From: Candidatus Latescibacterota bacterium
Lineage (GTDB): Bacteria > Krumholzibacteriota > Krumholzibacteriia > G020349025
Length of the DNA: 64,000 nucleotides
Assembly: GCA_020349025.1 (NCBI GenBank)
Contig: CP070763.1
Span: 1,158,753 to 1,222,752 of the forward strand
Reading direction: 5' to 3'
Below are positions 1-64,000 of this stretch, one piece after another (the first letter of the stretch is position 1; every line of letters begins with the position of its first letter). The position numbers were made by a program, and so were the translations under genes. A model generated the notes under the pieces. It saw only the letters and a list, made by a program, of their open reading frames with translations. It did no database searches and was not told the DNA's origin.

Positions 1-92
1 TCATGCACTTGAATCGCAACTCCTATGAGTTCACTCTGCTCTGAAGGAGAAGCGACGGGTTCTGACGCCCCGCGTGCGATCGGGTGCTGGCC

Positions 93-1424
93 ATGAAGGT
101 TCGCGCGACATCGCGGCACATCTGGGCCGTTTCGTTTCCGGTGATCCTTGCCGGGCTCAGCGAGAAAATCGTCGAGATCACCGACATCGTCTTCCTGGGC
201 CGTTATGGGACCACGGAGCTCGCCGCCGTCGGGCTGGCGGATGCCATCTACGCCGTGTGCCTCTTCCTCACGCTGGGTCTGGCCGACGGCCTGCAGATCA
301 TCATCGCACGGCGTGCCGGTGAGGGGCGCTTGGCGGAGATCGGCAAGGTTTTCAATCAGGGCCTCTACATGCTGTCCGCCACGGCGGTCGTGTTCGTCGT
401 GGGAATCCAATTGCTCTCCCCGTACGTGACCGCAGCCCTGATCCGTTCGCACGACATTGCACGCGCCGTCGACGACTTCCTGCAGATCTTCTCCTACGCC
501 ATGCTGTTCCATGGCGCGAACCTGGCGTTGAGCGCTTTCTACGTCGGCATCTCGCGCACACGCGTTCTCATCGGAGCCACGGTTGTTCTCGCGCTCATCA
601 ACATCGTTCTGGACTACATCCTGATCTTTGGTCACCTGGGATTCCCACGCCTGGGAATCGAGGGCGCTGCGATCGCATCCCTGGCCGCCGAGATCGGCGC
701 CTTCGGCGTGCTCCTCGTCTACGCCATCCGCCAGCGCTTCACGCAGCGATACGACCTCTTCCGGTTCGGGCGCTGGAACGGCATACTGGCTCGCAAGCTA
801 CTCGTGGTCTCCTATCCGGTTGCGCTCGATGCGCTGGTGGAAACCACTCGCTGGCTCGTCTTCTTCCTCATCATCGAACAGATGGGGGAAGCGGCTCTGG
901 CGTGCGCCAACATCGTCTACAGCTGCTACGCGCTGCTCCTGATCCCGCTCGAGGGATTCTCCGAAACCATATGCTCGATGGTCAGCAACCTCGTGGGGCA
1001 GCAGGAGCCGGGCAGGATCGGAGGGCTGCTCCGCCGCGCCATGTCACTGAGTTTCGTGGTCGTCGTTCCCTTCCTTGTGCTCGTGTTTCTTCTCCCCGAG
1101 CAGGTGCTCGCGATCTTCACGTCCGACACCGAGCTCATCGCCAACGGCGCGAACAGCCTGCGGGTCGTGGTGCTTGCCGTTGCGATCGTGATCCCAGGTG
1201 AAATCTTTTACAGCGCCGTCGCCGGCACCGGGGATACGATGGCGACCTTCTTGATCGAGCTGGCGCTCACGACCTGCATCCTCTCGTACGCGTACGTCAC
1301 GGCGATCCGCCTCGGCCTGCCACTCGAAACCGTGTGGCTGGCAGAGGTGTTGGGGTGGCTCGTTTGCCTGACTCTGTCCTGGGCTTGGCTCCGCGCCGGG
1401 CGCTGGCGGCGGCTCCAGGTCTGA
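93..1424 (+). CDS. MATE family efflux transporter
   Basis: About 12 hydrophobic segments in two repeated halves; N-terminal 'EKIVEITDIVFLGRYGTTELAAVGLA' is typical of MATE. Start is ATG 93 (alternative GTG 84). Confidence 0.9.
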   Translation: MKVRATSRHIWAVSFPVILAGLSEKIVEITDIVFLGRYGTTELAAVGLADAIYAVCLFLTLGLADGLQIIIARRAGEGRLAEIGKVFNQGLYMLSATAVVFVVGIQLLSPYVTAALIRSHDIARAVDDFLQIFSYAMLFHGANLALSAFYVGISRTRVLIGATVVLALINIVLDYILIFGHLGFPRLGIEGAAIASLAAEIGAFGVLLVYAIRQRFTQRYDLFRFGRWNGILARKLLVVSYPVALDALVETTRWLVFFLIIEQMGEAALACANIVYSCYALLLIPLEGFSETICSMVSNLVGQQEPGRIGGLLRRAMSLSFVVVVPFLVLVFLLPEQVLAIFTSDTELIANGANSLRVVVLAVAIVIPGEIFYSAVAGTGDTMATFLIELALTTCILSYAYVTAIRLGLPLETVWLAEVLGWLVCLTLSWAWLRAGRWRRLQV

Positions 1425-1478
1425 GCACAACTGGCAACGAAGAGCACTTCGAGCTAGTGTGGGCGCTCGGAGGATGCC

Positions 1479-2516
1479 ATGCGTCACGAGCTTCCGATCC
1501 CTCCTCACTTCGATCCCGCTCGCGTCGGCGCCGTGTGGCGTGTTCCCTACCGGGAGCGCGCAAGCGAGGCGGCCGCATGGGCGCAGGAGCATGCGATCGA
1601 AGCCGCAGACGGCGATGCGCCTCGGGTTTGCCTCCTGGCCGTCGACGCGCAGAACACGTTTTGCGTGCCGGAGTTCGAGCTCTTCGTTCGCGGCCGCTCC
1701 GGCTTGGGCGCGGTGGAAGACAACATTCGCCTGTGCGAGTTCATTTATCGCAATCTGGGGCGCCTCACTCGGATCGTCGCCACGATGGACACGCACCACG
1801 CGATGCAGATCTTCCACACGTTGTTCCTGGTGGACCAAAAGGGGCAACATCCCGAACCGTTCTCGCTGGTGTCGGCAACGGAGATCGAGGCAGGGCGCTG
1901 GCGCTTCAATCCGCGGCTCGCGCGCGCTCTTCGGATCGACGAGGCGTACGCCAACGCACACCTTCGCCACTACACCCGCGCGCTCGAGAAAAGGGGCCAA
2001 TACGAGCTGACGATCTGGCCTTTCCACTCCATGCTGGGTGGGATCGGACACGCTCTCGTCTCGGCGGTCGAGGAAACCTTCTTCTTTCACGCCATCGCAC
2101 GCAACAGCGCGACACAGTTCGAGGTGAAAGGCGACAACCCGCTGACGGAGCACTACTCCGTGCTGGGGCCGGAAGTCTGCACCGGTCCGGATGGCGAAGC
2201 GATCGCCGTACGCAACGAAGGCCTCGTCGATGCACTCTTCTCGTACGATGCCGTGATCATCGCCGGCCAGGCCAAGAGTCACTGCGTCGCCTGGAGCGTG
2301 GACGACCTTTTGCGCGAGGCGCAGAAAAGCGAAACGCGCTTGGTCGAGAAGATCTACTTGCTCGAAGACTGTACATCTGCGGTCGTCGTCCCCGGCGCGG
2401 TCGACTACAGCGAGCAAGCCGACGCCGCCTTCCGCCGCTTTGCCAGCGCGGGCATGCACGTCGTCCAGTCGACCGACCCCATCGACACGTGGCCCGGGTT
2501 CCCGACGAAGGTGTGA
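1479..2516 (+). CDS. Isochorismatase/nicotinamidase-like cysteine hydrolase
   Basis: 'LLAVDAQNTFC' (catalytic Asp), 'TMDTH', 'IWPFH' and 'IIAGQAKSHCV' (nucleophile Cys); GGAGG Shine-Dalgarno upstream. Confidence 0.85.
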   Translation: MRHELPIPPHFDPARVGAVWRVPYRERASEAAAWAQEHAIEAADGDAPRVCLLAVDAQNTFCVPEFELFVRGRSGLGAVEDNIRLCEFIYRNLGRLTRIVATMDTHHAMQIFHTLFLVDQKGQHPEPFSLVSATEIEAGRWRFNPRLARALRIDEAYANAHLRHYTRALEKRGQYELTIWPFHSMLGGIGHALVSAVEETFFFHAIARNSATQFEVKGDNPLTEHYSVLGPEVCTGPDGEAIAVRNEGLVDALFSYDAVIIAGQAKSHCVAWSVDDLLREAQKSETRLVEKIYLLEDCTSAVVVPGAVDYSEQADAAFRRFASAGMHVVQSTDPIDTWPGFPTKV

Positions 2517-2533
2517 CATGGGAGGTGGAGTGC

Positions 2534-4240
2534 ATGCAGACGCAAGCGTACGATCCGGAGTCCTTCAAGGGGGACAAGCCATTCTGCGACGTCGTCCTGA
2601 AGGGGGGCGTCACGAGCGGCGTGGTCTATCCGCTCGCGATCGTCGAGCTCGCAAGGCGCTACCGGCTGAAGAACATCGGAGGCACGTCTGCGGGCGCGAT
2701 CGCCGCAGCCGTGGCGGCGGCGGCGGAGCGGGCGCGTGACACGGGGGGCTTTCCTCGAGCTGCGGCACTCGCTGATTTCGTGAGCCGCAACCTCCTCTCC
2801 CTGTTTCAACCGCACCCACACCTGCGACCGTTGTTCGAGATCGCCCTCTCCACGCTGCGCGAGACGCGTCCGCGTCTGCGGATCCTGCGCGCGCTTTGGA
2901 CCGCGGCGCGCGGCTATCGCCAAGCGACGCTCCTCGGTCTCGTTCCCGCGATCCTGGCCCTCGTCGCGGCGTGGGCAAGCGCGAACGCGTGGGCGCTCGT
3001 GGCCGCGCTGCTCGCCGCGCCGATCGGGTGCGCGCTCGCACTCGGTTGGCACCTGCACGATGTGGTCGTGCACGAGCTGCCGCGACACGACTTCGGAATC
3101 TGCCCCGGGCTGCGGCAGCCGCGCGCATCGGGCCCGGCGCTGATCGACTGGCTTGCCGATGCTCTCGACGACGTCGCCGGATTGCGGGCGAGCGGGAGAC
3201 CGCTGACGTTCGCCGACCTCTGGGGTTCGAGCCCAGAGGAGCCACGCATCAACTTGGAGATCCTGACGACGAACCTCACCGCAGGTCGTCCGTATCGTGT
3301 TCCGTTTCGCAGGCGTTTTCTCTTTCGTGAGCAGGAGTTCGCGCAACTCTTTCCGCAGCGCATCGTGCGCTGGCTCGTGGATCACTCGCAGCCTTACGCC
3401 GAAGACGCTTCCTATCGCTGGCTTCCGGCCAATGCGGACCTCCCCGTCATCGTTGCCGTGCGCCTCTCGCTCAGCTTCCCGCTCCTGCTGGCGGCGGTCC
3501 CCCTCTACGATCCCGAATTCTGCTTCGAGGGGACGGGGAGCAAGCTTCAACGTTGCTGGTTCAGCGATGGGGGTGTGTGCAGCAACTTCCCGATCCACTT
3601 CTTCGACAGCATCTGGCCGCGCTGGCCCACCTTCGGCTTCAGCCTGGAAGACTTCGAGGAGGGGCGGCATGAGCACCGCGTGCTCCTACCAACCGCTGGC
3701 AGCGCGACGGGAGTGCAGAACTTCAAGCGTGTCGACTCTCTGGGAAGCTTCCTGCAAGCGATCCTGCACGCGATGCAGGGGTGGCGCGACCATTTGCAGA
3801 GCGCCCTACCCGGCTACCGCGAGCGTGTCGTACGCGTGCGGCTGCGGCCGGACGAAGGCGGTCTGAACCTGCACATGCCGCCGCAGCAGATCGAGTCGCT
3901 CAGCGAGCTGGGCGCACAAGCGGGACGAACGCTGCACGAGTTCGAGTGGCCAGCACACCGCTGGCGCCGCTACGTCATCTCGATGGCACGTTTCGAGGGC
4001 ACGCTCGAGCGCATGCGGCGCACGTACGGCACCGCCGACACCCCCAGCGCACTGGCCGAGTTCCTCGAGCGCTACGCGCCGACTCCTCCCTTCGCGCAGA
4101 GCGCGGAGTGGCAGCGCGACGCGCGCGAGGACGCGCTCGATCTCATGCACACGCTGGATCGCTGGCTCGGCCGCACACGCCTGCGCGATGGGGAGATCCC
4201 GAAGCCGGACGTCGACCTGCGCATCACGCCGCAAGTGTAG
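2534..4240 (+). CDS. Patatin-like phospholipase with internal transmembrane hairpin
   Basis: 'LKGGVTSG' oxyanion motif, 'GTSAG' nucleophile, 'SDGG' catalytic Asp; hydrophobic insert. ATG 2534 follows GGAGGTGGAG. The track's longer 1334 start overlaps the previous gene in another frame. Confidence 0.88.
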   Translation: MQTQAYDPESFKGDKPFCDVVLKGGVTSGVVYPLAIVELARRYRLKNIGGTSAGAIAAAVAAAAERARDTGGFPRAAALADFVSRNLLSLFQPHPHLRPLFEIALSTLRETRPRLRILRALWTAARGYRQATLLGLVPAILALVAAWASANAWALVAALLAAPIGCALALGWHLHDVVVHELPRHDFGICPGLRQPRASGPALIDWLADALDDVAGLRASGRPLTFADLWGSSPEEPRINLEILTTNLTAGRPYRVPFRRRFLFREQEFAQLFPQRIVRWLVDHSQPYAEDASYRWLPANADLPVIVAVRLSLSFPLLLAAVPLYDPEFCFEGTGSKLQRCWFSDGGVCSNFPIHFFDSIWPRWPTFGFSLEDFEEGRHEHRVLLPTAGSATGVQNFKRVDSLGSFLQAILHAMQGWRDHLQSALPGYRERVVRVRLRPDEGGLNLHMPPQQIESLSELGAQAGRTLHEFEWPAHRWRRYVISMARFEGTLERMRRTYGTADTPSALAEFLERYAPTPPFAQSAEWQRDAREDALDLMHTLDRWLGRTRLRDGEIPKPDVDLRITPQV

Positions 4241-4276
4241 TCGTGCCGAGTGGCACACGCTGGCTGCGGAGGCTCT

Positions 4277-5476
4277 TCAGGGTGCGGCTCGTTCCTCGTG
4301 GCCGACGCCTGGCAGCGACTCGAGCTGCGATCGCGGCGCTCCGGGGAAAACCGATACGGGCAGCAACAGCGGCACCCACGGATCGGCGGCAGCGGAAGCG
4401 GTGAGGTTGGCGTACTCCTGCCAGCGCGCGCGGAGGTCGGTCCGAATGCGCAGCGCTTGCTCCCTCTTGCCGAGCGCGTCGTAGTAGTCGGCGACGTGGA
4501 GGCCATAGCTCGGACGCGCCGCGTCGAGGTGGGTGACCAGCAACCCGAGAGGGAGCGGTACGTAATGCAAGCCTGCCGCGTGCATGCTCTGGGCGTGGCG
4601 ATCGAGATCGTGCGCCAGAGAGCGGGGCTCGAAGGTCACGAAGAAGGTCACGAGCGCCGCCAGCACCGCGACGGCGAACCAATCACCGCGACGGTGCGTG
4701 CGCCGCCCGGCGCGATAGGTGGCCAGGCGCGCACCATCGAGGGCGTGCGTGATCCACATCAAAGATCCCACGATCGTCGCCGCAAACGCCGCAATGAAGA
4801 GCATCTCGAGCGCGCGCGGGGCGATGGCCCCCGAGCTCGTGAGCTGGTTGCACTTCCAAAGAAGCGGTGCCGTCACGACCATCGCGGCTGCGAGAAGCGT
4901 GAGCCCCGCGTTGCCGACGGCGATCGCCGCGCGACGCGGTGCGGCGCTGACGAGGAGTCCGGCACCGGGCGCCACGAGCCCGAGCAACCCCACGACCGCC
5001 GGGTTCTGCAGCCAGCTTGGCAGGCGCTCGGCGAAGAAACGTGCATCCCAACCGGTCAGGAAGACGCTGCGGCTCCACGCCGCGAACGTGACGCAGAACA
5101 GGAGCGCCGAGACCAGGAGCCACGGCAGGAGCGGCACGCGTCCAGCCGCGAGCCAGCCGGAGAGCACGGGCCACTTCCAGATCATGCCGACCCAGAGCGG
5201 CACACCCAGAAGCCCCAGCAGCGCCCAGACGATTTGCCGACGACCCGTCTGCGTGAGCACGGGCGCTGCCGGTCCGAGGGCGTACGTGAGCAGGAGAAGC
5301 ATGCGTGTCCGGTCCGGCACCGGACCCAGAACGTAATACCCCTCCTCGGTCGACGCCGTCGACTCGCTGGCATGCTCGGCGAAACGACGAGCGCGCTCCA
5401 ACGCCGCCGCACGCTCTGAGTCGCGTAACGACGAGCCGTCGACGTCGATGACCCATTCCTTCTTGCGACCGTGCAT
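4277..5476 (-). CDS. Uncharacterised multi-pass membrane protein (short soluble N-domain, about 7-8 TM, TPR-like C-terminal helices)
   Basis: Hydrophobic segments through the middle; GGAG before ATG 5476; no family recognised with confidence. Confidence 0.65.
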   Translation of the reverse strand: MHGRKKEWVIDVDGSSLRDSERAAALERARRFAEHASESTASTEEGYYVLGPVPDRTRMLLLLTYALGPAAPVLTQTGRRQIVWALLGLLGVPLWVGMIWKWPVLSGWLAAGRVPLLPWLLVSALLFCVTFAAWSRSVFLTGWDARFFAERLPSWLQNPAVVGLLGLVAPGAGLLVSAAPRRAAIAVGNAGLTLLAAAMVVTAPLLWKCNQLTSSGAIAPRALEMLFIAAFAATIVGSLMWITHALDGARLATYRAGRRTHRRGDWFAVAVLAALVTFFVTFEPRSLAHDLDRHAQSMHAAGLHYVPLPLGLLVTHLDAARPSYGLHVADYYDALGKREQALRIRTDLRARWQEYANLTASAAADPWVPLLLPVSVFPGAPRSQLESLPGVGHEERAAP

Positions 5477-5686
5477 GGCAAAGCTCCCGATCCGCGATGC
5501 GGTTTCCTGACGCCGCTCGGCGTGTGGCGTCTGTTTCCACCCTTCAAAGGCAATGCGCATGCCCGGGAGCAGAAGCCCTTCCCGTCCATCCTGAGGACGT
5601 CTTGCGACGTTCGCGGAACTTCATTTTGCGCTTTCTTCGCAGCGGGAATGCGAGACGCCGCGCAGGTCGGCGACGCAGCGGGGCGG

Positions 5687-8600
5687 CTAGGCGTGCCGCG
5701 CCTTTTCCGTGCTGGAGATCCCATCCATGAGGTCGAAGTGACCCGCCAGCACGAGTTGGATGCGACCCGTACGCCATCCGCGCACGCCGTCGCGCACGAG
5801 CGGGGATGGGGATTCGCGATAGCGACGAACCACCGCTTGCCGGCGCCCCTTCGCTTGCGCCAACGCCGCACGCGCTTGCGCGAGCAACGCGCCGCGCCGA
5901 TCGTCCCCCGGCACGCGCTCGGCGGGCTCGTCGGGCTGCGGGATGACGCGCACATGCGCCTGGTAGCGACGGAAGCCGCGACTCCCGGGCGCATCCGGCT
6001 CCTCGTAGACGTGGAGACCATCCTCGGCCGCCAGCAGCGAGTGCGCACCGTAACCAGACACCGCCAGGAGGAAACGATACGGGCTTCCCCCCTCGGAGCG
6101 CCCCGACTCTTCGAGCACGTCGAAGCGCATGCGTCGCTCACGCGCCCAGCTGCGGTACATGTCACCGAGCCGCAGAGCGAAGGCATCGCTCTGCGCGGGC
6201 GGAATCCCGGGGCCGCGCCCCGCCTCCAGGAGCAGGAAGGCCTCGCGCGGGCGATTGTGCGAGACGTCGTCGCACGCGGTCCGCAGCAGGTAGAGCTGTT
6301 GCGCCAGGCGGTGCACCAACTCCTTCGGGTACCTCTGTCGCCGGTGCTCCCCCTTCAGGCGCTGCAGCAACGAGCTGGAGCGCTGCACTCCGGCCTCGAT
6401 GCGGTCGAGATACTCCGCCTCCCCCAGAACGGCGAAGCGGCTGGGCGATTCCCAGAAATCGGCGCTCGACATCAGGTCGAACGACGCCTTCTTCGTCTCC
6501 TGCCACCGCGCACTCGACACGTGCCGGCTGAGCGACTCGACGTGCGATTGCAGCACGTCGATCTCGCCCGAGATCCCCTGCGGCAACAGCACGATCTCTT
6601 CGAGCCGCAGCTGCGCTTCGACCCCGGGCAGGACGACGTCGGGAGTCGGCTCCTCCACCGCGACCTCTTCGCTCTCCGGGCCGGGCAGTGCATCCGGATC
6701 GACGAACTTGACCTCGAGCTGCGTCGCATCCGTGGTCACGAAGAGGAACTGGTCTCCTTGCGGAGCCTGGTGATTGACGATCGTCATCGCCAGTGGTGCG
6801 AGCAGGTAACGCTCGATGGCGCGTTTCAGCGGTCGCGCACCGAGATCCGACGTGAACCCCTTCTCGAGCAGGAAGTCGACGGCTGCGGGCTCCCATTCAA
6901 CCGCCCAGCCGCGATTGCGCAAGCCTCGACGCTCGAAGACGGCTTCGAGCTCGCGCACCAGGATCTCGCGCATCGTCTCGCGCGCCAGCGGCTGGAAGAT
7001 GACGATGCGGTCGATGCGGTTGACGAACTCGCGACGGAAGGCCTTGTCGATGGCGCGCCGCACGATCTCCGGCCGGAAGCCTTCACGAGCACGGGAAAAC
7101 CCCAGGCTGGTGCCGGTGGGAACGAGGCCGCCGAGGTTCGACGTGAGGATGATCGTGGCCTGGCGGAAGTCCGCGAGGTTGCCGCGCCGATCGGTGAGGC
7201 GTCCATCGTCGAACACCTGCAGGAAGAGATCCCAGACGCTCGGGTGCGCCTTCTCGAACTCGTCCAACAACACGACGGAGAAAGGTTGCCTGCGAATCGC
7301 GTCGACGAAGGTGCCATCCGACGCCTCGCTGGCCTGCGCCGGACCCAGGATACGGTCCAACGACTCCGGCGTCTGGAACTCGCTCATGTCGAGACGGATC
7401 ATGCGGTCCGGCGAGCCGAAGAGGAAATCCGCGAGGCTCTTCGCGATCTCGGTCTTGCCCGTTCCCGTTGGACCGGCGAAGAGGAAGACGCCCGGCGGAC
7501 GCGAAGGATCGGTCACCCCCGCTTTGATCATCGCCACGCGCTCCACCAGGCACCCGATCGCTTCCGGTTGGTCGAGCACCTGGGTCTCGAAGTGACGCTG
7601 CAACGCGTGGAGGTCGAGCCTCTCGCGCTCGTCCAGAATGCTGGTCGGCAGACCGGTCAGCTTCGACAGCGACAGGACGAGATCGTTCTTGGTGATCGGG
7701 CCGGGCTCCTCCCCCATGCGCGCCGCCGCTCGCATGCGCTGCAGCGTCAGGCCGAGGAACTGAAGCAGGTTTCCGGGCGCGGCCTTGTCGCCGAGGTACT
7801 GCTGCACCAGCTGCCACGCCTCGCGAATCGTCTCCGGCGCGAAGACCCCGGGGCCATCCTCGCTTTGAGTGCGGGCCCAGTCCTCGGCGAGCGCGAGCGT
7901 GTCGCTGGCCGAAAGCGGCTGGATCCGACAGCTCTCGAGCGCGGTGACACAACCGGGCCGGATCTGGACGAGCCGGTCGTATGCGCCCGGCTGCGTCTTG
8001 CCGAGGACGAGAAGCTCGCCGCGCTCGATGAAGGGCAGAAGCGAGTCGAGCACGCTCGCCTGGCTGTACTGATGTCGGCCCGCCCACGCGAGATGATGAA
8101 AGTCCGGGATCAGCCAGACGATGCGCTTGCGCCCGCAAAGCTGTTGCAGCAGCTTACGCACACGCTCTTCCAGCTCCCCGATGTACTTCTGCCCTGCAAT
8201 GAGCTCGGAGCCACCCGCCTCGAAGACCTCCCACCCCTCCGAGAGCAGACGGTTCAACAGCTTCCAAGCGACCGCGCCTTTGCCGACACCCGCCTCACCA
8301 ATGAGCAGGGCGGAGCGCGGCTTCTCGGCCGCGAGGATGGCGTAGAGCTCGTGAACGCGCGCCTCGAGCTCCGCGTGCGAGATCACGCGGCCATCGGCAT
8401 ACGGCTCCTCCTTGCGCCACAACTTGCCGACGCTCTGCAGGTACTCCCGATCGATACGACTGTACTTCTGCTCTTCCAGCGCCTTGCTCAGGATGGACAG
8501 ACCAGGCTCCGACAAGCGCTCCAGCATCTTCTTGAGATGCTCCACCTCCGACTCGTCGAGGCGCGCCACGTTGTCCCCAAGAATCGGCTGCTCACCCGCC

Positions 8601-9142
8601 TCGAGACGTTTGCGCACGAAGTTGCGCAACGAATCGACCGCGACGGCGGAGTCGAGCCATGCGGGGTGCCGCCGCTCCGCGATGTCGACGAGGACGTCGC
8701 CGATCAGTGGACGCGTGGCCGGCCAGTGCGCCAGGAGCACGCGCATGAGAAAGTACTGCTGGAACGGATTGGAGGGCCCCACCCAGGTGACGATCTCTTC
8801 GGGAAGGGGCTCGAGCGTGCGATTGACCAGCGCCTCGAGAGCCATGTAGGCAATGGCGTCATTCGTGCCACCGGCGTACTGGAGCACTTCCTCCGTCGTG
8901 TACGCGCGCCCGGACAGCATGGAAACGCCGCGGGCGAAGTGGGGATCCTCGGTCAGGTCGCCCGGGTGGGCGACGTCGTAGTTGACGTTGCGCGCGAGCT
9001 CGTAGAGTTGGGTGCCGGTCGCCGGCCCTTCGCTGGGCGGCGTTGCGGGCTCGGGAGTGGCGCGGCCGCGAAACGCCAGGCGCAGGATGGACGCGACGAC
9101 GACCCCCAAGATCACAGCAAGGATCAGGCCCCAGTCTCCCAT
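5687..9142 (-). CDS. Membrane-anchored Clp-type double AAA+ ATPase fused to a release-factor (PCRF)-like C-terminal module
   Basis: N-terminal TM; D1 'GEAGVGKG' and 'AGQKYIGELEER'; D2 'GPTGTGKT', 'RLDMSEF', 'VVLLDEFEKAHP', 'FDDGRLTD', 'FRREFVNRID', 'GARPLKRAIE'. C-terminal ~300 aa resembles RF1/RF2. ATG 9142 has a GGAG SD (track start TTG 9154). Confidence 0.88.
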   Translation of the reverse strand: MGDWGLILAVILGVVVASILRLAFRGRATPEPATPPSEGPATGTQLYELARNVNYDVAHPGDLTEDPHFARGVSMLSGRAYTTEEVLQYAGGTNDAIAYMALEALVNRTLEPLPEEIVTWVGPSNPFQQYFLMRVLLAHWPATRPLIGDVLVDIAERRHPAWLDSAVAVDSLRNFVRKRLEAGEQPILGDNVARLDESEVEHLKKMLERLSEPGLSILSKALEEQKYSRIDREYLQSVGKLWRKEEPYADGRVISHAELEARVHELYAILAAEKPRSALLIGEAGVGKGAVAWKLLNRLLSEGWEVFEAGGSELIAGQKYIGELEERVRKLLQQLCGRKRIVWLIPDFHHLAWAGRHQYSQASVLDSLLPFIERGELLVLGKTQPGAYDRLVQIRPGCVTALESCRIQPLSASDTLALAEDWARTQSEDGPGVFAPETIREAWQLVQQYLGDKAAPGNLLQFLGLTLQRMRAAARMGEEPGPITKNDLVLSLSKLTGLPTSILDERERLDLHALQRHFETQVLDQPEAIGCLVERVAMIKAGVTDPSRPPGVFLFAGPTGTGKTEIAKSLADFLFGSPDRMIRLDMSEFQTPESLDRILGPAQASEASDGTFVDAIRRQPFSVVLLDEFEKAHPSVWDLFLQVFDDGRLTDRRGNLADFRQATIILTSNLGGLVPTGTSLGFSRAREGFRPEIVRRAIDKAFRREFVNRIDRIVIFQPLARETMREILVRELEAVFERRGLRNRGWAVEWEPAAVDFLLEKGFTSDLGARPLKRAIERYLLAPLAMTIVNHQAPQGDQFLFVTTDATQLEVKFVDPDALPGPESEEVAVEEPTPDVVLPGVEAQLRLEEIVLLPQGISGEIDVLQSHVESLSRHVSSARWQETKKASFDLMSSADFWESPSRFAVLGEAEYLDRIEAGVQRSSSLLQRLKGEHRRQRYPKELVHRLAQQLYLLRTACDDVSHNRPREAFLLLEAGRGPGIPPAQSDAFALRLGDMYRSWARERRMRFDVLEESGRSEGGSPYRFLLAVSGYGAHSLLAAEDGLHVYEEPDAPGSRGFRRYQAHVRVIPQPDEPAERVPGDDRRGALLAQARAALAQAKGRRQAVVRRYRESPSPLVRDGVRGWRTGRIQLVLAGHFDLMDGISSTEKARHA

Positions 9143-9170
9143 CAGCGACTCCAATGTCGCGGCTCACCGT

Positions 9171-9179
9171 ACCATAGCA
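9171..9179 (-). promoter_or_regulatory. Extended -10 element (TGCTATGGT) upstream of the Clp-RF gene
   Basis: TGnTAnnnT about 29 nt upstream of ATG 9142. Confidence 0.45.
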
Positions 9180-9199
9180 AATCCCCTGGAACGGCGCGA

Positions 9200-12073
9200 C
9201 TAGCGCGAAACGATCAGCTTGTGCGTTTCGACGCGCTGGCCTGCAGCGAAGCGGTAGAAGTACATGCCGGATGCGAGCCGCACGCCACGGTCGGTCCTGC
9301 CGTCGAAGGGCACGATGTGCGTGCCGGGAGCGAAGCGACGCGCCGCGAGATGCCGCACCGGACGACCGGTGACGTCGTAGATGACGATCTCGATCGGGGT
9401 CTCCCTGTCGAGCCGGAAGAAGATCTGCGTTTTCAAGCCGAACGGATTCGGTGACACCCAGGTTCGTTCGCCGCGGGCGATCGCACCCGCGAGAGCATCC
9501 GTCGGGTTCGGGTCGACGGTCACCGCATCTGTCGCCACGAGCGTGTCGTCACCGCACGCGTTCGCCGTGACCAGCGTCACGGTGTAGGTCCCCTCCGCGG
9601 TGTACGTGTGCGTGGGATTCTGCTCCGTCGACGAGTTGCCGTCGCCGAAGTCCCAGACCCATGCGGATGGATTGTTCGTGGATTCGTCCGTGAACACGAC
9701 CTCGAGGTCGGCAGCACCCGATGTCGGCGCGGCGCTGAACGCCGAGGTGGGGGAGGTCCCCACCGTGATCAGGGCCGGCGCCAGCATCGTATCGCTGCAG
9801 GCGCCGCTCGCTGCGACGAGCATCACGTCGTAGGTGCCGGGGCTGGCGTAATCGTGTGCCGGGTGCTGCTCCGTGGACGTCGCGCCGTCGCCGAAGTCCC
9901 ACGCCCACGTGTCGACGCCCGTCCCGGTCGAGAGATCGGTGAAGCTGACGCTCAGAGACGCGCATCCGGAATCGGGCGCTGCCGAGAATGCCGCGACGAT
10001 GTCGCAGGGCGCAGGCGAGGCCACGACGAGATCCGGCTGGATCAACGTGTCCGCCCCGCACGCGTTCGTTGCCACCAGCCGGACCGTGTAGGTCCCCGCC
10101 GTCGCATAGGTGTGCGTCGGGTTCTGCGCGAAGGAGGTGTTGCCGTCGCCAAAGTCCCACTCCCAGGTCGTCGGGCTCCCCAGGGTGGAATCCGTGAAGG
10201 CGACCAGAAGCGGCACCGGCCCCGTCGTCGGCGTGGCGCCGAAGGCCGCGCTCGGAGTGGTTTCGATGCTCACGAGCGCGGTCGACACCACGGTGTCGGC
10301 ACAGGCCGCGCTCGAGGCGATGAGCCTGACATCGTAGGTGCCCGGCGCGGCGTAGAAGTGCGTCGGGTTCTGCAGCGTCGACGTCGCGCCATCGCCGAAA
10401 TCCCACGCCCACGTGTCGATGCCGGTTCCCGACGACAGGTCGGTGAAGCCGACCGTCAACGTGTCGCAGCCCGATTGCGGCGAGGCCGAGAAGCCCGCGA
10501 CCACATCGCACGTCACACCGCACGCCGCTTCCAACGCCAACCGGGCGTTGGCGATGCCGGAGCCGAGATCCCGCGTGTCGGTGTAGGGCGTGGTGTTGTC
10601 CACGATGAGACTGAACTTTTCGGGTCCGGAGAGGCTCGGGTTGCACGACTCGAGGAGCGCGGCGATGCCGCAGATGTGCGGCGCCGACATCGAGGTGCCG
10701 CTCGACGCTGCGAGGTAATGGTGCGTGGGGTCGGGGTCGTCGGGGTTGCGATAGGTGCTGACGACCTCGGTGCCGGGCGCGGCAACGTCGGCGAACCCGT
10801 GGTTGGTGAAATCGGCGCCGACACCGAGCGTATCGGTGGCGGCCACGTTCATCACACCCGCCTTCCCGCCCAGATAGTCCGGGCTCGACGAGTCGCTGTT
10901 GCCGGCTGCGTGAACCACCATGACGTCACGCGCCAGCAGGGCGTCGACGGCCGCATCGATGCCACCCGAGTTGGACGATCCCCACGAGCAGTTGACCGCG
11001 GTGACGTTGACCCCGGCGTCGACCAGATCCGCGACGTAGTTCATCGCCTGCGCGGCCCAATCCATGCGCACGACCCCTGTGATCGTGAAGGGTTGGACCC
11101 GAGCATGGTAGCCAATGCGAAGCGGGAGGATCTTGACGCCGTTTCCGCTGCCGTTCGAGTTGCCGTCGCTGAATCCACCGGCAACTCCGGCACCGATGAG
11201 CGCATTGTTCGTGAGCGCGCCGACGGTCCCGGCGACGTGCGTGCCGTGTCCGTTGAAGTCGTCCGGGTCGTTGTCGATCTCGCCGCAATCGTCGTCGATA
11301 CAGGTGACCCCGGGGCCACCGGCCGACGAGACGAAGTCGTACCCGATCGTGTCGTCCACGAAGCCGTTCATGTCGTTGTCGGTCTGGTCGCCGGGGGTTT
11401 CGCCCGCATTGACCCAGACGTTGCTGCTGGTGACCGGGTTGTCCGGGCCCCAGATCCCGGCGCCGCCACCGCCGAGATCGATGTGGAAGTAGCGCACCCC
11501 GCTGTCGAGGATGGCGACGACGACATCGGTGCTGCCCGTTTCGATGTCCCACGCCAGGTCGGCATCGATCCCGAAGTCGTCCCAGAGATGCCACTGATCG
11601 AAGGGAAACTGCGGATTGGGCGAGTCCTGGAAGTAGGGGTCGTTCGGTGTTGCGCTCAGCGTATGGATCCCGATCTTTTCGACGCGCTCGACGTTGGGGT
11701 CGGAGGCGAACGCGGCAACCGCGGCCTCGAGGTCGGCATCCGCGGGCAGCTTCACTTTGTAGTGACCCGTCAGGTCCGGGTAGCCGGAGCCGGGCGCCTG
11801 CGCGCGTGCGGTCGGGAACTGCCTGTCGAGACGCTCGACGCCGTGCGCGCGCAGCAGCGCCTGGACGGAGGGGAGCGCCAGAGCGGGTGTGCTCGATCCG
11901 GGCTCGAGCGCCGCGCGGGCGCTGGCGCCAAAGACGACCACGAACTCGTCCTCGACCCATCCCAGGAACGCCGGCGCGGATTGCATCGGGACCCGGACTG
12001 CATACTGCGCAGCTGCGGGCGAAGCGAGCAAAAGCGGCAGGAGCAGCAAGGCTGCACAAGGACGGCTTGGCAT
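9200..12073 (-). CDS. Secreted S8 subtilase with four PKD domains and a C-terminal FlgD-Ig-like sorting domain
   Basis: Signal peptide; triad 'ILDSG', 'GHGTHVAG', 'GTSMSAPH'; four 'WDFGDG...NP.H.Y...GTY' units; tail 'SPNPF...IYDVTGRPVR...DGRTDRGVRLASGMYFYR'. Confidence 0.92.
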   Translation of the reverse strand: MPSRPCAALLLLPLLLASPAAAQYAVRVPMQSAPAFLGWVEDEFVVVFGASARAALEPGSSTPALALPSVQALLRAHGVERLDRQFPTARAQAPGSGYPDLTGHYKVKLPADADLEAAVAAFASDPNVERVEKIGIHTLSATPNDPYFQDSPNPQFPFDQWHLWDDFGIDADLAWDIETGSTDVVVAILDSGVRYFHIDLGGGGAGIWGPDNPVTSSNVWVNAGETPGDQTDNDMNGFVDDTIGYDFVSSAGGPGVTCIDDDCGEIDNDPDDFNGHGTHVAGTVGALTNNALIGAGVAGGFSDGNSNGSGNGVKILPLRIGYHARVQPFTITGVVRMDWAAQAMNYVADLVDAGVNVTAVNCSWGSSNSGGIDAAVDALLARDVMVVHAAGNSDSSSPDYLGGKAGVMNVAATDTLGVGADFTNHGFADVAAPGTEVVSTYRNPDDPDPTHHYLAASSGTSMSAPHICGIAALLESCNPSLSGPEKFSLIVDNTTPYTDTRDLGSGIANARLALEAACGVTCDVVAGFSASPQSGCDTLTVGFTDLSSGTGIDTWAWDFGDGATSTLQNPTHFYAAPGTYDVRLIASSAACADTVVSTALVSIETTPSAAFGATPTTGPVPLLVAFTDSTLGSPTTWEWDFGDGNTSFAQNPTHTYATAGTYTVRLVATNACGADTLIQPDLVVASPAPCDIVAAFSAAPDSGCASLSVSFTDLSTGTGVDTWAWDFGDGATSTEQHPAHDYASPGTYDVMLVAASGACSDTMLAPALITVGTSPTSAFSAAPTSGAADLEVVFTDESTNNPSAWVWDFGDGNSSTEQNPTHTYTAEGTYTVTLVTANACGDDTLVATDAVTVDPNPTDALAGAIARGERTWVSPNPFGLKTQIFFRLDRETPIEIVIYDVTGRPVRHLAARRFAPGTHIVPFDGRTDRGVRLASGMYFYRFAAGQRVETHKLIVSR
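9520..10515 (-). repeat. Four tandem PKD-domain repeats in A-B-A-B arrangement
   Basis: Repeats 1 and 3 share 'FTDLS.GTG.DTWAWDFGDGATST'; repeats 2 and 4 share 'W.WDFGDGN.S..QNPTHTY...GTYTV.LV..NACG.DTL'. Confidence 0.85.
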
Positions 12074-12154
12074 CGGTTCCCCCCGAAGGCCGCCACCTCG
12101 CGGGCGGCGTGAAGATGTGGCGTGCAGCACTCGAACGAAGCTGGTTCCAGGCGA

Positions 12155-12754
12155 TTATAACGCATCGTACGGTGCGAGCGGCGCGCTGCGTGAGGCGCGC
12201 TTGCGCAGGTAGAGAATGGCGATGAAATCGTACGACGCGTGCACCACGATCGGAATGAGCAGATTGTCGAAGAGCATGAAGAGCCCGCCGAGGTAGAGCC
12301 CCGTGACGGTGACGAGCACGACGTAGAGTGGCGTCACGGCGTGCGCCAGGCCGAAGATCAAGCTGGCGACGAGCAGAGCGACGGCGGGATCGAGGGCACG
12401 CGCCAACACGACCTGGATGACGCCGCGGAACAGAGCTTCCTCGCCGGCGCCGGCCAGACAAGACACGAACGCGATGTCGGTCCAGCGCGCATTGCCGAAG
12501 AGGATCTCGACCAGCTCCTCGACCTTGCGGCCGAGACGCTGGAAACCGCTCCAGCTGCTGTGGCTCACCCACACCAGGAGCAGGAGCATCGGCAGCGTGG
12601 CGGCAACCCCCAGAAGAAGCGAGTCGCGGTCGAAGCGCAGGGCCGCGAGGATCGGGGTGTCGAGGATCCAGCCGAGCCCGACCGCCACCACGAGGAGGGC
12701 CCCCTCGAGGAGAAGGGCCAGCCGCAACATGCGGGCGCGTGGAACCGGACTCAA
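12155..12754 (-). CDS. CPBP family intramembrane glutamic endopeptidase (CAAX protease/Abi-like)
   Basis: 'GEEALFRG', 'FGLAH', 'VVHASYD' motifs; TTG start preceded by GAGGAGG. Confidence 0.88.
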   Translation of the reverse strand: MSPVPRARMLRLALLLEGALLVVAVGLGWILDTPILAALRFDRDSLLLGVAATLPMLLLLVWVSHSSWSGFQRLGRKVEELVEILFGNARWTDIAFVSCLAGAGEEALFRGVIQVVLARALDPAVALLVASLIFGLAHAVTPLYVVLVTVTGLYLGGLFMLFDNLLIPIVVHASYDFIAILYLRKRASRSAPLAPYDAL

Positions 12755-12874
12755 ACGACGTCGCCTCCTCTGGGGGCAGGATCGCGCAGCCTGGTGAGTA
12801 CAGTCCAGCACCGGCGTGGCCCCGGGAATGGCGGAGGCGCCCCGGCGGTTACGATGGCAGCGAAAGGGGTCCCC

Positions 12875-13894
12875 ATGCGCGCTCCGCTCACGCCCACCGC
12901 GGCGCTGCTCCTGCTCGCCGGCGCGAGCCTCGCCGCCCGCGCCGAAGACACGCCACGCGGGGTGCAGCAGCTCCTCCCGCGCAACGCCATCGCCTCCATC
13001 GACGATCCGGTGTTCGTACCCGCAGCCGAGGCCAGCATGCCGGACGACGCGTGGATCCTGGGGGTCGTCGTCGGCGACGAGGCGCACGCCTACAGCTTGA
13101 ACCTGCTCAACCGTCACGAGATCGTGAACGACGAGGCGGACGGCAGAGCATTTGCCGCAGTCTGGTGACCTCTGGCCAATACGGCCGTCGTGTACGACCG
13201 CGAGTACAACGGGCAGAGGCTGGAGTTCGAGACCTCGGGCGCACTGTTGAACGCTTCGCTCGTGATGCGTGACCGTCAGACCGACAGCTGGTGGTCGATC
13301 ATGACGGGCGACGCCATCGGCGGCCACATGCAGGGGGAAGCCCTCAAAGAGATGCCGGTCGGCGAGAAGACGACCTTCGGCGAGTGGAAGAAGCAGCATC
13401 CGAACACCTTGGTGCTCTCCGTCGGGGGCCGCGAGCACGACGACCAGGATGCCTACGCCGGCTATTGGGAGTCGGAGCGCACCTTCCGCGGCATGGAGAT
13501 CAGCGACCACAGGATGAAGCCGAAGCAGTCGGTCTACTCGTTCCAGCACGAGAGCGTCGCCTACGCTGCCGCACACGACGACTTCGAGTCCGGGGCGCTC
13601 TTCGCGCTGAAGGGTGAGGAGACGAGACGTGTCGTCCTGTATCGCGAAGCGGGTGCCAGCTTGCATGCTTCGTCGCGTGCGCTCCTCGTTCCCGAGGAGC
13701 TCGTGGCCAAGCAGGACGGTCGAATCTGGTTCCGGAGCGCTGCCTCCCAAGAGTGGGATACGGCGCGTGCGGTCCAGGGCTGGGACGATTTCGATGCTCT
13801 GGCCGGCATCGCCGGTGTGGAGGCGCTCTCCGGCTTCGATACCTTCTGGTACAACTGGGTCAGTGTGCATCCGAACACCGTCATCCTCGACTGA
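12875..13894 (+). CDS. DUF3179 family protein, probable selenoprotein (in-frame UGA at 13166-13168)
   Basis: Track ORFs 12239..13168 and 13190..13894 are in the same frame, joined by W-UGA-P-L-A-N-T-A-V-V-Y-D-R, matching the family's 'xCPLCxxxxxFDR'. Other motifs: 'AIASIDDPVF', 'HEIVND', 'MRDRQTDSWWS..TGDAIGG', 'TTFGEWKKQHPNTLVL', 'FWYNW..HP.T'. Confidence 0.82.
13169..13203 (+). promoter_or_regulatory. Candidate bacterial SECIS hairpin
   Basis: GTCG-TGTA-CGAC stem-loop (13187-13198); the loop starts 22 nt after UGA and has G as its second base. Confidence 0.55.
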
Positions 13895-13974
13895 GCGTCG
13901 CTCCCGGCGCCTGCGAGGATCCGATGTGGGGTGCTTGAATCGTCCGTGCCACCCCGCTACAGTGCGGTGATCCG

Positions 13975-15069
13975 ATGCGTCCACCGATTCGCAGATGTCT
14001 CGCGGTGCTGGTCGCCGCGTGCCTTCTCGGCCTCGCGGCACGGGACTCCGACGCGGCCACGCTCGTCGTGCTCAACAAGGCGGAGGCGAGCGCTTCGCTC
14101 ATCGACATCGCTTCCGGCGTGGAGGTCGCGCGCGTCGCCACCGGCGACGGGCCGCACGAGGTCGCCGTCTCCCCGGACGGGCGCACGGCGGTCGTCGGCA
14201 ACTACGGCGTCCGCGGCGCCCCGGGGAACAGCCTCACCGTGATCGACGTACGCTCGGCGCGCGTGCTGCGGACGATCGACCTCGGCGACTACACGCGCCC
14301 CCACGGCATCGTCTATCTCGCGGACGGTGCGCGCGTGGTCGTGACCGCCGAGGGGAAGCAAGCTCTCCTCGTCGTGGATGTCGCCACCGGCAAGATCCTC
14401 TCCGCAATCGAAACCGGACAGCAGATCTCGCACATGGTGGCCGTGACCCCGGACGAGAAGCGCGCCTTCGTCGCCAACATCGGGTCGGGCTCGATGACGG
14501 CCATCGACCTGGAGACCAGCAAGCGGCTCGCCAACATCGAGACCGGTGATGGTGCCGAGGGGATCGACGTGACCCCGGACGGCAAGCAGGTGTGGGTGAC
14601 GAACCGGGGCGCCGATACGGTGAGCATCCTGGACACGCAATCGCTCGAGGTCGTGGCGACCGTGCCGAGCGCATCCTTTCCGATTCGCGCGCGCGCCACC
14701 CCGGATGGGCGCTTCATGCTGGTCACGAACGCGCGTTCGGGCGAGCTTGCCGTCTTCGACACCGCGACGCACACCGAGCACCGCCGCATCAAGATGGCGC
14801 TGCAAGCATCCGAAACGGAGGGGCGCCTCTTCGGTGACTCCTTCGACGACAGCCCGGTCCCGATCGGCGTCCTCGTGCAACCCGATGGCAAGCGCGCCTA
14901 CGTGGCGCACGCCAACGCCGACGTCGTCTCGGTGGTCGACCTCGGCACGTGGAGAATCGTCGCAGGCCTGCGCGGCGGCAAGGAGCCGGACGGCCTCGGC
15001 TTCTCCAAACAGGACGTCGACCCGCAGGCGCGCGTCTCGCGGCCCAAGTCTTCGGAGAGCTCTCCATGA
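13975..15069 (+). CDS. Secreted YVTN/YncE-type beta-propeller protein
   Basis: Signal peptide and repeated 'G..PH.V.VSPDG...V.N......VID' units. Confidence 0.85.
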   Translation: MRPPIRRCLAVLVAACLLGLAARDSDAATLVVLNKAEASASLIDIASGVEVARVATGDGPHEVAVSPDGRTAVVGNYGVRGAPGNSLTVIDVRSARVLRTIDLGDYTRPHGIVYLADGARVVVTAEGKQALLVVDVATGKILSAIETGQQISHMVAVTPDEKRAFVANIGSGSMTAIDLETSKRLANIETGDGAEGIDVTPDGKQVWVTNRGADTVSILDTQSLEVVATVPSASFPIRARATPDGRFMLVTNARSGELAVFDTATHTEHRRIKMALQASETEGRLFGDSFDDSPVPIGVLVQPDGKRAYVAHANADVVSVVDLGTWRIVAGLRGGKEPDGLGFSKQDVDPQARVSRPKSSESSP

Positions 15070-16415
15070 GCCTGCACAAGCTGTTCGCCGACCACATCGC
15101 CACGGTTTCCTCACATGCCGAGAAGACTCTTGCACACGCAGCCGAGCTCGAGGCTTCCTACGACGGCATCGTCTTCCATGCCGGAAAGCAGGACTACTAT
15201 CACGCCGACGACCGTGCCGTCGACTTCCGACCTGCAGCGCACTTCGCACGCTTCGCACCGATCCAGGGGCCGGAGCACTTGCTGCTCTACCGTCCGCAGG
15301 CGACGCCGCGCCTCTTCCAGGTGGCGCCCGCCGACTTCTGGTACGAGCCGCCCGTGGAGCCGGAGCATCCTTACGGCGAAGTTCTCGATGTCGTGCGCGT
15401 GGCGTCGCGCGACGAGGCCGCGAAGCAGATGGGGGATCTCTCCAGGTGCGCCTACGTGGGCAACGCACCACGCGCCGCGGCAGCGCTCGGCGTGCCGCTG
15501 CCGCACATCGAGCCGAAGACGCTGATGGCGGCTCTCGATTGGTACCGCGGCTTCAAGACCGCGTACGAAGTCCACTGCATCCGTGAAGCCAACGAGCAGT
15601 CGGCGCGCGGTCATCAGGTGGTGCGCCAGGGGTTCGGGGAGCTGCTGTCGGAGAGACGCCTGCACGCCGGGTACCTCGACGCCACCGGCTTGCTCGAGTA
15701 CGAGACGCCGTACACGAACATCATCGCGTGGGATGCGCAGGCGGCGACGCTGCACTACCAGAGCAAACGTGTCCACACGCCCGACCCGGGCGCCGTGCTG
15801 CTGATCGATGCGGGCGGCGTCGTGCACGGCTATGCGAGCGACATCACGCGCACGTATGCCAACGACCGTGCACCCACTGTCTTCCATGACGCGCTCGACC
15901 GCATGGAGGAGATGCAGCAGGAGCTGGTGCGCAGCATTGCGCCGGGACGCTCCTACGTGGAGCTGCAGACGGATACGCACCGGGGCATCGCCGCGATCCT
16001 CTGCGATCTCGGCATTCTCGAGACCGATCCCGACGCCGCCATGACGCGCCAGCTGACGCTCCCCTTCATGCCCCACGGCGTGGGACACCACCTCGGCCTG
16101 CAGGTGCATGACGTGGGCGGGCGCCAGACCAACCCGCAGGGTGAGCAGTCGAGCCCGCCACCCGAGCACCCCTTCCTGCGCACGACGCGCGAGCTGGATA
16201 CGGGGCATGTCGTCACCGTGGAGCCGGGGTTGTACTTCATCCCGATGCTGCTCGAGCCGCACCGCTCCGGCGCGGAGGCGAACGCGTTCAATTGGACGCT
16301 CATCGACGAGCTCATCCCCTTCGGCGGCATTCGCATCGAGGATGACGTCCTCGTCACCTCGGATGGCTTCGAGAACCTCACGCGCCCCTTCTGTCCGGGA
16401 CATCGCGACACCTGA
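15066..16415 (+). CDS. pepQ: Xaa-Pro dipeptidase (prolidase, M24B)
   Basis: 'LLIDAG', 'YASDITRT', 'PHGVGHHLGLQVHDVG', 'TVEPGLYF', 'GGIRIEDD'; ATGA overlap with the upstream gene. Confidence 0.9.
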   Translation: MSLHKLFADHIATVSSHAEKTLAHAAELEASYDGIVFHAGKQDYYHADDRAVDFRPAAHFARFAPIQGPEHLLLYRPQATPRLFQVAPADFWYEPPVEPEHPYGEVLDVVRVASRDEAAKQMGDLSRCAYVGNAPRAAAALGVPLPHIEPKTLMAALDWYRGFKTAYEVHCIREANEQSARGHQVVRQGFGELLSERRLHAGYLDATGLLEYETPYTNIIAWDAQAATLHYQSKRVHTPDPGAVLLIDAGGVVHGYASDITRTYANDRAPTVFHDALDRMEEMQQELVRSIAPGRSYVELQTDTHRGIAAILCDLGILETDPDAAMTRQLTLPFMPHGVGHHLGLQVHDVGGRQTNPQGEQSSPPPEHPFLRTTRELDTGHVVTVEPGLYFIPMLLEPHRSGAEANAFNWTLIDELIPFGGIRIEDDVLVTSDGFENLTRPFCPGHRDT

Positions 16416-16429
16416 CGAGGACGTGAGCC

Positions 16430-17833
16430 TTGATCGCGATGCTCGCAGTTCTCTCGGCCATCCTCCCATGTCTTCTCGTTCTGCGCTGGTACGTGAGCAT
16501 CGACAAGTACGCCGAACCACCGAAGGTTCTGCTGGTCTCCTTCCTTCTCGGGGTGCTCGCGGGTCCGATCGTCGTCGTCGTCGCCACGATCCTCCCCATC
16601 CACTCGCTGGCGACGGCGGCCCAGCATCCGATCGCACATGGGCTGGCCGTCGCGTTCCTGGGCGCCGCGCTGCCGGAGGAGCTCGTCAAGTGGCTGATGC
16701 TGCGACGCTACTGCGTACGACATGTCGCTTTCGACGAGCCGATGGACGGGATCGTGTATGGGGCGACCGTGTCGCTCGGCTTCGCCACGATCGAGAACGT
16801 CGGCTACGTGGTGGGGTCGGAAGGGTGGTTCAGCGTCGCCGTGGCGCGAGCTTTCCTGGCGGTGCCGTCGCATGCGGCGACCGGCGCGATCATGGGGTAC
16901 TTCCTGGCGCGTCATCACTTCTCGCCCCTTCGGCCGCGCCGTCTTCTCCTGCTTTCGCTCCTCGTGCCGGTGTTGCTGCACGGCTTCTACGACGTACCGC
17001 TCCTGGCCGCAGATCATGCCTACGAGCAGGGGCTCGACGGGACGATCTACGAGTGGGGGATCGCGCTGACGCTTGCCATCGTGCTGTTCGAGGTCCTCTG
17101 GGCCCGTAGGCTGGCGAAGTCTCTGCGCCGGCAGCAGGAGTGGCGGCTGCTGCAGCACGGGTTCGCGAGCGAGATTCCGGCCGTGCCCGCACTCCCCGCG
17201 GTCGACGCCCGGCAGAACGACCTCCTGCGGATTGCCTGGTGTCCGGCGTACACCGATTCCGCCGAGAGTGTGGAGACGGAATCGACGCGGCGGGTGCGTG
17301 ACACGCTCCGCGCCAGCTTCGAGGCAACCGGCGCCGTTCGGGCCTTTCGCACCTCCGAGTTCGCGACGGTGTACTCCTATGTCGGTGTTCCGCGCGCCGA
17401 GCAACTCGACACACTCCTGCGGCAGAACCTGAACGCAGAGCAGATGCAGTCCCACGACATTCGCATGCACATCATTCGACCCGCGCGCCTGAACCTCACG
17501 ATCGTGTTTGCGAGCCCAACACGACTCCCCTTCGTCGAGCACGCGCGGGTTCAGCTGCGCGACCTGCTTGCATGGGACTTCGTCGATCCGTCGGCGCGCG
17601 ATCGGCTGCTGCCGCCCTTCACGGGCACGACCGAAATGCTGATGTCGGCACTCCTCGAGCGCTCCGACCTCGACGCGCAGTCGCGCCGACGACTCGTGAG
17701 GGCGTTGCCAGCGGCCGCTCGCTGGACGTTCGCTCTCTACGTCGCCGACGAGATTCCTCCCGCACTCTCGCGCAAGACCATCCTGGAGCCGGAGGACGCC
17801 GTGCTCCCCCCACAGGCCAGCGTGCTAGAATGA
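16430..17833 (+). CDS. PrsW family intramembrane metalloprotease with an unknown C-terminal soluble domain
   Basis: 'ALPEELVK', 'FDEPMDGIVYG..VSLGFATIEN', 'VPSHA', 'LLHGFYD'; about 220 aa unassigned C-terminal extension. Confidence 0.85.
   Translation: MIAMLAVLSAILPCLLVLRWYVSIDKYAEPPKVLLVSFLLGVLAGPIVVVVATILPIHSLATAAQHPIAHGLAVAFLGAALPEELVKWLMLRRYCVRHVAFDEPMDGIVYGATVSLGFATIENVGYVVGSEGWFSVAVARAFLAVPSHAATGAIMGYFLARHHFSPLRPRRLLLLSLLVPVLLHGFYDVPLLAADHAYEQGLDGTIYEWGIALTLAIVLFEVLWARRLAKSLRRQQEWRLLQHGFASEIPAVPALPAVDARQNDLLRIAWCPAYTDSAESVETESTRRVRDTLRASFEATGAVRAFRTSEFATVYSYVGVPRAEQLDTLLRQNLNAEQMQSHDIRMHIIRPARLNLTIVFASPTRLPFVEHARVQLRDLLAWDFVDPSARDRLLPPFTGTTEMLMSALLERSDLDAQSRRRLVRALPAAARWTFALYVADEIPPALSRKTILEPEDAVLPPQASVLE
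17823..17831 (+). promoter_or_regulatory. Extended -10 element (TGCTAGAAT) upstream of the SBBP-repeat gene
   Basis: Near-consensus TGnTAGAAT about 40 nt before ATG 17871, overlapping the end of the prsW-like gene. Confidence 0.5.
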
Positions 17834-17870
17834 CGCGCATTCAGGAAGAACAAGCGAGAGGAGCGGGAAA

Positions 17871-19790
17871 ATGGCTCGCATCTCCACGTCGATTCTCTGG
17901 GCGCTGGCCCTGGCCACCGCGCCTTCTCCGTTGTGGGGCCAGGCACCAACGCACGTGTGGAGCCAGGTGTTTGGCGGCACGAGCAGCGACGCGGGCTACT
18001 CGTGCGCCGTCGACGGCGCCGGCAACGTACTTGTCACCGGGTATTTCACCGATGCGGCAGACTTCGGCGGCAGCTCCCTGAGCGCAAACGGCCGGGGTGT
18101 CTTCCTCGCCAAGTACGCGGCGGACGGTGCCCACACCTGGAGCCAGGGATTCGGCCTCGTCTCCGGCGCCGAGGCTCGCGCCGTGAGCGCCGACGGTGAG
18201 GGGAACGTCGCCATCAGCGGTTTCTACGATGAGACGATCGCGTTCGGGGGCGGTCCACTGACGAGCACGTCGCAAAGCGTCGATGTCTTCGTGGCGCGGT
18301 TCGACTCGAACGGAACACATTCCTGGAGCAAGAGCTTCGGTGATGCGCGCCGCGACGAAGGGGGCGGCGTCGCTGCCGACGCCAGCGGCAACGTGTACGT
18401 GTCCGGCTACTTCGACGGCAGCGTCGACTTCGGGGGTGGTGCGTTCCTGGGGTTCGACGACATCTTCGTCGCCAAGTACGACCCTACCGGCACCCACGTC
18501 TGGAGCAAGCACCTTGGAGTCTCCACGTTCAGCGACCGTGGCCGCATGCTCTCGCTCGACCCTTCCGGCAACCCCGCCGTGACCGGGCTGTTCCAGGAAA
18601 CGGTCGACTTCGGTGGGGGGCCGGTGATGAGCGCCGGCAGCCTCGACATGTTCGTGGCGAAGTACGATGCAAATGGGAATCACCTACTCAGCGGTGGCTA
18701 CGGCGGCCTCAGCAACGACCAGGGCTACGGCGTTGCCACCGACGCCGCGGGAAACGTCATCGTCACCGGACGTTTCGCGGGCACGGCGCAGTTCGGGGGT
18801 GACGTCTTCACGAGCGCCGGGGATGCCGACGTGTTCGTGGCCAAGTACGATGCAGCCGGCGACCACGTTTGGAGCCGCGCCTTCGGCAGCAGCGGTCGCG
18901 ATCTAGGGCTTGCGGTCGCGGTCGACGAGCTGGGTAGCGTCTTCGTCACCGGCTCCTTCTCCGGAACGGTGAACTTCGGTGGCGGCGCCCTCACAAGCGC
19001 AGGCGGCACCGACATCTTTGTGGCCGTGTACGACACCGGCGGCAACCACATCTGGAGCCAGCGCTTCGGCGACGGTGGCGACGACGTCGGACAGGGAATC
19101 GCGATCGCCGACGCCGAGCTCGTCGTCACAGGGTCGTTCGGTGGCACGGTCGACTTCGGCGGCGGTCCTTTGACGTCGAACGGGGACACGGATGTGTTCG
19201 TCGCCAAGTACGACTTTTCCACCGTTCCAACCACGCTCAAGGACTTCGATGCGGCGTGGGTCGACGACCACGTCGCGATCTCCTGGCGTTTGATCGACGT
19301 CCGCGGTGCCCTGTCATTCCAGATCGCGCGTCGTGCCGGTGGCGATGAGCCGTTCGTCTCGTGGGCCGACGCGACGATCGTTCGAAACGAGGAGTCGTAC
19401 GTTCTCGAGGATCGTTCCACGTTGCCGGGCAAGACCTACACGTATCGCGTCGTCGTTCTCGAAGAGGGTGCTGCGGTGACGTCGTTCGAAGTCAGCGTGA
19501 CGACGCCGCGCGCCGCTTTGCTCCTCGAACAGAACCGCCCCAACCCGTTCAATCCGCGGACGAGCATCGACTATTCGATCGACCGCGACGCGCAGGTCCG
19601 GCTGACGATCTACGATGTCGATGGCCACCGCGTCGTGACGCTCGTGGATCGGCGCCTGGGCCCGGGAGCCTACTCCGTGGAGTGGGACGGCCGCGATGCG
19701 CACGGCAACGCCGTGGCGGGTGGCGTGTACTTCTACCGACTCGACGCCGGAGGCCACATGCGGACACGCAAGGCGATTCTGCTGAAGTAG
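17871..19790 (+). CDS. Secreted seven-bladed SBBP-repeat beta-propeller protein with Ig-like and FlgD-Ig-like C-terminal domains
   Basis: Signal peptide; seven ~60 aa repeats 'WS..FG....D.G..VA.D..GNV.VTG.F..TVDFGGG.LTS.G..D.FVAKYD'; tail 'LEQNRPNPFNPRTSI...IYDVDG...WDGRD..G..VAGGVYFYRL'. Confidence 0.88.
   Translation: MARISTSILWALALATAPSPLWGQAPTHVWSQVFGGTSSDAGYSCAVDGAGNVLVTGYFTDAADFGGSSLSANGRGVFLAKYAADGAHTWSQGFGLVSGAEARAVSADGEGNVAISGFYDETIAFGGGPLTSTSQSVDVFVARFDSNGTHSWSKSFGDARRDEGGGVAADASGNVYVSGYFDGSVDFGGGAFLGFDDIFVAKYDPTGTHVWSKHLGVSTFSDRGRMLSLDPSGNPAVTGLFQETVDFGGGPVMSAGSLDMFVAKYDANGNHLLSGGYGGLSNDQGYGVATDAAGNVIVTGRFAGTAQFGGDVFTSAGDADVFVAKYDAAGDHVWSRAFGSSGRDLGLAVAVDELGSVFVTGSFSGTVNFGGGALTSAGGTDIFVAVYDTGGNHIWSQRFGDGGDDVGQGIAIADAELVVTGSFGGTVDFGGGPLTSNGDTDVFVAKYDFSTVPTTLKDFDAAWVDDHVAISWRLIDVRGALSFQIARRAGGDEPFVSWADATIVRNEESYVLEDRSTLPGKTYTYRVVVLEEGAAVTSFEVSVTTPRAALLLEQNRPNPFNPRTSIDYSIDRDAQVRLTIYDVDGHRVVTLVDRRLGPGAYSVEWDGRDAHGNAVAGGVYFYRLDAGGHMRTRKAILLK
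17950..19215 (+). repeat. Seven tandem ~180-190 bp beta-propeller blade repeats
   Basis: Recurrent 'gacttcgg..gg' and 'ttcgt.gccaagtacga' at the DNA level. Confidence 0.8.
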
Positions 19791-19824
19791 TGAGCCCTGG
19801 TGCAGAGCCCAGGATGGAGCATCG

Positions 19825-20274
19825 ATGAGACGCTTCGGTTCGCGCTCCAGATTCAGCGCCCGAGGTGGCAGGCGCCTGCATCTCTTCGGCATGCGCGAGC
19901 AGGCCGGAACGTTGAATCCGCCAGTGCGCACCCAGCTCATTCTGCGCTGGAGCGCGCGGCTGACCAGCACCTTCATCCTCCTGCTGCTTTTGATCTCGGT
20001 TGGCGTGGAGCGCCCCGATCTCGAGGCGCTCACGCCGGTCGACTGGATCCTGACGCTGTTCCTGAGCTGGACCTGCGTGGGGTGGATCCTGGCCTGGCGC
20101 TGGGAAGCGCGCGGTGGCGCCCTCTCGGTTGCCAGCCTCCTGGCGCTCCACCTCGTGGGGTCGGCCACCGAGAGCGTTCCTCCCGGCTGGGCCCTGCCCG
20201 TCATGGCGATTCCCGGCCTGCTCTTCATCGCCTCGAGCGTCGTCGGCCAACGAGCCGCCGCGCCGCGGCGCTAG
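19825..20274 (+). CDS. Small hypothetical membrane protein (about 4 TM)
   Basis: Four hydrophobic segments; GGAG before ATG 19825 (alternative ATG 19891); shares CTAG stop palindrome with the convergent gene. Confidence 0.6.
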   Translation: MRRFGSRSRFSARGGRRLHLFGMREQAGTLNPPVRTQLILRWSARLTSTFILLLLLISVGVERPDLEALTPVDWILTLFLSWTCVGWILAWRWEARGGALSVASLLALHLVGSATESVPPGWALPVMAIPGLLFIASSVVGQRAAAPRR

Positions 20275-20639
20275 CGAGTGGAACCCTCCGACACGGCGGC
20301 GTCCTTGACCGCGGCGGAGTCCACCGGCTCCAGGTACACGGCGGTGCCGTACACCAGAATCTCCGCAGCCGAGGACATCAGGTACGAGGTGGCGAAGCGC
20401 ACTCCAAGGACACCGTTCGCACCGAGGACGGCAGCCTCGGCGACCATGCGGTCGAGCGCTTGCTCCCGTGCTTCCGCCAGCATCTTCGTGTAGTCGGTGA
20501 TCTCACCACCCACGACACCGCGCAGACCCGCCATGAAATCACGCCCCACGTGGCGCGCCCGAATCGTGTTGCCGCGCGCCAGCCCGAGCGTCTTCGCGAC
20601 GCGGTATCCGGTGACCTCCTGCAGCGTGGTGACGATCAT
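20271..20639 (-). CDS. YbjQ/UPF0145 family protein
   Basis: 'MIVTTLQEVTGYRV...LG...G....R..GRDF.AGLR.VVGGEI..Y..ML.EARE.A..RM..EA..LGAN.V.GVRF'; ATGA overlap with the anti-sigma gene. Confidence 0.92.
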   Translation of the reverse strand: MIVTTLQEVTGYRVAKTLGLARGNTIRARHVGRDFMAGLRGVVGGEITDYTKMLAEAREQALDRMVAEAAVLGANGVLGVRFATSYLMSSAAEILVYGTAVYLEPVDSAAVKDAAVSEGSTR

Positions 20640-21091
20640 CGCTCCACCTCCGTGTAGCGCTCCTTCTTGCGGAGCATGAGCCGCTCCCGAACCAGGGAGA
20701 CCAGAAGCACGAGCACACCGAGACCGCCAGCGCCGGCGCCGATGCGCACGATGAGCGGCACCGTCGGATCGGTCCAGAACTCGCGCGACGCCTCGAAGAC
20801 GCCATAACCCGTGAGCAGGATGGCGCCGGCGCCGAACAGGAACCAGCCGATGCCTCTCTCGGCGCGGTTCCAGGTTTGTTGCCAGTAGCGATCGAGTGCT
20901 CTCTCGCTTTCCGTGTACGTGTTCATGGCTTGCACCATCCGGTTCAGGTTTTCGTAGCTCCCCCGCTCCGCACTGCAATCCGCGCAGCTGTGGATATGCT
21001 TCTCGACCTCGGCGCGCTGCGTCGCGTCCAGCTCGCCATCCAGGTAACCCATGAGCAGGACGCGATACTCTTCACATGAACGCAGCATCAT
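20636..21091 (-). CDS. Zinc-finger (ZAS, zf-HC2) anti-sigma factor with two TM helices
   Basis: 'C.E...LLMGYLDGEL....RAEVEKHIHSCADC' (HxxxCxxC); two C-terminal TM segments. Confidence 0.88.
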   Translation of the reverse strand: MMLRSCEEYRVLLMGYLDGELDATQRAEVEKHIHSCADCSAERGSYENLNRMVQAMNTYTESERALDRYWQQTWNRAERGIGWFLFGAGAILLTGYGVFEASREFWTDPTVPLIVRIGAGAGGLGVLVLLVSLVRERLMLRKKERYTEVER

Positions 21092-21672
21092 CGCAATTCC
21101 TCCGCGCCGAGTCGCACGAGGATCTCGCGCAGCTTGCGCCGTGCCTGGTAGAGGCGCGACATCACGGTACCGGCCGGAATGCCCAACGTGGCGGCGATCT
21201 CGACGTAGCGCAGCTCCTCGAGATGCTTCAGCACGATCAGCTCCCGCTCTGCGCTCGGGAGCTCCGACAACGCGCGCGCGACGCGCTCCGCGGCTTCGCG
21301 AGCCGCGACCGGATCGGCCGCGCTCGCGTGGGGCACCGCTTGCCGGGCAACGCGTTCCTCGCGCGCGCGCCGTCGACGCTCCCCGCGCTGCTGCATTCGA
21401 CACTCGCGAATGACGATCGCCCGCAGCCACGGGAACAGCGGGCGCCTCGGATCGACGCGATCGGCGTGACGGTAGAGCTTGAGAAAGGCGTTCTGGGCCG
21501 CATCGAGCGCTGCGTCGCGATCGCCGATCAACGCCCACGCCAGCCGATGCACCCGCCCGAAGTAGTTGCGAAACAACGTTTCGAACGCACGCCGATCGCC
21601 GCGGGCACACGCCTCGAGCAAGGGTTGTTCGGCATCCGCCGTCATCGTGACTGTCGTGGCCTGCGTATTCAT
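21088..21672 (-). CDS. ECF RNA polymerase sigma-70 factor
   Basis: 'GDRRAFETL', 'ALDAAQNAFLK', 'FPWL..I', 'LSELP..ERE...LKHLEELRY.EIA..LGIP.GTVMSRL..AR'; GGAG before ATG 21672. Confidence 0.93.
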   Translation of the reverse strand: MNTQATTVTMTADAEQPLLEACARGDRRAFETLFRNYFGRVHRLAWALIGDRDAALDAAQNAFLKLYRHADRVDPRRPLFPWLRAIVIRECRMQQRGERRRRAREERVARQAVPHASAADPVAAREAAERVARALSELPSAERELIVLKHLEELRYVEIAATLGIPAGTVMSRLYQARRKLREILVRLGAEELR

Positions 21673-21800
21673 GGTGCGACTCCACATCCACTATGCCGCC
21701 GCGGTCGGCTCTCTTCGACCCGGAAAACGAAATCTCGCCCGCGCGCGCGAAAGCGGCTGTCGTTGTTACGGTTATGCTACGCGACGCGCCCCGGGCCCTC

Positions 21801-21809
21801 TGCTATACT
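21801..21809 (+). promoter_or_regulatory. Extended -10 element (TGCTATACT) for the cyclophilin gene
   Basis: TGnTATACT in the divergent intergenic region. Confidence 0.5.
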
Positions 21810-21865
21810 GCCGCGGCCCTTGTGGAGTCGACTCCATCTTTCAAGGCAAAGGAGATCGCGACAGC

Positions 21866-22606
21866 ATGACTCGAACGGCAACTCTCGTCGTCACCTTCCT
21901 GCTTTCTGGCTCCGTGCTCGCGTGGGGTTGCGGCAACGAAGCGAACCAGGAGGGAGCGGAGGGTGGCGGCCACGCCCAATCGGATGACGCGATGCAGGTG
22001 GCGCAGAGCAGTCCGGAGAAGTCCGAGGCGAAGGAGACGCCACCTCTCCTCAATCCGAAGAGCGAGGTAATGAACCAGACGGCCCCCGACCTGTTCAAGG
22101 TGAAGTTCGAAACCACCGCCGGCGACTTCGTGATGGAAGTGCACCGCGATTGGTCCCCGAAAGGCGTCGATCGCTTCTACAACCTCGTGAACGGCGGTTA
22201 CTACGACGGCTGCAAGTTCTTCCGCGTCGTCAAGGGCTTCGTGGCGCAGTTCGGCCTGAACGGCGATCCGGAGGTCACGGCCGTGTGGCGGCAAGCGAAC
22301 ATCGAGGACGAGCCCGTCAAACAGAGCAACACGCGAGGTAGCGTGTGCTACGCGAAGGCGGGACCGCACACGCGCACCACGCAGCTGTTCATCAACTACA
22401 AGGACAATTCGCGTCTCGATGGGATGGGCTTCGCCACCTTCGCCCAGGTCGTGGAAGGGATGGATGTCGTCGACAAGCTCTACTCCGGCTATGGCGACGC
22501 GCCGACGGGACCCGACCAGGCGAAGATCATGGCCGAGGGGGACGCTTACCTCGAGAAGAGCTTCCCGAAGCTCGATACCATCAAGAGCGCGAGCGTCATG
22601 AAATAG
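21866..22606 (+). CDS. Cyclophilin-type peptidyl-prolyl isomerase, probable lipoprotein
   Basis: Lipobox-like 'LAWGC'; 'FYNLV..GYYDG..FFRVVKGFVAQFG', 'RTTQLFIN', 'GFATFAQVVEGMDVVD'. Confidence 0.92.
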   Translation: MTRTATLVVTFLLSGSVLAWGCGNEANQEGAEGGGHAQSDDAMQVAQSSPEKSEAKETPPLLNPKSEVMNQTAPDLFKVKFETTAGDFVMEVHRDWSPKGVDRFYNLVNGGYYDGCKFFRVVKGFVAQFGLNGDPEVTAVWRQANIEDEPVKQSNTRGSVCYAKAGPHTRTTQLFINYKDNSRLDGMGFATFAQVVEGMDVVDKLYSGYGDAPTGPDQAKIMAEGDAYLEKSFPKLDTIKSASVMK

Positions 22607-22607
22607 C

Positions 22608-22645
22608 GAAGTGAGGGGCCGTTGCCACCGCAACGGCCCCACTTC
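22608..22645. terminator. Inverted repeat between convergent genes (probable bidirectional terminator)
   Basis: GAAGTG-A-GGGGCCGTTGC-CACC-GCAACGGCCCC-ACTTC. Confidence 0.75.
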
Positions 22646-22647
22646 TC

Positions 22648-25434
22648 TCAGCGCTGCGCCGAGCTCTCCGCCAGCGGGCGCCCATCCACATCGAGGAACT
22701 CGATGCGGGTGATCCCCAGCTCGCGGATCTTCGGCTCGACCACGTGGCGGTCGCCGACGACGACCAGCACCATGTTGTCGGGCAACACGCGCCCCTGCGC
22801 CAGCTCGGTGAGGCTCTCCACCGTCGTCGCCCGGATCTGCTCCGGGTAGGTGGTCAGGTAGTCCGCCGGCAGATCGTACGTGACCATCTCGTTGATGAGA
22901 CCGGAAACCTCGCTCAGCGACTCGTAGCGACCGGGAAGCTGCAGCACCAGGTTGGCCTGCGCCTTGGCCAGCTCCGCATCGGTCACCGGCCGCGAGCCGC
23001 GAATGTCGCGAACCTCCTTCATCATCTCCTCGATCGACTCCTTGGTGACGTCGGTGCGCACCTGCGAGAAGCAGATGAACATCCCCTGTCCACGCGCCTC
23101 GAGCGGGAAGGTGAAAGCACCGTAGGAGTAGCCCTTGTCCTCGCGCAGGTTCATGTTGATGCGCGAGGTGAACTCTCCACCGAGGATCGAGTTCAAGACC
23201 TCGAAGGGAACGCTGGTCGGGTCGTTCTTCGGCGGCATCAGGTGCGCCGCCATCAGCACCGACTGCGCCGCCTCCGGCTTGTCGATGATGTAGACCGTCA
23301 TGTTGGCCGGCTGCGGCATCGCGGGCAGCGCGATCTGCGGCACCTCACCCCGCTGCCAGCCGCCGAACGCCTTCTCGAGCTTCGGCACGATCTCGTCCAT
23401 CGTGATGTCGCCAGCGACGATCAGCGTGGCGTTGTTGGGCTTGAACCACGTGGCGTGGAAGGCGGCAAGATCCTGCTGCGTGATCGCGCGCACGACGTCT
23501 TCGGTCCCGGATCCGGTGAGAGGCTGTCCGTACGGATGTCCGGCGCCGTAGATCAAGCCGGGCAGGATGCGAATGCCCATCTGCACCGGCCGCTTCTTCT
23601 CCTGCATGATCTGTCCGAGAACCTGCTTGCGTTGGCGGTCGATCTCCTCCTGCGGGAAGGAGGGGTTCAAGACCACGTCTGCGAACAGCTCGAGCGAGGC
23701 ATCGAGACGTGCCTTGAGCGCGTTCAAGCTCACGTTGCTGTTGTCGAGACCGGAGTTCGTGTTGAGGGTTGCGCCGAGCCGCATCTGCTCCTCGCTGATC
23801 TGCAGGGCGTTGCGACCCTTGGTGCCCTCGTCCTGCATGCGCGACGTGAAGGAGGCGATGCCGAAGCGACCCGTCTCGTCCGCCGACCATCCGGCGCGGA
23901 CGAGCAGATCGAGCTGCACGAGAGGTGTCTTGTTCACTTCGGCCAGAACCACCTCGAGACCGTTGCTCAACGTCCGGCGCTGCAGCTCCGGCAGCGTCAT
24001 GGGTGGGTTCGCTCCGAGGTTCGGCTTCTGGGTGCGGTCGAGGCCGGCGACCTCGAGGCCTGCTTGCAGCTCCGGGAAGGGCTCGACGCGCATCACGCAA
24101 CGCCCGTCGTGGAGCCAGCGTTTCGCCGCCCCCTGTACGCTCTTCGCGGTCACGGCGTTGTAGCGCGCAAAGTCCTTCTCGATGTAGCCCGGGTCACCCG
24201 TGTAGACGTTGTAGCGGGCCAGGCGATCGCTGACGCCGCCGAAGCCGCCGATGCGCTGCAGGCCGCGGATCTTGTTGGCGAGGATCTCCGTGCGCACACG
24301 CTCCACCTCTTGGGCGCTGGGTGCGGAGGCGCGGATCCTCTCGATCTCCTCCATCACGATCGGCTCGATCTCGTCCAGCGTGCGACCCTCCTTCGCGGTC
24401 ACACGAACGTAGAAGAGGCTGCCGAGCTCGCGCTCGTCCAGCCACGCCTCCGCGTCCTGGGCGATCTGCAGGTCGTAGACGAGGCGCTTGTACAACCTCG
24501 AGGTCTTCCCCTCGGAGAGAATGCCCTGCAGCACCTCGAGATCCGCTTCCCCCTCCGTGTACTCGGCCGGCGCGTGCCAGGCGATGTAGAGACGCGGCAG
24601 CGGCACGCGGTCCTGCATCTCGAGTCGGATCTCGCGCTTCAGCTCCGGGATCCACTTCGCCATGCGGTAAACGGGAGGACCGGGCGGGATGGCACCGAAG
24701 TACTTCTCCACCTTGGCTTTCGCCTCGGCGGGATCGATGTCGCCTGCCAGAACCAGCGTGCAGTTGTTCGGACCGTAGTACTGCTTGAAGAAGCTCTCGA
24801 CATCCTCCTTCGTCGCTGCGGTGAGGTCGTCCATGTAACCGATGACGTCCCAGCTGTAGGGATGGTGGCTCGGGAACAGGGCCGCGTACATGCGCTCATC
24901 CACGAGTCCGTAGGGCTGGTTGTCGACTCCCTGGCGGCGCTCGTTCTTCACGACCTCGATCTGGTTGTCGAGCCTCTCCTGCGACATCGCTGGCAGGAGC
25001 CAACCCATGCGATCGGCTTCCAGCCACAGCACCTGATCGAGAGCGTTCGTGGGAACGTTCTCGAAGTAGTTCGTGCGGTCGAAGTTCGTGGTGCCGTTGC
25101 GGTCGGTTGCACCGATCGCATCCAGCGCGTAGAAGAAGTCGGTGTTGTGATGCTCCGATCCCTGGAACATCATGTGCTCGAAAAGGTGAGCGAAACCAGT
25201 GCGTCCCACCTTCTCGTTTTTGGAACCCACGTGGTACCAGAGGTTGACCGCGACGATCGGGATCGAGTGATCCTCGTAGAGGATCAGGGTGAGCCCGTTG
25301 TCGAGGACGTGCTTCTCGAACGGGATCGTGGGCGCTTCGATCTGCTGCGCCGACGCGACCGCTGCCAAAGCACAGCAGACGAGGCTCACGAGCGTGAGCG
25401 CAAGCTGTCGTCGCAAGCCGCCAAACCAGCTCAT
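22648..25434 (-). CDS. M16 family zinc peptidase (PqqL/pitrilysin-like), secreted
   Basis: Inverted zincin 'AHLFEHMMF', 'NGTTNFDRTNYFE', 'VKNERRQ'; signal peptide; ATG 25434 has a GGAG SD. Confidence 0.92.
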   Translation of the reverse strand: MSWFGGLRRQLALTLVSLVCCALAAVASAQQIEAPTIPFEKHVLDNGLTLILYEDHSIPIVAVNLWYHVGSKNEKVGRTGFAHLFEHMMFQGSEHHNTDFFYALDAIGATDRNGTTNFDRTNYFENVPTNALDQVLWLEADRMGWLLPAMSQERLDNQIEVVKNERRQGVDNQPYGLVDERMYAALFPSHHPYSWDVIGYMDDLTAATKEDVESFFKQYYGPNNCTLVLAGDIDPAEAKAKVEKYFGAIPPGPPVYRMAKWIPELKREIRLEMQDRVPLPRLYIAWHAPAEYTEGEADLEVLQGILSEGKTSRLYKRLVYDLQIAQDAEAWLDERELGSLFYVRVTAKEGRTLDEIEPIVMEEIERIRASAPSAQEVERVRTEILANKIRGLQRIGGFGGVSDRLARYNVYTGDPGYIEKDFARYNAVTAKSVQGAAKRWLHDGRCVMRVEPFPELQAGLEVAGLDRTQKPNLGANPPMTLPELQRRTLSNGLEVVLAEVNKTPLVQLDLLVRAGWSADETGRFGIASFTSRMQDEGTKGRNALQISEEQMRLGATLNTNSGLDNSNVSLNALKARLDASLELFADVVLNPSFPQEEIDRQRKQVLGQIMQEKKRPVQMGIRILPGLIYGAGHPYGQPLTGSGTEDVVRAITQQDLAAFHATWFKPNNATLIVAGDITMDEIVPKLEKAFGGWQRGEVPQIALPAMPQPANMTVYIIDKPEAAQSVLMAAHLMPPKNDPTSVPFEVLNSILGGEFTSRINMNLREDKGYSYGAFTFPLEARGQGMFICFSQVRTDVTKESIEEMMKEVRDIRGSRPVTDAELAKAQANLVLQLPGRYESLSEVSGLINEMVTYDLPADYLTTYPEQIRATTVESLTELAQGRVLPDNMVLVVVGDRHVVEPKIRELGITRIEFLDVDGRPLAESSAQR

Positions 25435-25482
25435 GGTGAAGTCCACTCCTTCCATGCGTACAAAGAGTGCGAGGATGGCGTC

Positions 25483-25491
25483 ATTCTAGCA
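25483..25491 (-). promoter_or_regulatory. Extended -10 element (TGCTAGAAT) for the M16 peptidase gene
   Basis: Near-consensus element between the M14 stop and the M16 start. Confidence 0.5.
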
Positions 25492-25515
25492 CCTGGGAGG
25501 GGCCCGTGCGCTCGA

Positions 25516-27336
25516 CTATTCGCGGGCCACCGGATAGAGCCGCCAGCGCGAGTCGAAGTAGGGCGTGCGCTCGTAGAACCAGCGCAGCCGCGCCTTGGGG
25601 TCGGCGGCGAAAGCCTCATCCTGCAGAAGACGCTGCTCGAACGTCGCGCGCAGCTCGGGATCGCGCGCCAGCATCTGCTCCGCCAAGCGCTCGAGCACGT
25701 ACGCTTCTGCATACTCGGTGCGCTGGAGCACCTCGATGAAGAATCCCCACTGGAAGAAGGAGTCGGGGGACTGCGGCTCGAGGAGCAGGATCGCCAGATC
25801 GCCCAGAGGTTGATCGGTCGCGATGCGAACGCTGCCGGGTGGGAAACGCTCGCGCCGCTGTTCGAGGCGAACGCTGGGGGTGACGCGCACATGCCCCTCG
25901 TACGGCTCCGCGCCCAGCTCCCACTCCAGGATGCGGTACATGCCGACGTCGACTTCGCGCCATGCCTCCAGCGTCTCCATCTCGATGCCGTGGAGCGCCA
26001 GGCGCTCGATCACCTCCGGCCACGCGGGAGGAATCCAGTACGCGTCCGGCCGCTGCACCGTGTGCGCCGGCTCGGTGCGCTGCAGGTAGGGAATGGAAAG
26101 CTCGATCGGCTTGCCGGTGTACTCCAGCTGCAGCGTTCCCGAGTACGGTGAGAGGTGCAGGCGCGACTCGACGCCGAGGAAATCGATCTTCGGCGGTTCC
26201 CCCTGCGCCACACGCCACTCGAGCGGCACCTCGCGTGGTCGGCGTTCCCGATCACGGCGCACGGCGCGGCGCAGCCCCCCACCCTTGTGGGCAAGCGTGC
26301 GCATGCTGCTCTCGAGCAGCACATAGGTTCCCAGGACGCGCTGGTCGTACGGCTTGAGCGAGTGATTCTCCACCAGCACGGTCGGCAAGCGGCGGGCATC
26401 GCCGTAGCCGCCGGAGTAGCGCGGCGTCGACGTCCAGAAGGTGATCCCCTTGTGGATGTCGCGCGCATCGTCTGCAAAGACGAGCGGCCCGGGAACGTGA
26501 CCCATCGCTTGCAGATCGCGCTTCAGGGCCGTGGTGAGCTCGCGCTCGATCCAGCGGTCGATGGCGGGAGAGTGCCCATGCGCACCGTTGCCGCCCCAGG
26601 TGATGTCGTACTGATAATCGGCGCCGTCGGTCACGTGCAGATCGAGATAGAGATCGGGCTGCCAGGCGTTGATCATGCGCAGCATGTGCCGCATCTCCGG
26701 TGTGTCGAGCTTCGCATAGTCGCGGTTCAGATTCAGATTGCGCGAATTCGTGCGCCAGCCGCTCGCGATCGGTCCTCTCTGATTGATGCGCGACCACTCG
26801 GAAAAGCGCTCGTGACCATCCACGTTGAAGATCGGTACGAAGAGAAAGTTGACGGCTTCGAGAAGCTCACGCTTGGTGCCGCGCACGCTCAAGTCGCGCA
26901 ACAGCATGAGGCCGGCGTCCTTGCCGTCGATCTCGCCGGCATGGATCCCGGCCTGCGCCAGAAGCGTGGGCTTGCCCGTGGCCAGCAAGGCTTCCGGCGT
27001 GAAGACGAGATCGCTCGAGGCCACGACCATCCAGATGGAACGTCCTTCGGGGCTCTGCCCGAGCGCGATCATCTCGAGCTCCGGCGCCGCGCTGCAGAGG
27101 CGCTCGAGCCAGGCCACGGTGTCGTCGTAGCGAGGCGTCCGCGTCAGGCCGGAAGCCTCGCTCGGCGTGATCCACGAGTCATCCTCGCGGACGACGAGCG
27201 CGCGGCTGGCGCCGTCCCACGCCAGCGCCGGCGGCAGGGTCTCCGACGGCCGGGGGGCGTCCTGCGCCGCGAGGCCACCGGCTCCCAGCAGCAGAGCAGC
27301 CAATGCGAAGAGAATGTTTTCGAGACACTGCGGCAT
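25516..27336 (-). CDS. M14 family zinc carboxypeptidase, secreted
   Basis: 'QAGIHAGEIDGKD' (HxxE), 'PIFNVDGHER', 'NLNLNRD', 'YLDLHVTDG'; signal peptide. Confidence 0.9.
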   Translation of the reverse strand: MPQCLENILFALAALLLGAGGLAAQDAPRPSETLPPALAWDGASRALVVREDDSWITPSEASGLTRTPRYDDTVAWLERLCSAAPELEMIALGQSPEGRSIWMVVASSDLVFTPEALLATGKPTLLAQAGIHAGEIDGKDAGLMLLRDLSVRGTKRELLEAVNFLFVPIFNVDGHERFSEWSRINQRGPIASGWRTNSRNLNLNRDYAKLDTPEMRHMLRMINAWQPDLYLDLHVTDGADYQYDITWGGNGAHGHSPAIDRWIERELTTALKRDLQAMGHVPGPLVFADDARDIHKGITFWTSTPRYSGGYGDARRLPTVLVENHSLKPYDQRVLGTYVLLESSMRTLAHKGGGLRRAVRRDRERRPREVPLEWRVAQGEPPKIDFLGVESRLHLSPYSGTLQLEYTGKPIELSIPYLQRTEPAHTVQRPDAYWIPPAWPEVIERLALHGIEMETLEAWREVDVGMYRILEWELGAEPYEGHVRVTPSVRLEQRRERFPPGSVRIATDQPLGDLAILLLEPQSPDSFFQWGFFIEVLQRTEYAEAYVLERLAEQMLARDPELRATFEQRLLQDEAFAADPKARLRWFYERTPYFDSRWRLYPVARE

Positions 27337-27351
27337 CGGTCTCTCCCGGCC

Positions 27352-27379
27352 TTGTCGAGCGCACCTGGCCGGGTAGAAT
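27352..27379 (+). promoter_or_regulatory. Sigma-70-type promoter for ftsH (TTGTCG-N16-TAGAAT)
   Basis: Near-consensus -35/-10 followed by a GGGAGGGG SD. Confidence 0.6.
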
Positions 27380-27400
27380 AGCATTGCGGGAGGGGACAGG

Positions 27401-29263
27401 ATGAACCGCAAGCACCGGATCCACATCTGGTACATCTTCATCGCCATTTGGGGCATTCTGCTGCTGCACAATCTCCTCGTGACGTGGCGGCAGGTGGACC
27501 AGATCCCCTACAGCCAGTTCCAGGCCTACCTCGACGAAGGCAAGGTCGAGGAGATCAGCATCACCAGCACGCACATCCGCGGCTCGCTGAAGGATCCCCC
27601 CGAGGGCACGCGGAAACGCTTCATCACGGTGCGCGTCCAGCCCGACCTGGCGGACCAGCTCGCCGAGCACGAGGTGAAGTTCACCGGCGTGGTGGAGAGC
27701 ACCTGGCTGCGTGACCTGCTCTCCTGGGTGATCCCGATTCTCTTCTTCGTCGCCATCTGGATCTTCCTCATACGCCGCATGGTCCAGCGCTCCGGCGGTC
27801 TCGGCGGCGGCTTCATGTCGATCGGCAAGAGCAAGGCGAAGGTGTACGTCGAGGATGCGACCAAGGTCACCTTCGCCGACGTCGCCGGCGTCGACGAGGC
27901 GAAGGAGGAGCTGTACGAGATCATCGAGTTCCTGCGCGACCCGCGCCGCTACGGACGCCTCGGCGGTCGGTTGCCAAAGGGGATCCTGCTCGTGGGTCCA
28001 CCCGGAACCGGCAAAACGCTGCTGGCGCGCGCGACGGCGGGTGAGGCGGGTGTGCCCTTCTTCTCGATCAGCGGCTCGGAGTTCGTCGAGATGTTCGTGG
28101 GTGTCGGCGCCGCGCGCGTTCGTGACCTGTTCGAGCAGGCGGTGAAACGTGCCCCCGCGATCATCTTCATCGACGAGCTGGATGCGCTCGGTCGGGCGCG
28201 CGGATTGGGCCCGGTCGGCGGCGGCCACGACGAGAAGGAGCAGACGCTGAACCAGCTGCTCGTGGAGATGGACGGCTTCGATCCGCACCAGGGGATGGTG
28301 ATCCTGGCCGCCACGAACCGCCCGGAGGTGCTCGATCCGGCCCTCCTGCGCGCAGGACGCTTCGATCGGCAGATTCTCGTCGACCGCCCCGACAAGATCG
28401 GTCGCGCCGCGATCCTGAACGTGCACCTGAAGAAGGTGCGCGTGGAGCCGGACGTCGACGTCGGTCAGATTGCGGCACTGACGCCCGGCTTCACGGGCGC
28501 CGATCTCGCGAATTTGGTGAACGAGGCGACGTTGCTGGCGACGCGGCGCAACGCGCAGACCGTGACGCTCGACGACTTCACGCGTGCGATCGAACGCATC
28601 ATCGCCGGCCTCGAGAAGAAGAATCGGCTGCTGAATGCGCACGAACGCGAGCGCGTGGCGTATCACGAAATGGGGCATGCGCTCGTTGCCATGGCGCTCC
28701 CCGGTTCGGATCCCGTGCACAAGGTCTCGATCATCCCGCGCGGGATCGGCGCGCTCGGCTACACGATCCAGCGCCCGACCGAGGATCGCTACCTCATGTC
28801 GCGTGACGAGCTCGAAAACAAGATGGCCGTGCTTCTCGGCGGGCGCGTGGCGGAGGCATTGGTGTTCGACGACATCTCCACGGGAGCTGCCGACGATCTC
28901 GCCAAGGCCACCGACATCGCGCGCAGCATGGTGACGCGTTACGGGATGTACGAGAAGCTCGGCCTGGCGACGTACGAGGAGACCCCGACTCCCTTCCTGC
29001 CGGGGGTACCCGCCATGCCGCGCGAGCGCCAGTTCAGCGAGGAGACGGCGCGCGAGATCGACTGCGCCGTGCGCGACATGCTCAAGCGCGCCTTCGACGC
29101 GGCCCGACACATTCTGCAGGAGAACCGCGAGGCGCTCGATGCTGGAGCGCGCAACCTTCTCGACAAGGAAACGCTCACCGCCGACGAGCTGCCGCGGGTG
29201 GCTCAGGTGGTCCTCCAGGCCCGACCCCCCACCCTCCCGCCCTCCGACCACGCAAGCCGTTGA
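27401..29263 (+). CDS. ftsH: ATP-dependent zinc metalloprotease FtsH
   Basis: Two TM; Walker A 'GPPGTGKT', 'FVEMFVG', 'IIFIDELDA', SRH '[10 protein letters not shown]', zinc motif 'HEMGH'. Confidence 0.96.
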
Positions 29264-29418
29264 TTTCAAGACATTTCGAATCTGAACAGGTTGTTTATCG
29301 GAGCGGTCTAACCAGGTGGTGAAACCTGGAGGGCGCGGCGACGTAGAAAGGTGCGAAGTGCCCCGGTTCGGTGCAGGCTGCCCCACCCAGGCGAAAGCCC
29401 CAGGCGAAAGGGAAACGG

Positions 29419-30069
29419 ATGGTGAATGCATCGGTCGAGAGCTCGGGCGAGAGTGAGCGCCGGCTCCTGGAGGCCGCCGAGGCGGTGTTCGCCGAGCGTG
29501 GCTACCACGCGGCTTCGACCACGGAGATCGCAAAGCGGGCCGGCCTCAACAAGACGCTCATCCACTACTACTTCCGCTCCAAGGAGGGGTTGTACCGCGC
29601 CTTGATGCAGCGGATCTCCCGGCAGCTGGCACCGTTTCTCGAGGACTTTTCGATCACCGATCCGCTCGAGGCGCTTGCGGCGGCAACGCGCCGCTACATC
29701 CGGCTCCTGGCCGACAACCCGAGATACGTGCGCCTGTGCGCCTACAGCAGCCTCGAGGGCATCCAGATCATGGGGGACGAGGAGATGCACGAGCGCCTGG
29801 TGGCCGCAGCGAACTCGGCGATCCAGCGTGGCGTGGATCAAGGCGTCTTCCGGTCCGAGGACCCGCGCCACGTGCTGGCGAGCGTCGAGGGGATGTGTCG
29901 CTTCTTCTTCGAGCACGAGGACGCCATGCGCGAGCAGTGGGGCGACTCCTACGAGCGTGAGCGCATCGTCCAGGAGCGCTGCGATCACGTCGTCCGCATC
30001 CTCACCGAGGGGCTGGCGTGGTGTCCAGATGTGCGCGCCGATCAGTCGGAAGCGAAGGGATCCCGATGA
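29419..30069 (+). CDS. TetR/AcrR family transcriptional regulator
   Basis: 'RLLEAAEAVFAERGYHAASTTEIAKRAGLNKTLIHYYFRSKEGLY'. Confidence 0.93.
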   Translation: MVNASVESSGESERRLLEAAEAVFAERGYHAASTTEIAKRAGLNKTLIHYYFRSKEGLYRALMQRISRQLAPFLEDFSITDPLEALAAATRRYIRLLADNPRYVRLCAYSSLEGIQIMGDEEMHERLVAAANSAIQRGVDQGVFRSEDPRHVLASVEGMCRFFFEHEDAMREQWGDSYERERIVQERCDHVVRILTEGLAWCPDVRADQSEAKGSR

Positions 30070-31550
30070 AGCGACAAGACGTCCGCTGGCTCTTTCCCCT
30101 GTTCATACTCATCAGCCTCGGGAGCGCCACTCGAACGCCGGCGCAGGAAAGCGAGTCGCGAGCGGCGACCTCCACCCTGCGTTCGATGACGCTCACATCC
30201 TGCATCCAGTTCGCGATCCAGAACAGCCGCGACCTGGTGGGCTCGCGCCTCGGTCTCGAGGTGGCCAACAAGCAGGTCCGGGAGGCGTGGGGCGAGGTGC
30301 TGCCTCAGGTCGATGCCAACTTCAACTACATCCGCAACCTGACGGATCAGAGCGCCTTCCTGCCCGCAATCATCCTCGACCCGAACGCCGATCCGAACGC
30401 CGTCATCCCGGTGCAGTTTGCAGGCGACAACATCTGGGCCAGCGTGGTGACGTTCGAGCAACCGCTCTTCCAGGCGGAAGCGTTCATCGGTGTGGGCGCG
30501 GCGGGACGCTTCCGCTCGCTGCAAACCGAGCGTGTCCGCGGCACCGCCCACGCCACGGTCATGAACGTGCGCATCTTCTACTACGAGACGCTCCTGGCGC
30601 GCGACGAGATCCGGCTCCTGCAGGAGAGCATCGAGCGCGTGGAGACGACTCTCGCCGGTGCGCGAGGCTTGCAGGCAGCCGGCCTCGGCAGCAGCTACGA
30701 CGTGCTCCGGCTCGAGGTGGAGCTGGCCAAGTTGGTGCCGAATCGCCAGCGGGCGCAGAACCGACTGCTGGAGGCGAAGCGCAACCTGAAGGTCTTGATG
30801 GGGATGGACGTGGGCCAGGCGATCGCGGTGTCCGGCTCGCTCCTCACCATCGATCTCGAGGACCTGGACGCCAACGCCGCGGCGGAACGCGAGCTGATCG
30901 ACGTCGTCGGTGTGCGTGTGGGCGACGGGAGCGGTTTGGAGGAGATCCTCGAGCTCGCGCGCCAGAACCGTTCCGAGCTGCTGCAGGCGCGACTCGACAC
31001 CCAGCTGGCCGACACGCAGCTCAAGGCGGAGCGTGCGACGGTGTATCCTAGGCTCATGGCGTTCGCGGCCTACCGCATCGACGCGCAGGAGAACGATAGC
31101 CCCGACTTCTTTGGCGACTCGAGGCAACGCGTGACGAACTGGCAGGCGGGACTGCGGCTCGAGGTGCCGATCTTCTCCGGCGGCTCGCGCTGGGCGCGGA
31201 TCTCGCAGCGCAAGTATCAGCTGGATCAGGTTCGCACACGTGAAGCGCTGACGGAGCAGGAGGTGGAGAACCAGGTGCGCTCGCTGGTAGCACGGATTCT
31301 CGAAGCGTATCAGCGCGCACGGGCGCAGCGGCGCGCGGTCGCGCAGGCTCAACGCGGCTTCGAGATCGCTTCGGCCGAGTTCACGAATGGGCTCGGCACC
31401 CAGATCAACGCCACGGACGCCGAGGTGGCGTTGCGCGAGGCGGAGTTCGACTACGCCGAGTCCGTCTTCGACCTGCTCGTTGCGCGTGCGCAGCTCGACA
31501 CCGCAGCGGGAATCGTTCCGTTCGTCGATCCGATCGAGGAGGGGTCGTGA
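30066..31550 (+). CDS. TolC family outer-membrane efflux protein
   Basis: Signal peptide; OEP coiled-coil repeats; 'GLRLEVPIFSGG'; ATGA overlap. Confidence 0.9.
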   Translation: MKRQDVRWLFPLFILISLGSATRTPAQESESRAATSTLRSMTLTSCIQFAIQNSRDLVGSRLGLEVANKQVREAWGEVLPQVDANFNYIRNLTDQSAFLPAIILDPNADPNAVIPVQFAGDNIWASVVTFEQPLFQAEAFIGVGAAGRFRSLQTERVRGTAHATVMNVRIFYYETLLARDEIRLLQESIERVETTLAGARGLQAAGLGSSYDVLRLEVELAKLVPNRQRAQNRLLEAKRNLKVLMGMDVGQAIAVSGSLLTIDLEDLDANAAAERELIDVVGVRVGDGSGLEEILELARQNRSELLQARLDTQLADTQLKAERATVYPRLMAFAAYRIDAQENDSPDFFGDSRQRVTNWQAGLRLEVPIFSGGSRWARISQRKYQLDQVRTREALTEQEVENQVRSLVARILEAYQRARAQRRAVAQAQRGFEIASAEFTNGLGTQINATDAEVALREAEFDYAESVFDLLVARAQLDTAAGIVPFVDPIEEGS

Positions 31551-32692
31551 TGGCGGCGACGTCGAGTCGGAAAGCGGGGAGGGTCGCGCCTGCGGTGCTT
31601 CCCATCGCCGCGCTCGCGCTTCTGCTCCTCGTTTCCGCTTGCGGGAAGACGCAGGGTGAACAGCCGGACGCGGCGGCGACCAGCGAGACCGACGAGTTCG
31701 TGAAGATCATCAACGTCGAGGTGGAGAACCTCCTGCCCACCGCGTTCGAGGAGTTCATCCGTCTGACCGGAACCGTCAAGGCGGAGAACGACGTCATTCT
31801 GAGCGCGGAGGAGTCGGGTCGGGTCGTGCGCTTCTTCGCCGACAAGGGGGATGCGATCCGTCGAGGTCAGCCGATCGCCAAGATCGACGACGCCATCATG
31901 CGTGCCACGGTGGCCGCGGCGGAAGCGGAGTCGGCGCTCGCCGCCGAGTCGTACGAGCGTCAGCGTGAGGTGTGGGAAGAGGAGCGGATCGGCACCGAGC
32001 TCACCTACTTGGAGAAGAAGCGCCGGGCTGCTCAGGCCGCTGCCCGGCTGCAGCTCCTGCGCACGCGACTCGCGCACACGACCGTGCGGGCGCCCTTCGA
32101 TGGCACGATCGAGGCACGCTACATCGACGCCGGCGAGATGGCGTCGATCGGTGCGCCGGTCGTGCGTGTCTTGAGCACGAGCGAGCTCAAGGTGGAAGTG
32201 GGCGTACCGGAGCGCTTTGCTCCGGACGTGCGTGTCGGAACGCGCGTGCACATCGTCTTCGACGTGCTGCGCGGTGTCGAGCTGGAGGGTCGCGTGCGTT
32301 TCGCCGGCAACGCGGTGGACCCGGAGAACCGCACCTTCCCGATCGAGATCGCTCTGGAGGACCCGCAGGGCGTGATCAAACCGGAGATGATCGCCAACGT
32401 CCGCGTCGTGCGCCACGAGCTCGAGAACGTGATCGTGGCCCCGCAGCAGGCTTTGCGACAGGCCGAGGATGGATTCGTGGCGTACGTGGCGGTCGAAAGG
32501 GAGGAGGGTGCGTTCGCCGAGGAGCGCCACCTCGTGCTCGGCCCGCACTACGCCGATCGTGTGGTCGTCGAGGAGGGCCTGCGTTCGGGTGATCGTCTCA
32601 TCACTCGGGGTCAGATGCTCGTCGCGGAGGGAAGCCGCATCCGCATCGTCGAGCCCATGACCCGGAACGGCAGCGCCGGGGTGAACCCATGA
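31547..32692 (+). CDS. RND efflux periplasmic adaptor (MFP), lipoprotein
   Basis: Lipobox 'VSAC'; 'VRAPFDG', 'VDPENRTF', 'IKPEMIANV'. Confidence 0.92.
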   Translation: MMAATSSRKAGRVAPAVLPIAALALLLLVSACGKTQGEQPDAAATSETDEFVKIINVEVENLLPTAFEEFIRLTGTVKAENDVILSAEESGRVVRFFADKGDAIRRGQPIAKIDDAIMRATVAAAEAESALAAESYERQREVWEEERIGTELTYLEKKRRAAQAAARLQLLRTRLAHTTVRAPFDGTIEARYIDAGEMASIGAPVVRVLSTSELKVEVGVPERFAPDVRVGTRVHIVFDVLRGVELEGRVRFAGNAVDPENRTFPIEIALEDPQGVIKPEMIANVRVVRHELENVIVAPQQALRQAEDGFVAYVAVEREEGAFAEERHLVLGPHYADRVVVEEGLRSGDRLITRGQMLVAEGSRIRIVEPMTRNGSAGVNP

Positions 32693-35600
32693 AACGAGGG
32701 CATGGCGCACACCGCGAGTTCTGGCTCAGCAACTTCGCGATCCGGCACCGCACGAGCGTGCTCTTCGGGATGATCGTCATCCTGCTGATGGGCGCCTGGA
32801 CCTACATGACGCTGCCGAAGGAGGCAGCGCCCGAGATCGAGATCCCCTTCCTGGTGGTCAATACCGTCTACCCCGGTGTCGCGCCCGAGGACATCGAGAC
32901 CCTGATCACGCGCCACATCGAAGAGGAGCTCAACACGCTCAAGGACGTCAAGGAGATCACCTCGACGTCGGTCGAGGGCTACTCGTCGATCTCGGTCGAG
33001 TTCAACACGGGTGTGAACATCGACGACGCGCTGCAGAAGGTACGCGACAAGGTGGACCTGGCCAAGCCGGACCTGCCCACGGAAGCGGAGGAGCCGCAGA
33101 TCTTCGAGTTCAACTTCGCCGAGTTTCCGATCATGCAGGTCAACGTGTCGGGGCGTTACGACCTCGTCCGCCTCAAAGAGCTGGCGGAGGATCTGAAGGA
33201 CGAGCTCGAGCAGATTCCCGAGGTCCTGGAGGTGAGCCTCTCGGGCGGTCTCGAGCGCGAGGTGCAGGTGCAGGTCGAGCTGGCGAAGCTGAAGTACTAC
33301 GGCCTCTCCTTCCCCGACGTCATCGACGCAATCAGCTTCGAGAACGTCACCTTCCCCGGCGGCAACATCGAGGTCGGCGACATCAAGTTCCTGGTGCGCA
33401 TCCCGGGCGAGTTCGACCGTACCGAGCCGATCAACGACGTCGTGATCACGACGCTGAACGGACGTCCCGTTTACGTACGCGACGTGGCCAACGTGGAGTT
33501 CGGTTTCAAGGATCGCGACAGCTACGCCCGCCTCAACCACAACTCGGTCGTGACCCTCTCCGTGATCAAGCGCTCGGGCGAGAACATCATCGAGACGGCG
33601 GCCGCCGTGAACGCGGTCATCGACGAGATGCGTCCCGATTTTCCACCCACGACTGAGATCCACATCACCGCCGACATGTCCGACGACGTGCAAGAGATGG
33701 TGAGCAGCCTGGAGAACAACATCATTTCGGGGCTGCTTCTCGTGCTTGCGGTTCTGATGTTTTTCCTCGGCGTCCGCAACGCCGGGTTCGTGGCGATCTC
33801 GATTCCGCTGTCGATGTTCCTCTCGTTCCTGGTGATCCAGGCGCTGGGAATGACGATCAACTTCGTCATCCTCTTCAGCCTCATCCTGGCGCTCGGGATG
33901 CTCGTGGACAACGCCGTCGTCGTGGTGGAGAACATCTACCGCCACCTGGAACAGGGCTACTCGAACTTCGACGCCGCGCGCAAAGCTACGGGCGAGGTGG
34001 CGATGCCGATCATTGCATCGACATTCACCACGCTCGCAGCGTTCACACCGCTTCTCTTCTGGCCCGGAATCGTCGGGGAGTTCATGGGCTACCTGCCTCG
34101 AACTCTGATCATCACGCTGTCGTCGTCGCTCTTCGTGGCGCTCACGATCATCCCGACGCTGTGTGCTCTCTTCCTGCGTGTCGAGAGGGGCGAGAGGCGC
34201 CAGCCGCTGCGCCGCGCCGCGCGCTGGACTCTGATCGTCGGGGCTGCGCTCTTTTTGTTGATCGTGGCCAGCGTTAACCCGCTGACGGCGCCACTCTTCA
34301 TGATCACGGCACTCGTCGCGGTTCTGGTGCACTATCTCGTCCTGCGGCACGCGGCCGCCTGGGTCGTCGGGCGTTTCCTTCCGCTTGCGATTCGCTTCTA
34401 CGAGAAGAGACTGCAGTGGGCGCTGCGCCATCGCGCCCTCACGATGGCAGGCACCGTCGCTCTTCTCGTTCTGAGCATCATGGCGTACGGACGCTTCGGC
34501 AAAGGCGTCGTGTTCTTCCCGGACGACGTGCCTCCCGCGATGGCGTACGTGCAGGTGGAGACCCCGGTGGGAACGGTGACCGAGGTCACCGACGACATCG
34601 TGCAGCAGATCGAAGGGCGCATCGACGACGTGCCGGGGCGCGGCGACGTCGAGACCATCGTGGCCACGACCGGCTCCAGAATCACCAACGACTTCGGCCA
34701 GAACAACGGCACGCACCTCGCCACGGTGACGGTGAACTTCATCGACTACCAGGACCGCGGCCACGACGCGTTCGATGTCATCGAGGAGATGCGCAACAGC
34801 ATGAGCACGGGCATCGCCGGTGCCAAGATCAACGTGGAGAAGCCGCAGGATGGCCCGCCGACGGGCGCCCCGGTGAACATCGAGATCGCCGGGGAAGACC
34901 CCGACGTGCTGCAGCAAATCTCCGACGACCTGATGGCCGTTCTGGAGAACTCGCCTGTCTACGGCAAGCTCGATGGGTTGAAGAGCAATCTGGACGCGGC
35001 GCGCCCGGAGCTCGTCATCGACGTCGATCGGGAGCGAGCGGCGCTGTACAACCTCACGACAACCGACATCGGCTCCACCATCCGCAGCGCGATCAACGGC
35101 TTCGAGGCCTCCAAGTTCCGCGATGGCGAGGACGAATACGACATCGTGGTGCGCCTGTCGGAGGAGGATCGCAGCGATCTGAACACGCTCGCCGACCTTA
35201 CCGTGGTCGACGAAATGGGGCGCCAGATCCCGCTGAGCTCGATGGCCACGTGGCGCGTGGGCTCCTCCTACGCTGGCATCAACCGGCTCGACCTCGAGCG
35301 CGTCGTGCAGGTTTCGGCCGACGTGCGCGCCGGCCACAACGCCGCAGCCACACTGGCGGAGGTGCAAACGACCCTGGAGGAGTTCGTCGCCGCACTGCCG
35401 CCGGGGTACAACGTGCGTTACACCGGTGAATCGGAGGAGCAGGCGGAAGCTTCTGAGTTCTTGACGCGTGCTTTCGTCACCGCGCTCATCCTCATCTTCT
35501 TCATCCTGATCAGCCAGTTCAACTCGGTCACGCGTCCGTTCATCATTCTGACCTCGGTGATCCTGTCGACGGTCGGTGTGCTGCTCGGCCTCATCGTGTT

Positions 35601-36171
35601 CCAGATGCCGTTTGGCGTCATCATGACGGGAATCGGTGTGATCAGTCTGGCTGGGATCGTGGTCAACAACAGCATCGTGTTGATCGACTACATCCAGCTG
35701 CTGCGCGAGCGCGATGGCCTGGGACGTTTCGAATCGCTGGTCCAGGGCGGCAAGACGCGTTTCCGCCCCGTCATCTTGACGGCGGTCACGACCGTTCTCG
35801 GTCTGGTACCGCTCGCGGTGGGCTTGAACTTCGACTTCATCGGCCTCTACGGCAGCCTGAGCCCAGAGCTCTACTGGGGAGGGGAGCAGGCCGCGTGGTG
35901 GGGCCCAATGGCGATCGCGGTGATCGTGGGGCTCAGCTTCGCCACGTTCCTGACCCTGATCCTGGTGCCCGTGATGATCTCGATCCAGGATGGCGTCGAA
36001 GACTTCTTCCGTCGCCACTACACGCACGCAGCGATGGAGCCTGCAGCGCCCGTCGAGGTCGAGCCGGACGCGGACGAGCTCGGCGAAGCGGCTGCGCCCG
36101 CCGCGGACCCGGAGCCGGCGGGGGCGAGCAAGCTGGCGTGGCTGCGCATGCTGGGGCGCCGGGAGGTGTGA
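32689..36171 (+). CDS. RND efflux permease (AcrB/CzcA superfamily)
   Basis: 'GMLVDNAVVVVENIYR', 'GIVVNNSIVLID', 'TRFRPVILT'; 12+ TM with two large periplasmic loops. Confidence 0.94.
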   Translation: MKRGHGAHREFWLSNFAIRHRTSVLFGMIVILLMGAWTYMTLPKEAAPEIEIPFLVVNTVYPGVAPEDIETLITRHIEEELNTLKDVKEITSTSVEGYSSISVEFNTGVNIDDALQKVRDKVDLAKPDLPTEAEEPQIFEFNFAEFPIMQVNVSGRYDLVRLKELAEDLKDELEQIPEVLEVSLSGGLEREVQVQVELAKLKYYGLSFPDVIDAISFENVTFPGGNIEVGDIKFLVRIPGEFDRTEPINDVVITTLNGRPVYVRDVANVEFGFKDRDSYARLNHNSVVTLSVIKRSGENIIETAAAVNAVIDEMRPDFPPTTEIHITADMSDDVQEMVSSLENNIISGLLLVLAVLMFFLGVRNAGFVAISIPLSMFLSFLVIQALGMTINFVILFSLILALGMLVDNAVVVVENIYRHLEQGYSNFDAARKATGEVAMPIIASTFTTLAAFTPLLFWPGIVGEFMGYLPRTLIITLSSSLFVALTIIPTLCALFLRVERGERRQPLRRAARWTLIVGAALFLLIVASVNPLTAPLFMITALVAVLVHYLVLRHAAAWVVGRFLPLAIRFYEKRLQWALRHRALTMAGTVALLVLSIMAYGRFGKGVVFFPDDVPPAMAYVQVETPVGTVTEVTDDIVQQIEGRIDDVPGRGDVETIVATTGSRITNDFGQNNGTHLATVTVNFIDYQDRGHDAFDVIEEMRNSMSTGIAGAKINVEKPQDGPPTGAPVNIEIAGEDPDVLQQISDDLMAVLENSPVYGKLDGLKSNLDAARPELVIDVDRERAALYNLTTTDIGSTIRSAINGFEASKFRDGEDEYDIVVRLSEEDRSDLNTLADLTVVDEMGRQIPLSSMATWRVGSSYAGINRLDLERVVQVSADVRAGHNAAATLAEVQTTLEEFVAALPPGYNVRYTGESEEQAEASEFLTRAFVTALILIFFILISQFNSVTRPFIILTSVILSTVGVLLGLIVFQMPFGVIMTGIGVISLAGIVVNNSIVLIDYIQLLRERDGLGRFESLVQGGKTRFRPVILTAVTTVLGLVPLAVGLNFDFIGLYGSLSPELYWGGEQAAWWGPMAIAVIVGLSFATFLTLILVPVMISIQDGVEDFFRRHYTHAAMEPAAPVEVEPDADELGEAAAPAADPEPAGASKLAWLRMLGRREV

Positions 36172-36743
36172 TGCCGAAACGCTGCGAGTGGGCTGGCAGC
36201 GACCCGCTGTATGTCGAGTACCACGACAGCGAGTGGGGCGTGCCGCTTCACGACGAGCGTGCGCTCTTCGAGTTTCTCATCCTCGAAGGGGCGCAAGCGG
36301 GGCTCAGCTGGATCACCATCCTGCGCAAACGCGAGAACTATCGCAAGGCCTTCGCCGGGTTCGACGCGCGCAAGGTGGCGCGCTTCGACGGTCGCAAAGT
36401 CGAACGCCTGTTGCGCGACGAGGGCATCATCCGCAACCGCCAGAAGATCGAAGCCGCGATTGCCAACGCGCGCGCGTTTCTGCAGGTGCAGAAGCAGTTC
36501 GGCTCCTTCGACACCTACATCTGGAACTTCGTCGACGGCAGCCCGATCCGAAACAGGTGGCGACAGATGTCCCAGCTCCCGGCGAAGACGCCGCTTTCCG
36601 AGACCATCTCCAAGGATCTCAAGCAACGCGGCTTCAAGTTCGTGGGGCCGACGATCGTCTACGCGCACATGCAAGCCACCGGCATGGTGAACGATCACGT
36701 CGTCGGATGCTTTCGGCACAAGCTCGTTGCAAGTATGATCTGA
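36171..36743 (+). CDS. tag: DNA-3-methyladenine glycosylase I
   Basis: 'RCEWA..DPLY..YHD.EWG', 'LEGAQAGLSWITIL.KRENYR.AF', 'GFKFVGPT..YA.MQA.GMVNDH...CF'; TGATG overlap. Confidence 0.95.
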   Translation: MPKRCEWAGSDPLYVEYHDSEWGVPLHDERALFEFLILEGAQAGLSWITILRKRENYRKAFAGFDARKVARFDGRKVERLLRDEGIIRNRQKIEAAIANARAFLQVQKQFGSFDTYIWNFVDGSPIRNRWRQMSQLPAKTPLSETISKDLKQRGFKFVGPTIVYAHMQATGMVNDHVVGCFRHKLVASMI

Positions 36744-36768
36744 AACCGTTTGAACCTGGGGGTCGGCC

Positions 36769-38679
36769 ATGCGCCAGCGACTTTGCCTCGTGGGTCTTCT
36801 CGCCGCCGTGCTCATGCTGGCTCACAGCGTGGGCCTCGCTCAAGGCGTGCGGGATGTGCCGCAGTACACGATCGAGGATTTCCTCGGAACCACTGCCATG
36901 TTTGGTGCCTCTTTCTCGCCCGACGAGAGCAAGATTCTCGTGAGCAGCGATCAGAGCGGCATCTTCAACGCCTTCGCGATTCCGGTGGATGGCAGCAAGC
37001 CGATCCAGCTCACGAACTCCTCGAGCAATGCGATCTACATCCAGTCCTATTTTCCGACAGACGAGCGCTTCATCTTCGAGAGCGACGAAGAGGGGAACGA
37101 GCTCACCCACGTCTACGTGCGCGAGCTGGATGGTTCCTCCACCGACATCACGCCCGGGGAGAAGCTGAAGGCCAACTTCGAATCCTGGGCGCACGACAAG
37201 GCTTCTTTCTTCGTCAGCACCAACGAACGCGACCGCCGCTACTTCGATCTCTACGAGTTTGCGGTGGATGGGTACGAACGCTCGCTGGTGTACGAGAACA
37301 CCGGCGGCTACGAGTTTGGACCCATCTCACGCGACAAGCGCTACCTGGCGCTGGTCAAACCGCACACGCGCACCAACTCCGACGTCTACGTGTACGACCG
37401 GCAGAGCGGCGAGCTGCGCCACGTGACGCCCCACGAGGGAGACGTTTCGAACCAGCCGCAAGAGTTCAGCGTGGACGGTCGCAGCCTCTTTCTCGTCACC
37501 GACGAGGGAGACGAATTCCGCTACCTCGTGCGCCACGACCTCGCAAGCGCCGAGCGCAAGGGGGTCGAAAAGCCGGGGTGGGATGTCTGGTCCGCCTCCT
37601 TGTCCGAAAGCGGGCGTTACCTCGTCGTCGCCGTCAACCGCGACGCGCGCACGGAGATGCGCGTGTACGAGACGGCGAACATGCAGCGCGTCGCGCTGCC
37701 GCAGCTGCCGAACGGGAACATCACGTCGGTGCGGATCTCGCGGCGCGAAGGGAAGATCGCCTTCTATCTGAACGGCAGCCGCGCTCCGAGCAACCTGTTC
37801 CTGCTCGACCTGGCGAGCCACGAGGCCACGCAGCTGACCCAGAACCTCAACCCCAAAGTGAATCCGGAGCACCTCGTCGACGCGCAGGTCGTACGCTTCG
37901 ACTCGTACGATGGCGTGGAGGTGCCGGGGCTTCTCTACCGGCCGCACGCAGCAGGGCCGGAGAGCAAGGCGCCGGCGCTCGTTTCCGTCCACGGCGGACC
38001 GGGAGGCCAGTCGCGCGAGGGCTACAACGCGCTGACCCAATACCTGGTGAACTCCGGCTACGTGGTCTACCGCATCAACAACCGCGGGAGCTCCGGCTAC
38101 GGCAAGACCTTCTTCAGCATGGACGACCGCAAGCATGGCGACGCCGACCTGGACGACTGCGTGGCCAGCAAGAAGTTCCTCGTCGACCAGGGCTACGTCG
38201 ATCCGGAGCGCATCGGCATCATCGGGGGCAGCTACGGTGGCTACATGGTTCTCGCAGCTCTGACGTTCCGACCCGATGCGTTCGAGGTGGGCATCGACAT
38301 CTTCGGCATCTCGAATTGGATGCGCACGCTCGAGAGCATTCCGCCCTGGTGGGAGGCGCGTCGGGTCGCACTCTACAAGGAGCTCGGCGATCCGGGGGTG
38401 GACCGCGATTATCTGCACGGGATCTCTCCCCTCTTCCACGCCGGCAACATTCGTAAGCCGTTGATGGTGCTGCAGGGTGCCAACGACCCGCGCGTGCATC
38501 AGGTGGAGTCGGACGAAATCGTCGCGGCCGCGCGCGCCAATGGCGTCGAGGTCGAGTATCTCGTTTTCGAGGATGAAGGGCACGGCTTCCGCAAGAAGGA
38601 GAATCGTCTGCGCGGCTACAGAGCGATTCGGGATTTCTGTGACAAACATCTGAAGGGTGCCGGCGTCGTCGCACGTTAG
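36769..38679 (+). CDS. S9 family (prolyl oligopeptidase-like) serine peptidase, secreted
   Basis: Beta-propeller N-domain; 'VHGGPG', nucleophile 'GGSYGG', 'QGANDPRV', 'DEGHGF'. Confidence 0.93.
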   Translation: MRQRLCLVGLLAAVLMLAHSVGLAQGVRDVPQYTIEDFLGTTAMFGASFSPDESKILVSSDQSGIFNAFAIPVDGSKPIQLTNSSSNAIYIQSYFPTDERFIFESDEEGNELTHVYVRELDGSSTDITPGEKLKANFESWAHDKASFFVSTNERDRRYFDLYEFAVDGYERSLVYENTGGYEFGPISRDKRYLALVKPHTRTNSDVYVYDRQSGELRHVTPHEGDVSNQPQEFSVDGRSLFLVTDEGDEFRYLVRHDLASAERKGVEKPGWDVWSASLSESGRYLVVAVNRDARTEMRVYETANMQRVALPQLPNGNITSVRISRREGKIAFYLNGSRAPSNLFLLDLASHEATQLTQNLNPKVNPEHLVDAQVVRFDSYDGVEVPGLLYRPHAAGPESKAPALVSVHGGPGGQSREGYNALTQYLVNSGYVVYRINNRGSSGYGKTFFSMDDRKHGDADLDDCVASKKFLVDQGYVDPERIGIIGGSYGGYMVLAALTFRPDAFEVGIDIFGISNWMRTLESIPPWWEARRVALYKELGDPGVDRDYLHGISPLFHAGNIRKPLMVLQGANDPRVHQVESDEIVAAARANGVEVEYLVFEDEGHGFRKKENRLRGYRAIRDFCDKHLKGAGVVAR

Positions 38680-38691
38680 GGAATGTTCCTG

Positions 38692-38700
38692 TGCTAGACT
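38692..38700 (+). promoter_or_regulatory. Extended -10 element (TGCTAGACT) 7 nt before the asnB ATG
   Basis: No SD before the ATG; spacing fits a leaderless transcript. Confidence 0.5.
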
Positions 38701-38707
38701 GACTCGG

Positions 38708-40585
38708 ATGTGCGGAATCTGCGGTATCTTCAACTACGGCCGTGACGAGCCCGTCTCGCGCAGCATCGTCGAGACGATGGCGGCGAGCATCCGCCACCGG
38801 GGCCCCGACGACGAAGGCTTTCATGTGCAAGGGCGCGTCGGGCTCGGTTTCCGCCGGCTCTCCATCATCGACCTCGAAACCGGCAACCAACCGATCCCGA
38901 ACGAGGATGAGAGCCGCTGGGTCGTCTTCAACGGCGAGATCTACAACTATCGCGAGCTGCGGCGTGAGCTGGAAACGGCGGGCCACCGGTTCCGCACCCG
39001 TTCCGACACCGAGACGATCGTGCACGGCCACGAGGAGTGGGGCGACGACGTCACCACGCGGCTGAACGGGATCTTCGGTCTGGCGCTTTGGGACGCGGGT
39101 GAGCAGCGGCTTCTCCTGGCTCGAGACCACCTCGGCGTCAAGCCGCTCTACTTCCACGATGATGGTCGACGGCTGCTCTTCGGCTCCGAGATCAAGGCGA
39201 TCCTCCAGGATCCGAGCGTGCCGCGTGAGCTCGATCACGAGGCCCTGGCCATCTTCCTCTCCTTCGGATACGTCCCCTCGCCGCGCACGCTCCTGAAGGG
39301 GATTCGCAAAGTGCCACCGGGGCACCGGCTGGCGGTGGACGCCCGAGGGGCGCGCCTCGAACGCTACTGGCGCACGCTTCCGGACATCCAGGAGATCCCG
39401 GAGAAGGAGGCGGTGGAGGAGTACGCGCGCCGTTTTCGACGCGCGGTCGAGCGACAGATGATGAGCGACGTGCCGCTCGGGAGCCTGCTCTCGGGTGGCG
39501 TCGACTCCGCCATGGTGACCGCAGTGATGCGCGAGCTTTCGGAGCAGCCGGTGATGACCTTCTCGGTGGGCTTCGAGGAGGAGGGAGAGTGGAACGAGGT
39601 CGAAGAGGCGGCGGAAACAGCGCGCATCCTCGGCACCGAGCACCACGATCTGCGGATCAGCGCGCGACACTACGTCGACTTCTTCGCGGAGTCGCTCTGG
39701 CACCTCGAGGAGCCGGTTCTCTCGCAGAGCACCTTCGCTTTCTACTATTTGTCCAAGCTGGCGCGAGAGCAGGTCAAGGTGGTTCTGACCGGCCAGGGTG
39801 CCGACGAGCCGCTCGCTGGCTACGACCGCTACCGTGGCGAAAAGCTTGCGGGCCGATTGGGTTGGCTTGCGGGCAGCGCGATGTCGCAGCGCATCGTCTC
39901 GGCGCTGCCGCGCTCGGAAAAGCTGCGCCGGGCGGCCGGGTCTCTCGGCGAACGCGACCCGTTGCAGCGCTTTGCATCGATTCATGCGCTGTTCCAGCAG
40001 GCGGACTTCCCGCGCATGCTGCAAGCGGAAACCGCGGCGCGCCTCGCCCGCATCGACGTCACGGCCCCCATTGCGGCATGGCAACGGGACGTCACACATC
40101 TCGACGGCCTGTCGCAGCTGCTCTACGTCGACACGCGCATGTCGCTACCGGACGACCTGCTCTTCTACGGTGACAAGTTGGCCATGGCGAACTCCCTGGA
40201 AGCGCGCGTCCCGATCCTCGACTACGAGCTGGTCGAGTTCATCGAATCGTTGCCGCCCGGGCTCAAGCTGCGTGGCCTCACGGCCAAGTACGTGCACAAG
40301 CTCGCTGCGGAGCGTTGGCTGCCGCAACAGATCATCCGGCGACGCAAGAAGGGATTCGCCACACCCGTGGATGACTGGTTCCAGAGCTCGCTGGATGGCT
40401 TCGTGCGCGAGACGTTGTTGTCGGATCAATCGATCTGTCGCGAGCTCTTCGACGCCGAATTCGTGGAGGGGATGCTGCGCGAGCATCGCGAACGCCGGCG
40501 CGATCATCGCCGCCGCATCTTCGCGCTCTTGAGCTTCGAGCTGTGGCACCGACGGTTCCTCCAATCCCCGGTGACGGTCACCTGA
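38708..40585 (+). CDS. asnB: Glutamine-hydrolysing asparagine synthase-family amidotransferase
   Basis: N-terminal 'MCGICG', 'HRGPDDEG', 'FNGEIYNY', 'LSGGVDS', 'LTGQGADE', 'RRRKKGF'. Confidence 0.92.
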   Translation: MCGICGIFNYGRDEPVSRSIVETMAASIRHRGPDDEGFHVQGRVGLGFRRLSIIDLETGNQPIPNEDESRWVVFNGEIYNYRELRRELETAGHRFRTRSDTETIVHGHEEWGDDVTTRLNGIFGLALWDAGEQRLLLARDHLGVKPLYFHDDGRRLLFGSEIKAILQDPSVPRELDHEALAIFLSFGYVPSPRTLLKGIRKVPPGHRLAVDARGARLERYWRTLPDIQEIPEKEAVEEYARRFRRAVERQMMSDVPLGSLLSGGVDSAMVTAVMRELSEQPVMTFSVGFEEEGEWNEVEEAAETARILGTEHHDLRISARHYVDFFAESLWHLEEPVLSQSTFAFYYLSKLAREQVKVVLTGQGADEPLAGYDRYRGEKLAGRLGWLAGSAMSQRIVSALPRSEKLRRAAGSLGERDPLQRFASIHALFQQADFPRMLQAETAARLARIDVTAPIAAWQRDVTHLDGLSQLLYVDTRMSLPDDLLFYGDKLAMANSLEARVPILDYELVEFIESLPPGLKLRGLTAKYVHKLAAERWLPQQIIRRRKKGFATPVDDWFQSSLDGFVRETLLSDQSICRELFDAEFVEGMLREHRERRRDHRRRIFALLSFELWHRRFLQSPVTVT

Positions 40586-40604
40586 GCCTCGAGAAAGGGA
40601 AGTC

Positions 40605-41915
40605 GTGAAGGTCGCTCTCTTCGGTCTCGGCTACGTGGGCTGCGTCAGCGCCGGCTGTTTCGCGCGCGCGGGTCACGACGTGTATGGCGTCGACGTCAAC
40701 CCGGTGAAGGTCGAGATCTTGAGATCCGGAAAGAGCCCGATCGTCGAGAAGGATGTCGGCGAGCTCATCGCCGCTGCGGTCGAAGCAGGCCGCCTGCACG
40801 CCACCACCTCCGCTTCCGAGGCCGTCCACGCCACGCAGGTCTCTTTGATCTGCGTCGGAACGCCGAGCCACCCCAACGGAAGCCTCGATCTGCGCTACAT
40901 CTACAGGGTGGCGGAGGAGATCGGCGCCGCCCTGCGCCACCGTGACGCCTACCATGTCGTTGTCATTCGCAGCACCGTCATGCCCGGCACGGCGGCCGAG
41001 GTCGCGCGTATCCTCGAGACGCAGACGGGCAGGAAACAGGGAGAGGGTTTCGGCGTCGTCGTCAATCCGGAGTTCTTGCGTGAAGGCAGCGCGGTGTCCG
41101 ATTTCGTCGAGCCACCCTTCACGCTTCTGGGCGGCGAGCATGAGCGTGCCCTCGACGTCGTTGCCCAGCTCTATGCCGACGTCGACGCCCCGATCGTCCG
41201 GGCTGAGACGCGTGTGGCCGAGATGGTCAAGTATGCCAACAACGTTTATCACGCCGCGAAGATCACGTTTGCCAACGAAGTCGGCAACGTCTGCAAGGCG
41301 CTCGGCATCGACAGCCACAAGGTGATGGAGATCTTCTGCATGGACGAGAAGCTCAACGTTTCCGCGGCGTACCTGAAGCCGGGCTTCGCGTTTGGCGGCT
41401 CCTGCCTGCCCAAGGATCTGCGCGCACTCACGTTCCGCGCCAAAGACCTCGACATTCCGGTTCCGATGCTCGAGAGCCTGATTGCGTCCAACGCCTTGCA
41501 GATCCGCCGCGTCGTGGACCAGCTGTTGCGCTGGAAGGCGCGCAAGCTCGGCTTCCTGGGTCTCTCCTTCAAGGGGGGCACCGACGATCTGCGCGAGAGC
41601 CCCATCGTCGAGGTCGTCGAGACGATGATCGGCAAGGGATACGACGTCCGCATCTACGATGCGAACGTGTCGCTGGCGCGTCTCTTTGGCGCCAACAAGG
41701 AGTACATCGAGAAGGAGATCCCGCACATCGAGCGGCTGATGTGCAAGACGATGGATGAGGTTCTGGAGCACGCGGATGTGATCGTCATCGGCAATCGCAG
41801 CAGCGAGTTCGCCGCTGCGCTCGGCAGGCTGCGCCCCGAGCAGCGGGCGCTCGATCTGGTGCGGCTTCTCGACGAGCCCCCCGAGTCGGAGCGCTACGAA
41901 GGGATCTGCTGGTGA
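40605..41915 (+). CDS. UDP-glucose/GDP-mannose dehydrogenase (AlgD-like)
   Basis: 'GLGYVG', 'CVGTPS', 'NPEFLREG', 'FGGSCLPKD', 'FKGGTDDLRESP'. Confidence 0.93.
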   Translation: MKVALFGLGYVGCVSAGCFARAGHDVYGVDVNPVKVEILRSGKSPIVEKDVGELIAAAVEAGRLHATTSASEAVHATQVSLICVGTPSHPNGSLDLRYIYRVAEEIGAALRHRDAYHVVVIRSTVMPGTAAEVARILETQTGRKQGEGFGVVVNPEFLREGSAVSDFVEPPFTLLGGEHERALDVVAQLYADVDAPIVRAETRVAEMVKYANNVYHAAKITFANEVGNVCKALGIDSHKVMEIFCMDEKLNVSAAYLKPGFAFGGSCLPKDLRALTFRAKDLDIPVPMLESLIASNALQIRRVVDQLLRWKARKLGFLGLSFKGGTDDLRESPIVEVVETMIGKGYDVRIYDANVSLARLFGANKEYIEKEIPHIERLMCKTMDEVLEHADVIVIGNRSSEFAAALGRLRPEQRALDLVRLLDEPPESERYEGICW

Positions 41916-42014
41916 AGCTCCAAAGCCTGAGCCCGGTCAGCGACGATCGCCGAACCCCAGAATCAGGAAGACACCCGGGCGCCCGATCTGCTGCAGGACA
42001 CACGCAGACTGCGA

Positions 42015-43511
42015 CTAACGGAAGCGGGACTTGAGTCGGCTGATGCTCTCGCCTTGCACGGGCGTCGAGCCCGAGTTCTCCATGATGAGCACGACGTCTT
42101 CGAGCTCGTCGACGAGCGCGAGATCGAGATCCCCATCGTTGTTGGCGTCGAAGAGGAGAGCGCAGGACGCCGCCTGCGGCGCGGCGAAGACACGCTCGAG
42201 CTTGTAGTTGCCGCTCCCACCGTTGAGGAACAGCTGCCAGCCGCCACCGAAGCTGGAGGTCATCCAATCGAGATCGCCGTCGCCGTCGAGATCTCCGAGG
42301 TCGGTGGCGAGCGGAAAGGTCTGCATGCGGAGGATGCTGGGCGCTTCGAGCGACCCGCTGCCGTCGCCGAGGAGAATCGCACCGGAGTCGGAAGAGCTGT
42401 TGACGACCGAGACGTCCTCATGACCATCGCCGTCGACGTCAGCGCAGACAAGCATCCAGACGGCGCCGCCGCAGCTCTGCAGCTCCAGGCTCACGAAGCT
42501 TCCGTCCCCCACGCCACGGTTCACGACCACGGCCTGCGATGCCTGCGCTCCCACCACCAGATCGAGGATGCCGTCGCCATCCATGTCGCTGGCCTCGAGG
42601 GCCCACTCGGCCTCCCCACCCCCTTCGAAGAACTGTGGTGCGAGGAACACTCCCTTGCCGTCGTTGAGGAGCAACGAGAGGTTGCTGCTTCCCGAGTTGC
42701 TGTTGACGATGTCGAGATCCCCGTCTCCGTCGGCGTCGAGCACCGTGATGCCGCGCGGCTGCAACCCCACGCGAATCTCCTGCTGCGGCGCGAAGGTGCC
42801 GTCGCCGTTGCCGAGAAGCACCGAGACGCTGTTGCTGCGGATGTTCGCTACGCAGACGTCCACGATCCCGTCGTGGTTGAAGTCGGCGGGCTCCGACGGG
42901 CTCGCCTGGGCGTTCACTTGCGCTGGGGGGCGGAGAAAATCGCCGAAGAGGCCATCGCCCGTCGCACTGTTGAGGAAGACACGCAGATCGGCTGTGTCTT
43001 CGTTGACGATCAGGATGTCGAGCCAGCGATCTGCGTTGAGATCGGAGGCGATGCCGCCGTAGGCGCGTGTGGAGAGCGTGGGCGAGTCGCGCGTCGCGAG
43101 GCGGTCGACCTCACGCAAGTCGAGCGCGGCGCGGGCGGCGCGCGTCCAGAAGCGGAAGCTGTATCCCGCTTGACGCAAGTTCGTTCCGTCAGCAGCGCGA
43201 AGATCGTGTGAGACGACGACGAGAACGCGCTCCCCCGCCGAGAGCGGCAGGCTCGGGGTGAGGCGCACGACGGAGTCGCCCCGCGCGAAGGAGATTGTGC
43301 CTTCGACGCGGCCGCTCCAGCGTCCGAAGGCCCACAAGGTGCGGTGCGGGACGACGCTGCTGCGATCCACGGCCCGGTCGAAGTGCAGCTCGATTGCTGC
43401 GTCGACGTTGGCGTCGAGCGCGTTGCCCTCGGGCACGCTGGCGACGACACGCAAACCCTGAGCCACGGCGGCGTCTGCCATCAAAAGAACGAGGCAGATG
43501 AAGAGACGCAT
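42015..43511 (-). CDS. Secreted Ig-like (Big_5/SbsA-like) plus FG-GAP repeat protein
   Basis: Signal peptide; N-terminal 'SVPEGNA....AAIELHFDRAVD'; about 7 'D.D.DG.LD' repeats; short basic C-terminal tail. Confidence 0.85.
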   Translation of the reverse strand: MRLFICLVLLMADAAVAQGLRVVASVPEGNALDANVDAAIELHFDRAVDRSSVVPHRTLWAFGRWSGRVEGTISFARGDSVVRLTPSLPLSAGERVLVVVSHDLRAADGTNLRQAGYSFRFWTRAARAALDLREVDRLATRDSPTLSTRAYGGIASDLNADRWLDILIVNEDTADLRVFLNSATGDGLFGDFLRPPAQVNAQASPSEPADFNHDGIVDVCVANIRSNSVSVLLGNGDGTFAPQQEIRVGLQPRGITVLDADGDGDLDIVNSNSGSSNLSLLLNDGKGVFLAPQFFEGGGEAEWALEASDMDGDGILDLVVGAQASQAVVVNRGVGDGSFVSLELQSCGGAVWMLVCADVDGDGHEDVSVVNSSSDSGAILLGDGSGSLEAPSILRMQTFPLATDLGDLDGDGDLDWMTSSFGGGWQLFLNGGSGNYKLERVFAAPQAASCALLFDANNDGDLDLALVDELEDVVLIMENSGSTPVQGESISRLKSRFR

Positions 43512-43520
43512 CCGGAGATT

Positions 43521-45911
43521 CTACACGACGACGTTGACCAGGCGGCCTCGCGCCACGATGACCTTGCGGGGCTCCTTGCCGGAGAGCGCCTTCTGCACCG
43601 CGGGATCCCGCAGCGCCTGGGCACGGAGATCCTCTTCGGAGGTGTCGGCCGCGGCCGTGAAGCGCCCTCGCACCTTGCCGTTCAGCTGCACGACCACCTC
43701 CACCTCCTCTTCACGTGCGAGCTCCTCGTCGTAGGTGGGCCAGCTCGTGCGGAAGACGCTGCCGGGGTGCCCGAGCATCTCCCAGAGCTCCTCCGCCATG
43801 AACGGCGCCAACGGCGCCAGCAGCTGCACGAGCGTCGTGGCGGAGCTGCGCGAGAGCTGCTTGGACAGGTTCATGAACTCCATGATCGCGGCCATCGACG
43901 TATTGAAGTGCAGATCCCCCTCGAAGGAGGCGGTGACCTTGCGGATGACCTGGTGCAGCTTGCGCTGCGCCGCTCGCGTGTCTTCGACGTCGCGTGCGTC
44001 GTGAACCCGGTCCCAGACGCGCTGGGCGAAGCGCTGCGCGCCCACGAGCCCCGTCTCCTTCCAACGGATCTCATCCTCGCTGGGCGCGAAGAAGAACATG
44101 GCGAGACGGCAGACGTCGACGCCCCACTGCGACATGATCGCGTTCGGGGAGACGACGTTGCCGGCCGACTTCGACATGAGCAGGCCTTGGGCGTCGTAGA
44201 CCATGCCGTGGTTGAAGAGGCGCTGGGTCGGCTCGTCGGTCGGAAGCCATCCCGCATCGTGCAGCACCTTGGTGATGAAACGGAAGTAGAGCAGGTGCAT
44301 GCAGGCATGCTCGGAGCCACCGATGTAGAGGTCGACGGGCAACCACGTCTTCGCCTTCTCCTTATCCCACGGTGCGGCCTCGTTCCTCGCATCGACGTAG
44401 CGGAAGTGGTACCACGACGAGCACACGAAGGTGTCCATCGTGTCCGGGTCGCGCTCGGCCGGAGCACCGCAGCGCGGACAGGTGGCCCGCATGAACTCGG
44501 GATTGTCGGCCAGGGGGGAGCGTCCTTCGGCGACGAACTGCGTCTGCTCGAGCGGCAGGCGTACGGGCAGCTCCGTTTCTGGAACGCCCTGCGGTCCGCA
44601 CTCGGCACAGTGGATGATCGGGATCGGGCAGCCCCAGTAGCGTTGGCGCGAAACGAGCCAGTCCTTCAGCCTGTAGTTCACCTTGGGACGGCCGAGCCCT
44701 TTTTGGGCCAGGTACTCGATGACGGCGGGGATGCCATCCGGCGTCGGGGTGCCGTCGAGCGCACCCGAGTTCACCATCGTCCCCTCGCCGACGTAGGCGT
44801 CCTCCATCGTCTCGGCTTCCAGCCCATTGCCGGGTGGTTGGATGACGACGCGAATCGGAATGCCGTATCTCTTCGCGAAAGCGAAGTCGCGCGTGTCGTG
44901 ACCGGGGACTCCCATGACGACGCCCGTGCCGTAGGTGGCGACGACGTAGTCCGCTACCCACAGCTGCACCTCTTCCCCGTTCAAGGGGTTCGTCACCGTG
45001 AGGCCGGTGAAGACGCCATCCTTCTCCCCCTCGGCGATGCGCTCCCACTCCTTCTTGCGCAACGCTTGCTGGATGTATGCAGCAACCTTTGGTTGCGTCT
45101 GCGCCACCTCGGCTGCGATCGGATGCTCCGGCGCAACCACCATGAAGGTGACACCCCACGTGGTGTCGGGGCGTGTGGTGAACACCGTCAGCTTCTGACC
45201 ACCGAAGTCGAAGTCGATCTCGCACCCCTCGGAGCGGCCGATCCAGTTGCGCTGCAGCAGCTTGATCGTCTCGGGCCAACCGTCGAGCCGGTCCAGATCG
45301 TCGAGCAGCCTGGCGGCGAAATCGCTGTAGCGGAAGAACCAGCAGTTCTCGATCTCCTTCTTGCCCACTTCGCTCTGGCAGCGCCAACACCTGCCGTCCT
45401 GGACGAGCTCGTTGGCGAGGATGCCGTCGTTGGGGCACCAGTTGACCAGGGATGGCGCGCGGTACGCCAGACCGCGCTCGTAGAGCAGCAGGAACAGCCA
45501 CTGCGTCCACTTGTAGTAGTCCGGCTCGCTGGTGACGACCTCACGCTCCCAGTCGTAGGAGAGCCCCATCCGTTGCAGCGTCTGGCGCCCGGTCGTGATG
45601 TTGCGAAGCGTCCACTCACGTGGATGCACGCCGTGCTTGATGGCGGCGTTCTCGGCCGGCAGACCGAACGAGTCCCACCCGAAGGCGTGGAGCACGTCGT
45701 ACCCCTGCATCAAGCGGAAGCGCGTGACCGCGTCGCCAATTCCGTAGTTGCGGAAGTGTCCGATGTGGATGTCGCCCGAGGGATAGGCGAACATCTCGAG
45801 CATGTAGTACTTCTTCCGCGGCTCCGGATGGGTGGCGAAGAGGTTCGCCTGCCGCCACTTGCGGTGCCCCTTCTCCTCGATGCTCTTGAAGTCGTACTTC
45901 GGCGTCGTCAT
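43521..45911 (-). CDS. leuS: Leucine--tRNA ligase
   Basis: 'EMFAYPSG.IHIGH', 'GWDSFGLPAENAA', 'DTMDTF..SSWY', 'YIGGSEHA..HLLY.RF', 'LMSKS', 'VVQLNGKVR'. Confidence 0.97.
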   Translation of the reverse strand: MTTPKYDFKSIEEKGHRKWRQANLFATHPEPRKKYYMLEMFAYPSGDIHIGHFRNYGIGDAVTRFRLMQGYDVLHAFGWDSFGLPAENAAIKHGVHPREWTLRNITTGRQTLQRMGLSYDWEREVVTSEPDYYKWTQWLFLLLYERGLAYRAPSLVNWCPNDGILANELVQDGRCWRCQSEVGKKEIENCWFFRYSDFAARLLDDLDRLDGWPETIKLLQRNWIGRSEGCEIDFDFGGQKLTVFTTRPDTTWGVTFMVVAPEHPIAAEVAQTQPKVAAYIQQALRKKEWERIAEGEKDGVFTGLTVTNPLNGEEVQLWVADYVVATYGTGVVMGVPGHDTRDFAFAKRYGIPIRVVIQPPGNGLEAETMEDAYVGEGTMVNSGALDGTPTPDGIPAVIEYLAQKGLGRPKVNYRLKDWLVSRQRYWGCPIPIIHCAECGPQGVPETELPVRLPLEQTQFVAEGRSPLADNPEFMRATCPRCGAPAERDPDTMDTFVCSSWYHFRYVDARNEAAPWDKEKAKTWLPVDLYIGGSEHACMHLLYFRFITKVLHDAGWLPTDEPTQRLFNHGMVYDAQGLLMSKSAGNVVSPNAIMSQWGVDVCRLAMFFFAPSEDEIRWKETGLVGAQRFAQRVWDRVHDARDVEDTRAAQRKLHQVIRKVTASFEGDLHFNTSMAAIMEFMNLSKQLSRSSATTLVQLLAPLAPFMAEELWEMLGHPGSVFRTSWPTYDEELAREEEVEVVVQLNGKVRGRFTAAADTSEEDLRAQALRDPAVQKALSGKEPRKVIVARGRLVNVVV

Positions 45912-45991
45912 GGGGGTGGTCTTATCAGAAGCCGCCGGCGGCGGTCAATGCCATGGGTGACTTCGCGTGCGCGCTCCCCTAATGTGGCGGC

Positions 45992-47560
45992 ATGCAGGTC
46001 GACGCCCACGCCTCCGTGCTCTCACGTCACCGCGACCTCGTCCTCGTCGTCGTCGCCGCTGCTGCACTCTTCAGCGCGAACATGCACCATCTGAGCCTGC
46101 CGCCGCTGGACGACTGCTTCTACGCGCGCAAGGGTGTCGAGATGGCGGAGCGCGGTGCCTCGTTCACCGTGACCTGGAACCAGCATCCGAACCATCAGAA
46201 TCCGCCGCTCCAGTTCTGGATTCTCGGGGCCAGCTTCACGCTCTTCGGGGAGAACGACTTCGCCGCGCGGCTCCCGAGCCTACTGATGGCACTCGGGATT
46301 CTCGTCATCACCTATCGCATCGGGCGGCACGTCCTGGAGCGGGAGGCGGCGGCGGCCGCGCTCGGTTTGCTCTGCCTCGCGCCGCTATTCGTGCAAAACG
46401 CGCGGCGCTGCATGCTGGAGGTTCCGAACAGCTTCTGGATCGCGCTCTGCTTCCTGGTGGCGCTCGAGTCGCGTCGGCACACTCGACTCGGCGTGCTCGT
46501 CGCCGTGCCGCTGGCAGCAGCCGGCCTCACCAAGAGCGTCCTGGGGTTGCTCCCGATTCCCGTGCTCGCGGCTTTCGCGCTGCACCGGGAGGGGCGCCGG
46601 CTCCTGGCCAACCCGTGGCTGCTTGCGGGGCTTTTTCTCGGAATTGCGGGGACGGCGACCTGGCCGCTGCATCAGGGGCTCACCGCGGGCTGGGGTGCGG
46701 TGCGCTCCCACTACGTCGGCGAGATTGGTGGCCGGGCACTCGAGCCCTTCTCCATCTGGGAGGCGCTCACCGAGTACCCGAAGGTGCTGCTGCGGGAGTT
46801 CCAACCGCTTGCGATTCCGGGAGTGATCGGTGCGCTCGTGGCGTTGCGCTGTGGCTGGCAGCGTGCCAACGGCGGTCGGGCTCTCCTCGGGATGTGGGTC
46901 GTGCTGCCCCTTGTGCTCTACAGCTTCGCGAGCACGCGGTCGGCACGCTACGCCTTTCCGATCTTCGTGCCGCTCGCGCTCCTCTCTGCTGGGCTTCTCG
47001 TGTCGTGGAGGCCGCGCGCCACGCGCATCGCGACGACGCGTGTCGTGCCGCTTCTGCTTCTGACCCTGGCGCTCCTCTTCTGGTTCAGCCCGAAGACGCT
47101 GTCGCGCGACCAGAACGCAGCCTTCAAACGCGCGGGCCGTGACATCGAGCGGCTCTTCCCGGCGGACACCGAGGTGCCGCTGCTCGGGAGCTTCACCTGG
47201 CGCTTGGCCAACCCGCTCCTCTACTACGGACATCGCGGTGTCGTGCCGCTCGGCGACGCAGTGGAATCGGTGCTCGAGATGGCGCGCGAGCTCCCGACGC
47301 CGGCGTTCATCGCGTCGCGCGCGAACCTGGAACGGGTCCGCTCGCAGGGGATCGAAGTGGAGGTGCTCTCGGAGCTCGGTCCCTGGCTCCTCCTGCGCCT
47401 CGAGGATCGGCAAATCCGAGAAGCTCAGCGGCGCTCCGCCGTGCGCCGCTCGTACTCCTTGCCGATCGCCACGCCGAGAACGATCCACATCAGCACGAGC
47501 ACGATGTTCACGACCGCGAAGCCTTGGGTGGAGAGCCGGAGCCAGTTCAGCCCCAGATAG
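45992..47560 (+). CDS. ArnT/PMT family (GT39-like) membrane glycosyltransferase
   Basis: 'DD.FYA....EM', 'NPPLQFW', 'ARLPS', 'LTKS', 'RYAFPIF'; the 3' end overlaps the convergent gene by 136 nt. Confidence 0.85.
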   Translation: MQVDAHASVLSRHRDLVLVVVAAAALFSANMHHLSLPPLDDCFYARKGVEMAERGASFTVTWNQHPNHQNPPLQFWILGASFTLFGENDFAARLPSLLMALGILVITYRIGRHVLEREAAAAALGLLCLAPLFVQNARRCMLEVPNSFWIALCFLVALESRRHTRLGVLVAVPLAAAGLTKSVLGLLPIPVLAAFALHREGRRLLANPWLLAGLFLGIAGTATWPLHQGLTAGWGAVRSHYVGEIGGRALEPFSIWEALTEYPKVLLREFQPLAIPGVIGALVALRCGWQRANGGRALLGMWVVLPLVLYSFASTRSARYAFPIFVPLALLSAGLLVSWRPRATRIATTRVVPLLLLTLALLFWFSPKTLSRDQNAAFKRAGRDIERLFPADTEVPLLGSFTWRLANPLLYYGHRGVVPLGDAVESVLEMARELPTPAFIASRANLERVRSQGIEVEVLSELGPWLLLRLEDRQIREAQRRSAVRRSYSLPIATPRTIHISTSTMFTTAKPWVESRSQFSPR

Positions 47561-48834
47561 ACCAGCACGGCGGAGAGCACGTCGCCCGCGCGCCAGAAGA
47601 AGGTGTCGATGGCCTGTTTCGCCTTGTACTTCTGCTCGCGCGTCGTCGGTAGGAAGAGAGCCTGCCGCACGGTGTTCTGGAGCGAGTAGTCGGTGGCGTT
47701 CTCGGCGATCTTGACCCAGCGGATCACGCTGAGAATCGGCACGAAGGCCAGCAGCGTGTATCCCGTGAGGGCGATGGTCGGGAGGATGAGAATCGCAACC
47801 CGCACGCCGAGGTACTTGAGGATTCTGGAGACCAGAAGGAGCTGCACGACCACGCCGAGGATGTTCACCCAGGAGTAGAAGTCGGCGTAGAAGCTCCCTG
47901 CTTGCACCCTCACGCGCTGCTCGATGTCTTCGCTGCTGGCGGAAGGCCCGAGCTCTTCCGTGGCTGCAGCCTCGTACGTCTCCATGACCGCGCCGCGCAA
48001 GATGAACTCGCCGTTCGTGTTCACCCAGTTCACGATCAAGATCAAGAGCGCCATCAAGAGCAGGTATCGCGTCCGCCGCACGAGCCGGAACGCCCCCTCC
48101 TTGGAGAAGGGCTCCTCCTCGGTCTGCGGCTGCGCCGCCGCACCCCGCGCGGCCCGCCGGCGCTCACGAGCATCCACGATGTTGGTCAGCACGGTTGCGA
48201 AACCGAGCACGCCAGCGGCGACGAGGAACAACTGGTTGATGCCGAGGGGCTCGATCAGCCAGACCGTGACTTTGCCGCCGGCAGCCGCGCCCATGGAAGC
48301 CCCGAACGCGACGATGACGAAGAGCCGCTTGCCTTCGGCAGGTGTATAGATGTCGTTCGCTAGGGACCAGAACTGAGCTGGGATCATGAGATTGAAGATC
48401 CCGACCCAGATGAAGAAGAGAATCGCAAGCGCTGGGGGGCCTTCTCCAAACGTCACCATCGCCACGTAGAAGAGCAGCAGGTTGGCGATGAAGAAGAGGT
48501 TGACCACGTTGAGGAGACGCCGGCGTGGCACCGCCGCGGCCAAACGCGCATAGAGCGGCACGGCGACGAGCAGCAGGAGCAGAGCCTGGGCTGCGGAGAG
48601 GTAGCTGCCAATCTCGGCACCCTCGAACAGCTTGCCGAACAGCGTGATCTTCACGGGCACGATCAGCGCCTCACGCACCGGCTTGATGATGTAGTAGGCA
48701 AAGAAGATCAGGAAGATGTTCAGGGCCAGCTGCAGGACGGTTGCGCCCTCGCCGCCGCGGACCTCCGTGAAGAGCGAAAGGAGGCGCTCCACCACGTTGC
48801 GCTTTGGGCGGGGCGAGAGCGAGCGTACGGACAT
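47425..48834 (-). CDS. Npt1/TLC family nucleotide (ATP/ADP) translocase-like transporter
   Basis: 'YYIIKPVREALI', 'QFWSLANDIY...EGKRLF..VAFG..MGA..G', 'AENATDYSLQNT.RQ.LFLP....KYKAK..IDTFF.R.GD'. Confidence 0.85.
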   Translation of the reverse strand: MSVRSLSPRPKRNVVERLLSLFTEVRGGEGATVLQLALNIFLIFFAYYIIKPVREALIVPVKITLFGKLFEGAEIGSYLSAAQALLLLLVAVPLYARLAAAVPRRRLLNVVNLFFIANLLLFYVAMVTFGEGPPALAILFFIWVGIFNLMIPAQFWSLANDIYTPAEGKRLFVIVAFGASMGAAAGGKVTVWLIEPLGINQLFLVAAGVLGFATVLTNIVDARERRRAARGAAAQPQTEEEPFSKEGAFRLVRRTRYLLLMALLILIVNWVNTNGEFILRGAVMETYEAAATEELGPSASSEDIEQRVRVQAGSFYADFYSWVNILGVVVQLLLVSRILKYLGVRVAILILPTIALTGYTLLAFVPILSVIRWVKIAENATDYSLQNTVRQALFLPTTREQKYKAKQAIDTFFWRAGDVLSAVLVYLGLNWLRLSTQGFAVVNIVLVLMWIVLGVAIGKEYERRTAERR

Positions 48835-48864
48835 CCGGTCCTCCGAGGAGTCGCCCTGCTGGCG

Positions 48865-50175
48865 TCAGGCTGGTGTCATGCTCTTCTCGACCGACTCGAA
48901 TGCCTGATCCAACGTCGTCAGCGCACGCTGGACGTCGGTGGCGTCCACCACGAGCGGCGGGGTCAGGCGCAAGACGTTGCCGACGAGGCCGCCGCGCCCG
49001 ACGAGCACGCCGTTGTCCTTGCAGATCTCCATGACGCGGGCCGTCTCCTCCGGCGCCGGCTCCTTGCTGGTGCGGTCGCGCACCAGCTCGACGCCGATCA
49101 TGAGCCCCTTGCCACGCACTTCGCCGATCACCAGGTGCTTCTCCTGCAGCTCCTGCATGCCATCCCAAAGCACCTTGCCCATGCGCTCGGCGTTTCCCGC
49201 CAGATCGTTCTTGCGGATGTAATCGACGTTGGCGATCGCCGCCGCCATGGTGATCGGGTTGCCTCCGAAGGTGGAGATGTTCGGCCCGGTGTAGGCATCG
49301 GCGACCTCCTTCTTCGCCACGAAGGCACCGGCCGCGAAGCCGTTAGCCAGCCCCTTGGCAAAAACCATCATGTCGGGCTCGACATTCCAGTGCTGGATCC
49401 CGAAGAGGTTCTCGCCGGTACGCCCCCACCCCGTCTGCACCTCGTCGGAGATGGCCACGCCGCCGTAGCGTCTGACGATGTCGTAGATGATCGGGAAGTA
49501 CTCGGGCGGCGGCGTGACGAAGCCGCCGACGCCCTGGATCGGCTCGGCGATGAACGCCGCGATGCGGCCGCTCGTCGTCGTCTGCAGCAGCTCCTCGAGG
49601 TCGCGTGCGCAGCGCATCTCGCACGAGGGGTAGGTGAGGCCGAAAGCGCAGCGATAGCAGTAGGCGTTGTGCGCGAAGTGGACGTTGCCCATCGTCGCCA
49701 CCGGTGGCCGCCACGGCTTCTGACCCGACACCCCGATCGCCACGTGCGAGCGCCCGTGATACGAGTGGCGCAGCGCGATGACCTCTTCGCAACCGGTGTG
49801 GAGCTTGGCGGTCAGGAGCGCCGTATCGATCGCTTCGGTGCCGCTGTTGCAGAAGAAGGACTTCTGCAGCTCGCCCGGTGTGATCTCGGCCAGCTGCTGC
49901 GCGAACTCGATCATCGGCTCGATCAGGTAGCAGGTGGAGACGTGCTGCAGCTTCTCCACCTGTGCGTGCACGGCGGCGTTGATCTCCGGGTTGGAGTGGC
50001 CGCTGTTGACCGAGAGAATGCCGGCGAAGAAGTCGAGATACTCCTTGCCCTCGCTGTCCTTGAGGTACTGCATCGAGCCGCTCACGAGGTTCATCGGCTT
50101 CTCGTAGTAGTGCTTGATGCAGGGGATGACGTATTCCTGCTTGAGCCTGACCAGCTCTTCGGGTGTGCGCGCCAC
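48865..50175 (-). CDS. Class III PLP aminotransferase (AGXT2/beta-alanine aminotransferase-like)
   Basis: 'YLDFFAGI', 'NSGTEA', 'SYHG', 'AEPIQGVGG', 'DEVQTGWGRTG', 'FAKGLANG', 'STFGGNP'. Confidence 0.92.
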   Translation of the reverse strand: MARTPEELVRLKQEYVIPCIKHYYEKPMNLVSGSMQYLKDSEGKEYLDFFAGILSVNSGHSNPEINAAVHAQVEKLQHVSTCYLIEPMIEFAQQLAEITPGELQKSFFCNSGTEAIDTALLTAKLHTGCEEVIALRHSYHGRSHVAIGVSGQKPWRPPVATMGNVHFAHNAYCYRCAFGLTYPSCEMRCARDLEELLQTTTSGRIAAFIAEPIQGVGGFVTPPPEYFPIIYDIVRRYGGVAISDEVQTGWGRTGENLFGIQHWNVEPDMMVFAKGLANGFAAGAFVAKKEVADAYTGPNISTFGGNPITMAAAIANVDYIRKNDLAGNAERMGKVLWDGMQELQEKHLVIGEVRGKGLMIGVELVRDRTSKEPAPEETARVMEICKDNGVLVGRGGLVGNVLRLTPPLVVDATDVQRALTTLDQAFESVEKSMTPA

Positions 50176-50215
50176 GGCTGGACCCCCTCGAGGTTCGATT
50201 CGATCGCTGTCGCTT

Positions 50216-51082
50216 CTACGGCAGCTGCACCGTCATGTCGCCATAGGTTTCGGGACGGCGGTCGCGGAAGAACTGCCAGGTCTGGCGCACCTTCTCGATC
50301 GTCTCCAGGTCGAGATCGGCAACGACGAGCTCCTCCTGGTCCTCGCTCCCCTGGACCACGATCTGACCGCGCGGATCACAGAAATAGCTGGAGCCGTAGA
50401 ACTTGCCCGTTTCCCACGGCTTCTCCACGCCGACGCGGTTGATGGCCCCGACGAAGTAGCCGTTGGCTACGGCGTGCGCCGGCTGCTCGAGCTCCCACAG
50501 GTATTTGGAGAGCCCCGCTACGGTCGCCGAGGGATTGAACACGATCTCGGCGCCATTCAGGCCGAGGAGTCGCGCCCCCTCCGGGAAGTGGCGGTCGTAG
50601 CAGATGTACACACCGATGCGGGCATAGCGCGTCTGGAAGGTCGGGTACCCGAGGTTGCCCGGTTTGAAGTAGAACTTCTCCCAGAAGCCGTGGACCTGGG
50701 GAATGTGGTTCTTGCGATAGATCCCCAAGAGCGTCCCATCGGCATCGACGACGGCGGCGGTGTTGTAGTAGACGCCGGTCATCGCCTCTTCGTAGATCGG
50801 GACGACCAGAACCATCTCGTGCTTGCGTGCCAGATTCTGCGCCCACTCCACCGTCGGGCCGGGAATCGGCTCGGCGATCTCGTACCACTTTTCATCCTGC
50901 TCGGCACAGAAGTAGGGACCGAAGAAGATCTCCTGGAGGCAGAGGATGCGAACTTCCTTGGAAGCCGCCTCTTCGATGAACGTCTCGTGCTTCTCGAGGG
51001 CGGTCTTCTTGATCTCGCCCACGCTCGCCTGCGTGTTCTCGCAGGTCGCTTGCACGAGCCCGCAACGAAGGATCCGTGGCAT
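50216..51082 (-). CDS. Nitrilase-family C-N hydrolase, beta-ureidopropionase-like
   Basis: 'LCLQEIF' (Glu), 'YRKNHIP' (Lys), 'ICYDRHFPEG' (Cys), 'FWEKFYF.PGNLG.P.F', 'FFRDRRPETY'. Confidence 0.9.
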   Translation of the reverse strand: MPRILRCGLVQATCENTQASVGEIKKTALEKHETFIEEAASKEVRILCLQEIFFGPYFCAEQDEKWYEIAEPIPGPTVEWAQNLARKHEMVLVVPIYEEAMTGVYYNTAAVVDADGTLLGIYRKNHIPQVHGFWEKFYFKPGNLGYPTFQTRYARIGVYICYDRHFPEGARLLGLNGAEIVFNPSATVAGLSKYLWELEQPAHAVANGYFVGAINRVGVEKPWETGKFYGSSYFCDPRGQIVVQGSEDQEELVVADLDLETIEKVRQTWQFFRDRRPETYGDMTVQLP

Positions 51083-51284
51083 GGTGAACTCCCCGACTCC
51101 GGAGCGATGCCCCACCGTGGTGCATGAGCGCCAGTTTGGGGTCCAAGCTACTCGAAGCCCTGCAGAGCGTCAACGCGACGGGGAACGCGTGCGCGTGATG
51201 GCGTCACGCGGCGCAGGATTCCTCGACGCTTCCGTCGCTGCCGCCTAACAGGTTGTGTTGTAGATGTTTATGAGATCTTACCGA

Positions 51285-51314
51285 TTGACCACTCGCATTG
51301 GAACACGTTACAAT
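51285..51314 (+). promoter_or_regulatory. Sigma-70-type promoter (TTGACC-N18-TACAAT)
   Basis: Near-consensus hexamers in an AT-richer divergent intergenic region. Confidence 0.65.
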
Positions 51315-51476
51315 GATGCTGTCGTTGGACGCAGCCGATCGCATGGCTACGTCTGCGACGCGCCGCGACTGCAACTCGATTCGCATGCATCGCGGCGCAT
51401 CATGCAAGGCCGACGAACGCTCACTAAATCCAGTCCACTCGCGGAGGCAGATGAAACACGGCTCCTAGAGGTACGC

Positions 51477-52268
51477 ATGGAGGCCTACTCACCGGGCGAG
51501 CTCGCCACACTCGCCCAACGACCGGTTCGCATCCTGGTCATCGACGACAACGTCCAGGAGCAGCAGCTTCTCAAGATGAAGCTGGAGGCGCTCGGCGCTG
51601 CCATGATCCAAGTTCGACATGGACGTCTCGGGATCATGACGGCGCAGAAGGCAGACCCGGATCTCGTCATTCTCGATCTCGCGACTCCCGACATGCAGGG
51701 CTTGGAGGTGCTGCGTCACCTGAAAGCGGTGAAACGCACCTCATCGATTCCAGTGATCTGCATCGCAAGCTCGCGGGATGAAAACCAGCGCTTGCGCGCT
51801 CTGCGATTGAACGCCGATTGGTATCTGCCGAAGCCGTTCCGCTTCTCGGAGATGCTCGCGCGCTTGCGTTACCACGCGCAGGAGATCGCCGCTCGGACCA
51901 CGCTGAAGAGCAACATGAGCTACGACGGCCTGCGCAAGAACATCATGAGAGCTTCGGTCGACACGCTCTCGGACGTTCAGGACATCCGCAAGGCGCTGCA
52001 TGGTTTGAAGGGGTACGTCGGAGCTGACGACTACTACCTGAACAACAAGCTGGAGATCTGCTTCCGGAATCTGATGCGCATCGAGTCGCGCTTGAAGGAT
52101 TTTCGCGAGTGGACGACGCGACGCAAGACGCAGACGACAGCCACTCCACTGGTCATGCGCTCGCACACCGCTCCTCCCTCGGATGGCCCGGTTCCCGGGA
52201 AGCCGGGCACGCCGCGACCAGGGGAGAGCGACGACGGCACGCAAGGAGGCAGTGCCGACTTCGGCTAG
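51477..52268 (+). CDS. Orphan response regulator (REC plus helical C-terminal domain)
   Basis: 'ILVIDD', phospho-acceptor 'LVILDLATP', 'YLPKPF'; GAGG before ATG 51477 (alternative ATG 51402). Confidence 0.8.
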   Translation: MEAYSPGELATLAQRPVRILVIDDNVQEQQLLKMKLEALGAAMIQVRHGRLGIMTAQKADPDLVILDLATPDMQGLEVLRHLKAVKRTSSIPVICIASSRDENQRLRALRLNADWYLPKPFRFSEMLARLRYHAQEIAARTTLKSNMSYDGLRKNIMRASVDTLSDVQDIRKALHGLKGYVGADDYYLNNKLEICFRNLMRIESRLKDFREWTTRRKTQTTATPLVMRSHTAPPSDGPVPGKPGTPRPGESDDGTQGGSADFG

Positions 52269-52348
52269 CGCACGGTCTCTGGCGCTGGTCGATGGCTCAG
52301 GAAGAGCCGTAGGTCCGCCCTGGAGGGTCCCCCCTGATCCGGGGCAGC

Positions 52349-52379
52349 AAAGCCCGCCGGCCGCGTCCGGCGGGCTTTT
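52349..52379 (+). terminator. Rho-independent terminator
   Basis: AAAGCCCGCCGG-CCGCGT-CCGGCGGGCTTTT: 12-bp stem with a short T-tract. Confidence 0.75.
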
Positions 52380-52446
52380 GGCGTCGGTGAACTTGAGCGT
52401 CAATGGGGGTTGTTGTTACGCTCCCGCGAACCGCAGGAGTGAGATC

Positions 52447-53259
52447 GTGTTGCGCATCCCGGCAGAAATCCAACGCGACCTGCTGCAGGCGTGCCGCCGG
52501 CTGTACGACCGCGGTCTGGTTGCAGGAACGGATGGCAACGTATCGGTCCGCGTGGCCAAGAATCGCATCCTCGCGACACCCACCGGCATGAGCAAGGGGT
52601 TTCTCGAGGCGGACGATCTCGTCGTCTGCGATCTCCAGGGCAACCCGCTCTCCGGCAAGCGGCGCCTGACGACGGAGATTCGCATCCACCTCGCCGTGTA
52701 TGAGCAACGCGACGATGTCTGTGCGGTCGTGCACGCGCACCCGCCGTATGCGACGGCTTTCGCGGTGGCGAACCGGGCGATGAACGAGCGCATCATGCCG
52801 GAGGCGTACATCGCCGTCGGTCGTGTGGCACTGACGCCATATGGAACGCCCTCCACGGCCGAGCTCGAAGAGAGCATTCGGCCTGCCGTGGCGGAGCACG
52901 ACGCCATCCTCCTCGCCAACCACGGCGCGATGACGCTCGGACGCGACGTGATCGCCGCGTATCACAGGATGGAGGCTCTGGAACAGCTGGCGCGGATCTC
53001 CGCTCTCACCGAGATGATCGGTGGGGCGCGGGCGCTGAGCGGCGACGAGATCGCCCGACTCGAGGAGATCCGCGATGTCTACGGCTCGGCATCGACCAAC
53101 GTGCCGTGCTACCAGTGCGGCTGGTCTCCCGAGAAATCGGACGTCCACTGGCCCGGCAACCCCCCCGTGTGGGAGCGCCACGCAGCGAGCGACCGCGAGG
53201 CGCAGGTGCGCGACCTGGCACGACGCGCGCTGCGCTCGGTGCGCAACGGCGAACCGTAA
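52447..53259 (+). CDS. Class II aldolase/adducin family protein (FucA/MtnB/AraD-like)
   Basis: 'GTDGNVSVR', 'TPTG..KG', 'TTEIRIH', 'HAHPPYATA', 'LLANHG'; AGGAG SD before GTG. Confidence 0.9.
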   Translation: MLRIPAEIQRDLLQACRRLYDRGLVAGTDGNVSVRVAKNRILATPTGMSKGFLEADDLVVCDLQGNPLSGKRRLTTEIRIHLAVYEQRDDVCAVVHAHPPYATAFAVANRAMNERIMPEAYIAVGRVALTPYGTPSTAELEESIRPAVAEHDAILLANHGAMTLGRDVIAAYHRMEALEQLARISALTEMIGGARALSGDEIARLEEIRDVYGSASTNVPCYQCGWSPEKSDVHWPGNPPVWERHAASDREAQVRDLARRALRSVRNGEP

Positions 53260-53273
53260 ACGGGGAGGCCACA

Positions 53274-53792
53274 GTGGCCGCACGCCGCGAGCTTCTCGTC
53301 GACGCCTACAACGTCATGTTCGCGCATCCGCACATCGGCCCGCTCCTGCGACGCGACGCCAAGCGCGCGCGCGACGAGTTTCTCGATGTCGTGCGCCGCT
53401 GCCGCCCCTCCGACTCGTCGCGCGTCTACGTCGTCTTCGATGCCCATCGCGACCCCGGCGCCGCGACCGAAACGGGCGAGAAGGGACGCAGCTACGAAGG
53501 TGGAATCCACCTCGTCTATGCGCGCGAGACCGCAGATGTCTGGATCCAGAAACGCATCCGCGCACACTCCGACCCGAGTCAGCTGACGATCGTGACCTCC
53601 GATCGAGAGATTCTCGCCACCGCGGAGGCACACGGTGCCCAGGTGCTGACGGTACGACGCTTCCTGGGGCTTCCCGCCCGCCGGCGCGCGCGCGCGAACC
53701 AGGCGCGCCGTCGCGAAAAGCCGGAGCACGTCAGCCGGCGCGAGGTGGAGGAGATGGAGCGTCTGTTTCGCGAACGTGCGGACGAGGAATAG
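53274..53792 (+). CDS. NYN-domain protein, YacP/Rae1-like ribonuclease
   Basis: 'LLVDAYNV', 'VVFDA', 'ETADVWI', 'VTSDREI'; GGGGAGG SD. Confidence 0.85.
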   Translation: MAARRELLVDAYNVMFAHPHIGPLLRRDAKRARDEFLDVVRRCRPSDSSRVYVVFDAHRDPGAATETGEKGRSYEGGIHLVYARETADVWIQKRIRAHSDPSQLTIVTSDREILATAEAHGAQVLTVRRFLGLPARRRARANQARRREKPEHVSRREVEEMERLFRERADEE

Positions 53793-53795
53793 CGC

Positions 53796-55577
53796 TCAGT
53801 AGCCGACGGCGGCGCCCTGGGTTCGTGGATCGGCAACACCGAAGAGGGTGCCGTCCGGCTCGATGGCGATGCACTGGGCACTGCTCTTCGTCCGAGGCAG
53901 ATTGCGCAGTCGGTGCCCCGTGCGCTCGAGGTAGGCGCGCACCTCGCCCGTGAGAGCGCCCTCCTCATGCCAGACGACGTCCGGGAGCCACTGATGGTGA
54001 AGGCGACCGGCGGCGACCGCCTCCTGCAGGTTCATCCGGCGCTCGTACACGTTCAGGATGATCTGCAGAATCGCCGTGATGATGCGTGGCCCACCGCGTG
54101 CTCCAAGAACGAGCCACGGCTCCCCGTCGCGCAACACGATCGTCGGCGCCATCGACGAGAGCATGCGCTTGCCCGGCTCGATGGCGTTGATCTCGCCTCC
54201 CACGAGACCGAACTGGTTCGGCTGACCGGGCTGCGCATCGAAGTCATCCATCTCGTTGTTGAGGAAGAAACCGGCGCCCTGCACCATGACGCCGCTTCCG
54301 AAGCCGCTGTTGAGCGTGGTCGTGAGCGCGACGGCGTTCCCCTCGACGTCGACGATGGAGACGTGGGTGGTTTCGGGTGACTCGCGCTGGAGTTGTGGCA
54401 CGCGCGTGGAGTCGGCGCGTGGCCTCGCGCGGCTCGCCGGCGGCTCCGAATCGAAAGCCCAGGCATCCCCCGCGGCGAGGAAGTGCGAGGGGGTGGAGCG
54501 GTCGAGCGAGATCGTCCTGCGACGCGTGTCGAGGTAGCGCGGTGACAGCAACCCCCGCAGCGGCATCTGCACGAAATCGGGATCGCCGAGGAAGGTGTTG
54601 CGATCGGCGAAGGCACGGGCCGTGGCCTCGAGCGCCACGTGCTGGGTTTGGCCGGGGCGCTCGATCGCCTGCAGCTCGAAGCCTTCGAGGAGCCCGAGGA
54701 TCTGCAGGAGGGTCACGCCACCCGAGCTCGGCGGCGGTGCGCAGACGATCTCCAGATCGCGATAGCGACCGCGCAGGGGCGTGCGTTCGATGGCGCGATA
54801 GCTCGCCAGGTCGTCGCGTGTGATCAGGCCGCCGCCCCGTCGCATCTCGCGCTCGATGGCGGCGGCGATCGTGCCGCGATAGAAGGCGTCGGGCCCCTCG
54901 CTCGCGAGAGTCCGTAGCGTCTGCGCCAGCTCCGGCTGCTTGAAACGCCGGCGCGCCTTGCCGCGCGACAGCATGAGCGACGCGCCCTCGGGATATCGCT
55001 CCAGCTTGTCACGCTCCGCAGCGAGCGCTCGCTTGAGCTCGTCGTTGGGGCGGAAGTTCCGCTCCGCGAGTCGAATCGCCGGCTCGAGCAGCGTCTCCCA
55101 CGGCAGGCTGCCGTAGCGTGTCCAGGCCAGGTGCAAGCCCGCCACGGTTCCGGGAACGCCCACGGAGCGATGCCCGCGCCGCGCCGCCATGGTGTCGACG
55201 TTGCCTGCGGCGTCGACGTACAGGTCGCGGTGCGCTGCGGCGGGTGCGGTCTCACGGTAATCGATGAAGGTGAAGAGATCGTCGCTGGCGCGGTGGAAGA
55301 GCAGGAATCCACCGCCACCGATGTTACCCGCCTGCGGCAGCACGACGGCCAACGCCATCGACACGGCGACGGCAGCGTCGACCGCGTTGCCACCCGAGCG
55401 CAGGATGTCCGCGCCCACTCGGCTCGCCGCCTCGTGGCGACTGACGACCATCCCGCGCTGTGCCCGCTGCACCTGGCGCTGCGCCGGTACGCTCGGGGCG
55501 AAGCAGGCGAGCATGATCGACGCCAAGGCACCAATCCACAAGGCGCGCAGCGCACGTGGCCGCAACCTCAACCGCAT
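53796..55577 (-). CDS. ggt: Gamma-glutamyltransferase
   Basis: 'GGNAVDAAVA', 'GNIGGGGF', 'IDYRETAP', autocleavage 'ETTHVSIVD', 'LNNEMDDF', 'KRMLSSMAP'. Confidence 0.95.
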   Translation of the reverse strand: MRLRLRPRALRALWIGALASIMLACFAPSVPAQRQVQRAQRGMVVSRHEAASRVGADILRSGGNAVDAAVAVSMALAVVLPQAGNIGGGGFLLFHRASDDLFTFIDYRETAPAAAHRDLYVDAAGNVDTMAARRGHRSVGVPGTVAGLHLAWTRYGSLPWETLLEPAIRLAERNFRPNDELKRALAAERDKLERYPEGASLMLSRGKARRRFKQPELAQTLRTLASEGPDAFYRGTIAAAIEREMRRGGGLITRDDLASYRAIERTPLRGRYRDLEIVCAPPPSSGGVTLLQILGLLEGFELQAIERPGQTQHVALEATARAFADRNTFLGDPDFVQMPLRGLLSPRYLDTRRRTISLDRSTPSHFLAAGDAWAFDSEPPASRARPRADSTRVPQLQRESPETTHVSIVDVEGNAVALTTTLNSGFGSGVMVQGAGFFLNNEMDDFDAQPGQPNQFGLVGGEINAIEPGKRMLSSMAPTIVLRDGEPWLVLGARGGPRIITAILQIILNVYERRMNLQEAVAAGRLHHQWLPDVVWHEEGALTGEVRAYLERTGHRLRNLPRTKSSAQCIAIEPDGTLFGVADPRTQGAAVGY

Positions 55578-56323
55578 CGGACCGAACCACCATTCACGTT
55601 GAGGACCTCACCCGTGATGTGCGCCGCGAGATCGGAGCTCAGGAAGAGGATCGCGCCGGCGACATCTGCGGGACGGGCGACGCAGCCGCGCGGAATCTCG
55701 CGCTCGATCGCTTCCCGGCGTCCGGGTGGGTAGAGCGCTGGAAGCACCATGTCGGTCTCGACCCAGCCGGGCGCCACGGCGTTGACCCGGATCACCGGCG
55801 CCAGCTCGACGGCGAGCGACTTCGTCCAGCTGATCACCGCTCCCTTGCTGGCCGCGTAGTGGGCGTGCTCTGCCTCGCCACGTTGCGCCGCGGTCGAAGC
55901 CACGTTCACGATGCTCGCGTGCTCGCTCTGGCGGAGAAGCGGCAACGCCGCCCGCGTCAATCGATAGACGGCGTCGAGGTTGATGCACATCGTGTCTTGC
56001 CAGATCTCCGGCGCCAGCGTCTCGAGCGGCGCGTGCGTCCACACCCCCGCGTTGTGGACGAGGATGTCGAGCCTTCCGAGCCCGGCATGGGCGCGTGCCG
56101 CCAACGTTTCCACTTCCACAGCAACGCGCAGGTCGGCCTGCTCGACCAGCGCACGCCGGCCAGCACGCTCCACGCTGGCGGCCACCGACTCCGCCGCTTC
56201 GCGTGCGCTGCCGAAGTGCACCGCGACGTCCGCGCCCGCCTCGGCCAGGAGCCGGCACGTGGCCGCTCCGATGCCTCGCGACCCGCCCGTCACCAGTGCC
56301 GCTCTTCCGCTCAGATCGATCAT
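55568..56323 (-). CDS. SDR family NAD(P)-dependent oxidoreductase (FabG-like)
   Basis: 'TGGSRGIG', 'HNAG', 'YAASK', 'VNAVAPG'. Confidence 0.93.
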   Translation of the reverse strand: MIDLSGRAALVTGGSRGIGAATCRLLAEAGADVAVHFGSAREAAESVAASVERAGRRALVEQADLRVAVEVETLAARAHAGLGRLDILVHNAGVWTHAPLETLAPEIWQDTMCINLDAVYRLTRAALPLLRQSEHASIVNVASTAAQRGEAEHAHYAASKGAVISWTKSLAVELAPVIRVNAVAPGWVETDMVLPALYPPGRREAIEREIPRGCVARPADVAGAILFLSSDLAAHITGEVLNVNGGSVRCG

Positions 56324-56344
56324 CGAAGGCTCCCGTGACTCGAA

Positions 56345-56373
56345 AGTCTAGGAGTGCGCTGCCGTGGTGTCAA
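56345..56373 (-). promoter_or_regulatory. Near-consensus sigma-70 promoter (TTGACA-N17-TAGACT) for the SDR-ggt unit
   Basis: Perfect -35, 17-nt spacer, then a GGGAG SD before ATG 56323. Confidence 0.75.
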
Positions 56374-56445
56374 AGCGGTGGCGCCGGTGCCTCCTTTACG
56401 CCTCGCCCCCACGCGAGCTACCCTTGGGCGCATCGAGCGGAAACC

Positions 56446-57675
56446 ATGGAGAAGAGCATGAGCCTCCGCCCACAACGTACGCTCCAGCTCCCCGAGCGAG
56501 CCCGCAGCATGCCGGCATCGCCCATTCGCAAGCTCGTGCCCTTCGCCGAGCGCGCGCGAGCACGTGGGATCCACATCCACCATTTGAACATTGGCCAGCC
56601 CGACATCGAGACGCCGCGCGAGATGTTGGAAGCGTATCGCGGCTACGACGAGAAGGTGCTCGCGTATGGTCACTCCGCGGGGCTGCGCGAGTATCGCGAA
56701 GCTCTCGCGCGCTACTACGTCGAACAGAGCATTCAGGTCACGGCCGACGAGATTCTCGTGACCACGGGGGGATCGGAAGCGGTGCTGTTCGCGCTTCTTG
56801 CCGTGTGTCAGCCGGGCGACAACATCCTGGTACCGGAGCCCCTCTACACCAACTATTTGGGGTTCGCGGTCATGGCTGGTGTCGAGGTGCGCCCCATCCC
56901 CACGCGCGGCGATGATGGCTTCCATCTGCCCGCGCGCGCGGTGATCGAAGCACGAATCGACGAGCGCTCACGCGCGTTCCTCTATTCGAGCCCCGGCAAC
57001 CCGACGGGTACGGTTTTCGGGCGCGAAGAGCTGCTGATGCTGCGCGACGTGGCGCTCGAGCATGGTCTTTTCATCATCGCGGACGAGGTGTATCGCGAGT
57101 TCGTCTACGGGGGCGACATCCACACGAGCCTCTTCCACCTGGACGGCCTCACCGAGCGTGGGATCATCGTCGACAGCGTATCGAAGCGCTACAGCGCCTG
57201 CGGTGCGCGTGTGGGCTGTTTGTTGACGCGCAACGAGCAGGTGTTCGACACGCTCTTGCGCTTCGGGCAGGCGCGGCTTTGCCCGCCGACCGTCGACCAG
57301 CTGGCGGCGCTCGCAGCGCTCGGAACGCCATCCGCCTGGCTTGCGGAAACCCGGCGCGAGTATCAGGCGCGGCGCGACGTGCTCGTCGACGCGCTGCAGG
57401 CGATTCCCGGCCTGCGCTGCACGCGTCCGTCGGGCGCTTTCTACTTGATGGCGGAGCTACCCGTGGACGATGCGGGTCGTTTCTGCCAGTGGCTGCTCGA
57501 GAGCTTCGATCTCGATGGACGCAGCGTCATGATGGCGCCAGGGGATGGCTTCTACGTGACAGCCGATGCCGGCAGGCGCGAGGTGCGCATTGCGTACGTG
57601 CTGCGTCGCGAAGACCTCCTCGACGCGGTGCGCGTCCTGGCTGCCGGGCTCGAGGCGTACCCCAACCGGACCTGA
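56446..57675 (+). CDS. Class I/II PLP-dependent aminotransferase (aspartate aminotransferase-like)
   Basis: 'LNIGQPD', 'TTGGSEA', 'PGNPTG', 'ADEVYREF', 'SVSKRYSACGARVG'. Confidence 0.93.
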   Translation: MEKSMSLRPQRTLQLPERARSMPASPIRKLVPFAERARARGIHIHHLNIGQPDIETPREMLEAYRGYDEKVLAYGHSAGLREYREALARYYVEQSIQVTADEILVTTGGSEAVLFALLAVCQPGDNILVPEPLYTNYLGFAVMAGVEVRPIPTRGDDGFHLPARAVIEARIDERSRAFLYSSPGNPTGTVFGREELLMLRDVALEHGLFIIADEVYREFVYGGDIHTSLFHLDGLTERGIIVDSVSKRYSACGARVGCLLTRNEQVFDTLLRFGQARLCPPTVDQLAALAALGTPSAWLAETRREYQARRDVLVDALQAIPGLRCTRPSGAFYLMAELPVDDAGRFCQWLLESFDLDGRSVMMAPGDGFYVTADAGRREVRIAYVLRREDLLDAVRVLAAGLEAYPNRT

Positions 57676-57681
57676 TTCGAC

Positions 57682-58377
57682 ATGCCACAGGTGACAAGAA
57701 CCTGGCTCGCGCTCGCCGCAATCGTGATGATCTGCGCAAGCCCGCTCCGTGCGCAGCACGATCATGGGCGGGAGGAGCGCGGGCACGCGGACCACGCCAC
57801 ATCCCAGCACCGTTTCGACGATGTGGGGGCGTGGGAGGCGCGCTTCGAGGATCCGCAACGCGATGCGTGGCAGCTTCCCGATTCGGTCGTCTCGATTCTC
57901 GTCGATCGAGCCGACCTGGTGGTCGCGGACATCGGCTCGGCAACCGGATACTTCCCGGTGCGCTTTGCTCGTGAGCTGCCGCGCGGCCTGGTGATCGGCG
58001 CCGACATCGAGCCCGAGATGGTCTTCTACTTGAACGATCGCGCCCGGCGTGAAGGGTTGCAGAATCTGGTTAGCGTGCTCGCGGCTGCCGACGATCCACA
58101 TTTCCCTCGCGCGGTGGACCTCGTCTTCATCTGCAACACGTATCATCACATCGATGACCGCGTCGCCTACTTCGAGCGTCTGCAGCAGCAGCTGCGCGAG
58201 GGTGCGCGCGTCGCCATCGTCGACTACCGTCTCGACTCGAGGCGCGGTCCGGCGCACAAGCTCTCACCCGAAGTCGTCGAGCGCGAGATGCAAGCCGCCG
58301 GCTTCGAGCTCGCGCACTCCTACGACTTTCTCCCCGAGCAGTACTTCCTCGTGTTTCGCCTGGTCGAGCGCGATTGA
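57682..58377 (+). CDS. Class I SAM-dependent methyltransferase with N-terminal signal peptide
   Basis: 'VVADIGSATGYF', 'DIEPEM', 'VDLVFICNTYHHI'; signal-like N-terminus followed by a His-rich linker. Confidence 0.85.
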   Translation: MPQVTRTWLALAAIVMICASPLRAQHDHGREERGHADHATSQHRFDDVGAWEARFEDPQRDAWQLPDSVVSILVDRADLVVADIGSATGYFPVRFARELPRGLVIGADIEPEMVFYLNDRARREGLQNLVSVLAAADDPHFPRAVDLVFICNTYHHIDDRVAYFERLQQQLREGARVAIVDYRLDSRRGPAHKLSPEVVEREMQAAGFELAHSYDFLPEQYFLVFRLVERD

Positions 58378-58443
58378 TGCATGCGCCGACCCGACCGCGC
58401 CAAAACTTGGAGGCGTGGTGGCGACGTGTGAAGAAAGGCAGGA

Positions 58444-58470
58444 GAACCGCAGCGGCACCCGCTGCGGTTC
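58444..58470. terminator. Perfect 12-bp hairpin between convergent genes
   Basis: GAACCGCAGCGG-CAC-CCGCTGCGGTTC. Confidence 0.65.
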
Positions 58471-58491
58471 GATGCGCAGGTTGGGAGGGGC

Positions 58492-58713
58492 TCAGGAGGC
58501 TTGGGGGGCGAGGTGCCAGCGGCGCTGGATCGACTTCCAGGTGAGCCCTTGGTAGACAGCGCACAAGCCCACAAGCGCGTACACGATACGGCTGAGTGCA
58601 GAGCCGTCGCCGAACAGTGTTGCGACCAGATCGAAGTTGAAAAACCCGACGAGGCCCCAGTTCAGGCCACCCACGACCAGAAGCACAGCAGCAACGACGT
58701 CGATCGATTTCAT
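58492..58713 (-). CDS. DUF378 (YuzA-like) small membrane protein
   Basis: 'LLVVGGLNWGLVGFFNFDLVA.LFG..S.LSRIVY.LVGL.AVY'. Confidence 0.9.
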   Translation of the reverse strand: MKSIDVVAAVLLVVGGLNWGLVGFFNFDLVATLFGDGSALSRIVYALVGLCAVYQGLTWKSIQRRWHLAPQAS

Positions 58714-59074
58714 TTTGATCCTCCGGTTCAGTGTCTGCCTGGGTGTTCGTCGACACCGCGGCGCCGGATGCAGCCCGGTCGCATTTCCCTTCGGGCGTCT
58801 GCGTCGAAGGCGCAACCGGCTGTTCCAGGCGCCATTCGGGCCCGGCTGCATCCGCGGGGATCGACAGGTCCGAACTGTTGGAGTGAACGGGCCAAGACTC
58901 GAGTGACCCAGGCACTCGACTGAGCGGACGCTCGACAAGGCCTGTGACCCATGAATCGAAGCGCCTTGATCGCCGATGCGCACTCTAGTGCAGATCGTGT
59001 CGACGCTCGCGGCTGTCATTCCACGGGGCATGCTGTCGATGCGAATCGAGCGCATGCCGTGAAAAGGAATCGCA

Positions 59075-59746
59075 ATGACGAAGCACTATTTGATCGTGGG
59101 TGCAAGCTCCGGGATTGGAAAAGCGATTCGAGAGCGACTGGTTGCCGATGGGAACCAGGTCGTGTGCGTGAGCCGCACGTCGAGCCCGGCCGTCGATGTG
59201 ACGCTGGAGGAACCCGCCTTCCCGGCCGTCGAAGGTCCAATCCATGGTCTGGTGTACTGTCCAGGCTCCATTCAACTGCGTCCGTTTGCCAGCCTATCGG
59301 TCGAAAATTTCCGCCGCGACCTGGAGCTGAACTTCATCGGAGGAGTGCGGGCGCTGCAAAACTACCTGCCCGGGCTGCAGGCAGAAGGAGCCTCCGTGGT
59401 GCTCTTCAGCACCGTGGCGGTGCGGATCGGGATGCCGATGCACACGAGCGTGGCCGCGGCGAAGGGCGCGGTGGAGGGCTTCGCACGCTCGCTCGCTGCC
59501 GAGCTGGCGCCGCGCGTCCGCGTTAACGTTCTCGCACCCTCGCTGACCGACACCCCGCTCGCCGCGCGGCTCTTGCGCACGGATCGGCAGCGCGAAGCCG
59601 CGGCCAAGCGACATCCCATGGCGCGCTTCGGCCAGCCCGCCGACTTCGCAGACGCTGCGTGCTTCCTCCTGTCGCCGGGATCGGCATGGATGACGGGCCA
59701 GGTTGTCCACGTGGACGGAGGCTTGTCGACGCTCCGACCGTTATGA
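59075..59746 (+). CDS. SDR family oxidoreductase
   Basis: 'VGASSGIG', 'SVAAAKGAVEG', 'VNVLAPSLTDT'; the catalytic Tyr position appears atypical (V). Confidence 0.88.
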   Translation: MTKHYLIVGASSGIGKAIRERLVADGNQVVCVSRTSSPAVDVTLEEPAFPAVEGPIHGLVYCPGSIQLRPFASLSVENFRRDLELNFIGGVRALQNYLPGLQAEGASVVLFSTVAVRIGMPMHTSVAAAKGAVEGFARSLAAELAPRVRVNVLAPSLTDTPLAARLLRTDRQREAAAKRHPMARFGQPADFADAACFLLSPGSAWMTGQVVHVDGGLSTLRPL

Positions 59747-59774
59747 AGTTTCACCCGAGCCAGGAGACTGCGCC

Positions 59775-60007
59775 ATGAGAGGCGCTGCAATTGCTCTTGT
59801 CGCAGGCGTCACCTTCGCTGCGGCCTGGTTGGCCGCGCGCTTCACACCTGGGGAATGGTACGCCGGGTTGCAGAAGCCGGCGTGGACACCACCGGACGGG
59901 CTCTTCCCCCCGGCATCGTCCTCGCGGCGCTGCTCCTGCTTCCCTACTGGGTCTGGGTCAGCTACGCTACGGCGTTGAACGTGGCGATCTTCTGGCTCAA
60001 TCGATAG
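59775..60007 (+). pseudogene. tspO: TspO/MBR tryptophan-rich sensory protein, internally deleted and frameshifted
   Basis: N-terminus 'WYAGLQKPAWTPPDGLFPP' abuts, in another frame, the C-terminus 'LLLLPYWVWVSYATALNVAIFWLN*'; the central TM helices are missing. Confidence 0.8.
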
Positions 60008-60136
60008 AGACGAGACCCGCCGCGCCTGTCACTCGACACTCGCACTCCACTGAAAGATCCATCCGCAGGCCTTGACGCTGGAATCCACAAATCCGTGATT
60101 CCGGATAGACGGAAAGCTGGCGACGGAGGGCCCCTC

Positions 60137-60463
60137 ATGAAACGTGATCCGGAAGACATCGACAGGGCAGCGCGAATCTTCAAGGCGCTGTCGCACCCGC
60201 AGCGGCTCGAGATCGCCTGCCGTCTGGCCGAAGGTGCTCCGGCGACGCAGACGCAGCTCGTCCAGGAACTCGGCTGGCCCCAATCGACGCTGGCGCGTCA
60301 CCTGCAACCTCTCCGCGACCTGGGCCTGGTCGTAGGTGAGCGCCACGGCCCGGAGGTCGTCCTGACGGTGAAGAGTGCCGTCGTCCGCACGCTCGTGCAG
60401 TCGGTCTGTGTGTGGCTGCACCCCGAGAACGCCGGGGTCGACGCGCGCGGGGAGTTGTCTTGA
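60137..60463 (+). CDS. ArsR/SmtB family repressor with two Cys (SqrR/BigR-like)
   Basis: 'FKALSHPQRLEIACRL', 'QSTLARHL..LR..GLV...R.G'; Cys28 and Cys91. Confidence 0.88.
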   Translation: MKRDPEDIDRAARIFKALSHPQRLEIACRLAEGAPATQTQLVQELGWPQSTLARHLQPLRDLGLVVGERHGPEVVLTVKSAVVRTLVQSVCVWLHPENAGVDARGELS

Positions 60464-62694
60464 ACCGCCGCGACTTCATCCGCATCGGCGCCACGAGCGC
60501 TGCGGGGGTCGCCTTCCTCGGTGGTCTGCCGACGAAGTGGTACGGCCTCGATGCCGACGTTCTGGCCGACCCCGGGACCGGCGGCGATCGCGTCGTGCCC
60601 ACATTCTGCGAGCTCTGCTTCTGGAAGTGCGGCGTCCTCGCCCACGTGCGCGACGGGCGCGTCACCAAGATCACCGGCAACCCGAAGCACCCGCTGTCGC
60701 GCGGTCGCATCTGCCCGCGCGGTGCAGGCGGCACCGGTCTCCTGTACGACCCGGACCGCCTGCAGAAGCCGCTGGTTCGTGTGGGTCAGCGCGGCCAGCA
60801 GACGTTCGAGGAGGTGTCGTGGGAGACGGCGCTCGACGAAGTCGCAGAGCGCTTCGAGCGCATCCGGCAGCGCCATGGAGCTTCGGCGCTGGCGCTCTTC
60901 TACCACGGCTACGGCGGCAACTGGATGAAGCACCTGTTCAAAGCGTACGGCTCGCCGAACATCGCAGCGCCGTCGTACGCGCAGTGTCGCGGCCCGCGCG
61001 ACGTCGGCTTCGAGCTCACGTTCGGCCATCCGGTTGGCTCGCCCGAGAACACCGACATGGCGCACAGTCGCTGTCTCGTTCTCCTCGGCTACCACCTCGG
61101 CGAGAACATGCACAACACGCAGGTGCAGGACTTCGCCGCTGCAATTCGCTCCGGTGCGGATCTCATCGTCGTCGACCCGCGCTTCTCGGTGGCTGCGTCG
61201 AAGGCACGCACCTGGCTGCCGATCAAGCCGGGAACCGACCTCGCGCTGCTGCTTGCGTGGATGAACGTCATCATCAGCGAGGGACGCCACGACCGCGACT
61301 ACGTCGAGCGCTACACGTACGGCTTCGAACAGCTGCGCGAGCACGTACAGAGCTTCACGCCGGAGTGGGCCTACGCGCGCACCGGAATCGAGCCGCACGT
61401 GATCCGCGACACGGCGCGCCGCATGGCCGCCGCGCGCCCCGCCACGCTCGTGCATCCCGGGCGACACGTCACCTGGTATGGCAACGACACGCAGCGCACG
61501 CGCGCCATCGCCATGTTGAACGCGCTTCTGGGGTCGTGGGGGCGACGGGGTGGCTTCTACATGCCGGCATCGATGGAGATCCCGAAGTACACCTCCCCCG
61601 GTTACCTGCCTCCGGAGCGCAAAGCCGCGGATCGTCCGCAAGCGAGCGACTACCCACTGGGTGACAACGTCCTCGCGCAGGGGCTGTGCGACGCTTCGAT
61701 CACGGGTCTGCGCGACTACGATCTCAAGGGCTGGATGGTGTACGGCTCGAACCTGCCCACGACGCTCCCCGACCCGAGAAAAACCTACAAGGCGATCCAG
61801 GAGCTCGACTTTCTGGTCAGCGTGGACGTGTTGCCATCCGAGATCTGCGGTTGGTCAGACGTCGTCCTGCCGGAAGCGACCTACCTCGAGCGCTGCGACG
61901 AGCTGCACGCACCCGGATTCCGCGAGCCGTTCGTCGCCGTGCGACAAGAGGTGGTGCCACCCCTGTACGACAGCAAGCCGGGTTGGTGGATCGCACGCGA
62001 GCTCGGCACGAGGCTGGGGCTGACCGCCTTCTTCCCGTGGAAGGACAGCATGGAGTACGCGAAGGATCGACTGCATGCGGCGGGTCACGCATGCGACGTC
62101 CTGCAACGCGACGGTGTCATCCAGGGAGAGCAGCAGCCGATCTACTTCGAAGAGGGCGTCGCGCCCGAGTTCTGGACCGACTCGGGGCGCATCGAGCTCT
62201 ACTCGAACGAGCTCGCCCAGCACGGCTTCGATCCGATGCCCACATGGCACGACGACGAGCTGGAGGAGCCGCCCGCGGGCTACTACCGTCTGCTCTTCGG
62301 TCGCGCGCCCACTCACACCTTCGGGCGCACGACGAACAACCGTCTGCTCTCCGAGGTCTACAAAGAGAACGAGGTGTGGGTGAACCCGAGCGTGGCAAGG
62401 CGCTGGGGCTTGGCGAACGGTGAGCGCGTCCACCTCCAGAACCAGGACGGCGTGCGCTCCGAGTTCTCGGCACCTGTGCGCGTGACGAGCCGCATTCGTC
62501 CCGACGCCGTCTTCCTCGTTCATGGTTACGGGCGTAACGCCATGAAGCTGCGCTTCGCCTACGGCAGGGGCATCGACACGACGGGGCTCATCACGCGCTA
62601 CAAAGTCGACCCGATCATGGGCGGCACCGGGATGAACGTGAACTTCGTCACCTTCGTCAAAGCGGCGCTGGTGAGCGGGGAGGCAGCCTCGTGA
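60460..62694 (+). CDS. psrA: Polysulfide/thiosulfate reductase catalytic molybdopterin subunit (PsrA/PhsA-like)
   Basis: Tat signal 'NRRDFIR'; [4Fe-4S] 'CELCFWKC...CPRG'; Cys ligand region 'SYAQCRGPR'; 'LPEATYLER'; C-terminal Mo-bisPGD domain. TTG start overlaps the ArsR stop. Confidence 0.85.
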   Translation: MNRRDFIRIGATSAAGVAFLGGLPTKWYGLDADVLADPGTGGDRVVPTFCELCFWKCGVLAHVRDGRVTKITGNPKHPLSRGRICPRGAGGTGLLYDPDRLQKPLVRVGQRGQQTFEEVSWETALDEVAERFERIRQRHGASALALFYHGYGGNWMKHLFKAYGSPNIAAPSYAQCRGPRDVGFELTFGHPVGSPENTDMAHSRCLVLLGYHLGENMHNTQVQDFAAAIRSGADLIVVDPRFSVAASKARTWLPIKPGTDLALLLAWMNVIISEGRHDRDYVERYTYGFEQLREHVQSFTPEWAYARTGIEPHVIRDTARRMAAARPATLVHPGRHVTWYGNDTQRTRAIAMLNALLGSWGRRGGFYMPASMEIPKYTSPGYLPPERKAADRPQASDYPLGDNVLAQGLCDASITGLRDYDLKGWMVYGSNLPTTLPDPRKTYKAIQELDFLVSVDVLPSEICGWSDVVLPEATYLERCDELHAPGFREPFVAVRQEVVPPLYDSKPGWWIARELGTRLGLTAFFPWKDSMEYAKDRLHAAGHACDVLQRDGVIQGEQQPIYFEEGVAPEFWTDSGRIELYSNELAQHGFDPMPTWHDDELEEPPAGYYRLLFGRAPTHTFGRTTNNRLLSEVYKENEVWVNPSVARRWGLANGERVHLQNQDGVRSEFSAPVRVTSRIRPDAVFLVHGYGRNAMKLRFAYGRGIDTTGLITRYKVDPIMGGTGMNVNFVTFVKAALVSGEAAS

Positions 62695-63242
62695 GTCGCC
62701 GTTCGCGCTACGTGATGGTCATCGATGCGCGCACCTGCGTCGGGTGCAGCGGCTGCGTCATTGCCTGCCGCACGGAGAACAACGTCGCGCCCGGGCACTC
62801 ACGCGACTGGATCTTCACGGAAACGGCGGGCAGCTTTCCCAAACTGCGGATGACGATCCGGTCGGAGCGCTGCAACCACTGCAAGAACGCTGCGTGTGTT
62901 CGCGCTTGCCCGACCGGTGCATCGTGGTACGGACCCGGCGGCAGCGTGCAGGTCAACGCCGACAAATGCACCGGCTGCAAGGCGTGCATCGCAGGCTGCC
63001 CCTACGACGCGCGCTTCGTCGACCCACGAACCGGCACGGTCGACAAGTGCACCTTCTGCATGCATCGCATCGATCGCGGCATGCCGACGACGGCGTGCCA
63101 GGATACGTGCCCGACGCAGAGCATCCACTTCGGTGACTTGAACGACGCCGCGAGCGAGGTGTCGAAGCTGCTCGCGACGCGCGAGTGGTACACGCTGCGG
63201 CCGGAGGCGGGAACGCAACCGATGGTCTACTACCTGAAGTGA
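62691..63242 (+). CDS. psrB: 4Fe-4S electron-transfer subunit (PsrB/NrfC-like)
   Basis: 'CVGCSGCVIAC', 'CNHCKNAACVRACP', 'CTGCKACIAGCPY', 'KCTFC...CQDTCP'. Confidence 0.9.
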   Translation: MSRRSRYVMVIDARTCVGCSGCVIACRTENNVAPGHSRDWIFTETAGSFPKLRMTIRSERCNHCKNAACVRACPTGASWYGPGGSVQVNADKCTGCKACIAGCPYDARFVDPRTGTVDKCTFCMHRIDRGMPTTACQDTCPTQSIHFGDLNDAASEVSKLLATREWYTLRPEAGTQPMVYYLK

Positions 63243-63244
63243 GG

Positions 63245-64000
63245 ATGGATCCGGTGGAAACGACGACGACTCGCGCCAATCCGCTCATCGATCCCCAGCT
63301 GCACATCTGGCACGGCGAGGTCGCCCTCTACCTCTTTCTCGGTGGTCTGGCCGCGGGGATCATGATCATCACGGGCGCGATGCGGCTGCGCGACCGGAAC
63401 GCCGCATGGTCGAGCCACCTGGCACTCCTGTCTTGGTGCGCGCCGCTTCTGCTCTCGCTCGGGATGTTTTTCCTCTGGCTCGACCTGGAGAATCCTTTCA
63501 ACGCCCTGCGCTTCTACGCGACCTTCAGCTGGCACAGCCCGATGTCTTGGGGCGCGTGGATCCTGCTCCTTGTTTTTCCCGTGTCGATCCTGTTCGCATG
63601 GACGCAAACGCGGCGCAGCGCCTCGGGGCGCCTGGCGCGCTTCGACGCGTGGGCCCGGGAGCGCGAGGCGCCGCTTGCAGCTTGGAACGTCGCCGGCGGC
63701 GTGGCGCTGGGCCTCTACACCGGAATCCTGCTCGCATCGCTGGCGGCCCGACCGCTGTGGAACTCGGCGCTTCTGGGACCGCTGTTCCTGGTGTCCGGTG
63801 CGTCGACGGGCGCCGCTTTTCTTCTTCTTTTCAGATTGCGCGACGACGAGCGGCTCGCGCTCGGCCGGCTCGATCTGTTTCTCGTCGCCATCGAGATCGT
63901 CGTCGTGGGGCTGTGGCTCGCGTCGCTGGCGTCGGGTGGGCGTGAGTCACGCGCCGCGGTCGCACTCTTCCTGGGCGGACCGTACACCGTCTCTTTCTGG
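63245..64000 (+). CDS. psrC: NrfD/PsrC family membrane anchor subunit (partial, truncated by window end)
   Basis: 'W...VALYLFLGGLAAG', 'LWLDL..P', 'SPMSWGAW', 'YTGILL....ARPLWNS..L..LFLVSG.STG'; no stop before 64000. Confidence 0.88.
   Translation, partial: MDPVETTTTRANPLIDPQLHIWHGEVALYLFLGGLAAGIMIITGAMRLRDRNAAWSSHLALLSWCAPLLLSLGMFFLWLDLENPFNALRFYATFSWHSPMSWGAWILLLVFPVSILFAWTQTRRSASGRLARFDAWAREREAPLAAWNVAGGVALGLYTGILLASLAARPLWNSALLGPLFLVSGASTGAAFLLLFRLRDDERLALGRLDLFLVAIEIVVVGLWLASLASGGRESRAAVALFLGGPYTVSFW

Follow-up and report, generated by a model that had tools for sequence, protein, structure and literature searches.

A predicted membrane-anchored Clp-type AAA+ ATPase carries an RF2-derived C-terminal module without the hydrolase domain

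INTRODUCTION

Known routes of ribosome rescue (tmRNA, ArfA/B, RqcH, and PrfH-RtcB) use free factors, and most known paralogues derived from release factors (RFs), such as PrfH, ArfB/ICT1, and mtRF1, still act on ribosomes. We know of no bacterial AAA+ motor that is hard-wired to a release-factor-like ribosome probe. In eukaryotic and archaeal rescue, an RF-like A-site protein is paired with an ATPase in the Vms1-Cdc48 and Dom34-ABCE1 systems (PMC6514570). Arabidopsis PrfB3, a plastid RF2 paralogue without the SPF and GGQ motifs, binds the petB 3' UTR and has an mRNA-binding role (PMC5897788).

Here we describe a gene in a 64,000-nucleotide stretch of DNA from a Candidatus Latescibacterota bacterium (the window), the product of which joins a Clp-type ATPase to an RF-like tail. 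This fusion is widespread, and we found no paper that describes it: full-text searches returned none, and the treatment of RF evolution by Burroughs and Aravind in 2019 does not mention it (PMC6514570). Current annotations call its members only “AAA family ATPase” or “ClpC”, labels that hide the features of the family.

RESULTS

The gene occupies positions 5687 to 9142 on the minus strand of the window, as do all of the features given below, and the ORF list and translation assign it 1151 residues. Its reading frame extends from 5687 to 9154 and is open up to a TTG at 9154 (1151 or 1155 residues, depending on the start); translation probably begins at the ATG at 9142, which has a GGAG 7 nt upstream and is also where the database copy of the protein, P0002, begins. 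The stop codon is at 5687 to 5689, and GC3 is 0.85. The segment from 5687 to 6620, in which an earlier note on this DNA had recognized an RF-like module fused to a Clp ATPase, is the final 311 codons of this frame. As read from its sequence, the whole protein is a stand-alone protein, anchored in the membrane, that derives from a double-ring AAA+ ATPase of the ClpA/ClpC type.

The protein begins with a predicted transmembrane anchor at residues 4 to 24 (WGLILAVILGVVVASILRLAF; 9071 to 9133), which reaches a Kyte-Doolittle maximum of 2.73, is helical in the AlphaFold model, and has a comparable counterpart in 96 of 108 full-length homologs. Arg residues after the helix imply an N-out/C-in topology, and residues 25 to 40 are disordered in the model. 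An all-alpha, HEAT-like repeat domain (residues ~42 to 270; 8333 to 9019) stands in place of the Clp_N repeats; AlphaFold builds it from about 12 helices, mostly at pLDDT >90. It has no Pfam match above threshold, and the N-domains of two of eight homologs gave weak, sub-threshold HEAT_2 matches. A Pfam scan of the whole protein and of its N-terminal part found no match to Clp_N (PF02861), whereas this family is present in ClpC-family proteins 72 to 92% identical to the genome's own ClpC, the N-terminal region of which differs from the N-domain of the fusion protein.

The two AAA+ modules that follow align to the NCBIfam ClpA model as one stretch (residues 265 to 800), and their Walker A motifs lie 275 residues apart, which we take to be about the spacing in ClpA. 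The D1 module (7703 to 8332; Pfam AAA at residues 283 to 380) appears to be a pseudo-ATPase. Its Walker A motif, GEAGVGKG (8276 to 8299), ends in Gly, whereas 103 of 108 homologs have Thr/Ser at this position, and its degenerate Walker B motif, IVWLIPDFHHL (8090 to 8122), has no Asp-Glu pair: column counts in the 108 homologs gave, for the P-D-F columns in turn, Pro in 98, then Asp in 49 and Asn in 39 (position 347), and then Phe in 100 (position 348). Aligned with the ClpC of the same genome, the fusion protein has LIPDF where ClpC has FIDEL and TAL where ClpC has ERR, so that the arginine fingers are lost. Because the Asp-Glu pair and arginine fingers are missing, and in this member the Walker A Thr/Ser as well, D1 is predicted to be a non-hydrolyzing ring. 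The D1 pore loop is kept (AGQKYIGELEER; 8162 to 8197), with Tyr in 83 and Phe in 22 of the 108 homologs at the aromatic position. D1 is thus, to judge from these residues, a catalytically dead ring that keeps its pore tyrosine.

By the same kind of comparison, D2 has every catalytic residue. The module and its D2-small domain (6698 to 7615) match Pfam AAA_2 (E 2.6e-41) and ClpB_D2-small (E 6.5e-15), and its catalytic residues are invariant across 55 homologs and align with those of the genome's own ClpC; its motifs are Walker A GPTGTGKTE (7448 to 7474), Walker B VVLLDEFEKA (7247 to 7276), and sensor-2 GARPLKRA (6818 to 6841). The pore-1 loop is replaced, reading GPAQASEASDGT (7310 to 7345) versus GAPPGYVGYDEGG in ClpC. 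None of the 45 homologs listed has GYVG here, and the replacement, which is 8 to 17 residues long, rich in Ser/Glu/Ala/Asp, and of mean net charge -2.1, contains an aromatic residue in only 9 of 108 homologs and none in the other 99. A TSLGFS loop (7094 to 7111) lies where ClpA has the IGL and ClpC the LGF loop for ClpP docking. Its columns are nearly fixed, with F in all 108 homologs, G in 107, and L/V/I in 101; where the fusion protein has SLGF, the ClpC of this genome reads GLGF, a match of both sequence and position that makes the loop a candidate for docking. This loop is disordered in the AlphaFold model (pLDDT <50 at residues 677 to 683), and the genome carries one clpP.

A Pro/Glu-rich linker (residues 815 to 844; 6611 to 6700) connects D2-small to the tail; its columns are unconserved across homologs, and residues 822 to 842 have a pLDDT <50. 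Several analyses confirm, at a level far above chance, that the C-terminal 306 residues are an RF2-derived class I release-factor module in which domains 1, 2, and 4 are kept. Pfam PCRF (PF03462; gathering cut-off, 24 bits) reaches 28.4 bits with the full-length protein and 31.4 bits (E 2e-7) with the isolated tail. In a phmmer search of the PDB, the tail matched RF1/RF2 at E values of 3.5e-5 to 1e-4, with RF2 aligned over residues 37 to 256, and hhalign of the family profile against the genome's own RF2 and RF1 gave a probability of 98.3% and an E value of 1.1e-13, spanning RF2 residues 1 to 348. AlphaFold2 modeled the tail at pLDDT 94 and pTM 0.91, and all 50 Foldseek matches listed from the PDB were of RF1/RF2 type (bacterial RF1/RF2 and mitochondrial mtRF1/mtRF1a; best E 4.4e-13). 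When the genome's own ORFs were searched by phmmer with the tail as a single sequence, RF1 and RF2 were missed, but the profile search recovers them at E about 1e-11; the same profile also finds the RF1/RF2 genes of related genomes, with E values from about 1e-11 to 1e-15.

Domain 1 of the tail is helical (residues 846 to 963; 6254 to 6607; assigned from TIGR00020, hhalign, and AlphaFold). It contains the RF2-type “DFW” motif (DFWESPSRFAVLGEAEYLDRIE; 6395 to 6460), and the NCBIfam prfB model TIGR00020 aligns its positions 4 to 189 to residues 868 to 1048. The model places helices at 2 to 7, 13 to 30, 33 to 46, 57 to 86, and 95 to 116 (here and below in module numbering where so stated), and the invariant residues, in the same module numbering, are F51, W52, R57, E65, and R69. 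Domain 2, the PCRF core (residues 964 to 1071; 5930 to 6253; Pfam PCRF at 964 to 1048), is nearly gapless in hhalign except for a variable 4-residue insertion in the alpha-5 tip loop (6176 to 6226). Two functional sites are rewritten in this domain: EDGLHVYEEPDAPG (5984 to 6025) replaces E-x-G-x-HR...SPF, with SPF aligned to E-P-D so that its Pro alone is retained, and FRRYQ (5933 to 5974) replaces RRHTS.

Where RFs have ~90 residues including GGQ, the tail has a short linker and one helix (GALLAQARAALAQA; 5840 to 5929; helix at 237 to 251 in module numbering), and RF2 residues ~205 to 290 are accordingly gapped in hhalign save for this helix. Domain 4, the last part of the RF decoding superdomain, with its terminal helix (5690 to 5839) aligns to the RF2 C terminus through the pattern VVRRYRE.PSPLVRD..RGWRTG...VL.G.FD (segment VVRRYRESPSPLVRDGVRGWRTGRIQLVLAGHFDL; 5729 to 5833), and it is modeled, in module numbering, as strands 259 to 264, 270 to 273, and 278 to 280 followed by the helix. 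Its invariant residues are R261, R262, Y263, R264, P267, P269, L270, R272, D273, R279, G281, F291, and D292, and seven conserved positions are basic (261, 262, 264, 272, 276, 279, and 282). Overall, the charge of the module is ~12 units more positive than that of the equivalent parts of the genome's own RF2.

These results bear out most of what the earlier note had said of the tail. Every peptide string that it quoted is found in the translation; its class I RF segments are supported by the PCRF score, hhalign, and phmmer; the predicted structure has the RF fold; and the distance of ~35 residues between the “RVIP” and “VVRRY” blocks is as described. The reported absence of GGQ and its hydrolase domain holds, Pfam having found no PF00472 match at E<=10 in the whole protein or the tail, and the codon-reading SPF/PxT loop is indeed replaced; among 120 homolog tails, GGQ and SPF each occur in one. 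The loss of domain 3 excludes release activity, and with SPF/PxT gone as well the tail would be unable to release peptides or read stop codons. The predicted consequence is that the fusion protein cannot terminate translation or hydrolyze peptidyl-tRNA. The genome also carries normal RF1, RF2, and ArfB, which makes the fusion protein an extra, specialized one.

The family comprises 381 clusters at 50% identity (E<=1e-30), and in its long matches (~880 to 1290 residues) the RF module lies at the C terminus or within about 25 residues of it. A related-locus search built on a 9-sequence alignment places it in at least 213 species genomes from many phyla. Mean column identity is 53% in the tail versus 48% in the whole protein. 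This conservation, together with the C-terminal placement and the breadth of the family, indicates that the tail is a selected, working part of the protein. The gene is also patchy and dispensable: of 61 genomes of this class, 6 have it. Candidate stand-alone tails proved otherwise: the ~300-residue ORFs at homolog loci L010, L012, and L069 are frameshifted copies with the AAA+ part upstream in other frames, and the short database matches end at a protein terminus as fragments do.

ORFs called in 82 homolog loci and clustered all-against-all revealed no conserved operon partner, in that no neighbor family is common to more than four taxon groups, and nothing that is conserved next to the gene in these loci has a function in translation, rescue, or RNA. 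In Pyrinomonadaceae/Acidobacteriota, gene order is stable over about 33 loci, and the neighbors that recur there are a TPR-HTH regulator, an M48 peptidase, and an aconitase-like protein. In the window, the neighbors are a subtilase-PKD protein, a 427-residue polytopic membrane protein, and a patatin-like protein, none of which recurs at homolog loci apart from a common C-terminal sorting-type tail. At one homolog locus (L007), the fusion gene is 69 nt downstream of a Hen1-Pnkp RNA-repair pair and sits among AbiEii, BrnA, and an SNF2 helicase.

DISCUSSION

The anatomy of the fusion protein is secure, and from it we infer a function. We tentatively favor, at somewhat below even confidence, a reading in which the tail is the targeting part and docks a membrane-bound hexamer on ribosomes or rRNA. 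Six flexibly tethered, codon-blind, hydrolase-less RF2 bodies would carry out this docking, at the 30S decoding site, at the factor-binding site, or on rRNA, and they may sense a vacant or aberrant A site. The energy of ATP hydrolysis in D2 would go into remodeling or extraction and not into hand-over-hand threading of the classical kind, with D1 holding on as a static grip, and through its LGF loops the complex may be linked to the one ClpP of the cell. The earlier note had suggested that the tail recruits an unfoldase. Its Clp double ring holds, but unfoldase activity is doubtful given the loss of the D1 Walker B residues and arginine fingers and the lack of GYVG in D2; since the D2 pore loop and D1 hydrolysis are both missing, the phrase should not be taken literally.

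Several features speak for ribosome or rRNA targeting. The conserved arginines that the module has gained suggest a polyanionic partner such as RNA, the flexible tether suits a reach-and-dock role, and the preserved RF shape, with its near-gapless domain 2 and retained DFW, counts in the same direction. Against it, the codon-reading residues and the domain that reaches the peptidyl transferase center (PTC) are all gone, so that the remaining module could bind something else; the mRNA-binding role of PrfB3, the lack of a translation-type conserved neighbor, and the patchy, dispensable nature of the gene count against it as well. A more specific and improbable version, drawn by analogy, has the family as a bacterial AAA+ machine, made of one polypeptide, tethered to the membrane, and directed at ribosomes, that follows the logic of Dom34-ABCE1 or Vms1-Cdc48: probe, grip, extract, and hand to ClpP. 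Here the codon-blind RF2 bodies would probe the decoding site of idle, damaged, or membrane-stalled ribosomes, the dead D1 would grip the substrate, the acidic-pored D2 would extract a basic ribosomal protein or nascent chain, and the LGF loops would pass it to ClpP.

The loss of every translation-specific RF motif and the absence of conserved translation genes in the 82 loci also fit a tail that is a protein-binding adaptor or regulatory domain unrelated to translation, with the RF2 fold reused as a substrate receptor, an oligomerization lid, or an autoinhibitory lid on a membrane-tethered, FtsH-like ClpP partner for envelope or membrane proteostasis. The membrane anchor in 96 of 108 homologs, the invariant LGF loop at the ClpP-docking position in a genome with a single clpP, and the M48 peptidase among the syntenic neighbors in Pyrinomonadaceae agree with such a role. 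We nonetheless consider it unlikely, if worth serious weight, because a near-gapless RF2 shape that includes a dispensable domain 1, along with an Arg-rich patch, exceeds what a generic scaffold needs, the model has the tail flexibly tethered and unpacked from the ring, and a D2 without its pore loop is unlike an ordinary ClpP-feeding translocase.

Alternatively, the basic patch could serve RNA outside the A site (mRNA ends, tRNA, or damaged RNA), bringing the ATPase or ClpP to membrane ribonucleoprotein complexes. PrfB3 provides a precedent (PMC5897788), and the seven basic positions of domain 4, the net charge ~12 units above that of the RF2 body of the same genome, and the Hen1-Pnkp pair at L007 are in keeping with it. 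That adjacency, however, is one case in 82 loci, among which no RNA-metabolism neighbor recurs, and Pfam detected no RNA-binding motif beyond the RF fold; we judge this reading distinctly improbable. We regard as most improbable a single-gene anti-phage or abortive-infection device in which the tail senses phage-altered translation and the ATPase shuts the cell down. The patchy spread over many phyla, which suggests horizontal transfer, the AbiEii, BrnA, and SNF2 helicase genes at L007, and matches of the AAA_2 region to the PADLOC models DolB and PDC-M37B could be read this way, but those matches are confined to the generic AAA_2 core (residues 513 to 674), the synteny across the Pyrinomonadaceae/Acidobacteriota loci is unlike that of defense islands, and the protein has no effector domain. 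PHROGs likewise returned only a generic family of phage Clp-type ATPases (phrog_4871; E 1e-140) and, for the tail, one weak match to an unannotated phage family (phrog_19918; E 5e-5). We therefore set aside a defense or phage origin, and the suggestion of ribosome hijacking by a mobile element found no support in these generic matches.

If the tail does dock on ribosomes, the favored reading would make this family a new type of machinery, acting at the membrane, for the quality control or turnover of ribosomes, and one that is frequent in soil phyla (Acidobacteriota, Gemmatimonadota, Krumholzibacteriota, and others). If the tail binds something else, it would still be a rare reuse of an RF body as a module. 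A dead D1 with a pore tyrosine next to a live D2 without one, as predicted here, would also challenge the standard threading model of Clp/Hsp100 proteins.

Compared with described proteins, the tail is homologous to RF2 (PrfB; PF03462 plus PF00472) over domains 1, 2, and 4 and has the same fold (Foldseek E 4e-13), sharing the DFW motif, the E-x-G-x-H strand, and the domain 4 pattern R-x-Y...V-x-D-x-R...G-D-x-D. Unlike RF2, it lacks domain 3 and GGQ; has other sequence at all three elements that read the stop codon (SPF loop, alpha-5 tip GG-x-E, and RxHTS); is ~12 charges more basic; and is covalently joined to an 845-residue membrane AAA+ protein. Like PrfB3, it is an RF2 derivative that lost both functional motifs and was yet retained, but PrfB3 is free-standing, eukaryotic, and organellar and keeps the body of domain 3, which here is excised from a module fused to a bacterial ATPase. 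The likeness to Vms1-Cdc48 and Dom34-ABCE1 is one of functional analogy only: both combine an RF-like part with an ATPase, and the RF-like probe is catalytically dead in Dom34, but their RF-like parts have the unrelated eRF1 fold and are separate polypeptides. Moreover, the ATPase ABCE1 belongs to the ABC type and not to the AAA+ proteins, and Vms1 has hydrolase activity.

The ATPase resembles ClpA/ClpC in its two AAA+ modules, its D2-small domain, its lack of an M-domain, and its [LIV]-G-F loop, and it differs in having a transmembrane anchor and alpha-solenoid for Clp_N, a dead D1, no GYVG in D2, and the RF-like tail. It scores far below all NCBIfam equivalog cut-offs (292 versus 993 bits for ClpA), and it is not a ClpB/Hsp104 protein, as the ClpB equivalog score is 314 bits against a cut-off of 1232 and the HMMER alignments to ClpB split and omit ClpB residues ~420 to 520, in keeping with the lack of a coiled-coil M-domain between D1 and D2. 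Pfam and NCBIfam scans of the fusion protein found no M41 or other peptidase domain. As in FtsH, an N-terminal anchor holds a cytoplasmic AAA+ ring, with a presumed link to proteolysis, at the membrane; FtsH has one ring, an aromatic pore loop, and its M41 peptidase, whereas the protein described here has two Clp-type rings and a docking-type loop for a separate ClpP.

Gene structure and domain content

The Clp-RF gene, which encodes a Clp-type ATPase with a release factor (RF)-derived tail, occupies an open frame at positions 5687 to 9154 of the reverse strand (GC3 = 0.85). An earlier note had described positions 5687 to 6620, the 3′ end of this frame, as a Clp ATPase fused to a release factor-like module devoid of GGQ, and the peptide strings quoted there are all present in the Clp-RF translation. 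Translation probably starts at an ATG at 9142, which has GGAG ahead of it, yielding a product of 1,151 amino acids (P0002); an upstream TTG would add four residues (P0001). Pfam assigns AAA to residues 283 to 380, AAA_2 to residues 553 to 716 (E 2.6e-41), ClpB_D2-small to residues 723 to 802, and PCRF to residues 964 to 1048 (28.4 bits versus a gathering cutoff of 24). When the last 325 residues were scanned alone, PCRF was matched at 31.4 bits (E 2e-7) and the RF-1/GGQ domain was not matched, even at E ≤ 10. Positions 4 to 189 of the NCBIfam prfB model align with residues 868 to 1048, and a phmmer search of PDB sequences matched both RF1 and RF2 (E 3.5e-5 to 1e-4). NCBIfam scores of the protein fall far under all equivalog cutoffs. 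We have high confidence in this domain anatomy.

The tail retains the release factor fold without its catalytic and codon-reading elements

We aligned 28 homolog tails for profile-profile comparison and obtained a structural model of the tail. For the AlphaFold2 tail model (pLDDT 94, pTM 0.91), each of the 50 PDB matches listed by Foldseek is an RF1/RF2-type structure, either bacterial RF1 or RF2 or mitochondrial mtRF1 or mtRF1a (best E 4.4e-13). The top query-normalized TM score among these 50, 0.54, belongs to 1GQE, a free RF2 crystal form. Compared with the genome's own RF2 and RF1, the tail alignment gave a probability of 98.3% (E 1.1e-13) across RF2 residues 1 to 348. In the alignment to this RF2, the helical domain 1 is kept together with the RF2-type DFW motif, and domain 2, the PCRF core, aligns almost without gaps, the exception being a variable insertion of four residues in the alpha-5 tip, GG-x-E. 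The GGQ domain (domain 3; RF2 residues ~205 to 290) is missing except for one helix. The C-terminal domain 4 is retained, and conservation within the family peaks there (VRRYRE.PSPLVRD..RGWRTG).

GGQ and SPF are rare across the family as well, with GGQ found in 1 of 120 homolog tails and SPF likewise in 1 of 120. ISPF of RF2 is replaced by E-E-P-D, in which Pro alone is retained, and RRHTS is replaced by FRRYQ. On these sequence grounds we consider translation termination and peptidyl-tRNA hydrolysis by the Clp-RF protein excluded because domain 3 is absent, and stop codon reading excluded because none of the three reading elements remains. The description of the tail in the earlier note, with the GGQ domain missing and the SPF/PxT codon-reading loop replaced, is therefore correct in every particular.

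The tail is conserved to the same degree as the ATPase motor, with a mean column identity of 53% versus 48% for the whole protein. Its charge is about 12 units more positive than that of the same parts of the genome's RF2, and domain 4 contains seven conserved basic positions. This pattern of basic charge fits a polyanionic partner.

The ATPase motor pairs a degenerate ring with one whose catalytic motifs are intact

We aligned 108 full-length homologs and compared their columns with the canonical ClpC of the same genome (genome positions 2885390 to 2887855). A hydrophobic N-terminal helix followed by basic residues is present in 96 of the 108 and is predicted to serve as a membrane anchor, leaving most of the protein in the cytoplasm. 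Residues 42 to 270, where Clp_N would stand, form an all-alpha repeat domain whose similarity to HEAT_2 is subthreshold and seen in two of eight members. The first AAA+ module (D1) retains its P-loop and the pore loop motif AG-x-x-[YF]-x-G-x-x-E-x-R (Y in 83 and F in 22 of the 108), but in its Walker B motif hhhhDE is replaced by hhW-h-h-P-[D/N]-F, and it lacks the ERR arginine fingers. D1 of the window protein is more degenerate than the family norm because its Walker A motif reads GVGKG (8276 to 8299, reverse strand); the lysine is followed by Thr or Ser in 103 of the 108 homologs and by Gly in 2.

The second module (D2) retains Walker A and B, sensor 1, the Arg finger, and sensor 2. In place of the GAPPGYVGY pore loop it has a loop of 8 to 17 residues rich in Ser, Glu, Ala, and Asp, with a mean charge of −2.1 and with no aromatic residue in 99 of the 108 homologs. 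Classical hand-over-hand threading therefore appears unlikely from these motifs, since the aromatic pore loop is borne by the ring that cannot hydrolyze and is missing from the ring that can. A tripeptide, [LIV]-G-F, occupies the same columns as GLGF of the genome's ClpC (G in 107 and F in all 108), the position at which ClpA, ClpC, and ClpX carry their ClpP-docking loop. The genome has a single copy of clpP, distant from the Clp-RF gene. No M-domain is found in the Clp-RF family, and its absence rules out identity as a ClpB-type disaggregase.

In the full-length AlphaFold model (pLDDT 88, pTM 0.64), disorder is confined to residues 25 to 40, after the transmembrane helix; residues 677 to 683, which make up the LGF loop; and residues 822 to 842, a Pro/Glu-rich linker ahead of the RF module. 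With this linker disordered, the modeled tail is flexibly tethered rather than packed on the ring.

The family is widespread and patchy

A word-indexed search with the tail as query recovered at least 248 proteins of ~1,100 to 1,300 amino acids with identical architecture, for which the only names given are “AAA family ATPase” and “ClpC.” When 1.84 billion cluster representatives were searched exhaustively by profile, the number of matching clusters was 381 with E ≤ 1e-30, rising to 826 with E ≤ 1e-10 and 2,319 with E ≤ 1e-3; in the long matches (~880 to 1,290 amino acids) the module lies at the C terminus or within ~25 residues of it, and the short matches look like contig-end fragments. Among GTDB species genomes we confirmed 213 loci, all in uncultured bacteria. 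The majority belong to Pyrinomonadaceae/Acidobacteriota, and the remainder to Gemmatimonadota, Calditrichia, Acidimicrobiia, Planctomycetota, Krumholzibacteriia, Eiseniibacteriota, and several proteobacterial MAGs.

The window organism is of the Krumholzibacteriia type, its ClpC being 91 to 92% identical to that of Krumholzibacteria MAGs. True Clp-RF members occur in 6 of 61 genomes of the same class (in 2 of the 7 same-family genomes), the nearest relative being ~57% identical; the gene is thus accessory and patchy. The genome also encodes an ordinary RF1, RF2, and ArfB-like protein. Its prfB (C1:2879191-2880252, outside the window) has an open frame without the first ~25 codons; a programmed +1 frameshift is usual in prfB, and the short frame is as expected if one is used here.

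Gene neighborhood

Neighborhood clustering of 82 loci revealed no partner gene common to several phyla, and the contexts sampled bear no relation to one another (RND efflux, PIG-L, M48 peptidase, and, once, Hen1-Pnkp RNA repair). In that single case, a soil metagenome contig (L007, 3905 to 11504), the homolog is found 69 nt downstream of paired genes for the Hen1 methyltransferase and the Pnkp kinase-phosphatase-ligase, with AbiEii and BrnA genes close by; the adjacency did not recur among the 82 loci.

In the window, the gene for a secreted subtilase (Peptidase_S8; 9200 to 12130, reverse strand) that bears four PKD domains ends ~50 nt upstream of Clp-RF, and no terminator is predicted between them. 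The subtilase has a FlgD_ig-like C-terminal tail of ~83 residues, probably a sorting domain; similar tails are carried by unrelated ORFs in the vicinity of several homologs. A predicted polytopic membrane protein of 427 amino acids (4277 to 5560, reverse strand), without a Pfam or PADLOC match, is encoded 126 nt downstream. Neither of these two genes was found beside homologs elsewhere. On the forward strand, positions 1479 to 4240 hold a 345-amino-acid ORF without a family match and then a patatin-like phospholipase (Pfam Patatin, E 7.9e-13), with no PADLOC match for either. Also on the forward strand, a Pfam DUF3179 gene is broken into two same-frame ORFs (12239 to 13168 and 13190 to 13894), which match positions 2 to 61 and 74 to 292 of the one profile. 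The in-frame stop at ~13166 is either a selenocysteine codon or the mark of a pseudogene.

Possible modes of action

We tentatively propose, as a possibility short of a probability, that the tails act as arms through which the machine docks on ribosomes or rRNA. D1 would be a natural “trap” ring gripping polypeptide, and D2, with its acidic pore, would supply the active engine. The machine would also be tethered to the membrane, carry a docking loop of the ClpP type, and extend six mobile arms shaped like RF2. Docking might occur at the decoding or factor-binding site, perhaps with a vacant A site, after which D2 would remodel or extract something, possibly for ClpP. The arms preserve the shape of a release factor, domain 1 included, and most known RF-derived paralogues (PrfH, ArfB/ICT1, mtRF1) still act on ribosomes, which makes ribosome or rRNA docking the best single explanation.

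Other readings of the tail are less probable. It may serve a membrane proteostasis machine with no link to translation, either as a protein adaptor or as a regulatory lid, which we regard as somewhat unlikely. Binding to RNA other than the A site is a more doubtful alternative, for which a precedent exists in the plant RF2 paralogue PrfB3, which no longer has SPF or GGQ and binds the petB 3′ UTR (PMC5897788). That Clp-RF is a single-gene defense device seems very improbable.

Relation to known systems

Full-text literature searches found no paper on a Clp ATPase-RF fusion. Nor is the fusion mentioned in the main survey of how release factors evolved (PMC6514570), which centers on the release factor peptidyl-hydrolase domain, a part that the Clp-RF tail lacks. 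Clp-RF has parts in common with RF1/RF2, ClpA/ClpC, ClpB, and FtsH but is a member of none: its tail lacks the GGQ and codon reading of RF1/RF2; it differs from ClpA/ClpC proper in having no Clp_N, a dead D1, and no D2 pore loop; and it has neither the M-domain of ClpB nor the peptidase of FtsH. Clp-RF is an undescribed architecture made of known domains.

Follow-up and report, generated by a model that had tools for sequence, protein, structure and literature searches.

The window, i.e. the whole 64,000-nucleotide stretch of contig CP070763.1 analysed here, contains on its minus strand an intact gene for a Clp ATPase. The open reading frame runs from 5687 to 9154, is open from a TTG at 9154 and closes with the stop codon at 5687-5689. 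The probable start is the ATG at 9142, with GGAG located 7 nt upstream. The gene has neither N letters nor a frame break, and the encoded protein is identical to the database protein P0002 (1151 aa). All motifs listed in the initial annotation were recovered at their coordinates, and all of them lie in this one frame. The features are as follows:

5690-9142, minus strand: Clp ATPase gene, intact, 1151 aa from ATG 9142
9071-9133, minus strand: putative N-terminal transmembrane anchor, WGLILAVILGVVVASILRLAF, hydrophobic helix, residues 4-24
8429-9016, minus strand: all-helical HEAT-like repeat domain of ~200 aa, residues 43-238, at the Clp_N position
7703-8374, minus strand: D1 AAA+ module, about residues 257-480 (Pfam AAA at 283-380)
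8276-8299, minus strand: D1 Walker A GEAGVGKG, Gly replacing the Mg-binding Thr/Ser (last codon GGC)
8174-8197, minus strand: D1 pore-1 loop AGQKYIGE, aromatic kept (GQKYIGELEER at 8162-8194)
8096-8116, minus strand: D1 Walker B WLIPDFH, Phe at the catalytic Glu position
6698-7690, minus strand: D2 AAA+ module with D2-small domain, about residues 485-815
7451-7474, minus strand: D2 Walker A GPTGTGKT
7325-7351, minus strand: D2 pore-1 loop position, ILGPAQASE(ASDG), no GYVG
7250-7276, minus strand: D2 Walker B VVLLDEFEK
7127-7150, minus strand: ILTSNLGG
7097-7105, minus strand: LGF tripeptide in the loop after sensor-1, the ClpP-docking loop position of ClpA/ClpC/ClpX
6605-6697, minus strand: acidic flexible linker from D2-small to the tail, about residues 816-846 (pLDDT <50 at 820-843)
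5690-6604, minus strand: RF2-like C-terminal tail, about residues 847-1151 (Pfam PCRF, 1.8e-6)

Two AAA+ modules were detected by Pfam (PF00004 at 283-380, PF07724 at 553-716 with 2.6e-41, and PF10431, ClpB_D2-small, at 723-802 with 6.5e-15), and the AF2 model has a pLDDT of 85. The protein shows the two-ring organisation of class I Clp/Hsp100 proteins, with Foldseek E of 1e-33 to ClpC, ClpB and ClpA chains, except that a predicted transmembrane helix and a HEAT-like domain stand where class I carries Clp_N. The tail matches PDB chains of RF2 at E of 3e-4 to 6e-4.

For the comparison we used 233 full-length relatives from many phyla; the LGF tripeptide was counted on 245 members, and 66 further genome loci were included. 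The same pattern was observed in these 66 loci, which belong to Acidobacteriota, Planctomycetota, Alpha- and Gammaproteobacteria, Actinomycetota, Verrucomicrobiota and Bacteroidota. Full length is kept in more than 150 clusters at 50% identity, and the same architecture persists in members from many phyla at identities of 37-56%. Carriers in culture include Lysobacter antibioticus, Lysobacter brunescens, Labrys okinawensis and Ulvibacterium marinum. As the motif pattern recurs in the 233 full-length relatives and the 66 further loci, it is far beyond chance.

The N-terminal helix reaches a Kyte-Doolittle mean of 2.73 over 19 residues. Its hydrophobic run is 21 residues long, with an acidic N-tip before it and RGR after it, and in the AF2 model the helix (4-24) is followed by a disordered linker (25-41, pLDDT <50). 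We found a comparable N-terminal membrane helix in 187 of the 233 relatives (80%), with a median start at residue 3, and a family mean net charge of +2 after the helix and -0.4 before it. Judging from sequence and model, the N-terminus looks like an N-out/C-in anchor with the ATPase in the cytoplasm. A cleaved signal peptide was rejected in view of the length of the helix, the charge distribution and the ATPase's need for cytoplasmic ATP. The membrane tether proposed in the initial annotation would hold for most members but it is not universal, and short forms from Bacteroidota lack the helix. Since the anchor is missing in ~20% of the members and in these short forms, tethering would not be essential to the core activity. 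The helix had also been described as the replacement of the Clp_N repeats. Clp_N is indeed absent, but the HEAT-like domain between the helix and D1 had been missed. The helices of this domain are modelled at a pLDDT of about 90. Single N-domain sequences gave no Pfam match, including none to Clp_N; a profile built from 25 members matched alpha-Rep HEAT-like proteins (E of 2.8e-5 and 6.2e-5) as well as the HEAT repeats of adaptin beta, and HEAT_2 matched two members.

D1 aligns to the D1 modules of ClpA, ClpB and ClpC at 21-25% identity. At the position of the Walker-B Glu we counted F in 175, L in 39 and I in 11 of the 233 full-length relatives and E in none of them, and the Asp position is occupied by D in 102, N in 67, E in 17 and R in 13. 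A competent D1 combines GK[T/S] with hhhhDE; the protein studied here has GKG and PDF at these places. Among the relatives GK[T/S] is kept in 221 and G is found in 2, and GKG also occurs in L015, a relative from a different genus with 59% identity. The degenerate D1 site is therefore a family-wide property with regard to the Walker-B Glu, but on the sequence evidence the Walker-A change is a clade-level feature. By its motifs D1 is unable to hydrolyse ATP. ATP binding in support of assembly has probably been retained in most members, and in the clade of the query it may be lost as well. The pore-1 aromatic of D1 is kept in 222 relatives (Y in 171, F in 48, W in 3), and in the alignment the counterpart of this loop in ClpA, ClpB and ClpC is the KYR loop. 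This loop had been overlooked earlier, and the claim of a lacking pore loop applies to D2 and not to D1.

For D2 we observed near-invariant Walker A, Walker B, sensor-1, Arg finger and sensor-2 motifs across the 233 relatives, in agreement with the intact Walker motifs reported before, and by these motifs D2 is the active motor. Its pore-1 position has no aromatic in 209 of the 233, the query included. The loop has a high content of S, E, A, G and D, varies in length from 6 to 18 and has a pLDDT of about 62 in the AF2 model. Aromatic pore-1 loops are thus not present in both rings: D1 keeps its own and D2 is mostly without.

The tripeptide [LIVM]GF after sensor-1 was found in 239 of 245 family members, in 11 of 11 ClpC controls and in none of 23 ClpB controls. 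Across the 233 full-length sequences the G is present in 231 and the F in 232, with L, I, V or M before them in 219. The LGF of the query aligns with the GLGF of the same genome's ClpC, which supports its location at the ClpP-docking loop, and the ClpC and ClpX of this genome also carry the loop tripeptide. The flanks vary freely among members and the loop is modelled as a flexible coil (pLDDT 62-65). This corresponds to the signature of ClpP partners, i.e. [LIV]-G-[FL] in a flexible loop that follows sensor-1 in the ring next to ClpP. IGF-type loops dock into the H-sites of ClpP (PMC9035409). The genome has one ClpP, so that a partner is available. Neither ClpP nor ClpX was encountered within 10 kb in 70 loci (1.23 Mb) or on 7 inspected contigs. 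As clpA and clpC, too, usually lie apart from clpP, the missing linkage is weak counter-evidence. The known ClpP partners are ClpA, ClpC, ClpE and ClpX, and we know of no natural partner without an aromatic pore loop in D2.

Isolate-specific decay, which the initial annotation had itself named as grounds for giving up its reading, is ruled out for Walker B, the D2 pore loop, LGF and the transmembrane helix by their conservation across the family (D1 Glu absent from all 233, D2 loop without aromatic in 209). In the D2 tree the family forms one clade (99/100) outside ClpB and ClpC. The tree supports the monophyly of the family only, and no branching order relative to ClpA, ClpB and ClpC. The distribution is patchy with 5 of 41 genomes of the same class, which fits an accessory role better than a housekeeping role. 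Most loci have ordinary metabolic neighbours, and no neighbouring family recurs in more than 5 of the 70 loci (1.23 Mb) or is conserved on the 7 inspected contigs. At one locus we noted DruA and a transposase, at one AbiEii with a hen1-pnkp RNA-repair pair directly upstream, and at one PspF/PspA downstream. The PADLOC models DolB and PDC-M37B match only the generic AAA_2 region (residues 509-670); an assignment to Dodola DolB/PDC-M37B was rejected on account of this partial match and the lack of a conserved partner gene such as DolA. Full-text literature searches returned no description of the family, and the main release-factor survey is without any mention of Clp. The family is apparently a distinct and widespread Clp/Hsp100 subfamily that is undescribed in the literature searched.

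We compared the protein with the known machines in a four-way alignment. There is no M-domain, and the D1-D2 junction is as short as in ClpA; 67 residues separate the lid motif from the conserved D2 box, versus 123 in the genome's own ClpC and more in ClpB. E. coli ClpA has the same two stacked AAA+ modules without M-domain, and residues 269-803 of the query align unbroken with ClpA 197-731. ClpA also carries a hydrophobic tripeptide loop after the D2 sensor-1. It differs in that the query has no Clp_N and no ClpS-type neighbour, has lost the D1 Walker-B Glu and the D2 GYVG, and has gained a predicted membrane anchor, a HEAT-like N-domain and an RF2-like tail. The identity to ClpA is 33% for D2 and 22% for D1, and with the NCBIfam model for ClpA the query scores 292, where the cut-off is 993. 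ClpC chains are the best Foldseek matches, and LGF occupies the same place of the D2 loop in the genome's own ClpC (at 2.885 Mb, 39% identity in D2) and in the ClpC-ClpP structures of S. aureus and M. tuberculosis. However, ClpC differs by its Clp_N repeats, its short M-domain, its active D1 (DE) and its GYVG, and the query family falls outside the ClpC group in the D2 tree. The top sequence score for D2 was obtained for ClpB/Hsp104 (T. thermophilus ClpB, E of 7e-83; 41% identity to E. coli ClpB), but the query lacks the coiled-coil M-domain, reaches 314 bits with TIGR03346 (cut-off 1232), carries a loop of the ClpP type that is missing from all 23 ClpB controls, and forms a separate D2 clade.

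The nearest experimental parallels are engineered ClpA variants. The main motor of ClpA is D2 and the substrate is engaged by the D1 loops (PMC8666677), a division of labour that would be shared by the protein studied here. With D1 hydrolysis inactivated, D2 still unfolds and translocates many substrates, and the D2-6A variant, in which all six D2 pore tyrosines are mutated, supports with ClpP the degradation of an unfolded ssrA substrate at a rate at least equal to that of the wild type (PMC8666677). The same variant fails on folded substrates, and the D1 loops are needed for engagement (PMC8666677). Each defect was made singly in that work and the two were never combined, whereas the query family has both naturally; furthermore the D2 loop was point-mutated there and is replaced outright here. 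As ClpA mutants with these two kinds of defect continue to deliver substrates to ClpP when these are unfolded, but not when they are folded, we favour, with a probability of about 0.45, a mostly membrane-tethered and D2-driven translocase for already-unfolded chains that would dock on the housekeeping ClpP. What the data show is the architecture and how well it is conserved; we infer the docking, the substrate class and the membrane location.

For this translocase the single N-terminal helix would tether the hexamer to the inner face of the membrane, and the HEAT-like domain would sit atop D1 in the place that Clp_N takes in ClpA/B/C. D1 would act as a non-hydrolysing ring that engages the substrate with its aromatic pore loop. 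D2 would be the only motor, and with a short, variable and acidic loop instead of pore-1 its pull is expected to be weak. The hexamer would dock on the single housekeeping ClpP of the cell, the [LIV]-G-F loops of D2 inserting into the hydrophobic pockets as in ClpA, ClpC and ClpX; an already-unfolded chain would be captured by the D1 loops, moved by whole-protomer stepping driven by D2 hydrolysis, and passed through a 'slippery' D2 channel into ClpP. Such a machine would translocate nascent or unfolded chains and be poor at unfolding stable domains, with the RF2-like tail choosing the target. Coupling to ClpP and action on ribosomes are both steps that we infer. Six tails of 300 aa exit from the hexamer face where ClpP would sit, which speaks against docking; a linker of about 30 aa could possibly accommodate tails and ClpP on one face.

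The absence of a genomic link to ClpP would suit a stand-alone remodeller. Here D2 would move the RF2-like tail or a D1-held substrate without ClpP, for instance in splitting or clearing stalled ribosomes, and the contact of LGF would be with the tail or the HEAT domain of the same protein, or with a different partner. By identity D2 comes marginally nearest to ClpB (41%, compared to 39% for ClpC and 33% for ClpA), the loss of its pore aromatic argues against processive protease feeding, and the genome has no ClpB above the NCBIfam cut-off. We nevertheless consider this rather unlikely: the hydrophobic tripeptide is found at the exact ClpC position in 239 of 245 members between variable flanks and in none of the ClpB controls, the AF2 model shows the LGF loop as exposed coil that is not packed on other domains, and an M-domain for coupling to DnaK is lacking.

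An accessory conflict or stress module, e.g. anti-phage or anti-ribotoxin, would sense damaged or hijacked ribosomes and stop or repair translation at the membrane. The occurrence in 5 of 41 genomes, the variable neighbourhoods (including the three single loci named above) and the DolB and PDC-M37B matches to the AAA_2 part point in this direction. Such a role is decidedly improbable, however, given that these matches cover only generic AAA_2 sequence, that most loci have metabolic neighbours and no recurring partner gene, and that the architecture is so stable across phyla. The odd motifs could also mark lost function in a decaying or non-enzymatic Clp relic, similar to the plant pseudo-ATPases SMAX1/D53. 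D1 is catalytically dead by its motifs, the Walker-A Thr is lost as well in the clade of the query, and SMAX1 appeared as a low-score PDB match. This is hardly credible for an intact gene that is kept at full length in more than 150 clusters and whose D2 ATPase motifs are invariant or nearly so in 233 members.

Double-ring Clp/Hsp100 proteins are textbook models in which the roles of the rings were worked out by mutating ClpA, ClpB and Hsp104. The family would represent a natural extreme, kept across many phyla, in which one ring only binds and the other only burns ATP. If the ClpP loop is functional, the family would add a membrane-tethered member specialised for unfolded chains to ClpA, ClpC, ClpE and ClpX, and its RF-like tail could make it the first AAA+ protease adaptor of bacteria that is hard-wired to the ribosome.

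Two further systems resemble the D2-driven translocase by functional analogy only. FtsH is a membrane-held AAA+ ring; the chain of the query has no protease domain. In eukaryotic Cdc48-Vms1 an AAA+ motor acts with a release-factor-like hydrolase in ribosome quality control (PMC6514570). The tail of the query is bacterial RF2-like. A more specific proposal, which we regard as improbable, is a membrane-anchored, ClpP-docking, single-chain bacterial counterpart of Cdc48-Vms1, in which a codon-blind and hydrolase-less RF2 module would find membrane-stalled ribosomes (e.g. at a jammed translocon), and D1 would grip the nascent chain and feed it unfolded through the grip-less D2 into ClpP. With D1 facing the membrane, a rough estimate would put the level of D2-small and the tail ~12-15 nm above it, nearly as high as the factor-binding site when a ribosome sits on the translocon, and this would fit the Cdc48-Vms1-like proposal.

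The Clp gene lies on the minus strand as a single long open reading frame spanning all of its motifs, and the start is likely an ATG at position 9142, preceded by GGAG, which gives a protein of 1151 aa. The translation is identical to the database protein P0002, and across the whole gene we found neither ambiguous bases nor frame breaks. Each motif quoted in the initial annotation was found once and at the coordinates claimed. The features are as follows, with D1 and D2 denoting the first and second AAA+ rings:

5687..9154, minus strand: open reading frame of the Clp ATPase
9071-9133, minus strand: N-terminal hydrophobic helix
8276-8299, minus strand: D1 Walker A, GEAGVGKG, last codon GGC
8096-8116, minus strand: D1 Walker B, WLIPDFH
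7451-7474, minus strand: D2 Walker A, GPTGTGKT
7325-7351, minus strand: ILGPAQASE, occupying the GYVG position
7250-7276, minus strand: D2 Walker B, VVLLDEFEK
7097-7105, minus strand: LGF, after the D2 sensor-1

More than 150 cluster representatives (50% identity) match the protein over its full length, with named members in the Acidobacteriota, Planctomycetota, Calditrichota, Gemmatimonadota and others. Scanning a single genome for each species turned up hundreds of loci, with Lysobacter antibioticus, Lysobacter brunescens, Labrys okinawensis and Ulvibacterium marinum among the cultured carriers. We aligned 233 full-length members, using the ClpC of the same genome as a ruler, and counted the residues at each motif:

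D1 Walker A: GK[T/S] in 221 of 233
D1 Walker B, Glu position: F 175, L 39, I 11; E in 0 of 233
D1 Walker B, Asp position: D 102, N 67, E 17, R 13 (n = 233)
D1 pore-1 loop: aromatic in 222 of 233 (Y 171, F 48, W 3)
D2 Walker A, Walker B, sensor-1, Arg finger and sensor-2: invariant or almost so
D2 pore-1 loop: aromatic missing from 209 of 233; composition biased towards S, E, A, G and D; length variable
Tripeptide after sensor-1: G in 231 and F in 232 of 233, with L/I/V/M before them in 219; flanks free to vary
N-terminal hydrophobic 19-mer (KD at least 1.6): 187 of 233; median start residue 3; net charge +2 after and −0.4 before

This architecture and its conservation are features of the family: the motif changes are not specific to the isolate, and 66 further, more divergent genome loci (37-50% identity) show the same pattern. 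The missing catalytic Glu of the D1 Walker B extends to every aligned member. The reported absence of the pore loop holds for D2 but not for D1, where the aromatic is kept in most members. Likewise the GKG Walker A is real in this gene, as the GGC codon shows, but most of the family retains GK[T/S]. In 12 of 233 members the Thr/Ser is substituted (R in 7, G in 2, K in 2 and A in 1), and many Alphaproteobacterial members carry GxxRxGKT at this site. These replacements suggest that Mg-ATP binding in D1 is under relaxed constraint. GKG also occurs in a relative of the same taxonomic family and another genus (locus L015, 59% identity); it is a clade trait, neither a sequencing error nor isolate decay.

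The AF2 model (mean pLDDT 85) has ClpC, ClpB and ClpA chains as its top Foldseek matches (E about 1e-33). Together with the Pfam matches it gives the following layout:

Residues 4-24: helix (AF2)
Residues 25-41: disordered linker (AF2)
Residues 43-238: all-helical domain (AF2)
Between the all-helical domain and the acidic linker: two AAA+ modules (AF2)
Residues 283-380: Pfam AAA
Residues 553-716: Pfam AAA_2 (2.6e-41)
Residues 723-802: Pfam ClpB_D2-small
About residues 820-843: disordered acidic linker (AF2)
After the acidic linker: RF-like tail (AF2)
Residues 964-1048: Pfam PCRF, weak match

The hydrophobic helix had been read as standing in place of the Clp_N repeats. It is present, but the replacement consists of a transmembrane helix plus a HEAT-like solenoid: a profile search with residues 43-238 hits HEAT-like alpha-Rep proteins (E 3e-5 and 6e-5) as well as adaptin beta HEAT repeats, so the helix alone is no simple substitute. 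The membrane topology is a prediction from hydropathy and charge only. Bacteroidota members (loci L045, L056, L059, L064 and L090) are about 880 aa long, start at a conserved FLxxxGRVW motif and have neither the membrane helix nor the HEAT-like domain; we found no separate N-domain gene within 10 kb of them.

Against solved structures, residues 269-803 align continuously with ClpA 197-731, whereas the alignments to ClpB and ClpC break into two. When the protein is aligned jointly with ClpA and ClpB of E. coli and with the ClpC of its own genome, a four-way comparison, its D1-D2 junction is short like that of ClpA, hence there is no M-domain. In this alignment D2 is 41% identical to ClpB, 39% to ClpC and 33% to ClpA; for D1 the identity to any of them is merely 21-25%. 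In a maximum-likelihood tree of D2 (35 family members, 26 ClpB, 12 ClpC, E. coli ClpA and ClpX as outgroup) the family members form a single clade (99/100). It has a long stem and falls outside both ClpC and ClpB (86/94); the support covers this clade, not the branching order among the groups or the family's sister group. All scores for the NCBIfam ClpB, ClpA, ClpK, ClpG and ClpV models are far below the cut-offs (ClpB 314 against 1232, ClpA 292 against 993), and NCBIfam holds no dedicated model for the family. A full-text literature search returned no description of it, and Clp goes unmentioned in the principal comparative survey on release-factor domains. We class the module as a distinct Hsp100 subfamily with labour fully divided between the rings.

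Sequence comparison and model agree with the ClpP-docking-like character ascribed to the LGF loop. In both the family and the four-way alignment, LGF coincides with the GLGF in the ClpC of this genome, whose ClpX has LGF too. An LGF-type motif is present in 239 of 245 family members (offset 8 in 214). As positive control, 11 of 11 ClpC-type proteins of relatives have [LMV]GF at offset 9-10; as negative control, the 22 residues that follow sensor-1 contain no [LIVM]G[FLI] in any of 23 ClpB of the same phylum. In the AF2 model the loop is an exposed, flexible coil. The hydrophobic H-sites of ClpP are the established docking place of IGF-type loops (PMC9035409).

ClpA with inactivated D1 hydrolysis still unfolds and translocates many substrates through D2, and a ClpA variant whose six D2 pore tyrosines are all mutated works with ClpP to degrade an unfolded ssrA substrate at wild-type speed or faster; the latter degradation is ATP-dependent and folded domains are not degraded (PMC8666677). 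Both states map onto the architecture of the family, where they are naturally joined. We infer, with a probability of about 0.45, a D2-driven translocase of already-unfolded chains that is docked on the housekeeping ClpP and mostly membrane-tethered. D1 would serve as the ring for assembly and grip, D2 hydrolysis would drive translocation of such chains, and the LGF loop would dock the machine on ClpP.

The genome is a single 3.84-Mb contig, whose only other Clp-type ATPases are ClpC (2.885 Mb), ClpX (0.187 Mb) and HslU (3.206 Mb). Its sole ClpP adjoins ClpX at 0.19 Mb, about 1 Mb from the Clp gene, and neither ClpP nor ClpX occurs within 10 kb of a family gene in 70 loci (1.23 Mb). No ClpB on the whole contig reaches the NCBIfam cut-off, which is exceeded in 24 of 61 genomes of a phylum sample. 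A remodeller independent of ClpP, using the LGF loop for another contact, is a less probable reading that still carries some weight. An accessory conflict or stress module would suit the patchy distribution and the occasional neighbours DruA, AbiEii, hen1-pnkp and PspA; it is nevertheless improbable, as there is no recurring partner gene and the PADLOC matches are generic. Among the 70 loci, any one neighbour family is seen in 5 at most, and the neighbours are unrelated across seven inspected contigs. Within its class only 5 of 41 genomes carry the gene, which is thus a stand-alone accessory gene. We give hardly any credence to a decaying pseudo-enzyme, given the invariant D2 catalytic motifs.

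A sister family is represented by two tandem paralogs in Archangium gephyra (L101:8168-16113). They have PLGIG and AVGIG in the D2 loop (LGI/VGI, not LGF) and likewise no D2 pore aromatic; the two may assemble into a mixed hexamer.

Upstream of the Clp gene, ending 57 nt before it, is a 976-aa subtilisin-type S8 peptidase (9200-12130, minus strand) that combines four PKD domains with a FlgD-Ig/Por_Secre_tail-like sorting domain at the C terminus. Downstream, starting 127 nt past its stop, is a protein of 427 aa (4277-5560, minus strand) that is hydrophobic and membrane-like and matches nothing in Pfam. In a Calditrichia genome (L023:8458-10693) the genes after the homolog encode a PspF-like sigma-54 activator and PspA, both of the membrane-stress response. 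At L021:905-8504 the homolog P0073 lies directly downstream of the bacterial RNA-repair pair hen1 and pnkp, in the same orientation and separated from it by 69 nt, with an AbiEii gene close by. This arrangement is reminiscent of PrfH and RtcB, a release-factor homolog and an RNA ligase known to be paired.
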